64,000 nt of DNA, from the NCBI GenBank assembly GCA_043228905.1, contig JBHGNT010000009.1:22361380-22425379 (forward strand), given 5' to 3'. The notes under the pieces are model-generated. The model searched no databases. It was not told where the DNA came from and saw only the letters and a list, made by a program, of their open reading frames with translations. The stretch's first letter is position 1; every line of letters starts with the position of its first letter. Below, in pieces: positions 1 to 64,000 of this stretch. This DNA is from Azolla caroliniana. Taxonomy: Eukaryota > Plantae > Polypodiophyta. The position numbers were made by a program, and so were the translations under genes.

Positions 1-3000
1 TTATATAATGTTTTAAGCATCTTGATTGGTATGATTGTTGAAGCATGTATATCTATTAGACTTAATATTATCCCTAGATCCACAACTGTTCTTTATGTTC
101 GATAAAGGGCACTCTTTGGAGAGAGGAAATAGTTATCCTTACGAACGAAGGAAGATAACGATGCATTGTTCAAACATCTTCTTGTTGATTTAGGATATAG
201 GGCATTACCATGAGCTTAAATATGCATGTTGTTTTTATCGATGTATAAAACCTACATGTTTATTTACATGGTTCCATACTTGTAAATATGTCAAAAATTC
301 CAAGATCTTGAATCTTTGTTGTGTCATCACAAGATTTCTGATCTTACGGACGAATTCAAACCACACATTATGCATTGTAAATTGGCTTCTCTTCTTGTAA
401 ATCATTGATACTTCCACATGGTCAGATAAGGATATACATTCTCGTCTAGTAGTTAGTCATCTCATCCTTTTCACCCAACTGTAGTCATAAGTGAAAATGT
501 GTTTGAGTGAAAATGGTTTCCGTAACTCTTTTAATGCATCAATTGAGCAAAATGGCACATTCCCAATCTCTTTGAATCAATCAAACCATGTTAAAAAGTT
601 TGAATCAATAAAATACAACACACATTGTGATTCACACATTTTGTGGAGAAAGAATGTGAGCAATGAACACCAATAAAACGTACCTGGTACTACACACATA
701 GTGATTGAGTGACTAACCATCAAGCACACTTGAATGAACAGGTACGTATTAAAACAAGTGTATTTATGTTGTGTTGGTTTCTCCCAAATTAATGTTGTTA
801 TTCAAGAGGAAGTGAGATCGAGAGTGGGGAGGGGAGAGAGAGACTTCTTGCCTTTAGCATATGCTCTATCATATGTTTTGCCCTCTAGAAAAGCTTTATT
901 CATGAAGACATTCCATTGCAATATGTTGAAACATGAGCTAAACACAAGTGACTAGTGATTTCGACCCAAATAAAAAAGATTGATAACATGTGGCCCTTTT
1001 TTGCTTACCCCTAACAAAGCAAGAAAAAGCAATTGTAAGTCTATATATTATGCGTTCAATACCAAAAACCAAATTCGAAAATCATTGGCACGTGAAGTTT
1101 TCGGGAATGATTCATCTGTTGATTTAAAATCTTTTTTGGTTTTAAAATTGCTAATATTGACCCCACCAATTGTCGTTGGGGTGGGTGGGGGTCACTCACA
1201 GAAATGTAACAATAGCACATGAATTCAACATCAATGGCTTTTTTTAAACCTTCTCTTACGCTTTAGTAGGAAAAGGGTGCAAACGAATCAAAATAGCAAG
1301 GCTGTTTTAAATAGTCATTGAAAGTATGGGATACAGATGAATAGAGTGACACTTGGCCCCTCAAGCATGTCGAAACATTTAAAACAATGTTTTCAATTAG
1401 AATCCACATGATATAATGTGGAGCCCTTATGAGGGAATATTGGCCTAGAAGAATGAAGCATAATCCTTGGCTAATCGATATTAGAAACATAAATGGTTAA
1501 TTGGCTTTCATATATCAAGGCACCCAACAATACTTCAAAATGCATTCTAAGTATACTTCAAAATGCATTCTATTGTTGTTGATAATGCTTGTGTATGCAC
1601 CTGCCCTAGTATATGCATCAAGGTACGATTTAAGCATGTGGCGCATATCCTCTTTAATGACCTGAGCTCAAACCCATGCTCCCGTCCTATGCACAAGATA
1701 TTTATATTTAAATAATTAAAAATCGTCGTAAAATCATATGACACATCCTAACTTAAATACAAACTTAGTGTTAGGTTATCTTCACTGACATTGTCAAGGT
1801 TCCTTACAATGCATGGAAGTTCCTCTACCAAATTGATGTATGACACCACACAAGCAAAAAAAATACAACCTCTGTTCAGATGCTAGTGGAAGTTAAACTA
1901 TGTTTGCAGAGGTACATGTGAATTATATGACCATCCCTAGTTTTTTTTTTTTTGAGAATGCTCAAAAGTTATTTTAATTAAGGTTTTGAGTACAATTCCA
2001 AAAATATTGACAAACAAGGAACATGAGAAATGGAGGATTTCCCTTTGTTAGATATGCATGTGTTTAGATTCCGATCTCAAACATCATTTTAAAGCATGCC
2101 ACAAATATCAAGTGGAATTTTGTTTATAGAATATAATATATGAAAATGTGCCCAACAAAGGCCATGTAGCAATATGCTCAAGGAAAAGTTAACTTCAAAT
2201 TTCCATCATTTGGTAGTTTCAAAGTAGTTCCCATTGATTTCATGAACATGAAGATCTTGCTTGGAATGTCTTGAAGTTCCCTAGACATTTCTAGAATGTT
2301 CTAGAATGTCCGAACCTCCTTTGGCATGATATACTTTCTATAAGCTTCAACCTATGTGGCCATTGACATACTAGAAGCAAGTAACTTGTTCTAATTTCTT
2401 GCTCGAAGCTTTAAAACTTTAATATGCATGAAGATTGACCTTGTAGAGTCATGTAAAATCCTTTCTACATTTGACTCTCCAAAAGGTCCTCACATGCTCA
2501 TGCTCAAGACTAGGGCATTATGACAATGAGACTCACAAAAGTTCCTTGCAAAGCCCAATAAGATGGTCGTGTGAGGTAAATCTTAGTTACAAGTCTTATC
2601 TTATAAGACAATCTATATTGAGTCTCCCAATATCTTCAATAATGTGTTGTTGAATCCATTATCGCTCTTCTAGCACCTTAAAGCAATGTTGTGAAAAATA
2701 TGTCCATCACATCACAACAACTTGTGAGGGGGTTAAGAACTAGAGAGTTGGCTTTAGTTCCTTCTCCATCGTGAATTCTCAACCCTAGTACCTTGCAAGC
2801 CATGATATCATTTCCTCTATAGCATTGCAGCTAAATGCTCCAAATATGAGCCACGAGGACATTGATCATCTAAAAATGACAACATTTTGCACATTGAGGC
2901 TTAGTGATAATAACCTTTGATGAGGAGATCCCAAAAAGTTCAATTTTTTGATAATTATAGATGAAGGAGCTTTGCTATGTGGAAAGTAAACAAGAAATTA

Positions 3001-3409
3001 AGTGCATAACACAATGTGAAACAATGCCTCGACATATTGATGAATTAGGAATATGATGGAGATTCAAACCGAAAGAGAATAGTAGTAAATTGAAAACAAT
3101 AAGCATTGAATACTTGGTTCATTTCAACTATCTACTTAAAACGAACACGACAACTTTTCCAAAATTTAATTTGACGGTAACGCTTTAGGTAAGTTTAGCA
3201 CGTGTGTTCTCTTATATGTACGGTAGGATTTAATTTGAAGATAAAGCTTGAAGGGGGCACACCACCTGCAAATAGATGAGTTTGGCACTTGTGTTTGACA
3301 AAAGGATATGTACCACTTATAAATTTGCACTATCTTTTTACATACACAATGGTATCATTTGAATGGGATATTCATGTATCAAATGGACAAAGGATGTGTT
3401 GTTGTATTG

Positions 3410-4140
3410 AATAAAGAAAGACAAAGTTGACAGACTTTTTAAAATGGGCATGGAAGTGCATGGTAATAAATAGGTAGGACGTATATAGTGTAGTGTTATC
3501 GCTCATATAGAGAAGAGGTCAAGAGTTGTATCAATTTTACCACTTGGACGATGACTATACACTCTAAATCTATATGTTACCAATCTTTGATGCCGACATT
3601 TTTTACAAAGATAACGACATTTTAAAATGGGCCTGGAATCACATGGCAATTAATAGACAAGGCATAAATAGTATATGTGACCACCCAGATAGAGAGGTTG
3701 ACAACCCTTGGATCAACTTTGACACTCAAGATGACAATTCACGATCCATATATTACCAATTGTAGATGTCAATGTTTCTTTTACAAATGTAAAGACATTT
3801 TAAGATGGGTATAAAAGCACTTGGTAACTAATAGAAGAAGCATAGTGTAGTGTGACCATCCTAGTGAAGATGTTGGGAGCTTTGTAGCAACTTTATCACT
3901 CATGATGAGAAATATGCATTCTAGGTCCATATTTTACCAATTTTTAGATGTCAATAATTGTCTTCTCTACAAAGATAATCACTTTTAAAAGTGGTCTTAG
4001 AAGCATGTGATAATTAACAAACATGTCATATATAATGCGACCACCTAGGAAGAGAAGTCAAGAGCTCTCCTCTCAACTTTATCACTAGGGATGACTGCAT
4101 ACTCTAGATCCATGGTTTACAAGTTCTAGATGTCAATATA
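3410..4140. repeat. Degenerate tandem repeat, ~180-bp unit, about 4 copies
   Basis: Motif ttttaaaatggg...catggtaa.taatag recurs at ~3441, 3624, 3802 and 3987 (periods 183, 178, 185). Confidence 0.7.
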
Positions 4141-4599
4141 GATGTATTTGTAGACTACAAATATGCTAGGCTATACATGGTCTATGGCATCATATTAAAA
4201 ATCTTCCCATGTAAGTAGTGAGGGTCATCTAAATGGGCATAATTGAATGTATTTTCATTGAAAAGGAATGTTTTATGGTACTTACACACAATAATCAACA
4301 TTGAAAGATCATTTGCAAGAACTCTCCATGAGACTAGTATCTTTTCTTCATGTGGAAGATCACTAGTTCATTTTTTATTTGACCCTTTTGAAGACCAAAT
4401 CCATCATATGATAAGCTCCTCCATGGATCTACCCACATACATACTCATGAGAAAATGAGTAATATATATTGATATTCTTAAGGTAAATAATGACATATTT
4501 TACATAAACAAACGATTTGTTGTAATATCGTATTGATATTTATGATTTGAGATGTTGGACACAATGCCAAGTGTATACAAGAAACATTCTTTTATTTGT

Positions 4600-6420
4600 A
4601 GGAATTACATGTACCTTTTATTGTATTTTTGTGGGAACTACCCATTATATGGTGGCAATGTTCAATGCCCAGTAGACTTTACTATGAAAGGGATACCTTC
4701 GGTTCTCCTCTTGTAGCATTCTAATCTAATTAATTGAGAGAATCATATTTTTTAAATTAAGAAACTCGTACTTCTCTATTAAATTAAGACATCTATATAT
4801 CTTAATTATTGTAGTCATTCAAACACAAATAATCAAACTGCCATATGAATATTGTCATTGATCCGGTCTTGCTTGTAATAACGATCTTTCTAAAGCTCAA
4901 CAAGAGATTCCACTATTATGCCGAGATCTAGAAAGTGATCAATATGGGGCACATCATCATTAACATAATTGAAAACTTGACATATCCTTCATAGAATTGG
5001 CATAAAACATCCTATGTTCACCAATTGTTTGCAGAAAGAAGTAGAAGACTAAAATGTATTGATATACTCTTCTTGAAGAAGCCCTTGAGATAATCGAGCT
5101 CATGCATTTGCTCCTAGCAAGTGCAAAAGCAATCGAAGAAAATAACCTCAGACTAGTTGAAGAAATGGTATTAGAAATTCACCAAATTCTCACATACACT
5201 CACACATAATAAAGCTCTAGCAAAAGTCGCTTTACATTTTGTCAAATCTCTTGCAAGACATGTTTACATATCATGCCATAGTGTTAACTTACTATCATTT
5301 CCATGAGACTTGATCACATCTCAAATCTGCCCATTACACAACAAATCAAGACATTTCCATTCTACAGGCATTTGAGGGTGAGAAATGTGTATATATCTTA
5401 CATTTCAGCTTGATGCAATCATCCCAATGATAATTTCTTATACAAGCATTGCTCTGCAACCAAGTGGTCCACACACGAAATATAAGATAAAAATGCAGGG
5501 AAACAATGGAAGTCTGGTTTGAAGGCCGTGCTTCTTGGCTCAAAATCTCTTAGAAAGGCAACACTGCTCATTAACATTCTTATGCTCAAAGAAGAAAGAC
5601 TGAATTAAGATGGCTACAATGTTGAACACAATTGGTTGCCTTCGCACCATTGAAGGGAGCAGGGAGCCATGGTTCACAATAGACATGAGATTTTCCTGTC
5701 CCTAACTAATATCCTTAAATTGTGAAGCCGAGACTTTGAAGACAATCATCCATAATGAAGTAATTCTTCTTGAGTCTGATTATTGCATGACAATGATCAA
5801 ACATTTTTCTTGGAGAGAATTGAGATATTGAGAGAAGATCAGAATCCAGAAGGGAAATATGAGAAATACAGTAGTGCAAGATGGAACCACATCTTCAAAT
5901 GAGTTACAAACTCATCTGACACTAGTGCAAGATGTGGATGCTATTACTCTAAATCCATACCACTATTGGATCCAAGTTTTGAACCTCATCTAGAAGCCCT
6001 TCAAATGTCAAAAGCATGGGAGTTCATCCACCCAGAAAGTGTCCTCCACTGGAGCAGAAATGTCCAGAGACTCAGTCATTGGGGATAATCTTGTCTACAA
6101 GAGTCCTTAGAGACACTCTGTTAAACTCAAAGTAAAAAACATTCAACCTCATTGGGATGCAATAATGTCGGTACATTACCCTATATGGGTGTACAGAAAG
6201 AATACAACCTATTAATGGATCGAAGACATTGAGACATCATATCTTACACATGTTTATCCTACACCAAGGTTGCGACATACATTCCTAGATGTGGTCAATC
6301 AATCAAATCTGAGTTCTACACCTTAGCCCAATTCATTTGTAAGCATCCATCGAGAAAGTAAAGTTCCCCGTTCCCATCAGAGAAGGGATATCCTGGAAAT
6401 ACACCTGCTTGTAAATCAAC
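4600..6420 (+). mobile_element. Highly degenerate retroelement-like relic (possibly LTR pol/integrase)
   Basis: No intact ORF. CpG-depleted, coding-like composition with only faint integrase-like traces; family not resolvable by eye. Confidence 0.25.
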
Positions 6421-6736
6421 TAGAAGATTGGTAGTTATTTGAGAAAATGCTACAAAGGAAAACAAGACCTAAATTCAGCATCTCTACGCATAGAGAAAAT
6501 ACCACTCTACATTACTGTACAAAATGGAATGGAGCATGTAAGACCTCCTTACAATATGGTTCCATGGATTCATCACTCCCTGAAACCTTGTTTATTTAGC
6601 AGCACAATTTTTACACGCTCGGCCAATCAGATGGAATGGCAAGAGTTATTTGCATGTCTCCTGTTTTCTTCATACAACAATGTGTAATTGCAGCTTTTCT
6701 ATTGATCATAAGCCTGGTCTAGAAATGTCCTCTGGT

Positions 6737-9700
6737 TTACACTGTCAGGAGCTCCTGAAAAGAAATAGAAACATACTTGAAATATGCCCTCTAACAAGCA
6801 AAAATTAGATAGTGTTATGGTTACAAAATTAGGTGCTTTGTGGAGAATATCATCAGTTCCAATGCACAAAGATCAAGGATATTTATCGTGCATATCAATG
6901 TACCATATCAACTCAGTTAAATTTTGACATTGTTGTCTATTCCTCAAAAAAACATATGTGCAATTTCTGAGAACTAAAATGTACATTTGTTCGAATGAAG
7001 GAGAGATTCATTTAAATCAAAAAAATACTCAAGCAAACGTAATAAACTTACCTTTTCTTTTTGCTTGAACATAACATCTATTTTCTTTGTGTAATCATCC
7101 GTTAGTTTCTGTGAACAATTCAGTAGGGATATCAGATATTCCCCCTGCCATGGAACCACAAAATAACAGTAATTTACCTGCATTGAATCAGACAGGTCCT
7201 TCACATTATCCATAGAAAGCTTTTTTTCCTGCATAGCATTCAATCACCATGTACATTGTAAAGACACAAGAAAATAGAAATAAAAAAGAGAAACATAGAG
7301 ACTATAGTCTTCTGCACTCAATACTTAGAATACATAGTCCATAAAATCAACGAATGATCTATAAGAAAACAGCACACTTATGATTTGTTGTAGCAAGCGC
7401 AAAAGTGCTCAACCAATGGGACAGAAAAATTCAGCTTAAATAATTTCATAAGTAGCCTTACATATTATCATGAAAGAACATTCTATGGACTATGTACCAT
7501 CACTTTCTTATCTATTGCAAACTAGAAATGGATATCTTCACAATTTGTCGGAAATATTCAACAAGTAGTACCCATGACAAAATCTAACACAAAACTTTCA
7601 TGTCTAAATCGATTCTATGAGTCTTCCAGTTGGACATTTCAAAACCTTCCACAGACTAGCAGGATGCTTTCATGGATATTGAGGAGCAATTATGAATTGA
7701 TCAGCAATAGGATACAGTAGATGACATACCTTCTCTAGTTTTTCATAAGATTTTATGGCATCTCGTCGAATATTTCGAATAGCAATCTAAAAAAGAAAAT
7801 ATTTAAATAATTGGTTTTCTAACATAATGAAAAATTATTTTTATTACAAAAATAAACAATTTATATTACTATCTTAGAAAGTAGCACAAACAGCAATTCA
7901 CTCACCTTGCCCTCTTCTGAGAGTTTTGATACCATTTTCAAAAGTTCCTACAAACAAGAAAACCAATTCTGTTGTAGCAATTGTTTTACAAACTAGAAAT
8001 ATTTTCTCTCAGAAAACTACATATTCTTTGAAGTTTTCCAATGGGAAACTTGAACGAAAGAAAATAGAAATTATATTAATGTCTCATAGAGACCGAAAAA
8101 GCACATCATCCTAGTGACATGTACATGAGAAATGTTTCAGAAAGATTTCTCAGAGTTATTAAAATTGGCAATTAGCAGGGCCCTGAGGAATTAGAGAAAT
8201 CTTAAGACAGAAACACAGCAACTTTTTTATCAATAATCATAATATTTCAATCAAACAGACATTCAGTGCCTCGAGAAAATAGAACTGTATCATTTGAATA
8301 AATGTCTTAACTTTACCTTTCTTCTATCAGAAGTCAGAGGAGGAATGAATAGACGAATAGCATTCCCATCATTGCTTGGTGTCAATCCAATGTCAGATTT
8401 TGAGATAGCTTTCTCGATGGAATTTAGACTAAATTATAGACCAACAAAAAGGGTACTATTCAGCACCATGATTTCAATTCTGCGATTTAATAATAATAAT
8501 GAGTGATTAAAACAGCAGAAATCACCTTGATTTATCAAATGGTTGTATAAGTAGTGAACTTCCATCTGGAGTGCTTACTTGAGCAATGCTTTTGAGTGAA
8601 ACCGGAGTGCCATAGTACTCCACCTACATGTCAATGACAAAAATCTGTTATTAAATTCGTTCAGTATGTTTTGTGGAATCTTCATAATGAAACCAAAAAA
8701 TGGTTCAACCTCTGACGATCCAGTTAATATATATTCAATGGTCGAGATTGATTTATGTCATCCCTTTGAAAGCTACAGCTTACAAAAATTTCATGTCTTC
8801 CTAAATGAATATATTACCGTCTCAATCACACAGAAACAGAAGTTATTCATAATTCTGCAGCAAGGACCTTGGTCTTGTTAGAGAATCATCTCTTGTGCTT
8901 CTCAAGTAAGACCAATCTCTTTATTGCTAATGAACCATTACACACAAGAAAACCAAAATAGCCTTGTATTTAGAATCTGTAATCATATTTAGACTGTAAC
9001 GATATCACATTAATAGTAGATGCAGTCTACTGCATGTAGATGCTGTTTTATTATAACAAGCCCTGCCCTTTTTTTAAACAGACTCGGTATATCTTCAGGA
9101 TGTGCACAGTGCAATGAATGCATCTAAATGTATTTGTGTATATAAAACTTTGTTTCGTAAAATGTACATTGAATAACTGGAAAACTCAAAATTTTAATGG
9201 AAAAATATGTATACAAAGCGCTGTTCCTACCTCAACTCTATCCAATAAAGATGGTGAAGCCCTTCCAGTTCGAATAGTGTTAAAGTTCCCCTTCACAGAC
9301 TCTAAAGTCTTCTCCATTCTCTCTAACTACATGACAGTATCATCAGAGTTAATGTGTATAAATACCGTGAAATAGAAAGGTGATGCAAATCCAATGTTAA
9401 AAAACTAAAACTCGATTTTAGCATAATTTCACTGGCATTATCCAAAAACAACCTTTTAAATACTGAAATTGAAGCCGATCAATCTAATTGCACTTGCATT
9501 GATCATTTTTTATCAATAATTTTACAGTGGAGTTCGATTAGAAATGCGCAGAATAACTCATCCCATATTCATGGCTAGTGCTGCCAGAACCTCTTTTAAT
9601 AGATACCCACAAGAATTTCAGGAAAATATCTCCAGCCATATTCATGTATCATGGATAGTTAGCTATAGCTCTTCTAACAAAATATCCAAAACGAAAAATT

Positions 9701-10151
9701 CAAAAGCATTAGAAAAACAGAAAGAAAACCTACTGCATCTTCTTCTATGAGCTCCTTCTCAGCTTCAACATCTTCAGTGGTTGCACCTCTACAAAAGAAG
9801 ATTAGAAAAGCACACTAGCATCATCATCTTTACTCATCGGCCATTATATCAAAAAGACTGACCGCTATTACAACTTTTCCTGTACCTGATGAGCAGATTA
9901 CGCTTCAAAGTGCTAGAAACAGGAGGTTTCTTCTGGCAGGTCCCACATCGAAGCTTCGGGTGAAGGCTTGGGAATCCGTGGAGGAGACAAGGAAGATGAT
10001 GGGACATGAACAGGTGGGAGGCAGAAGCGGAGGAAACCAGGGGCTGCTTCTGATTCCTGGGCTCCCATCCATAGTGCTGCTGTACGGCCAGAGCATGGGG
10101 GGCGGTACGGAGAGTGGCATTATCACAGAGCATGGCCATCGCTTCCACCAT
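6737..10151 (-). CDS. RRF: Ribosome recycling factor, chloroplastic (10 exons)
   Basis: Exons 10151-9886, 9788-9734, 9326-9231, 8623-8526, 8428-8317, 7947-7906, 7786-7730, 7228-7178, 7108-7052, 6754-6737, all GT-AG and in phase. Protein has a transit-peptide-like N-terminus, then ...[50 protein letters not shown]...[10 protein letters not shown]...KQKEKELLTV*. Confidence 0.95.
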
Positions 10152-11653
10152 AGCCACACAGGAACAGAGTCTCTCTCTCTCTCTCTCTCTCTCTCCAAGT
10201 GATGGATGGATGGGTCATGGGTTCAAATCCTTTTTTGGCCACTTATCATTTGGCTAAGGTTCGGTTCGGCTCGGCTCGGTTTGGTTCGGTTCAAGAGTCA
10301 AGTCAGTACCACACCGCCTCATCTCCCGTGTGTATGTATGTCATTCTATGTGCACAGGTACATGTCATCCCGTGGATCCAGAAGAAGACGCCACACCACG
10401 AGTTGATCCAATCGGACTCTTCTCGGAGCAGATCTCCCTGTTGTGACAAGGATAAGTCGGGGACATGTGGCGTAAGCACATAGTGTATGGTGCCCTATGC
10501 ACATCCCTGGGGGTTCACATCTTCTACCTCCTTTCCTGCGTCCTTTGCCTCCTCCGTAAGAATAATCAACCATATTCATAAGAACATCTCAAACAATGGG
10601 GTGTCTGCCTAACCACCTTCACACTTTTGTAACGTTAGCATGTGTAATGTTCAGATTAAACATGGCCCTTTCAGTATGTGATTCGAGACCTATGATGACC
10701 CCAAGTCACTCTCAACAAACATTTCCCCATGTGTCATGGATACTATTTTTTCCCCCTCATGTTTACATGCAATTTTTCATAGCACATATGACAGCCCAAT
10801 CAATCACAAAATGTGCTCATAACATGAGTTTGACATTTGATCTGTGTAAGACACTAGATATCGTGAAGACCTTGGCTCCCGATTTGTTCAAGATAATCAA
10901 GGAAAAGATGTCTTTGTGAGAGGAAGTTGATTTTGAACCTAGAACATTGTGTTGTTGATTGGTATTTGATGGCTTGAGATTGAAGCTCAAAGAAGATAGA
11001 ATCAGAATACCTCATGAAGAATTTGTTACCTTTTAAGAAACGATCGGAGCTTGCTACAAGGTGTGCTCGACAATAAGTTTCCACGGCTTCTCCTCTTTCA
11101 AAGTCTAAGCATGAAATAAGATTCTACCATCCTACAAAGCCGAAGAGTTGAGGATGTGTAACTTTATGGAGTTAACTACATACAAATGACAATGAACTAG
11201 ATAATATAGTTCTATTTAGCAAAATATGTTGAAGTAATAGATTGTGTGTGGGTGAGAGAGAAAGAAGGCAAGGTTAATGTTTTTGAAGACCAAAATTGAC
11301 TCATGAGACAAATGATACAATAACAATGTGTCGGGTAACTCACGTTCCCTTATCTTCTTAATGTCTATTGAACAACAATGAGTGACTTTGAAACTTGATA
11401 TCACAGAAGAGTTAAAGTAGGATTGGGGATTATTTTACACTTATAAAGCTAAAAATGACTATGTAACCAACATTTGATACAAAGAAGAGGAGGGTGTGGT
11501 TATATAGACACATGTGTGAGCACACATAGAATGTATGATCAATCTATTAAAGCATGGGGGAGATTGCCGGATATCTAAACTATTTACGTTATCAATGCCA
11601 AGGCATCTCTTATTCCTTAAGTGAGTGGTGAACCGAGAGCCTAGAGTCCACAC

Positions 11654-11825
11654 ACAAGTGTGATGTTGTGTGTGGTTGAGCTTGATAACTCATCTCACCC
11701 TATGTGTTTCAACGTAGACCAACATTCTTCTTCTTGCAGACAAGTGTGATGTTGTGTGTGGTTGAGCTTGATAACTCATCTCACCCTATGTGTTTCAACG
11801 GAGACCAACATTCTTCTTCTTGCAG
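11654..11825. repeat. Direct tandem duplication 2 x 86 bp
   Basis: acaagtgtgatgttgtgtgtgg...ttcttgcag at 11654 and 11740, with one mismatch. Confidence 0.9.
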
Positions 11826-11959
11826 CTTCGACGCGTGGACATATAGATGGATCGAGCTCCGCTCGCAATGGAGTGTGCAGTGTAGGTATGTGGTATTAAT
11901 TGATGACAAAGGAGATGAGACCCTCCTCCCTCTATAAAGACAAGCGACTCTCTAAGAGT

Positions 11960-12506
11960 TGGAAATCGGCAATGGCTCTACTCAACTTGAACCGAGCCGG
12001 TAAATCGTTTGTTAAGCAGTTTGGCGGTTTAGTTCAGCTCGGTTCAAGCTTCGGCCTCCTTAACCGGTTTGAGCTCATAAGTTTGGCAAGGCTCAAGGCA
12101 AACATAATTGTTTAAGGCCAAACCGGTTATTAAACTGGTACCGATGGCCTGGTTTGGTTTCTTTGCCTTGAAACCAAACTGAACTAAACCAAACCATTTA
12201 TATAAAACAAAACCAAACCAAACCGTTTATGAACTTTCAAGCCATTAAACCAAACCATCTAAGAAAAGGTACACCAAACTATAGGGATCGGCAACGGTTC
12301 GGTTTAGGCTTAGCCGGTTTGGCCTAATCTAAGCCAAACTGGCTAAGCCTAAACCGTTTACGGGATCTCAAACCTGAGCCGAGCTGAGCCGAACCGGTTC
12401 ACAAACCGATTTGTGAACCGATTTGGTAAATGGCTTGGAAACCAAATTTGGCCTTAGAAGACGTTAATATATCTTTCTTTCTTTCTTCTTTCTCTCCTCT
12501 ATGTAG

Positions 12507-12546
<40 letters not shown>

Positions 12547-13422
12547 TATATGTTGTCTCCCTCCCTCTCTCTCTCTCTCCTCGTCTGTGTAGTTCTCCCT
12601 ACCTCCCTCTCTCTCTCTCAGATGATCCACTATATACTATATACTATATAGTATACATTGTACAAGCTCTCCCTCCCACTCTCTCTCACGTATGTGGTCT
12701 TGACTCTCTCCCCCCTCTGTGTAGTCTCTCTCTCTCTCTCTCTCTCTCTCCTTATATGTTGTCTCCCTCCCTCTCTCTCTCTCCTCGTCTGTGTAGTTCT
12801 CCCTCACTCACACACTCTCTCTCCCATCGTCTGTTTAGTCTCCCTCACTCTCACTCTCTCTCTCTCTTTCCCCTTGTCTGTTGTCTCTCTCCCCCTCTCT
12901 CTAAAGTTGATAAACGGTTTAGTCAGCTTGAGCCGATTTGGCGGGGCTCAAGCCAAGCTGAGCCAAGCTCAAACCGTTAAGGCAAGTTCAAGCCTAAACC
13001 AAGCCGCTAAGCCGTTTTCAAGCTGGCTAAGCCAAATGGTTTAGGCTTGAGCCGAGTTGTTGCCGATCCTTACCAAACTATTTAAACCAAAACCGTTTAG
13101 GGAAAAGTTGAAACTAAACCGAACCGTTTATTAATAATTAAAACCAAACCAAACCAATTAACCATTTTGGAACTTATAAACCTTTAAATCATGGCTTAAC
13201 GGTTCGGTTCGGTTCTAGCCGAAACCAGGCCCATTGCTATGAACTTGTTAAGCCTTAACCGGTTATTGAATTGGTTAAGCCTTAACTGGTTACTGAACTG
13301 GTTAAGGCTTAACCGGTTACTGAACTGGTTAAGCCTTAATTGGTTACTGAATTGGTTAAGCCTTAACCGGTTTGGTTTGGACAAGGCCAAAACGGTTTAG
13401 TCAAAACCATCGTTGATTCCTA
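11960..13422. mobile_element. Older hAT-like MITE (outer element of nested pair)
   Basis: Degenerate TIRs TGGAAATCGGCAATGG / CCATCGTTGATTCCTA (11/16), dense AAACC/GGTTT subterminal motifs, degenerate 8-bp flanks CTAAGAGT / CTTGGAGC. Confidence 0.55.
12282..13072. mobile_element. Non-autonomous hAT-like MITE nested in the outer element
   Basis: Perfect 8-bp TSD CCAAACTA (12274-12281 and 13073-13080); TIRs TAGGGATCGGCAAC / GTTGCCGATCCTTA (13/14); (CT)n-rich interior. Confidence 0.9.
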
Positions 13423-13769
13423 CTTGGAGCTTCACAGAAGCGAAGAAGAAAGAAGAAGAAGAAGGCAAAAAAAGACCCTCTCAGATAAACTTAGAAGAAT
13501 AAGATAAAAAAACCCTAGAAAACTAAGCTACCCTAAAACACACACACTAAATGTAGCAACTCCCCAACGGCTCTTTTTTAAATCTTCTTCTTCTTCTTCT
13601 TCTTTCTTCTACCCTGCTCTGTTCTCCTGCTTCTTGTACCCTCCTCTGTTCCCCTTCTCCTCTGTTCTCCTCTTTTTGTTTGGTCTTCTTCTTCTTCTTC
13701 TTCTTCTTCTTCTTCTTCTTCTTCTTCTTCATCTTCCGTGTCCTCTGTTTTGAGTCTTGTTGTGCAGGT

Positions 13770-16700
13770 ATGGGATGGTTCTTTGGATGTTTTGGAAGGA
13801 AAAACAAGAACCCTCGTAGCAACAATGGAGATCAGAGCCTCCTTCTCCCTCAACCTCTGCCCTTCTCTCCATCACAGCCTGCATCCATTCCTATCAAAAA
13901 CCTAAATCCTTTGAAAGAACATGGTATGACCTCCTTTCTCTGTTTCTTCTTCTTCTTCTTCTTCTTTAGAGACTAATTATTTACATATGATTCATCCATT
14001 TGTATTTCTTCTTCGGATTTCTATTTCTGATATATCAACATCTTTTCTTCTTCAAATTATTACATTCGATTGATCCATGGATTCCTTCTTCAAATTTATA
14101 AATTTGATTTGATCCATGGATTCCTTCTTCAAATTTATAAATTTGATTTGCTGCATGCGTTTCTTCTTCAAATTTATAAATTTGATTTAATGCATGTGTT
14201 TCTTCTTCAAATTTATACATTTGATGTGCTCCATCTTTTCTCTTTTTCTTTTAATCATAGTCTCCCTCAGAACAAGGCCTCTTTCAACTAGTGCGCCCCC
14301 TGTCAGACTCGGCTATGGCATTCTTCTTCAGGAAAACGCCGAAAAAATGTCAGAAAAGAATAAAAGCAATAAGAAGAAACAGGAAGATCCTTGGTCTCAA
14401 GTAGATGATCTAGCAGAAGAGCTTGAAGATTTAAGGAAACAAATCGAGAAAGGAACAACAGCAGCCCATGATTCTAACAGCAATCAAATTACAGAGGAGG
14501 TAGGGATCCTCTCTCTTATATATGCACTTATATGGTTATATATATCGTATACATCTGCACATATATGGTTGTGTGTATGTGTATGTTGTCTTGATCTATA
14601 TGATAGGAAATAGAATTTCTAAACAATTAATGAATACAAATTTTAATGCATTAGGAATTGCTTTTTTTAAAGTCATGTGGAGCATTATCTCAATACCATT
14701 GAGAGTTTATATAATACATATCTATAAAACTGTTGTCTTCCTCACATTGGCAAATGAGTTTGCTTGACAAATAGGTTTTTTTAAAGGTCTATTTTTGGCA
14801 ATTGGTCTAGGTTACATTCCTTAAGTCTTGTGGAGCATTGTCACAATCTCCTTCAGAATTTGAAAAGAAAGAAGTAGAGACTATAAGCACGTCCAGCTAT
14901 TCAAGGGGATGGCATTCTTGGTTTCTACCAGCATCTATGAATTCTTCTCCAGCGCTACCAAAACTACCTCAACCTCAGCTTTCCGTCGGAAAAAGGAGAG
15001 GTGCTGTCCAAGGTCTACAAGTTGCTTCCTCGTCAAGCACACCTGCAAAAGAGGCCTCTGGGATTATACATCGGCGAAATGAGATGAAGTATGTTAGCCT
15101 TTATTTTTTATTTGAATCATGATGACTATATGCTGTATATATGTATGTGTGTATATGTATGGTAGTAGGAAGATAAGGCAGATCTCATCTGTTTTCCATC
15201 ATAAATGTATGAATGAAGTAAAATGAGCTCGAAATTGTTTGGATCATGAATAAATGCATGTGTATATGTACACCATATATGCATATGCATATATGTATGG
15301 TAGTAGGGAGGTAAGCCAGATCTCATTTGTTTTGCATCATAAAATGTATGAATGAAGCAAAATGAGCTCTAAATTGTTTGGATCATGAATAAATGCATGT
15401 GTATATGTACACTATATATGCATATGCATATGCTGCTTACAGATATACATACATTTCCCATAAATTAGAAGAGTACCCAGTTTTCTTAATCTAGGTTTCA
15501 TGATACAGAATCAAGGACAATCTTCACGTTGGCTCACTTGTGACATCTGAGCATATGATGGAGGATTTGGAGAAGCAAAATAATTCAGGGAATCCTCCAG
15601 TAGTAATTCATGATCCGTGGATGGGTGAATCTCAGCCATGCAATGCAAACATGAATGTTATGTCCACTCCAACTCCACTCAAACACAATAAAGTTTCAGG
15701 CAATGCGAGTGCCTTGACCAAGCAGATAGAAGAACATGAACTTTATATTTCTTGCATGGATAAAAGCTCATCAACAAAGGATGTCAATGCATCGAGGTTC
15801 AAATCTATTGAATCATTGAAAATCTCAGCATTGCCCTCAGCTCAGGTGATGAATGAAGCAATAATTACTAGTGGAACAACCTCAAACACAATGGGTTCAC
15901 ATGAAAAAGATGATGAAACCATCAAAATTTTAGAACAAGTTAATCATTCATGTGATAATATTATTAGTAAAAAACAATCTGCAGAGTTTGTTAGTAGCTC
16001 TGTCATTGGTAATCATCGATATGCAGCAGTGGATAGCACTGTTTCTGCCTCACAGGTTTTATCTGAAAGCTCATCCTTTTCTACTACAGCTGAAAATTCA
16101 TGTGAAAGTCCATCAGCCTCTGTCTCTTCTTCATTTAATGCCACAAGTGCTGACATAAAAACAAAATTCAAAGGAGCTCGCAATAATGGATCTTACTTTC
16201 AGAGTGATACAATTGTTGCCCGTTCTATAGATAGTGAGCAAACAGTGAGTGATTTAAACCATGGATACTGTATTTCCAAGTATGGAAAGCTGAAACGTGA
16301 AGATAGTGTGATTAGCTGCTCAAGTGAAGGTGGCCCAGAAATGGCCTCATATAAGGAAAAAGTAGCAACTACACCTCATCAAAAGTATGGCTCCAAGAAA
16401 ACATCGATGGGGAGGAGTCTCCAAAGCAATACTGTGGATGAAGGTTATTCTGTAGATTCATTCTTGGAACCCATGTCTCATGATTCTGGAGAAAACCATG
16501 ATGATCCATCCAAATGTGTCGATTCAAATGGTGTAGCTCTGCAACCAAAGAAATCGGAATCTATAGATAGTCTGAAAATGACTCATCATGAATTGACCAC
16601 TACCCCGATAGCATGCTATAAGCCACAGAGGGTAAGGAACCAACCCCAATCCCCTGTTCTAACCCCGGTGGAAAATGAATTTCAGTGGAAAAAGTTGCAG

Positions 16701-17695
16701 GAGAAGGAAAACAAAACCAGTGACCCTATCACATCAGCAAGGTTGAAAAGCATTGTACCAACAGCATCAACGAAGAGGGATATTCCTGAATCCATCAAGA
16801 ACAATAATGTGTTGGCATCGAGGAAAGAGGGGTGGGATGAAAATACATATCGAGGATCCAAGAACATGAATTCTTATACTTCGGAAAAAGAGGCAGTTGT
16901 CAGTATAACTGCAAGTTTCTCAGAGTGGTCTAGACCCCCTATGGAAGAAGAAGGGAGTCACAAGACACTTCAATATGATGATATCTTACATAAGGAACTC
17001 ATTGCTGTGGATATGAGTCTTTCACATTGGCTCAATCCATCATCATCATCATCATCTAAACAAGATGGTGGGGTAGGATGTGCGTTGGTGACTCCAAAGA
17101 ACTGCTTGCCAAGGCCACCAGTACTTCCTATACAACCTGAACTCTCGCCGAATTTGGGTCAAACTGAGAGGCCAATTTTGGGGCAACTATCACCAAAACT
17201 GGCCCAAAACGATAGGCCGAACTTGTATCCCTTTTCTGGATATCGACAACAGCATAACACTTGCGTTACTCAAACAGTGCATTGGGATGGGCAGGGGATA
17301 CCCAACACAACCACCAAGTACAATGAGGTGACTTAAACTTTCCCAATTAAGCTTTTGATTTGATGCAAAGCTAGGTGGCTTGCTCTCTCTCTCTCTCTCT
17401 AGAGAATTTCTAGTTTAATTCATGCAAATTTTGGTTAAATGCTGCATTTGTATAGGATCAGAAGGTAAAGTGGTTTTCCAGTCCATTTGAGGTGAGGCTG
17501 GAGAGGAAGCTGGGTAAGCAACAAGAAGCTGGGTTGCAGAAGTAAGTGTCGCTTGGTAACGATTGGAAAGAATGGGAAAAATCCTAAATGGTAAAGCATC
17601 CTTCAAGATAACTCATTAATAAATAACAAATCTTCTCTTTCTTTGGGTTGTTTTATAGGAGGCTTTTTGGAAAACCAACATCAGGAGATAGATGA
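13770..17695 (+). CDS. JASON-like protein
   Basis: Exons 13770-13923, 14261-14499, 14811-15088, 15509-17327, 17456-17541 and probably 17659-17695 (unspliced alternative stops at 17545). N-terminal MGWFFGCFG, EEVTFLKSCGALSQSP, VDMSLSHWL and C-terminal WDGQGIPNTTTKYNEDQKVKWFSSPFEVRLERKL match JASON-family motifs. Confidence 0.8.
14045..14225. repeat. Intronic minisatellite, ~39-bp unit, ~4.5 copies
   Basis: ttcttcttcaaatttataaatttgattt... repeated in JASON-like intron 1. Confidence 0.85.
15153..15432. repeat. Intronic tandem duplication, ~140 bp x2
   Basis: tatgtatggtagtagg...agatctcat...ggatcatgaataaatgcatgtgtatatgtacac occurs twice. Confidence 0.85.
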
Positions 17696-18053
17696 TGCAG
17701 GAGGCGGCTGAAATATATTACTAATAATTTGCTATTGATTTTATACACACACACACACACAAATATATATAATTATTATGTGCAGATTCATAACAATAAG
17801 CATATCAGTCGATAAGTTATCCAACAGCCTGTTGTGTATGTATTGCTCTTGGGAAATACACATAAATTTTCGATGTTCCTTGAAATATATGAAACAACGT
17901 CTCCCAACCCAACAAAACTAAGATGTTATTTGAATAAACAGTAGATGATGATAATGTTATAATGCTGCTGTTTATTTCAACACTTGTAAAACGGTTGGAG
18001 CAAACTCATACTTTGTGCTTTCTATTTAAATAAGTTTATTTTTCTTTAATAAT

Positions 18054-18362
18054 GGGCTTTGTTTGGAGAATCACTCATTGTGAACACAAATATATTAACA
18101 AAACAGCTTTTTAAACTCCAGAATTCCAAGTTCTTTGAAGTATATGAACTGGGCTTTGTTTGGAGAATCACTCAGTGTGAACACATCTATTAACAAAACA
18201 GCTTTTTAAACTCAGTAGAAGTAACAGATTCCAAGTTCTTTGAAGTATATGAACTGGGCTTTGTTTGGAGAATCACTCATTGTGAACACATATTAACAAA
18301 GCAGCTTTTTAAACTCAGTAGAAGTAACAGAATCCCAAGTTCTTTGAAGTACATGAACTGAG
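18054..18362. repeat. Tandem repeat ~100 bp x3 between convergent 3' ends
   Basis: gggctttgtttggagaatcactca starts at 18054, 18151 and 18257. Confidence 0.85.
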
Positions 18363-19635
18363 CTCTCCCAACACAACAATTCCAAGTTTTTTTAATGGAA
18401 CAATCAATAGTTTGCTTATATGAATCATTATGTTGTGTGCTTTCTAGATTAAAGTGGCTATATTGTTGAGAGCAATGGGTTTTGTTTGGAGAGTTACGCT
18501 AACCAATCGTCTTTGTAAACTCTCAATTCAAGTAATAGGACTGGACCTGATATATCAAGAGTTATTAATTGTGGCATGTTGATTTATTTATATATTCTTC
18601 AGGCATCTACGGGTAGGAATGTTCTACGTTCAGAAATGTAAAAGTATCATAGTATGTAAAAGCACCATAAATAAATAAATAAATGGATGATGTGTTTTTA
18701 GCTAACAAAAAATCTTCTAACAAAATATACAGCAGCTATACTTCCAAGTATATTGGTGAGTTCAAACCATTGCTAAAAATGAGGTCCTCTCACCATTTTA
18801 TGGTTAGCAGTATTGACGAGTCATCATAGTGCTAAAAAATGTCATTCCTTTCCCTAGTTTCATGCAAAGTTTTGGCACAGAAGGGGCTAAATGTTTCTGC
18901 TTTTGTATGAGGTTTTTCATGTTCTCAGAGTAATATTTGTTGGGATTTGATGAATGGATCAAATCTTGTTGCCATATCCTTGGAGGATACATTTCATTTT
19001 TTGGTTACTTCAGCTCAAATTTGCTCCAAAACTGATATATCAGAAGCATACTCATTATGAATCATTTGTGAATGGTCTATTGTCTACCATTAACTTGAGG
19101 TCGCGATATTGTCTTCCAGTTTCAATAACTGTTCACCCATGGTCTGTCTAAAGAACCTGTGCAGTTCAAATACCTTGACCATTACAAGCAGCCGCATTGG
19201 ATTAGAAACTATACAGAGAGAAAATGATAATAAATATTACTGTAGAACAAGTAGATGAGAATAACAGACTCAACAATTCTCAAGATTTTTTGTATTAGGA
19301 CAACCAATTCAAATAAACACAGCGCATTTGCACTTTGAATATAATTCATTCATGCAAACAAATAGTGTGATTCCAATCATTTCCGTTTACAATCAACAAT
19401 AGATTGCAACATTAACAGAATGTGAATCCAATCATTTTCATTTAGAATCAACAATAGCTGGGTACCCTCTACCCAATAGCATTGATTGACAAGTGCTTTC
19501 TTCCGAAGTTCCAAAATATAATGACTTCAGTTATTTTCTGCTTCATAAAGCTAGCTTTTGGATGTTTCAATCATTGTAATAGAACCAAAACCCTTAAATG
19601 CATTCTGAGAGCCAAGATATGAATGGAAAATGTCT

Positions 19636-22600
19636 TCATCCAAGAACAATATCTTCAGGACTGTAATACTCTGCTACTAACCTGTAAACATAGGAAGGAT
19701 TGTGTCCACCTCTGTAAGAAGAAAAACCAAGAAAAAAAAGTTCAATCAGAGGAATTCCATTTCCCTAGAAAAGTTGGATTCATGTGTAAAGTAAATGCAT
19801 CATAGTATGCATTCTTCTCTTACGTATCAGTAATAAACAGGCTCACAAGCTCAGGTGGAATGTAGTCAAAGCTTGGATTGACTGCTTGGAGTGATAGTCC
19901 ACCCGAAGTTTGATTGATGTTCGCACAATCTGAGATATCTCCATATTCCAAAATATGAGATGGGGACTTCATCTCATTCACAACCACATATGGATTGTGA
20001 GGATACAACGGACAAAGCTACATTGCAAAATGACTTCAGGTTAGGACAGAATCTTCAAGAGAATTGATCAAGAGCTGCTTTTGATTTTTGTTATTTTCTA
20101 CCTTGTGCAAGCCAGCCAGAACAACAAAAGGAACCGCATGATGGTGTGCTGCAAGGGCGACCATATGAGAACCAACTGCAGCAATAACTCCTCCATTGGC
20201 CATGACAGCATGAGCACCTATAATTACCTGCATAAAGCACAATTGTTTTACTTAAGTGTACAAAAAGTACTTATTGAGCTTCAACTTCAAGCCACACTTT
20301 TTGCATCAAGATATCAAAACAGATACAAACCATGTCCACTCGGGATATCATTGCATAGACTGCAGAATCAGTAATCACAGTTGTCTGAAGATCCAGAGTG
20401 GCCAACTCTCTGGCAAGTGAGTGACCCTGATATCTACAACCAAAATAGAAACAATCAACGTCCAGTAATTCAAAAATCAAGCATAGACAGAATTATAATC
20501 ACATTAAATCAGAAAAAACACCACAGATACACATATACAGAAGGAAGGTTAAATTCTCAAACCTAAATAGATCATCACCCTAGATAACCATAAAAAATAG
20601 GACAAACCCATCTAAGCTTAGAGAAGTCCACACTGATTATTGCACAACCACAAACAACAAAGTATTCTGACATAGTAAGGCAGTATATTAAGAAACAGTA
20701 GTCAAGGCACCTTGGAGCACCTTCAGCAACAAATACTTGAAATGACCTTTTCTTCTTTGCTTCATGCAGAAAATGCAGAAGTGATCTTGACCGTCCTATA
20801 GTAAGTATCACTTCACTGCACATAGAAACTATGAAAAATTATTGCATAACAAAGGAAAATAAGATGTTTATTGCATAGCAAAATGAGATGTTTATTCCAA
20901 AATTAAGGTAACAAACAAAACTACCATTACATACTTCTGATGAATATGCTCAAGTGACTGCTCTGCAATCTGTGCATGATAATTATTTATGTCTTCAAGT
21001 AGCTCATTGATCGCCTCAATTACTGAATTCCTTAGTCTTAACCCCTTGGAGTTTTTGTCATAAGCTGCATTATTTATAGAAGAATCAGCAAGCATAATTA
21101 CTGAGTATAAATTGATCAAAATGAGCCACTTTTACAAGGTGGTGTTTACATCTACTTTTTCCCTCCGAGTCACCCCCTGAAGATGATAGCGCCACTGCAG
21201 ATTGTATTGGAACAGATTCAAGTAGATTATACAGCGAAGGTGCTCGTAAGGCAGTCCTATTGGCTGCTGCAAGGACAGCTGCTGATAAAGCAGGTAAGCC
21301 CTCACGATCCCTGTCATCATTGTCATCACTATCAGAGGGGGCCTCCACCCCTTCAGCTGAATTAGTGGCAATCGATATTTCCTCTTCGCGTATTATGTGT
21401 AGCACTCGTCTAACAATATTTCCAACAGCCAACTCTGCAAGGTTTGAAGAGAGATCTCTAAAACTTTAATCACAAATATTATAGGATTCCCAAAATGTTT
21501 GTAGCTATGTATGATAACATACATCTACTCTTTTTAAATATAATCTGATGTGTAGAGGATTGGAAACATATAGCACAATACTGTACTAACCGATTGGATT
21601 AGCAGATATAAGACGGATGCCCACATCCTTAACTGCTTCGAGAAGGCTTGAAGCATGCCCAGAATGAGGGGTCCGTCGTTGAGAAACCACTTGTCGAAGC
21701 AATAACACTGTTAGCCTTGCTGAGTCCAATGATCCTTCCACTTGTCTGATCCCTTCGAAAGAACACACATGCTATTATTACAGATTACCAAATGGTAAGG
21801 AAACAAATAAAGGACCTCTAACTATGAATTTTATATTCACTCAATTTAGAATAATAATTTTAGATACTGTAGAGGGGCTAATGAATATACTTAAAGAGAC
21901 TGACCTACTTGCTTCTGCCATCTACTCTGCTTACATAAGGTTGACATTCCTCTTCCCTAGATTGTTTGGTGTGGACTAATGATCTCCATTAATTCTAATA
22001 ATATTGTGAGGAATATGTTTCTAGGAAATCCTATAATTTCCCCTAATTATCAAACTAATTCAGAAAGCTGGACAGATGAATCTGCTATTCTCAATGCTTT
22101 GCACATACTTAGTGACATTACTATTCATTGAAATATAAATACTGGAATCCACCTTTCAACCAGTAAAATAGCTTCCACTAAGCATGATTACAAATTTAAA
22201 ATTGAAAACCAAAATTAAATTACTAGCATGCGAAGAAGCATGGAATATGAGATACCCTAACAAGCTTCACACTCACTCACTCAGAAATGCATCTCTCAAA
22301 AAAAACTTATTAAATAACCCTCGCTTTTGCATGTCACAAGAGAACCCCTATCCCTCAAATAAAGCTGCAGAAGGGGATATATGCTAAAAAGAAACATGGC
22401 TCATACGACATCATCATGCTTCGATGTGATTTAAGGCTTGTTAGCTATGTATCTGAACACACCATGTGAAGGTGATGACACAACCTTTTAATGCATGCAA
22501 AGATGTGAAATGAAGAATTGGATTGCCATTGTGCATGGAAAGGCAACAATATGTTATGCCATGTGCAGATTCTCCACTCCATCTTCTGATTACGAACACA

Positions 22601-23821
22601 AGGTTCTTCTGATATTTCTGCAGTGTTTACAAAACATTTTCTCAAATAAACCACACTTGAGAATCAATCACTTCATTTTTTAATTCGAACTTGATACGTT
22701 GAATGTCTCTCTTTGTATGAGGTAAAGTCCTGGATGTCTCTCTTCTGAATGTCCCCTTTCACGACCAGACTTCATTCAATCTGCACCTTTGGACAGATTA
22801 AGAGTTTCTCTAGAGAGAGAGAGAGAGAGAGAGAGACCTCAACAATGGGTTTTTTCTCAATATGTTCAAAAGGGTTCAAATGATGAGATGGAGATATAGT
22901 TCCAATTTTTACGTTATTGGGATCTACAACACAATTGGAATATGCGTAATGCTTTCATGTTTGATAATAGACATGAGGTGAAAGTCTATATAAAGAAGCT
23001 GAAAGGTATTCTCATGTGGAATTTTTGGATGTTAGAGCATGTGGGGATCATTTCTGCAAATGCATATTCCGGTTTTTTAATAGCATTACAAAATGTCCCT
23101 CTCCCTACATAGGCATATGATAGGTAGAGGGGACTAAGAAGTGTTGTAACTAAGTGGATTTTACATCAATTAATATAATTGTGTGCGTTTACCAAAAGAG
23201 AGAGAGGGGGAGAGAGAGACTAAGGAGAGAACTATGAATATCATAACTGGCATTGTTTACCCTGATTGAAATCAAGGAGAACACACATATTTATACAAGG
23301 TTGGAGTGATGGAGCTAAAGAAAGTTGTGATTGAGCTCCATCACTCCTAATGCTAGAAGTCAACCCCAAGATACAGAAATGGGATCCAGACCAGGATATA
23401 ACAAAGGGGTTACGATTGATCGGGCAATGGCAATTTGCCGTGCACGTAGGCCCTTGCCCCATCGACCACGACCTCGACACCCTTGTCACCGACAAATAAA
23501 AGCCATTATCTCCCGCCATCGTAGGTGCTTCCCTCGCTTCGGAGACATTTCCATTCTGGATCGACCTATGATAGAGATCTTTCGGAGACAAAAGCTACAA
23601 TATACCTAACTTGAGAATCTCGCATGTGCCAAAAACCAGATTCTCTCGTCTCTTTTCTTTTCATCTTATTTACTTTTATATTTACTTTATTTTGATTTGT
23701 TCTCAAAGACAAGAAAACATTTAAGATGTAATCTCTTATTCGGTCTTATAGGCCATTTTGGCCTCGTAAAAGACGTTAATATATCTTTCTTTCTTTCTTT
23801 CTAGGTCATGAAATGGGTAAA

Positions 23822-23855
<34 letters not shown>

Positions 23856-25719
23856 CTATCTATATATATATATATATATATATAGATATATATATATATA
23901 TATATATATATAGCACCTAACTACAAAACAATATTCTTCGTGGAACAAGGAAGCCACACACATCAATACGTCTTAGAGCCCATCCCGTATCCAAAAGATT
24001 AGCGCATACTCACTACAATGTGAGATGGGGCACAAGCAATGAGATGGGGCCCTAAACAAGTTGAGGGAGGCTAAGTATCACACTTCGATACAATGCCCTG
24101 CCTTCGATCACATTCAACTATGCTTTTCACACATCTTTGGCCAAACCCAATCCTTGTATGAATTCCCCTCAAAGTCCCAATGTGCACTCTCAATTGTAAC
24201 ATTCATTCGTAGAGTTCTTGAACATCATGAGTCACTATTCACTTTTACATGTATTATGAGAAAATGTTATAGTTTTTGTCTCCTAGATCATATTTGACCT
24301 CCAAAGACAATAATAAAATATGTTTATCTATCTACATGTGGCTTCTAGGATGCTCAACATATAAATTAATTCACAAGAAGTATGAATAGGCATGATCATT
24401 TGAGTGCCATACTCAAATCTCCACCAAGAAGGGTGACCACATATTTGTGTGCATTATTTTCACACAGAGAGTTCTTAGTACAAAGTAGTAAACCCCCAAG
24501 ATGAGACTCCACAGGCTGCTGCCACAGCATGCCAGGTCACAGTAAACCAACCTGGCCTTGTTCTCAACAGGCCCTGCCCATTTTATGATAACGAGGCTTA
24601 ACAACTCTAGGCTCCTATATGAAAATTGTTTAGGTTCCACCCTCAGCTTCCCAACCAAACAAGACCTCTATGAAGCTCCTACTATGGGCTTTAACATGCA
24701 ACATACTTTAGTAAATCTAATATTCACATTTTTTTTATTGTTTTCAATGCTCGTTGGTAAAAAAGCATCTACAGGTGTAAACTCCTTATGTGTCTCATAT
24801 GCAATTTGTTTTTTCCGAAACAGCAAGATATCCAGTGTCTTCCATCCTTCTTTTATATGAGAGAGGTCTTACGCATCTTTTGCACAGATGAAGAGTTATA
24901 ATTATACACTCTGATCACCTCATCCATAAGCCGTATATATTGCATTAAAATATAGCACCAACAGAGACATCATATGAAAGACAAGCATGTCCCCCAACAA
25001 ACATAAACCTAGTCCAGGAAGACATTTCTCAACCAACCTGCCTTCTCAGACGTGAACCTTTTTACCAAACACTGATCACATTGCTTTGGATTGTGACAAA
25101 GAGGAAAAGTTTCTCTCCTGTAGGATACATCATAAAACCGGAATATGTTCTCCCCAAACATGAACTAACCCTAAGGAATTCATTTATCAGACAAACTTCC
25201 TCCACATATGAACCTACACTGAATATTTGAGGCCGTTTTCTGTTCTTTGAGTAGTGAAAAAAGAGAAAAAAAAAAGTATCTACTGACAGATATACCATAT
25301 ATAGGAATGCCTATCTCCCAACACATACTTCATATGATAGACAAGTTACCACTTTGTCCCTCCAAACATTGAGTCTACCGAAAGAAGGCATCTTTCTTTC
25401 TTAGAAAAGTTCCATTTTACCCTCGCACAAAAAACATTTTCTAAAGATCAGAAGTTTCAGGCAGCATCACAGCCAGCGCAGTGGAAGAAAATGGGACATG
25501 TTACTCCGAAGAAAACAGTTCAAAGGGAGCAGGAAGCCATGCCCTGCACATTAGGGATTCGGACTGGTCTGTTCTGATCGGATCTTACAATATTATCTGA
25601 TTGGATATGGGGAGGAGAGAGGTGTGGGGGGGGGCGGGGGGGGGGGGGGTGAAAGGAATAAAGTACCTGCGCTGGAGCTTCAGAACCAAGTCGTTGATGG
25701 AGAGCTGGAGGTCAGCCAT
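19636..25719 (-). CDS. EIF2B2: Translation initiation factor eIF2B subunit beta (9 exons)
   Basis: Exons 25719-25667 (MADLQLSINDLVLKLQR), 21745-21591, 21434-21150, 21064-20935, 20815-20711, 20433-20331, 20227-20102, 20017-19824, 19711-19636. Motifs [92 protein letters not shown]. Confidence 0.93.
22840..23170 (+). mobile_element. Short degenerate L1-type LINE 3' fragment in eIF2B beta intron 1, between (GA)n tracts
   Basis: Translates in part to W.MRNAFMFDNR, resembling the L1 ORF2 C-terminal IW..RN...F motif. Confidence 0.45.
23740..23802 (+). mobile_element. Non-LTR retroposon-like 3' tail (stem-loop + (CTTT)n)
   Basis: GTCTT..AGGCCA-TT-TTGGCCT..AAGAC hairpin followed by GTTAATATAT(CTTT)n; a second copy of the tail lies at ~12447-12485. 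Confidence 0.45.
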
Positions 25720-25926
25720 GGCAGGGGCCATGCTTCTCTCGGACTCTCTGTGTGTGTAGAGAAACAGAGCACAAGAAGTTTTCTGGCAATGGAAGGTGAT
25801 GTATCATTGTATGTATGTATAAATACATACATACATACATACATACATACATACATACATACATGTTGACACTACCAATATTGTGGAAATACATACATAC
25901 ATACATACATACATACATACATACAC

Positions 25927-27475
25927 ACATGTTGACACTACCAATATTGTGGAAATACATTGGGAGTTTATCAAGTATACTGCCTTGAGACGAAGAATAA
26001 ACAGATCAATTGCCGACCTTGTGCATGTCTTAATCGAGGACAGTGAAACTGGCACTCGCATCGGAGGAACGGTCATAGAACGGTACAAGCAACGACAAGA
26101 AATATGTGAGAGTGGTCGATTGTCACCCCGTGCAAATTGTAGGGATCAAAGGTCCAAACTTGAAGAGGCCAAGAGAATATTGGAAAGGTATGTCGACGAT
26201 ACCTCCACAATGCATATTGTGGACGAGGCCCGATGTTGGTTTATAATCTTGAGCATGACGACTCCCACTCTATGGTATAATGTCTCACTCCAATGCTCAT
26301 ATTGTGATTGTCAAGCCCTTGCAAGCAAATGTAAGCATTTACTTGGTATCCGAAAGATTATTGAGAGGCACGTGCCACATTTATGTGGCTCGTTGCCTTT
26401 TATAGATCATGTGACCCAAATGTGAATGGATCACAATACAGAAATAGAAGTGGAGACAGAGGTAGAACAAGTCGGGGAGACAAACCCCACAACATCAGAG
26501 ATGGAATCATTGAAGTCCAAAATATAAATGGTTGAGGAAGCACTTCAATGGCTCAAGCAAGGGTTAGGAACCTTCGACCGTGCAACTATTTTGGAATGTA
26601 TACAAACATTGGAAGACATGACTGAGAAGGTGTATCGCGTTGGTGCACCAAAATCACCCAATGAAGAAGATGGTAGATCAGTAAGTCTCAACCAACAAAT
26701 AGACATCTCGCAATAACTTATTGCCAACTCCCCAAACACTTCCAAATCCCACACCGGAAAACTACAAAGAGGTGCAAGTCGGGCGAGGAGGCAATTGCCA
26801 ATTTGTGACCATGACAAGGTTTAGTGTTTGCTTTGCGATGGCTTGACCTTGACTTCAAGGGACTCGATTGTTACATGTTGTAAAAATTGTGGTTGCATTT
26901 TGCCATCATCCCGACATGAGCCATAATCTTAATATGTAACATGTATTCATATTTCATTTTAGGGTTTTTGCCTTGGATTATTCCCATTGTCAACATTTGA
27001 CGTTTTAATCTTTTATGTAAGACTTGTTATTTGAAACTTTAAGTTGATTTGTTATTTAGAGCTTGGAGATAGAAGTTTGTGTGATTTTTAAGTTTTAACT
27101 TTTAGGTTTTTAGCAATTGGAAGTTTAGGTTTCTTTTGAGTAATTTTATGCATCATTTTCATGGAAAATATTTGTTGTACACTTACAGTTATTTGGAGTT
27201 TTTGATGTTTGTTTTTGAGTCGGGCTCTTGGTGACAGAGGTTGTCAAACAACGGGCTCCTGGTTACGAAGACAGAGTCGGGCACCTAGTTACAAAGACTG
27301 TTAGACAGTGGGGCTCCTTGTGACAAAGGCTCTCAGATAGTCAGGCTCCTGGTGACAGACGTTGTCAGCTTTTTATCCACATTGGACAGTGTAGATCGCA
27401 CACGCCATCAACTATGCAACCTGCGCCATCCGCGCCCGTGATTCCCTCACTTGCCCTCTTTAATTTTTGGTAGTA
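25927..27475 (+). mobile_element. 5'-truncated Mutator-like (SWIM zinc-finger transposase) remnant
   Basis: ORF piece VDTTNIVEIHWEFIK...CSYCDCQALASKCKHLLG (TNNxxE-like motif plus SWIM CxC..CKH), with stops downstream. ~35-bp subterminal repeats gggctcctggtgacaga at 27220-27365; flanked by (TACA)n tracts. Confidence 0.7.
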
Positions 27476-40983: not shown

Positions 40984-43192
40984 CTATTTGAACTGATGGG
41001 TGTCGCCATACTTGGCGAGAAGGGATTCAAAAGCTTCCACTTGCCCTGGATCATACTCCCCTTTCGTATCGGGTTTCCACATGACAAGGAAAAGAGCGGC
41101 CGCCTTGTCATCCTCGTCCATGATCCGCATCATGTACGTCGGTATGTCACCAGTCATAGACTTGCCTTTTGCGAATCGGACGGATTTGATCTTCTTCAGG
41201 GCTAGGTGGAAATCTACATTCTCATCTTTATTCATGAGGTTCGCGTACTCGCCTCGCCCCGCGACTGTGTGGTAAAACAACTTCTCCAAGCTGGTGACAG
41301 ACTCTAGGATCCCGGCTCCAGTGTTCACGATGATCCTGATCTGCGATGAAAGCGAGTGGAAAAACAGGAGAAAAGAAAACGAAAATCATGCCTTTTGCTC
41401 TTCAGGGTGGTCGATTAACATTGTCACATTGATGTGAATGTATCCAATTTTGAGCACAAATACGTATACAGAAGGAGAGGAAGAGGAAGCGGTGCTCAAA
41501 CATAGATATACACACAGTCACATATGGATACACGTACGTACATATATGTATATACACACATGGGTACGTATATGCATATACACACATGGATACATATACG
41601 TATATACATATATGTGTATGTGTGTGCATACCCATAGCCATAGCCATAGATAGAGGAAGATCAAAGAGTTACACATACACATATAGTCATGGCCATAGAT
41701 AGAGGAAGATGAATGAGTTACACATATACATAGAGTTATAGCCATAGCCATAGATAGAAGAAGCTGAAAGAGTTATAAATACACATAGAGTTGCAACCAT
41801 GGCCATAGTCATATATAGAGGAAGCTTGTAACAATCGACAACGGTTCGAGAGTGTCAAAAGTGAGCCGTTAAAAAATTGTGAAACTTGAACCGAACCACG
41901 AAACCGATAAACCGAACCATTAAAAAAGAAAATCAAACCATTCAAACCATGATTTCAATTTTCAACTTCGTCAAAATTCAAAAATTCAAAAATTTAAAGA
42001 TTTTCCTAAAATGTGAGAATAAGGCTTGAAAATGAAAAATATTGTTTAAAAATACTTAAAAAAGAAGAAGAAACAATTAAACCGTGGTTTCTAATTGTTG
42101 AAACTGAACCGAACTGAATCGTTTAAACCGTTAAGTCACGGTTTTGAGGTTCGGTTCGGCTCAAACCGAACCGTTGCCGACTGTTAGAGGAAGGTGAAAG
42201 AGCTACACATACACATAGAGCTATAGCCATAGCCATAGCTTGAGGAAGATGAAAGAGTTACACATACACATAGAGCTGCAGCCATAGCCATAGCCATAGC
42301 CATAGATAGAGGAAGATGAAAGAAGTACAAATACACATGGAGCTGCAGCCATAGCCATAGCCATTGCCATAGCCATTGCCATAGCCATAGCTTGAGGAAG
42401 ATGAAAGAGTTACACATACACATAGAGCTGCAGCCATAGCCATAGCCATAGCCATAGATAGAGGAAGATGAAAGAAGTACAAATACACATGGAGCTGCAG
42501 CCATAGCCATAGCCATAGCCATAGCCATAGCTTGAGGAAGATGAAAGAGTTACACATATACATAGAGCTGCAGCCATAGCCATAGCCATAGATAGAGGAA
42601 GATGAAAGAAGTACAAATACACATGGAGCTGCAGCCATAGCCATAGCCATAGCCATAGATAGAGGAAGATGAAAGAGGTACAAATGCACATAGTGCTGCA
42701 GCCATAGCCATAGCCATAGATAGAGGAAGATGAAAGAGCTACAGATGCACAGATAGCCATGGCCATAGATAGAGGAAGATGAAAGAGCTACACATGCACA
42801 GACAACCATCACCATAGCCATGCACACCCACACACACACACACTTACCCGGCCGACACTCTTTGCTTCGTCTAAGAAGTCTTTGATGGGCTGCGTCTCAG
42901 AGCCTCCCTCTGCTTCGGCCGCATCAGGAGTGGCAAGGATCCGGAACCCTAATTTCCTATTGCAGACATTGAACCTCCCGTGAGCTGATAATGATGATGA
43001 AGAAAAAGAAGCAGAAGCAGCAGCCGCAGAAATCCTGTGGTTGGGATGCAAATGTGGCTGAACAGCACAGAAGAAGCGATCGCAGAGACTCGGCTTAGCA
43101 ATGCTGGATAATGGTCTGATGGACAGAGAAGAAGAAGAAGAAGAAGAAGAGGGGTGAAGAAGGAGAAGAGCAGAGGAAGAAAGGGCAGCCAT
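40984..43192 (-). CDS. Plastid-targeted ChuX/HutX-family (HemS/ChuX fold) putative heme-binding protein, 2 exons, 233 aa
   Basis: Exon 1 43192-42848 (Ser/Ala-rich transit peptide, then IKDFLDEAKSVGR) splices GT-AG in phase 0 to exon 2 41340-40984 (IRIIVNTGAGILESVTSLEKLFYH...GEYANLMNKDENVDFHL...VRF..G.S...IPTY.MRI.D...WKPDTKGEYDPGQVEAFESLLAKYG). This is collinear with the recalled cyanobacterial ChuX/HutX-like pattern LKxFLE..LGxLRLIVT..AVLE...EKLFY...YANMH..FEFHL...GEYEPGQVEAW..LKEKYG. Confidence 0.8.
41500..42830. repeat. Intronic compound tandem array: (GCCATA)n spacers with alternating ~65-80-bp units, plus (TA/CA)-rich tract
   Basis: Units gaggaagatgaaagagttacacatacacatagagctgca and gaggaagatgaaagaagtacaaatacacatggagctgca alternate; interrupted by MITE copy B. 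Confidence 0.9.
41829..42186 (-). mobile_element. hAT-like MITE copy B (inverted relative to copy A), inside the HutX-like intron
   Basis: Reverse complement matches 39384-39733 with a few substitutions and a short indel; no clean TSD. Confidence 0.88.
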
Positions 43193-43308
43193 GGCGTCTT
43201 CAGATCACACGAAACAAGAACAGAAAAAGTAGGGCGGGCTCTCTGCTTCTTATCTTTAAGCATGTACAGATATAAAAGCTACAAGTGGCTAGAAGAAAGC
43301 ATGCGGCA
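43193..43308. promoter_or_regulatory. Compact bidirectional promoter region (116 bp between divergent ATGs)
   Basis: ATG(-) at 43192 and ATG(+) at 43309; TATAAAA at 43271; GGGCGGG at ~43232. Confidence 0.7.
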
Positions 43309-43632
43309 ATGGCCTCCTCGTCGCAGCTTCTCTCTCGTCCATTTCCTGTACTTCCCTCTGATCATCGCCATCGCCATCGCTCAATCCCATATAGCTTCAA
43401 GATCCCTGTGTTTTCATCCAAATCCCCATCCCGTTTGCACAGGCGCAGATCCGTTAATCTCGCTGCATCTGTTCTAGGGTCAGGGAGCTTCCTGTGGGCT
43501 GCCATTGGTGCTGGAGGAGCTCTCGTGGCTGCAGCTATGGCAGCATCTATGTCTTCTTCTGCGACAGGGAAGACTAAAGCACAGCAAGCCTCCCTTTGTG
43601 TGAAACGAGGCATGGAGCTCTTTGTTCAGGTT

Positions 43633-43669
<37 letters not shown>

Positions 43670-45595
43670 ATATGCTCCTGCTCTTTTGCTTTTCATATGC
43701 CCTGTCTCATTTTTTGGTCAGTATATTCCATTTCTCCCGTGCTTAGCTTGTTCTGTCTCTTCTGTGTTTAGATTCTTAGTTTGTTCTGTGTCTTCTGTGT
43801 TTAGATTCTTAGTTTGTTCTGTGTTTTCTGTGTTTAGATCCTTAGTTTGTCCTGTGTCTTCTGTGTTTAGATTCTTTGGTTTGGCATGTGTTTGATATGC
43901 TCCATATTATACACAGAGACAGATAGACACAGAGAGATCGAGACCTAAACACTCATTCCCTCCCTGATTTCGCAAGATTATGTGCTCAATTTCTCTTCAT
44001 ATCTATGCCTTTTAATTGATTGTTAGGGAGATGTAGAAGGCTCGCTTGTGGAGTTCGACAGAGCACTAGAACTCGACCCTCGACAAAAGCCATGTCAGTG
44101 AGCTCATTGATACTCCATGTCATTACAATGAGCATATTTAAATTGTTCAATCAAGTATTTATTGGGAGACATGGTTCCATCTTCTCGCCTTTTTTCTCGC
44201 AGATCTTTGGCAGAGAGGCCTATCACTGTACTATGTGGATAGGTAAGGAATGAATTTCACGATCTCATCTGTTTCTTCTTTTAATTGTATTGATCTCCGT
44301 TTAATGCTCAGGTTTTTAGATGGAGCAGCACAATTCAGGGAAGATGTGGCGGTCAATCCAAATGACACTGAAGAGGCAATCTGGTCATTTCTGTGTGAAG
44401 CACGGATTCGAGGAGAAGATGAAGCTCGAAAGGACTTCTTGGAGGTAATGAATCTCTATTTCCTTTATTTTTTTTGTTTGTAGTTGATGTCATTCTATAA
44501 GCACAGAAGAGTCTTGATTCCACCTATAGGTGTGTTTTGCTTGAAAATGCCCACAAACACATACATAATGTATTGTTAATCGATCAAGCAAGTAGCATTA
44601 TTGGCAACTATGGTATATATTTCTTTGCTGTACTACTAGTCAGCATTGCTGCACATGGTCTGGCAAACTGCTAGGCAATAGGCATGATTGACATATGCCT
44701 TGTTTGTATGATAATTTACAACGGTAATCAGGCAATGTGACAGCACAAGTTTATGTACAATAGAAATCCGACATGTTTTGGAGCTTGAATTGTGGGTCCA
44801 GTTTTAATATGTATATAACGATCAGGATTCTTTATTTATTCTGTCTCTGAGTTTTGTAGAGATTATTTAGTCTCTGAGATTATGAAATAGAAGAATCTAA
44901 AATTTGACGGTGACTGGTTTGTAACAGTTTTTTATGTTGCAAAAATGCATACTCTGATAGATTCCCTTGTGATTCTCCCTTTAAGGTCGGATTGGATCGT
45001 CGTCCTGTCATGAGGAAAGCATATCAGCTATTCAAACACGGGGGCGATCCGAATGATGTAAGTATTTGAATCGAAAGCCATGTTCTACATTTGAAAGGTG
45101 TGTACTTTCCACAAATGGATAAATAGGTGTGGAAAATCTTTGGAACCAAAGCTGGTAAATGAATTCAAAGACGGAGAGCCGTATGAAATATTTTATGCAT
45201 ATCTTTATGCGGGTTTGTGCCATGAATGCCAGGTATATTATCTGTATCTTCTTATTTGTCGGTTATTTTAGTATCCCCACAAGATTATGGGGATTGTAAC
45301 AGATGATATTGATACTTGCAATTGCTGCAATGCAGGGAAATTCTGATGCTGCAAAAACTGCCATACTAGCTGCCACGGGCACTCCATATGGCTCAAGGTA
45401 TTGTAAATCATGAGCTCATGTGTTCCTGATAACGGTTAACTTGTTTGTGAGCTCATATGCTGCTAATAAAATGGTGCATTATGATTTCTTTCGAGAGTTA
45501 TTCGCTTGTCTTAATGGGAATCATCATGTAGGTCAAGTGATTATATGGCTATGCTTGCCAAAGTTCACTGCAAGTGCCGTAACTGGGATATTTGA
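43309..45595 (+). CDS. Plastid TPR-like superfamily protein (At3g05625-like), 8 exons
   Basis: Exons 43309-43629, 44027-44093, 44203-44242, 44312-44444, 44986-45057, 45152-45232, 45336-45397, 45532-45595. Protein ...KRGMELFVQGDVEGSLVEFDRALELDPRQKPYLWQRGLSLYYVDRF..GAAQFREDVAVNPNDTEEAIWSFLCEA...DYMAMLAKVHCKCRNWDI*. Confidence 0.88.
43745..43880. repeat. Intronic minisatellite ~33 bp x4
   Basis: tgttctgtgtcttctgtgtttagattcttagtt repeated. Confidence 0.85.
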
Positions 45596-48500
45596 CAAAA
45601 CAATTAGAACGGAACCTTTTGATGTATGAGTTACCGAGAACAGATGTAAAAAAATATGATATTATTTTGTAAGGCATTCCAATATTAAGTTACCGAGAAC
45701 AGATCCTTTGATATATGCTCTTCTCTTTCCTTCATCAAGCTAAAAAGCATGATATTGTTTTGTAAGATATTCCAATATTAAGTTACGGGGTTGCCATATG
45801 CTTGAAGAGGCTGTTTTATGTGCTGTGTATGTTAGTTTTGCTGAACTCAGTGCTGGATTGATTAAGGACCTAGTATCTATCATCCTCTGCAGTTGTTGGT
45901 GCTCGACAGCCATATGTATATGTTAAAGGAATGCATACTTTGCAATTCATGCTATTGAATGTGTCTGCTCTGGGAGCTTGATTTTTTGTGATGGTTCGGA
46001 AACTAGTATGACCAATTTGTTCAATTGTAGAATATGTTGAGAATGGCCGGTTGATAAACAAAGACAATAACAGAAGGTCCACATGTACAGATACTATACA
46101 ATTGTGCTATCAACAATGGTATCAACTTTACCAAGTACATTTGAATTTTTTTATTATTGCTTAGACATGGGCCATGTATACATGATATTCTAGGTATTCC
46201 AAATGAAAAAAGAGCATACTCGACTACCTAGGATTGCATTGTCAAGTAGAGTACTAGAAACTAGCCATTCCCATCTTCAAACACTCTAAAATGAACACAT
46301 TCCTTTCCATTGTTACTATTTATACGGGTGTGACATTTTTGGCATACAAAAACAGCATCATCTTAGCATTCTTCATAATATGCATCCTACATTGCATTTA
46401 TATGTTTGGTTCCTTTTATGGACCATGAAAGATCATGAATTAACTGTTTACATCTGATCAAAAGATCTGTCAAAATACATTAAAAATTTGATTTGCAGAC
46501 TAATATAGTGACATGCGAAAAATTATTTTGCACCATGGTGCTTTAGAAAGGTTACTACATCAAAAAGAGAATTCTGCTTACGTCTGCTCAAAAGATGTGT
46601 CAAAATACATCTAAAAAATTGATGTGCAGACTAATATTGTGACCTGCAAATTTCACTATGGTGTTTTAGAAAGATTACTAAATCCAGAAAGTAGTTTAAC
46701 TCAGTTGCCGGGGTCTTAACTAATACTGTTCTTTTGCAGCAATACTGGTGTCATGCTTCATGCTTTACTGTAAATTTTAGCAGCAAATGGAAAGTTAAAA
46801 AAACACCTTTTCTTCTAAAGAATTCACCTCCTCATAAAATAGAGTCACATATCAAGCACAGCCAATATATGGTTATTCTAGAGATCTCCTCAACATTCCT
46901 TGACATTTAATTGGAAGCCTCGCTACATACAAAGAGAGCATCAATTCTCTAGGTATCTTTGAACACCATTCAAATCCATGGTTTGGACACTGCATCTCAC
47001 AAGGCTGAGACTGTCAATCATTATCAGTGATCACTTGGTGATCCATGTCTAAAATTTGTAGCAAATGCACAGCCAAATATGGTTATACTAGAGATCTCAT
47101 TAACATTCCTTGATATTTCATGGGAAGCCTCTCTACATACAAAGAGAGCATCAATTCTCTGCTTTTTCAACACAGCCAGAGCTCCCTCCACATTTAATGA
47201 GTCATTCTGTAATTTCTTTGGGCTATGTAATTGCCTCAATTTCAGCCCCCTCATGGGTTTGGATCATGTCTAAAGGAATTTCATATCTTGAATGTATAAG
47301 TTGAACTTCCCTAGGTTTCTTGGTAAGAACAAGGATAATCATACTCAAGCATACCAAGAGTGTTAGCTCAATGGGATGAATAAACATGAGCATTAGAAGA
47401 GGTCAATTATTATAGAACCACCTTGAGATATATTTATCTCCATGTCTCAAATGTGACTCTAACCCAATTGTTTCTCCAATCATCTTCATCTACTATCATA
47501 AATATCAATTTGCAGATAGTTTTTATATGCTTCATCTCTAGAGCTTGATGTCCATTTGGTTGAAGCAAACAATCACAAAATTGAGTAGGAGACCTTGTCT
47601 TGTTAATGCATAGTGCCAAATGATTGGGTTGGCACTCTTCATTACCTATTTGAAATTGCACCATCATGACTGTCAAAACATTGTAAATAGACTTCATACA
47701 TGGATATGCCGATATTACTATGAGCATAAGACATGCCCAAAATCTAGGGTTCTTTCTAGGATCCCAATCACGAAAACTCCATGCCCCTTCTTTGATCTCA
47801 TGCAACATCACAATTGGTTGAAAAGAGAATCATGAAAAGAGCACGGTTGGCAAAACATTAGGATACAATTGGTATAGATTCAAGCTACTAATAGAACCCA
47901 TTTATTGAAACATTTCATGACATATATAACTCCCTTATTCCATACATTTTATAGTAAAAAAAGAAGATAGAGACTAATCCTCTCCTTGTAGCCCACAACC
48001 TAGACCACCTTAGTGTTGTAGAAAAGTTCTTTTGTACCAAATGAAGATGGATAAGAGTGAATGGGTCTGGTAAAGAAAGTTTTGAATTGGAGAAATAAAG
48101 AAATCAAAACTAGTGCACATATTTTTTGACATTGCAATCTTTTCCATGAGTGAAACTTGAACTCGAAGAGCAATGAAAAATTGCAACCTTTTGATCCCAT
48201 CACCCTCTATTATGAAACCATGGAATTCTAAAGGAGATTAACAGTATGTTAAATGGAACCCCAGCTTTAGAGACCAAATTTTTTAGCAAGTGAACCTAAT
48301 ATCAATGCATGAGAAATCTCATTGATTTGCAAATAAAACAAAAATCTTTACAACATTCAAAAAACTTCAATTTGCACTAGAATGCAAAACCATGAACAAA
48401 ATAAACCAATAAACTAATGCTTTTACAAATTTGGCAATAATAACAAAGTGAAGATTGCCAAGTCTAACAATTTTTATGATCGAATGCATATGCACATGTA

Positions 48501-49019
48501 CTTAAACAACATATTGCACTATCAACAACACCTCGTTGTAAGCTATGTACATTTTCCAAAATTCCAAGTTCGATGTTCCCATTCTCACATCAATGGACGA
48601 ACATTATTGAAATTTGCCAATACTCAAATAATTTGAGTGTGTGCACAAAAGGCTGGCTCATATCTCAATGCATCCACAACCTCACGAATTACAATTTCGA
48701 ACACACCATAAAGCAAGTTTTGCATACGATAGTTCTACAAAGATGCCACTAAAGTTGAACTTTAACTAGTAGAAAATCTAGCAAACTTGATTAAGCTGAA
48801 TGATTAGCACCAATATATTTGTAATTAGCACTAATATTGTGTGATTAGGAGAAAGACTCTTTAATTATCCCACAATCAGTATATCCCAATGCTCTTAAGT
48901 TTTTTTTTCTCCTTGAATCCCCCCCCATTCTTCTTATTGAATGCATATGGGGATTGTTCATCTTATTTCTTCTCGTGAAATAAGCTTCGTTGCAAGATGC
49001 ACAAAAGCATTGATGATAG

Positions 49020-49205
49020 CCCTTTATATGTATGTATGTATGGTTTGGTATCGTTGCAAGCTGTAAGTATGTGTGGTAGGCAAAGTTTGATGATGGCCCT
49101 TTATATGTATGTATGTATGGTTTGGAATTGTTGCAAGATGTAAGTATGTGTGGTAGACAAAGTTTGATGATGGCCCTTTATATGTATGTATGTATGGTTT
49201 GGAAT
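49020..49205. repeat. Tandem repeat ~78 bp x2.3
   Basis: cctttatatgtatgtatgtatggtttgg recurs three times. Confidence 0.75.
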
Positions 49206-50679
49206 CCATTCTTTTGGTCAATGAAATCAACTTTTTTAAATTGAATTTACAGTAAATATGATCATATTCTATGTCCGTGCTTACATTTTTTGCATGATTT
49301 TGGACCACGTTTGGAGATTGTTCTTGACTATTATCTAATTTGTGCATCTTTCAAGAACTCGAAAAAACATGACATTTTCTTTTTGTTTTTCAAATGGGTT
49401 TAGGGGGGCATTTGTCAATCTAGTCAATGTAGATCAAACATTGTCCTTGAAAGCTGAAATGGTGTGCCAACTTGCACACCAAGAAGTCTTCTAACTCAAA
49501 ATGCAAACACTTTTTTCAATAAGCTAATGGATATTCCAAATTCCTTAAGGGATATTTCCTTTGAGCTCCCTGCAAAACACTTGCTTCAATCATTTAACAA
49601 TGTGTCACATACCTTAGAGAGGGCACGCAGGTCACCAATTTAGGTTGCCTTTTCAAATCATGCAAGCCTTCGATCAGAATTGCCTTTCCAATTCAACATT
49701 ACTTATGTTATTATACAACCCATCTAATCAAATTGATACCATGCATACCTAAGTAGATAATGTATCCACATTTACGTCATTCACCTAACAAGGCAAAGTC
49801 ATGATGTTGGATCCTTGGTTTACACCTTCCAAATAAAACAATTACATCGTATAAATAGCTCAATGTCAAAAGAAGTAGAAGGCTAACATGCATCCGAATT
49901 AGAATTCAATGCAGACCAATTGTTTTTGGCAATAATTGGATGTGATCTTCTCATTCCATTTAACAAACTTATCTCAAACAGTCGTGACCTTTTAGCACAC
50001 GACAATAGCTTTTAATTATGTATTTTTTTAAATGACTAATGAACCATCAAATCTCTACATGGGCCATACATGATGCATTTGGTTCTTCAAGTCAAGCTTC
50101 AAAGTTCATAATATAAATAATTATCCAAATTTCACAATAATAGAGTTGACATTTTAAATGTTCGAGCAAACTCAACCCTTTAGATTAAACAATTGACATT
50201 TGAAAAGCACACGAAGTTTTCGGGTGAATTTTCATGTCATTAGAAATCTAAATTACTATAACACTAGCATTTATTGCAATGTAAATTATTGCAAATACAT
50301 AGTTACTCATTCAAATCACAGAAATAACCATTGAAAAAGTATGTTATTAATCACATTATTGCCAATACATATATTTTCTCACATGTAATTAGATCTTTGT
50401 GATTGACAACTAAAGAAAGTGGTACCATAATTTATGGTTCCCCTAATAATAAATAAATTTTGGACATTTGAATGCATGGAGAGAACAAATTAAGTGGGAT
50501 CCCCCACCTTTAAATGTGACCTATTTTCTTACTAAAAAAAAAACCGAGTTGGCCATTGTGAGTTTGACGATTAAAGGTAGATGTTCATTTTCTAACAATT
50601 CCAAAAACACGAGTTTGACCTTGCACTTGACAATTGTGTTTTTCCTAATAATTTAAAGAAAGAAAACGTTGAACGCAAG

Positions 50680-53600
50680 TTTTTTAAAACCTTTTATTTA
50701 ATTATTGAGGGGGGGAACCCCAAATACCCTTAGGTGTTCTTTTTTTTGAAAGAAAGATACACCTTAGTATATTATGTACTTGAGAAATGGACAGATAGAA
50801 AACAGAAGGAGACATTTCATCTCACCTCTATAGTAATAGAAAGGCTAATACCAACATCTGATCAAACAAATGATATCATATAAGAAACAAGTGGAGTACA
50901 AACTACTGCAATATAAAAGAAGGTATGGCATAATTCCACCTCACACCAGAAGTTGTATCTGAAAATAAGTGAAGCCCTCACCATCGTTTCTTAAAGTCCA
51001 CTTGACGTTGCCATAGAACATCAGTTGAACCCTGCAGATCATGATATTGCCCACGTAGGGTATGGACAAATAATAACCAGAATTCAATAAGCATGGTGTT
51101 GAGATGTATGTGAGCATTATTAAAAATGACATCACATCTCACTTTCCATATTGTCCAAATAGCTAATGACGTAATAGTACGCCAAATAACCAAAATTTCA
51201 ATCCTAAACCGTAGAATAAAAGATGGAAATGAAGTGAGATAGAGGTACCCATGGGAAGGTGAAAGACATGAGAAGCATGCCTACTTTCATACTTCATAAC
51301 ATCTCCATGAAGGACACCCCATAATACTACACCCCACGAGAAAATAGAACGAAAATAATGGTGTCTCAGCAATAAAAGCAACTTACTCCAAAATTGCTTG
51401 ATCTTGGGACATAACCAAAACAAATGCAAAATAGATTCCCCAGATGCACCACAATGTATTCCACAACCATATTGCTGATTTTGCCTCAACCAATCACCAA
51501 CAGGAAGAGCATAATGCATCAACTGCCAACGAAAACAAATCACTTTTTTCGGCAATTGCATACTCCACAACCATTTCCAAAATTTTGTAAGTTGCAATGC
51601 ATGCACATTATTTGCAGTCCAATGCTTCATGGCAGCATGGCATTTATACTTTGATTGCAATAATAAATTTCTACCTAGCTTAGCCGAATATTGGAAAAAC
51701 TCCAAATGTTTACCATTTCCTCCAACACTTAGCTTTTTCCATTGATAATCAATTGAATCCCAATCCAAATTGTAAAGCGGTTTTTAAAAAAAAACCCACA
51801 ATGAACAACACCGTAAGAATTCTTGAAAGAGTGGATCCAAAAACCATTTTTTTCCAGATCTTGCAACTACTCGAATAACTAAAACATTGGCGGACATCCA
51901 CACTTCTGATGCAGAAAATACATGCCACATTAAAGTATATAACATCACCTACAATGTTAGTTACTTTGGCTCCTAAAATAACTTTTAAAGGAGAGAAATA
52001 ACCAAACCAGATTGCTAGAAGGGGACCATGAAGCCATAATTTGTCCCAATGCCTCTTGCATATCATTGCACATAATAACACTTCCTCGAACTGAAAGCAT
52101 CGACAAAAATTGTAACGGATGATTCATAACATAACATCCCCATGATAGAACATTACATGCTATTGATGCATCTAAAGAAGCCCAATTCAACCGAGGACGA
52201 CTACCAAGCAGAAAATCCCTTGTATCAGAGAAGAAAAAATTCCAGGTCAAAGGTTGTCTCAACAAGTCATCCGTTGTCGAAGGCATCTTCCGAACTAGAA
52301 ACTTTTTAACACCTGACCAACTTGCGAGAATTCCATTAAAAAACCTATCTTCTGATAAGGTTGTTTTAAACAAGTGAAAATTCTGAATAAAGGCCCATCT
52401 TAATGAGGGTTGCCACATTCCACCTATTGTTAGACACATAGTAGACAACCTATGCATCATCAACCGACTCCAAACACCTTGCATTGACAACATAACTCTA
52501 CACACAAATTTAGAAAGCAAAGCCTTACATTGTGCTTTTGGATCCACCAGCCCCAACCCACCATTTTGTTGCGGAGCAATCAAATTGATTGACCAAGCTA
52601 CTCTTGGCCTTTTATCTTGACTTGTTTTTCCTCCCCAAATGTAATTGCAAATGAGGCGTTGCACTTGCAAAATACATGATCTAGCAAACAATGTAGTAGA
52701 AACAATATACCAAATAGTAGCTAAAAGAACTTGGTTAGCTACAAGTACACAACCTGCAAATGATAGGTTAACTGAATCCCAAAGCAACAAATTTCTCCTT
52801 AACTTTACAAGTAGAAGAGCAACTAACATATCTGCAATAACATGAAGTCCCACTTGGCAACCCAAGTAATGAGTAGTGGTTCCATCATGAACCCACTTGA
52901 ATTCTTGCGAAGGCATCCAAGAAGGCAACGAATTTTGTGATACCCAAAAACCAAGAGATTTATGCCAATTTATCTTTGCTCTAGAGGCCAAACAGAATTC
53001 CTCCACTACTTCTTGCAATTTACTTAAATTTTCATCATTACCTTGAACATAAATTGCAGTATCATCTCAAATTCTGAATCCAATAGTTGTTGTTGCATTG
53101 CAGGCAAAGGCAAACCCTTCAGAGAAACTTGAGAAGAATTTAAATACATTGAGAATGTTTCCATTACTAGCAAAAACAGGAATGGGGCCAATGGACAACC
53201 TTGACGTACAGAACCGTAAATAGAGAATTTTCTAGTTTGCCCATCGGCTACCAAGACTGAACTAAAGGCCTCACGATACAACGAAGCTATAGCCCTAATC
53301 CATTGAACAGGAAAACCTAATCTCAAAAACGAACCTTCCATGAAATCCCAATCAATTGTGTCATATGCCTTTTCAAAATCTAATAAAAGTACCGCAAGAT
53401 CTTCTTTATTCTTCACTGCCATCCTTGTTAATTCCCAAAATAGAAAAACATTATAAAAAATATTACGTTCTTGCATAAATCCCATATGCAATTCATGCAC
53501 AATATCTGGAAGAAAGGATTGTAATCTCAACGCCAATAACTTAGCGTAAATGTTGTAAATTGTATTCAATAAAGTAATGGGCAACCAACCCTTCACCTCA

Positions 53601-53745
53601 TCCGTAACAACATCACCTTTCGGAATGAGGCATATCAATCCCGCTTTCCACTTTTGAGGCATAATACTAGATTGAACATTTCTTGAAATGCTGCAAGTAA
53701 ATCATCAACAATCAAATCCCAATATGTAATGAAAAAATATCTTCC
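50680..53745 (-). mobile_element. 5'-truncated L1-clade LINE (RT, zf-RVT, 3' end), frameshifted
   Basis: ORF pieces PITLLNTIY..., LLLDFEKAYDTIDW, SVRQGCPLAPFLF, YLGCQVG, GGLGLVD, CGASGESILHLFWLC, AIWTIWKVR; AATAAA and A-rich end near 50680-50700 on the minus strand. Confidence 0.9.
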
Positions 53746-53919
53746 TGGTTATAGGTTATAGGGTTAGGGTTAATGATATTGATCTTGATGATTGATGATG
53801 AACGGTAATGGTAGAATAGGGTTATGATAGGGATATAATAAGCATTGTGGGATTGAAGGCTATGGCAATGGCATTGCAAATCATTGTGAGGTGGGGGAAT
53901 GGCTCCACCCCCCTCCCAA

Positions 53920-54305
53920 GGTGTAATATGGTTGGTAGGGATGTATGCCGTTAACTATGTTAGTCAACATGTTGCATTATGGGGCTCACTTTTTTAGACT
54001 TAATTTGTGGGTCAACCAAGGTTACTTATGGGTGGTTTTGACATGTGTGTTAATGCATCATAATCTATTACAATATTCTATTTTGCTTCAATCTCAATTT
54101 GATTTTCTCAAGGAGCCTAATTTGGTGAACTTTTTGCTACAAAAGGGATAGGAAGGTAGAAGAGACATGTGATATAACTCTACAAAACATTAATGTCATT
54201 CATCAAAAAGTATGGTTAACTAATGGCCAACAATGACTTGGGGGTTCTCGTCAAGAGTTCTCTAAAGTTCTCTCTAGGTGTAATGTGTTATTAATACATG
54301 CACCA
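53920..54305 (+). mobile_element. Degenerate L1 endonuclease fragment, continuing beyond the copia at ~62714-62850
   Basis: Translations GMYAVNYVSQHVALWGSLF (VYAPN....R..LW type), GQPRLLMGGFDM (GGDFN type) and, after the copia, DTWSKLQCQSYRYAK (TWSN.Q type). Confidence 0.5.
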
Positions 54306-54310
54306 CTAGG

Positions 54311-54366
54311 TGTAAAGAATCGGGTATGATTCTTGTGTAGCGGAATAGGTGTGAACTGTGTGTGTG

Positions 54367-54433
<67 letters not shown>

Positions 54434-54746
54434 GAGAGAGACAAGGAGTAAGACACAGAGTATACGCAAGGTAGATTATATTAACAAAGGAGAAAGACTC
54501 AACATTATACAAGGTGGGAGGAGGGTGCTTTATATAGTCACCCTCTCTCTTCATTAACTACAAGACTCATGGAGCACGGGGGATGTGAAAGCTCATAAGT
54601 TATGTGTCATAGAATATGATTCTATGACTCATACTAAATGCTAGAATACAAAGAGGTGACATAATGGTGACTCTTGACCGTTGGAGTGTTTATTCACTCT
54701 CAAGGTGAGTTCACACACTAGACAAAGTTGAGCTTGATTCTCAACA
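54311..54746 (-). repeat. 3' LTR (436 bp)
   Basis: Matches 62312-62708 except for about 8 small differences and a longer (GA)n; PPT adjacent at 54747-54760. Confidence 0.95.
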
Positions 54747-55020
54747 CACCCCCTCAAGCTCAAGTCGGGTCGGTTTCAGACGGTATCCGAAATCTGCTTC
54801 GACTCGCGTTCCGGAGTCCGCGTCAACTCGCGTAAACTCGCATTTATGCGGAGTTGCGGAATCCGTGCTCCAGCTTGCGTTGTGCGTAGTTGTGAAGTAT
54901 GTGCTTCGGCTTGCGTCTTTCTTCGCGGCTTTGTGCGGTAGATCGGCTCTTCGCGGCTTCGTTGTGCGGTTGCGGAATCCACGCTTCGCAACTTCCTTGC
55001 GTGGTTGCGGAATCCTCGCG

Positions 55021-58000
55021 TTATTGCGTAGTGTCTTCAGTACTCCCCCTCAAGCTTGGCAGGTCAGGGATCGTCAATCCGAGATCGGTCATGAATTGCC
55101 ACAACTTGTTGGCTCCTAAGGCTTTAATGAAGATGTCGACCGTTTGAAGATTGGTGCTAATGTGTTGTAGGTCGACATCGCCAGCTAGAATGCGCTCTCG
55201 GATGAAGTGATAGTGCACTTTGATGTGCTTTGTCCGCGCGTGGAACACCAGGTTCCGAGCCAGATAGATATTGCTCATGTTGTCGCAATAAAGGGAAGTA
55301 CGCCCAAATCCTTGAGTATCCTTTTGAGCCATACGGCTTCACATGCGGCCACTGCCGCGCTCTTGTATTCCGCCTCTGTGCTCGAAAGAGCGACGGTTGG
55401 TTGCTTTTGTTGCTCCAAGATATTGCTCCGCTGCCGAGGGAGAAAACAAATCCGGAGGTTGATCTTCTATCGGCTTTGTAGCCGGCCCAATCGACGTTTG
55501 TGTACCCCTCGAGTCGTATTGGCATCACGGTCTTGTAGAGGATGCTGCAATCCATTGTGCCGCTCACGTATCGTAGAACTCGCTTAGCGCAATCCAAGTG
55601 AGTATTACGCGATGTTTGCATGAATTGGCTAAGGAGACCGATCGGATAATTGAGATCGGGTCGTGTGATCGTGAGGTAGATGAGACTCCCGATACTGAGT
55701 CGGCTCAAGTCGTATTGGCATCTCAGTCTTGTAGAGGATGCCGCAATCCATTGTGCCACTCACATATCGTAGAACTCGCTTAGCGCAATCCAAGTGAGTA
55801 TTACACGGTGTTTGCATGAATTGGCTAAGGAGACTGATCGGATAATTGAGATCGGGTCGTGTGATCGTGAGGTAGATGAGACTCCCGATGAGTTGCTGAT
55901 ACTGAGTCGGCTCACACGCTTTGGTGACAAAGGTTGCATCTAGTTTGAGATTGCGATCGAGCGGGGTTGCTGCGGATTTGCACTCAACCATCCCGAACTT
56001 GTATAACAAGTTGAGGATGTAGTGCCGTTGAGAGATCATGATTCTGGCCGGAGTCCGAATTACCTCGATGTCGAGGAAGTAGTGGAGCTCCTTCATGTCC
56101 GTCATCTCGAACTTGTCGGAAAGGAGGGATTTGACCTTATTGATTTCGACGAGATGCTCACCTCCAATGACAAGGTCATCCACATATAGGATGATGACGA
56201 TTGGACTTGCGGAATCGCTTCGTATGTAGAGGGAGTTGTCCGATTTTGACATACGGAAGCCAATTTGATGAAGATATTGGGTTATCTTCGAATGCCAAGC
56301 ACACGGTGCTTGCTTGAGGCTGTAGAGTGGCTTCTTGAGTCAACATACATCTTTCGGATGGGTGCTCGAGTTGAAACCGGGTGGTTGTATCATGTACACC
56401 TCCTCTTCCAATTCGCCTTGTAGAAAGGCGTTCTTGACGTCCATTTGATGGAGGTGCCACCCTTTCGCCGTGGCAAGCGCAATTACGGTCCGTACCGTCG
56501 TCATCTTTGCCACCGGGGCAAAGGTCTCTTCGTAGTCAACTTCGTGCGTTTGGGCGTAGCCTTTCACTACGAGTCGCGCTTTGTAGCGGTTGACGGAACC
56601 GTCGGCGTTGTAGTTCACTTTGTAAATCCATCTGCATGCGATCGCCTTTTTGTGTGGTGAGGTGGGAACGAGATCCCACGTCTTGTTCTTGCGTAGTGCC
56701 TGCATCTCCTCGTTCATGGTTTCGATCCATCGCGTATCCTTGGTTGTTTCGGAAAATGTTTCCGACTCGCGTACTGTCGCCACCTTCATCATAAAGGCAT
56801 AGTGATATGCCATGTAGTTGTTGTAGCCGAATCGGCTGATCGGATTCTTTTCACAGGTGGAGCGACAGAGCTTTTCATTTGCAGAGATGAGGGCTTTCTT
56901 AGCTCCGATTGGTACATCAAAGCCGTTGAACTCACTATTGAGTGAGTGAGTCAACTCATCGTCGTTGAAGCGATCGTCTTCGTATTCCGCCATTTTCGCC
57001 TTGCCTTTGTCCATCTTCGGGCTAGGCCGCGATGTGCTTTGATTGCTCAAAGGCTCTTGTGGTCCGCTCAATCGGGTCGTGATCAGACTTTCTTCGAACA
57101 TGCACGTAAGGCGATCTTCATCCTCTATCTCTTGTTCGGCGGATTCCAGGTCAAGCGGAGTCAGAGTCGAAGTTGTCTTTGGTGCGTACCAGGATGCGGA
57201 CTCGTCAAAAACGACGTCTCGACTTACTCAAGATTTTTGAGTTGAGGGGTTGTAACACTTGTACCCCGTTTGCTCCAGTGAGTATCCTACCAGGGCAAAA
57301 ATTTGACGGGTGTAATGCCCGTCAAAGGCCATTTTGCCCGTCAAAAACATACATCTAATAAAAATGTCCGTCAAATGACATATAAAGTATAAAATTTTCC
57401 TTTTCATATGAAAGGCCACTAAAAATTATCCATGTCAAATGACATGCTAAAATTCTAATTTCCATGTCATATAATATATATATATATTATATGTAATAAC
57501 TAATAAGTTATAAGTTATAACTATGTGTGTAGTATGTAGTTACAACTTACTAAGTTACTAGTATAAAGTGTGTAATATACTAGGTCCTAGAATTAAGAGT
57601 CTAGTCTAATATATATTAATATGACAATATTATAACTTCTAAGTTTATATATATGTATTTAGTTACTAGTATATATATATATATATATATATATCTTATA
57701 TGTTTTTTAAAAACACACTTAAAATAAAAAATATAAATTGTAAGTTGTAAATTGTAATGATGAATCATGATTTATGATATAAATTCTCAAATCGATTTAA
57801 AATTTTAACAATAACATTAGTCATTTATTAAATACTCTAATATACTTTTTTTTTCGAAAAAAAAATACTTTAAATTCTAATATACTAGAGTGTAGAGTCT
57901 AGACTCTAGGTTTAATTTAAGTTTTAATTTAAAACTAAAAATTTTACTAACCATCTTTTTATACTTATAAGTTATTACATTTTACTATTATCTATGCTTT

Positions 58001-61000
58001 ATTAAAAAATTAAGGTTAATAATAACTTATTAGTACAGAACAAAGGTGAGTACTTCTATTAGGGTAGCAAGCTATTCTTCCACAGTCCACTTAAAAATTA
58101 TTGATTTTATATGTAGTTTTTCTGCAGCAACAATAGAAGAAGACACCCTTCAAGGCTAGGCTTAAGCTTCAACATTTTAAATAGGTAAGTTACCATCTAT
58201 TACATTATGTAATATTATACAATATAGTTTTTGTATTACTTAAGCAATAACTTGCCTGATTGTATTATATTGAAATGAAATACTTTTAATACACAAGTTT
58301 TAAGTTAAAATTAAAACTTTTAATAGTTACCATCCTTTTTATAGTTATTAAGTTATTACTAATAACTATCATCTATGCTTTATGAAGAAATTAAGGTTAG
58401 TAATAACTTATTAGTATAGAAAATAAGTGAGTAAGTACTTCTATTAGGGTAGCAAGCTATTGTTTCACTTAAAAATTATTGATTTCATATGTATTTCTAC
58501 AGCAACAATAGAAGAAGACATCCTTCAAGGCTAGGCTCAAGCTTCAACATTTCAAATAGGCAAGTTACCATCTATTACATTATGTAATATTATACAATAT
58601 AGTTTTTGTATTATTTAAACAATAACTTGGCTGTTTGTATTATATTGAAATGAAATAGTTTTAATACACAAGTTTTAAGTTAAAATTAAAACTTTTAATA
58701 GTTACCATTCTTTTTATAGTTATTAAGTTATTACTAATAACTATCATCTATGCTTTATGAAGAAATTAAGGTTAGTAATAACTTATTAGTATAGAAAATA
58801 AGTGAGTAAGTACTTCTATTAGGGTAGTAAGCTATTGTTCCACTTAAAAATTATTGATTTTATATGTAGTTGTTCTGCAGCAACAATAGAAGAAGACATC
58901 CTTCAAGGCTAGGCTCAAGCTTCAACATTTTAAATAGGTAAGTTACCATCTATCACATTATTTAATTTTATACAATATAGTTTTTGTATTACTTAATAAC
59001 TTGGTTGTTTGTATTTATTTTACGTATTTCATTATCTTTGTGAGGTAGTTATGTTCATTTGTGTACTTTCTATAGCAATAAAATATATAACAATGTAACA
59101 TTACATAGAGCTTTTCATGTCTAAAATCTGTATGTCAAATGACATGTTAAGTTTTTGCAATCTTCTGTCATATGACATACATCTTTAAAAAATGCCCGTC
59201 AAAAAACTTTAAGACTAACCCGTCAATTTTAGGCCCTGTATCCTACGAGGATACATTTCTCTGACTTCGGGTCAAGCTTTTGACACTTCTCGTTGGGGAT
59301 GTGCACATACGCTATCACGCCGAATATCCGGGTGTGCGATAAGTCCGGCTTCTTTCCAAAGTATTTTTCGTGCGGAGTGACCTCGTGCACCCCGGATGTT
59401 GTGCACCGGTTCATTAGGTAGACGACCGTATTTGCAGCTTCGGCCCAATATGACTTGGGCATATGCTTCTCATTCATCATGGCCCGTGCTACTTCGAGGA
59501 TGTGCCGATTTTTGCGCTCGGCTACTCCGTTTTGTTGCAGAGTGTGTCGACAAGTGAATTCTCGCCGAATTCCTTCCTTTCGGAGATACGTCGTGAAATC
59601 GTCCGAGAAGTACTCCTTGCCGATCTCCGATCGGAGACATCGTACATGTCGGCATGTGGCTTTCTCCACTTCATTCTTGAATTTTTGGAAGTGTCTGAAC
59701 ACTTCGATCTTTTGCCGCATCGGGTAGATCCAAGTGTGCCTAGAGAAGTCATCGATGAAGAGAACGTAATATCGGCATCCGTTGAATGTAGCCGTCTGTG
59801 CCGGTCCCCATACGTCGGAATGGACTACGTCGAGTAGACCTTTGCTCACGTTTCGCTCTTTCGGGAATGGGTGTCGGTGTTGCTTGCCGAATTGGCACGC
59901 TTCGCATACACCTTCAATCTCCTTCTCTTTGAATGTCGGAAGTCCGATGACGACTCCTTTCGATTTCATTGCTTTGAGTTTGTTGAGATTGAAGGAACGG
60001 AACATTGCCGATGTGCCGAATCGGGTGCATAGTGTCATCTCCTGTTTCGACATAACCGGGTCGCTCCGGCTCTCGAAGTTCGAGAAACCATTCTTTATGG
60101 GATGTCATATGGTTTGAGGCTCCGGAGTCAACAAACCATACGTCCTCCGGATTGAGGGCACTAGTTGAGGTAGAGGCCAACATAGAGTTTGCTCTATGTT
60201 TCATCATGAACATTCCGCCACGGTCGGAGTTGTGTGCATACATTCCGCCACGATCTTCGTAGTCGGAGTTGTGCCCGTACATTCCGCTATACTCTTCGTA
60301 GTCGGAATTGTGCACGTAATTCGTGAGTTGTCGGCTTGTGGAAGCTGATTCACGCATCTTCTTTCGACACTCTTCTTCGTGGTGACCGAGCTTTCCGCAA
60401 TATCCGCATTCGGTTGCGTTTTGACGGCTTGGGCCGGAGTGGAAGCTCCCCCTTCTTGCGAAGGTTCCTCATTGGCTTCCGTTTTGCGGCCGAAATTGGG
60501 AGTTGTTGTCGTAGGTTGGACCTCGTCCGCCTTGTCCTTGGCCAAATCGGCCTCTCGCTCGTCCGCGTCCTCTTCCTTCGTTCGAGAGCGTGTAGAGCAT
60601 GTGGCCTTCCGACTCATTGCTCCTTGTACGCACGTGGTTTTCTTCGACCAATAGCATTGATTGGAGCTCGAAAAAGGAGGGAGATTTCACCCTTGCTAGA
60701 ACGGCGGTTCGCATCGCGCCGAACCGTGGTGCAAGGCCGCTGAGGCATATTTGCACCATCTCATCATCATCGATACTTACGCTTATCGAGCCGAGCGAGT
60801 TACAAAGCTCCTTGATCTTCAAGGTGTATGTCGTGATGGACATGTCCCTTTGTTGAATGTTGTTCAACTCTTGGCGGAGTTGAAGCCTTCTTGCGGTTGT
60901 GTTCGCCGCAAAAATCTTTCGTAGATTTTCCCATGCCTCCTTCGGCGCCTTGGCTTTGCGAATGTAGCCGAGCATGTGATCATGAACACATGTCGCTAAG

Positions 61001-61200
61001 CAATACATCACGCAGCTTGCGGCTTGCTCCCATGTCGCGTATCCGGGAGCCGCTTCGACAGGTCGGTCTTCGTGCTCTCCTTTGATGTAGCTCCAATAGC
61101 CTTGTCCGACAAGGTATTGGTGCATCTTGTACTCCCAAGATGCGAAGTTGTTTCGATCCAACTTCTCGGTAGGGAGAGCGCTCCCCATTTGAGTATTCAT
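55021..61200 (-). pseudogene. copia gag-pol pseudogene
   Basis: gag (KLDRNNFASW, ARRLQLRQEL), in-frame TGA at 60469, zinc knuckle CGYCGKLGHHEEEC, protease WFVDSGASNHM, integrase VHSDVWGP...QQNGVAERKNR, RT YKARLV...QMDVKNAFL...LYVDD, RNase H YCDN...RTKHI. Disrupted by frameshifts, a deletion, a duplication and an insertion. Confidence 0.93.
57291..59238. mobile_element. 1948-bp non-autonomous hAT DNA transposon inserted in the copia integrase
   Basis: Perfect 8-bp TSD TATCCTAC (57283-57290, 59239-59246); TIRs CAGGGCAAAAATTTGACGGGT vs CAGGGCCTAAAATTGACGGGT (18/21); CCGTCAA subterminal motifs. Removal rejoins KCILVGY-SLEQTGYKCYNP. Confidence 0.93.
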
Positions 61201-62299
61201 TATGTCGATTCTTCTTCTTCTTCTTCTCTCTTCGAATGCAAGCTATGTAGCGAAGCTACAATATTGATGAGTCGGTTCTTTTTGAACGTCGGCGTTGTCG
61301 TGAAGATTTTCGGCAATAGTGTGAAAATCACATAAAACGTACAAAATCGAGTATGAATCATGTAATACAATAATTGTGAAGATAACATTTTTAATATCTA
61401 AGTACAAAATGATGGAGGTTTCGAATGCACTTTATTACACGAGAAATGGACAACTAAATGTCAAGATATGAGGGTATAAAGTTTGTGAAAAGAAAAGAGA
61501 AAATTGTGAGATATCCCACATAGGCACGACAAATACGGCTCTCATCATATATAAGGTGGAGCAAAAGATATTATCTTTGTGTCTATGTGTGGAGCATAGA
61601 GAGTTTAAGGTAACTTGAACTTAGAGTGGAGGTGGCTAGCTACTTGAAAAGGGTTTTGGCCAACCAAAACCGGATCGGCGATGGAGCCGGTGATCCGGCG
61701 GCATCCGGCGACGGCACCGGTATCCGGCGAATCGGCGACTAGATAAAATAAATATATAAAAATATATACATATTTACATATACAAGAAGGGCAAATATGG
61801 ATTCAAACCTTGCACCTCCAAGTTAGGAGTCAAATGGCTTACCATTAAGCCATAGTATTTAACTAAAATTATATTTCTATCATTGTACTTTTACATGTAA
61901 ATTCTCATCCATGAGTGCTAAAATGAGTGACATGGTTAGCATGCACCACATGTAATACTTAAGCGCCAAATGGCAAACATGCAATTTATGCATGTCTTGT
62001 ACCCTCACATGCATCATATGCATGAGAGCATCTATAAAAGAGGGAAGGGGGAGGAGAAAAACATGGTTTTTTTTATGAAAATTAAGAGGAAGAAATTCGT
62101 TTCCAAATCAATCATGTAATCTCAACTTCTCTCTTTCCCAATCTATCTTAAGTACTTTCTCGCCAAAGCTTGTATCGACTCTAAATCCTTCTGGTCCAGA
62201 ACCCCGGCGGTTCCGCCTCACGATCCGCGCGTAGTGACGGATCTTCACGACAACGTAGAGCTCAACACACGCGAATGGGCTAGATGGAGCTACCAAATC

Positions 62300-62311
62300 G
62301 CTCTGATACCA
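62300..62311 (-). promoter_or_regulatory. Primer-binding site (initiator tRNA-Met)
   Basis: TGGTATCAGAGC immediately inside the 5' LTR. Confidence 0.95.
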
Positions 62312-62708
62312 TGTAAAGAATCGGGTATGATTCTTGTGTAGTGGAATAGGTGTGAACTGTGTGTGTGTATGAGAGAGAGAGAGAGAGAGTGAGTGAGAGA
62401 GAGACAAGGAGTAAGACACAGAGTATATGCAAGGTAGATTATATTAACAAAGGAGAAAGACTCAACATTATACAAGGTGGGAGGAGGGTGCTTTATATAG
62501 TCACCCTCTCTCTTCATTAAGTACAAGACTCATGGAGCATGGGAATGTGAAAGCTCATAAGTTATGTGCCATAGAATATGATTCTATGACTCATACTAAA
62601 TGCTAGAATACAAAGAGGTGACATAATGGTGACTCTTGACCGTTGGAGTGTTTATTCACTCTCAAGGTGAGTTCACACACTAGAACAAGTTGAGCTTGAT
62701 TCTCAACA
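62312..62708 (-). repeat. 5' LTR (397 bp)
   Basis: Direct repeat of 54311-54746 with TG..CA ends. Confidence 0.95.
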
Positions 62709-62906
62709 CTAGGTACTAAGGAGCTTTTGGACACGTGGAGTAAATTGCAATGTCAAAGTTATCGTTATGCTAAGATGCAACAACTAAGGGATGGGCTTAA
62801 TGTCAACCTCATTTGGTTTTTCAAGGTTTATATCCTACGTATGCTTGATCTAAGGTTGTGTATGTGAAGCAAGGGGATTGGAGTTTTTTTCACTTTTTTA
62901 TTGCCT

Positions 62907-62938
<32 letters not shown>

Positions 62939-63169
62939 GTCAGTGGTGATCGGTCCTCCATGGATTTTATAATGGATTCAACTACAATAATTGCAATATT
63001 TGCCCATTACTTAAGGAGTTGCTTGACCTACACTTGTTCATGATTAATGAGGTAATTTGAGCATACCATGATTTTTATGATGTGGTTGGAAAAAAGGGGT
63101 AGATGTTCTTGATGGCGCAAGGTGAGGGGACGATATTAGTATGCATGAACACTATGTTGTCTATAGGTT

Positions 63170-63640
63170 GATAGTTATGGGATGCAAGTCATCGACACGC
63201 ATGCAGGAAGGCCATGTCAAGCTAGGCCGAGCCAGGCTAGGTTAGGTTATGGGTGTGTTGCTTGCGGGAACTTTCGATACATACCACCCCCCGATAGTTA
63301 CGGGATGCGAGTCATCGACACGTGGGCGGTCAAGAAGGCCATGCCACGTCAGGTTATGGGGTGGTGTGTTGCTTGTGGGCACTTTCGATACATACCGCCT
63401 GCAGTAGTTACGAGGTGCGAGTCATCGACAACGTAGGCAGGCAGGAAGGGCATGTGAAGGCAGGCCAGGTCATGTTATGGGGGTGCTGCTTGTGGGCATG
63501 TTCGAAACACACCACCCCCTGGTAGTTATGGGATGCGAGTCATCGACATGTAGGCAGGAAGGCCAGGCCAGGTCAAGCCAAGCCAGGCCAAGTTATGGTG
63601 TGTTGCTTGTGGGCACTTCCAGGACATACTACCCCAAGGG
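63170..63640. repeat. GC-rich tandem repeat ~110-123 bp x4
   Basis: tagttatgggatgcgagtcatcgaca recurs at ~63172, 63295, 63405 and 63523. Confidence 0.85.
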
Positions 63641-63831
63641 TTTCCTTAATCCTTCTACCGCTATGCTTAGGAGTGTGTGGAAAGAGCCCGGAGGTTTGTT
63701 TTTCTGGAGACACACAGACAGACAGAGACATTCCATACCCACTTCAAAAAACTGTATTTTGCAGTGATTTACCTCCTCCTCCTCGTCCTCTGCTTCCTTT
63801 CGTTTTGAGAGCCTTCTTCTCATTCTCTCAG

Positions 63832-63883
63832 GCCGATTCGTTCAGGAAAGGACATCAACATGGATAGCGAGGTTATTCAGAAG
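63832..63883 (+). other. Possible first coding exon of a gene running out of the window (MDSEVIQK|gt)
   Basis: Pyrimidine-rich acceptor ttctctcag, ATG at 63860, donor AAG|GTATG; no recognisable homology. Confidence 0.25.
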
Positions 63884-64000
63884 GTATGCTTCACACACAT
63901 ACACAAATACCGACACACTGAGAGAGAGAGATGTTATGAGAGAGAGAGAGAGATGATATGTTACCTTAAATTTCTTCAAAATGCTAACCAAACAACTATA

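What the first reader, a model, noticed from the sequence alone, without database searches (positions are those of the whole stretch)
40984..43192. Nuclear-encoded, plastid-targeted cyanobacterial-type ChuX/HutX heme-handling protein hidden across a repeat-filled intron
Seen: two ORF-track fragments (42809-43192, 40984-41328) join through a clean phase-0 GT-AG intron into a 233-aa protein, with a Ser/Ala-rich transit peptide plus a ~135-aa domain. Knowledge: the domain follows motif by motif the small cyanobacterial ChuX/HutX-like proteins (EKLFY, YAN, FHL, GEY.PGQVEA, KYG). Bacterial ChuX/HutX are cytoplasmic heme-binding or carrier proteins of heme-utilisation systems. Inference: this may be an uncharacterised plastid heme chaperone or trafficking factor. 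I know of no characterised angiosperm counterpart, so it could be a non-seed-plant/algal component of endosymbiotic origin, or a transfer from a cyanobacterial symbiont. Exon 2 looks more GC3-rich than the neighbouring genes.
Basis: partly seen in the sequence, partly recalled or inferred. Interest (0 to 1): 0.8.

Follow-up and report, generated by a model that had tools for sequence, protein, structure and literature searches.

The report
Chloroplast heme-carrier candidate missing from angiosperms
This fern-type gene encodes an unstudied protein with the fold of bacterial heme carriers, shared with cyanobacteria, algae, mosses, ferns and conifers but not found in flowering plants, that is likely imported into chloroplasts and may bind and hand on heme there.

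Summary
The gene model is real: two minus-strand exons (43192-42848, 41340-40984) and a 1507-nt phase-0 GT-AG intron give a 233-aa protein with a transit-peptide-like N-terminus and a ChuX/HutX-fold domain. Its closest solved relative is Anabaena Ava_4353 (PDB 3FM2; E=2e-22; Z 20.3 for a fern ortholog model); HutX, ChuX and ChuS are distant. It is not a recent symbiont transfer: it nests in ferns, land plants and streptophytes, grouping with cyanobacteria is rejected (p=0.0015), and relatives occur in red, green and secondary-plastid algae. No named angiosperm hit appeared. It is not a HutX proper: it fails the NCBIfam cut-off, its cyanobacterial orthologs sit behind ffh-rpsP-khpA-phoH rather than in a heme-uptake operon, and the subfamily has two near-invariant arginines that ChuX/HutX lack. 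It keeps the His and Tyr that align with ChuX His98 and HutX Tyr90, but not ChuX His65. Best reading: a dispensable, ancient stromal heme/tetrapyrrole-binding protein. Heme binding, localisation and a junction-spanning read are not shown. No paper on it was found.

The parts
42848..43192 (-). Exon 1 coding part (aa 1-115): transit-peptide-like region plus first helix of the domain
   Evidence: RNA-type contigs over 42855-43117
42923..43192 (-). Predicted chloroplast transit peptide (about aa 1-90; cleavage site not computed)
   Evidence: composition; 62-139-aa extensions in 15 of 15 streptophyte orthologs; low pLDDT in the ortholog model; absent from cyanobacterial orthologs
41341..42847 (-). 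Phase-0 GT-AG intron, 1507 nt, at a position apparently shared with bryophytes
   Evidence: no contig cover 41410-42114
42187..42817 (.). Intronic satellite, 49-67-bp units with (AGCCAT)n; a second block lies at 41634-41808
41829..42186 (.). MITE-like insert in the intron, 20-nt terminal inverted repeats 90% complementary; 95% identical copy at 39385-39723
40984..41340 (-). Exon 2 coding part (aa 116-233 + stop): most of the ChuX/HutX-fold domain
41206..41208 (-). His160, near-invariant (109 of 110), aligns with E. coli ChuX His98; candidate heme ligand
41245..41247 (-). Tyr147 (75 of 110), aligns with ChuX Tyr86 and V. cholerae HutX Tyr90
41335..41337 (-). Arg117, near-invariant (109 of 110); Thr in ChuX and HutX
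41302..41304 (-). Glu128, near-invariant (109 of 110), shared with ChuX/HutX/HemS
41125..41127 (-). Arg187 (101 of 110); hydrophobic in ChuX and HutX
40629..40983 (-). Probable 3' UTR
   Evidence: contigs of runs X1, X2, X15 reach 40629-40639
43193..43308 (.). 116-bp gap to a divergent gene (ATG 43309, + strand); likely shared promoter region

Best explanation
A two-exon nuclear gene encodes a small ChuX/HutX-fold protein, inherited vertically and likely from the cyanobacterial ancestor of the plastid, that is predicted to be imported into the chloroplast stroma, where it likely binds free heme and would buffer it or pass it on to heme-using or heme-degrading enzymes. Shown: gene structure, fold, family range, place in the tree, conserved residues, cyanobacterial gene context. 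Inferred: import and transit-peptide cleavage near aa 90; heme held by His160 with or without Tyr147, with Arg117/Arg187 holding the propionates; hand-over to partners such as plastid heme oxygenase (by analogy with HutX to HutZ). Because phototrophs make their own heme in this compartment and the cyanobacterial gene has no uptake genes beside it, the role would be housekeeping of home-made heme, not scavenging of foreign heme. It is dispensable: about half of phycobilisome-bearing cyanobacteria lack it and it was not found in angiosperms.
For: Fold: exon-2 model hits 3FM2 (E 1.8e-10), then ChuX and HutX entries; a high-confidence model of a fern ortholog 83% identical in exon 2 gives Z 20.3 (3FM2), 12.6 (HutX), 12.3 (3NA2), 12.1 (2PH0), 10.6 (ChuS), next 5.1. 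Sequence profile of 42 members finds HutX 5EXV at E 8e-8; 21 of 21 plant/algal members match PF06228, Adiantum above the cut-off (36.1 vs 25). His160 = ChuX His98 and Tyr147 = HutX Tyr90 by alignment (that these are the heme ligands is recalled, not read). ChuX, ChuS and HutX bind heme 1:1 and HutX passes it to HutZ/HutW (passages of PMC10404700, PMC6775658, PMC12670364). Plastid link: close homologs in 63 of 129 phycobilisome-linker-positive genomes and 0 of the other 172 in the phylum sample; named eukaryote hits are plants and algae apart from one probable prey transcript; acid-poor N-terminal extensions in 12 of 12 streptophyte proteins counted (0-3 D/E in 60 aa); an algal member starts with a signal peptide plus ASAF-type motif (P0060; motif recalled). 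Tree follows the species tree.
Against: No binding, localisation or partner data. Far below the HutX equivalog cut-off (22.6-34.5 vs 110 bits; ChuX control 209.8), about 20% identical to HutX. ChuX His65 is replaced by Asn121. Tyr147 is Trp or Phe in 5 of 26 green members and Tyr in only 20 of 48 clade-II members, so it is not a required ligand. No radical-SAM, oxygenase or TonB partner among the recurrent cyanobacterial neighbours identified. The nearest structure, 3FM2, is itself only 'putative heme-binding'. The two invariant arginines may point to another ligand or to catalysis. No junction-spanning contig was listed.
Confidence: 0.5

Rival explanations
1. It acts on a different tetrapyrrole (protoporphyrin, Mg-porphyrin/protochlorophyllide or a bilin), or is an enzyme of the ChuS/HemS type that opens or demetallates heme, with Arg117, Glu128, His160 and Arg187 as the active site.
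For: Four polar residues are near-invariant over cyanobacteria and all algal clades although overall identity is low; two of them are specific to this subfamily. The fold is shared with ChuS (Z 10.6), a reported heme degrader (passage of PMC12670364). Loss in angiosperms parallels the loss of dark protochlorophyllide reductase and flavodiiron proteins (recalled).
Against: No bilin, chlorophyll or heme enzyme among the recurrent neighbours identified. Only 63 of 129 phycobilisome-bearing genomes carry it, whereas dark protochlorophyllide reductase is general in cyanobacteria (recalled). Single-domain members of the fold are described as carriers.
Confidence: 0.27
2. The fold has been re-used and the protein binds no tetrapyrrole; it works with the RNA/ribosome genes it follows in cyanobacteria (ffh, rpsP, khpA, phoH) or binds another anionic ligand.
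For: phoH lies nearby in 78 of 80, 25 of 30 and 11 of 20 cyanobacterial loci, same strand and usually directly upstream; invariant arginines could bind phosphate; weak PH-like fold matches at Z 4-5.
Against: The neighbour varies in other lineages (transaldolase/epimerase, cysteine-synthase-like and others); the gene is cleanly missing between phoH and DUF6816 in 2 of 18 loci checked, so the cluster works without it; the His aligned with ChuX His98 is kept in 109 of 110.
Confidence: 0.18
3. The gene is a recent horizontal transfer from a Nostoc-type symbiont into this fern.
For: About 39% identity to Nostocales proteins; GC3 differs from the neighbours.
Against: 80-83% identity to other ferns; nested in ferns 100/99, land plants 100/98, streptophytes 97/91; grouping with 11 cyanobacteria rejected, p-AU 0.0015; intron position apparently shared with bryophytes; Nostocales orthologs have GC3s 0.28 against 0.63 here.
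Confidence: 0.02
4. The two pieces are not spliced as proposed, or the gene is a silent relic.
For: No joint listed; some contigs run from exon 1 into the intron (42763-42877); the intron is swollen with repeats.
Against: Intact frame, canonical sites, orthologs contiguous across the point, both exons covered by contigs in 4 runs, of which at least 2 show a neighbouring intron spliced out.
Confidence: 0.03

Closest known systems
Anabaena variabilis Ava_4353 (PDB 3FM2), 'putative heme-binding protein'; NCBI label 'ChuX/HutX family heme-like substrate-binding protein'
   Same: Orthologous subfamily: E 2e-22 for exon 2, Z 20.3, rmsd 1.6 over 127 residues for the fern ortholog model; same short form and same Arg/Glu/Tyr/His/Arg set.
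   Different: Plant protein adds a ~90-aa transit-peptide-like leader and an intron. No functional study of Ava_4353 was found.
Vibrio cholerae HutX (5EXV) and E. coli O157:H7 ChuX (2OVI, 6U9J); TIGR04108
   Same: Fold (Z 12.6 to HutX), conserved Glu, the His matching ChuX His98 and the Tyr matching HutX Tyr90.
   Different: About 20% identity; far below the equivalog cut-off; His65 not kept; two new near-invariant Arg; no chuW/hutW/hutZ operon; likely serves home-made heme.
HemS/ChuS/PhuS (PF05171)
   Same: One repeat of the same fold (Z 10.6 to ChuS; 7 of 21 members match PF05171).
   Different: Single domain, not the fused two-repeat protein.
Leptospirillum 3NA2 / LFE_1968-like (PF22684) and DUF7676 clusters
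   Same: Same fold, uncharacterised (Z 12.3; Atlas neighbours).
   Different: 15% identity.
Plant heme-binding proteins SOUL4/SOUL5 and TSPO
   Same: Proposed role as carriers or buffers of free heme in or around plastids (passages of PMC7006542).
   Different: Other families (no Pfam match to them); described from Arabidopsis, an angiosperm, where this gene was not found.

Membership tests
Pfam ChuX_HutX (PF06228) | Score above gathering cut-off 25 bits | tested here: inconclusive
   Exon 2 alone, lacking the first ~17 domain residues: 17.7 bits, E 0.0033. Whole Adiantum ortholog 36.1 bits; 21 of 21 members match at E<=0.1. The whole window protein was not scanned against Pfam.
ChuX/HutX/HemS fold | Structural match standing clear of unrelated folds | tested here: met
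   Top Foldseek hits of the exon-2 model are 3FM2, ChuX, HutX; Z 20.3-10.6 for five family members, then 5.1 (fern ortholog model).
HutX equivalog (TIGR04108) | Score above 110 bits | tested here: not met
   22.6 (exon 2), 31.4 (fern ortholog), 34.5 (Taxus), 22.5 (cyanobacterial); E. coli ChuX 209.8.
HutX/ChuX heme-utilisation system | Gene in an operon with radical-SAM ChuW/HutW and HutZ/ChuY or uptake genes | tested here: not met
   Recurrent neighbours identified in 130 cyanobacterial loci are ffh, rpsP, khpA, phoH, DUF6816, an ABC transporter, a BMC protein and others; not every ORF was scanned. Control: E. coli chuX lies in the chu cluster.
ChuX | His98-equivalent (ligand role recalled) | tested here: met
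   His160, 109 of 110 members.
ChuX | His65-equivalent (ligand role recalled) | tested here: not met
   Asn121 here, Thr in the cyanobacterial sequences shown.
HutX | Tyr90-equivalent (ligand role recalled) | tested here: met
   Tyr147 aligns with chain residue 112 of 5EXV = entry residue 90 (offset 22); kept in only 75 of 110 members.
HutX/ChuX | 1:1 heme binding and transfer to a degrading enzyme | not testable with these tools
   Needs titration and transfer assays.
Ava_4353-type phototroph subfamily | Best sequence and structure match, shared Arg-Glu-His-Arg set, single short domain | tested here: met
Nuclear-encoded plastid proteins of endosymbiotic origin | Transit peptide; cyanobacterial closest prokaryotic relatives; presence in red and green lineages; vertical tree | tested here: inconclusive
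   Range and tree fit; targeting judged from composition only; tree unrooted and no named glaucophyte or Gloeomargarita member seen.

The most novel reading that the evidence does not exclude
An overlooked, ancient part of the plastid tetrapyrrole pathway: a dedicated stromal heme chaperone, or a tetrapyrrole enzyme with its own Arg-Glu-His-Arg site, kept in two paralogous clades across red, green and secondary plastids and in non-flowering land plants, and lost at the base of angiosperms along with other low-oxygen or low-light plastid functions such as dark protochlorophyllide reductase and flavodiiron proteins. It would have been missed because plant heme biology is done in Arabidopsis.
Probability: 0.3. 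Interest if true: 0.75.

Novelty: new variant of a known kind. Interest (0 to 1): 0.5.

Why it matters
How heme is held and moved after it is made in plastids is described as unresolved (passage of PMC7006542). This gives a small, soluble, single-copy candidate with a solved cyanobacterial structure, clear residues to mutate, and knock-out-friendly hosts (Marchantia, mosses, Ceratopteris, Nostoc/Anabaena). Its apparent loss in angiosperms would explain why it is unstudied and adds to the list of plastid functions dropped by flowering plants. The score is held down because the gene is widespread, already carries an automatic Pfam label in databases, is dispensable in many cyanobacteria, and its function is inferred.

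Tried and rejected
Homodimer job on the fern ortholog domain with heme riding along: verdict 'no answer' (0.90, but a control reached 0.74); not used either way. Direct splice evidence: no joint listed in 8 runs laid; the 4 small-share runs gave only repeats or short pieces. Own-genome search: no genome held, so copy number and paralogs in this genome are untested. Genome scan with the plant profile found nothing because its patterns were plant-specific; repeated with a cyanobacterial query. Plasmids: no match. Co-occurrence with the frequent neighbour DUF6816: 110 of 301 genomes against 63 of 301, no matching profile. Check for false negatives: 0 of 10 negative genomes matched on re-search and 0 of 18 DUF6816 regions held the gene, with 2 of 2 positive controls found. 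High GC3 as a sign of transfer: rejected; its cause is unexplained. The mixture-model careful tree of 111 rows did not finish; the quick tree is reported, and the careful tree used 42 of those 111 rows, picked by me, under LG+G4, without ChuX, Pycnococcus and other long branches. ChuX as outgroup was a long branch (3.96) and cannot root the family. Literature: searches listed no study of this subfamily (one search listed 20 of 154 mostly false matches; 30 of 215; 12 of 28; 20 of 21); the primary ChuX, HutX and HutW papers were not held; supplements (proteome or gene-family tables) were not searched and may list the gene. Earlier scan findings: none. Second Atlas search not possible.

Full report
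Observation. On the minus strand an ATG at 43192 opens 115 codons to 42848, followed by a 1507-nt intron (GTAAGT...CGCAG, phase 0) and 118 codons plus stop from 41340 to 40984, 233 aa in all. The first 60 residues hold 17 Ser/Thr, 9 Ala, 4 Arg/Lys and 1 acidic residue, as chloroplast transit peptides do (general knowledge; no targeting predictor was available). Fifteen of 15 full-length streptophyte orthologs examined are contiguous across the proposed junction. Eight of 11 short gene calls start with an intron-like stretch ending in Gln just before the same residue, and the other three match only the first 18 domain residues, so the intron position appears to be shared with bryophytes. Contigs of four runs (three guessed to be RNA, one unlabelled) cover both exons and a probable 3' UTR to about 40630 and leave 41410-42114 bare; two of them splice out the neighbouring gene's intron. 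The tool listed no joint for this gene. One contig (X1 record 3) is laid to 41341 with 29 letters left over, the length expected if it ran on into exon 1 up to 42877, where an intron-retaining contig (record 5) ends; this fits the spliced form but is my inference. Four small-share runs added nothing.

What the domain is. Exon 2 alone matches Pfam ChuX_HutX weakly (17.7 bits, cut-off 25), TIGR04108 HutX at 22.6 bits (cut-off 110), and PDB 3FM2, Anabaena Ava_4353, at E 2e-22. Whole orthologs do better: 21 of 21 match PF06228, Adiantum at 36.1 bits. A profile of 42 members reaches V. cholerae HutX at E 8e-8 and HemS/ChuS weakly. The exon-2 model (mean pLDDT 69) hits 3FM2, ChuX and HutX first. A model of a fern ortholog 83% identical in exon 2 (domain pLDDT 95-98) gives Z 20.3 to 3FM2, 12.6 HutX, 12.3 3NA2, 12.1 2PH0, 10.6 ChuS, then 5.1. 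The Atlas's nearest clusters carry ChuX_HutX and LFE_1968-like families.

Range. Word-based searches gave 25 of 29, 20 of 186 and 42 of 7994 candidates (the last truncated); the exhaustive profile search gave 128 representatives, of which 30 proteins in all were looked up for names. Named members: Adiantum, Ceratopteris, Cryptomeria, Taxus, Marchantia, Riccia, Calypogeia, Ceratodon, Sphagnum, Closterium, Chlorokybus, Mesostigma, Pycnococcus, Tetraselmis, Rhodosorus, Galdieria, Porphyra, Pyropia, Vaucheria, marine-algal transcripts and cyanobacteria. None is an angiosperm. Of 215 other stored proteins only three have a gymnosperm as best match among 19 named references: one at 83% (gymnosperm-like), one 35-aa piece and one at 32%. 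Since NCBI and UniRef are among the sources, absence from angiosperms is likely but was not tested on genomes, and 50% clustering could hide members. In Cyanobacteriota the gene was found once each in 63 of 301 genomes (one partial), all among the 129 with phycobilisome linkers and none among the other 172. Spot checks support the absences (0 of 10 genomes, 0 of 18 loci), and in two loci phoH directly abuts DUF6816 with the gene gone.

Origin. In the 111-row quick tree and a 42-row careful tree the window protein sits with ferns (100/99), in land plants (100/98) and streptophytes (97/91); forcing it with 11 cyanobacteria is rejected (p-AU 0.0015). The window is thus likely a fern genome and the gene was inherited vertically. 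Eukaryotes form two groups, one with streptophytes, prasinophyte-like sequences and some red algae, another with Porphyra, Tetraselmis, Vaucheria and many secondary-plastid sequences; the tree is unrooted, so ancient duplication versus two acquisitions is open. Endosymbiotic origin is the simplest reading. GC3s of the domain is 0.63 (86/136) against 0.31-0.42 in seven neighbouring stretches and 0.40 in the leader, but 62 Nostocales orthologs average 0.28, so this is no trace of a Nostoc donor.

Clues to function. Among 110 family domains Arg117, Glu128 and His160 are kept in 109, Arg187 in 101, Tyr147 in 75 (19 of 19 cyanobacteria, 14 of 14 red clade I, 21 of 26 green clade I, 20 of 48 clade II). 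His160 aligns with E. coli ChuX His98, Tyr147 with ChuX Tyr86 and HutX Tyr90, and Asn121 with ChuX His65. That His65/His98 and Tyr90 are the proposed heme ligands is recalled; the primary papers were not held. The two arginines are Thr and a hydrophobic residue in ChuX/HutX. Passages read state that ChuX, ChuS and HutX share a fold and bind ferric heme 1:1 (PMC10404700), that HutX passes heme to HutZ and HutW and ChuS can degrade heme (PMC12670364; PMC6775658). Cyanobacterial context differs from those operons: phoH is nearby in 78 of 80, 25 of 30 and 11 of 20 loci and DUF6816 in 50, 20 and 11, typically as ffh-rpsP-khpA-phoH-gene, with other neighbours in small genomes (transaldolase, epimerase, IscA/HesB). 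No radical-SAM, oxygenase or uptake gene was among the neighbours identified; not every ORF was scanned.

Mechanism. Most likely (0.5) the protein is imported into the stroma, trimmed to a ~140-aa domain, and binds home-made heme through His160 (with Tyr147 where present), the arginines holding the propionates, to buffer it or hand it to enzymes such as heme oxygenase. Next (0.27) it acts on another tetrapyrrole or is catalytic; then (0.18) the fold is re-used for a non-tetrapyrrole ligand. Some tetrapyrrole link is therefore about 0.75. Recent transfer (0.02) and mis-splicing or pseudogene (0.03) are unlikely.

Comparison and novelty. It works, probably, like HutX/ChuX but is not a member of the HutX equivalog or of a heme-utilisation system; it belongs to the Ava_4353 phototroph subfamily. 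Databases label members 'hypothetical' or by Pfam. Ten paper searches (listings only, except the passages cited) showed no study of the cyanobacterial or plant protein; subscription papers and supplements are not covered. Heme trafficking from chloroplasts is called unresolved in PMC7006542 (passages). Verdict: real, ordinary in origin, unstudied, a new variant of a known fold family with a notable apparent loss in flowering plants; interest 0.5.

Noticed in passing
window 43309-44450 and beyond, + strand: Divergent gene starting 116 bp away, with a transit-peptide-like N-terminus and a TPR-like continuation (resemblance recalled; no family hit on two short exons). Contigs splice about 43629 to 44027, and three start at 43168-43178, inside the start of the ChuX-like ORF, so the 5' ends may overlap or the contigs merge two transcripts.
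   Followed up: partly
window 41829-42186 and 39385-39723: MITE-like element with 20-nt terminal inverted repeats flanked by TA, two copies 95% identical in opposite orientation.
   Followed up: partly
window 40017-40090, - strand: tRNA-Lys (anticodon TTT) about 900 bp downstream of the gene.
   Followed up: no
window about 29167-33598, - strand: SBP-box (SPL) transcription-factor gene (Pfam SBP, E 5e-14).
   Followed up: no
window about 50978-53701 and 55021-61242, - strand: Broken ORFs that look like a LINE reverse transcriptase and a copia-type LTR retrotransposon, judged by eye and not scanned.
   Followed up: no
P0046: A member labelled Leptophrys vorax (an alga-eating amoeba, recalled) is 87% identical to Closterium proteins: probably a prey transcript, not a non-phototroph homolog.
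   Followed up: partly
P0073, P0074, P0097, P0185, P0196 and relatives: A second, more divergent eukaryotic clade (48 rows; red algae, Tetraselmis, Vaucheria, secondary-plastid algae) keeps Arg/Glu/His but often not the Tyr; no land-plant member was seen.
   Followed up: partly
L134 and L140: phoH directly followed by DUF6816 with the ChuX-like gene cleanly absent, showing gene loss within a conserved cyanobacterial cluster.
   Followed up: yes
window 40987-41340 and 42848-42922: Domain-coding part has GC3s about twice that of neighbouring genes while the leader does not; cause unexplained.
   Followed up: partly
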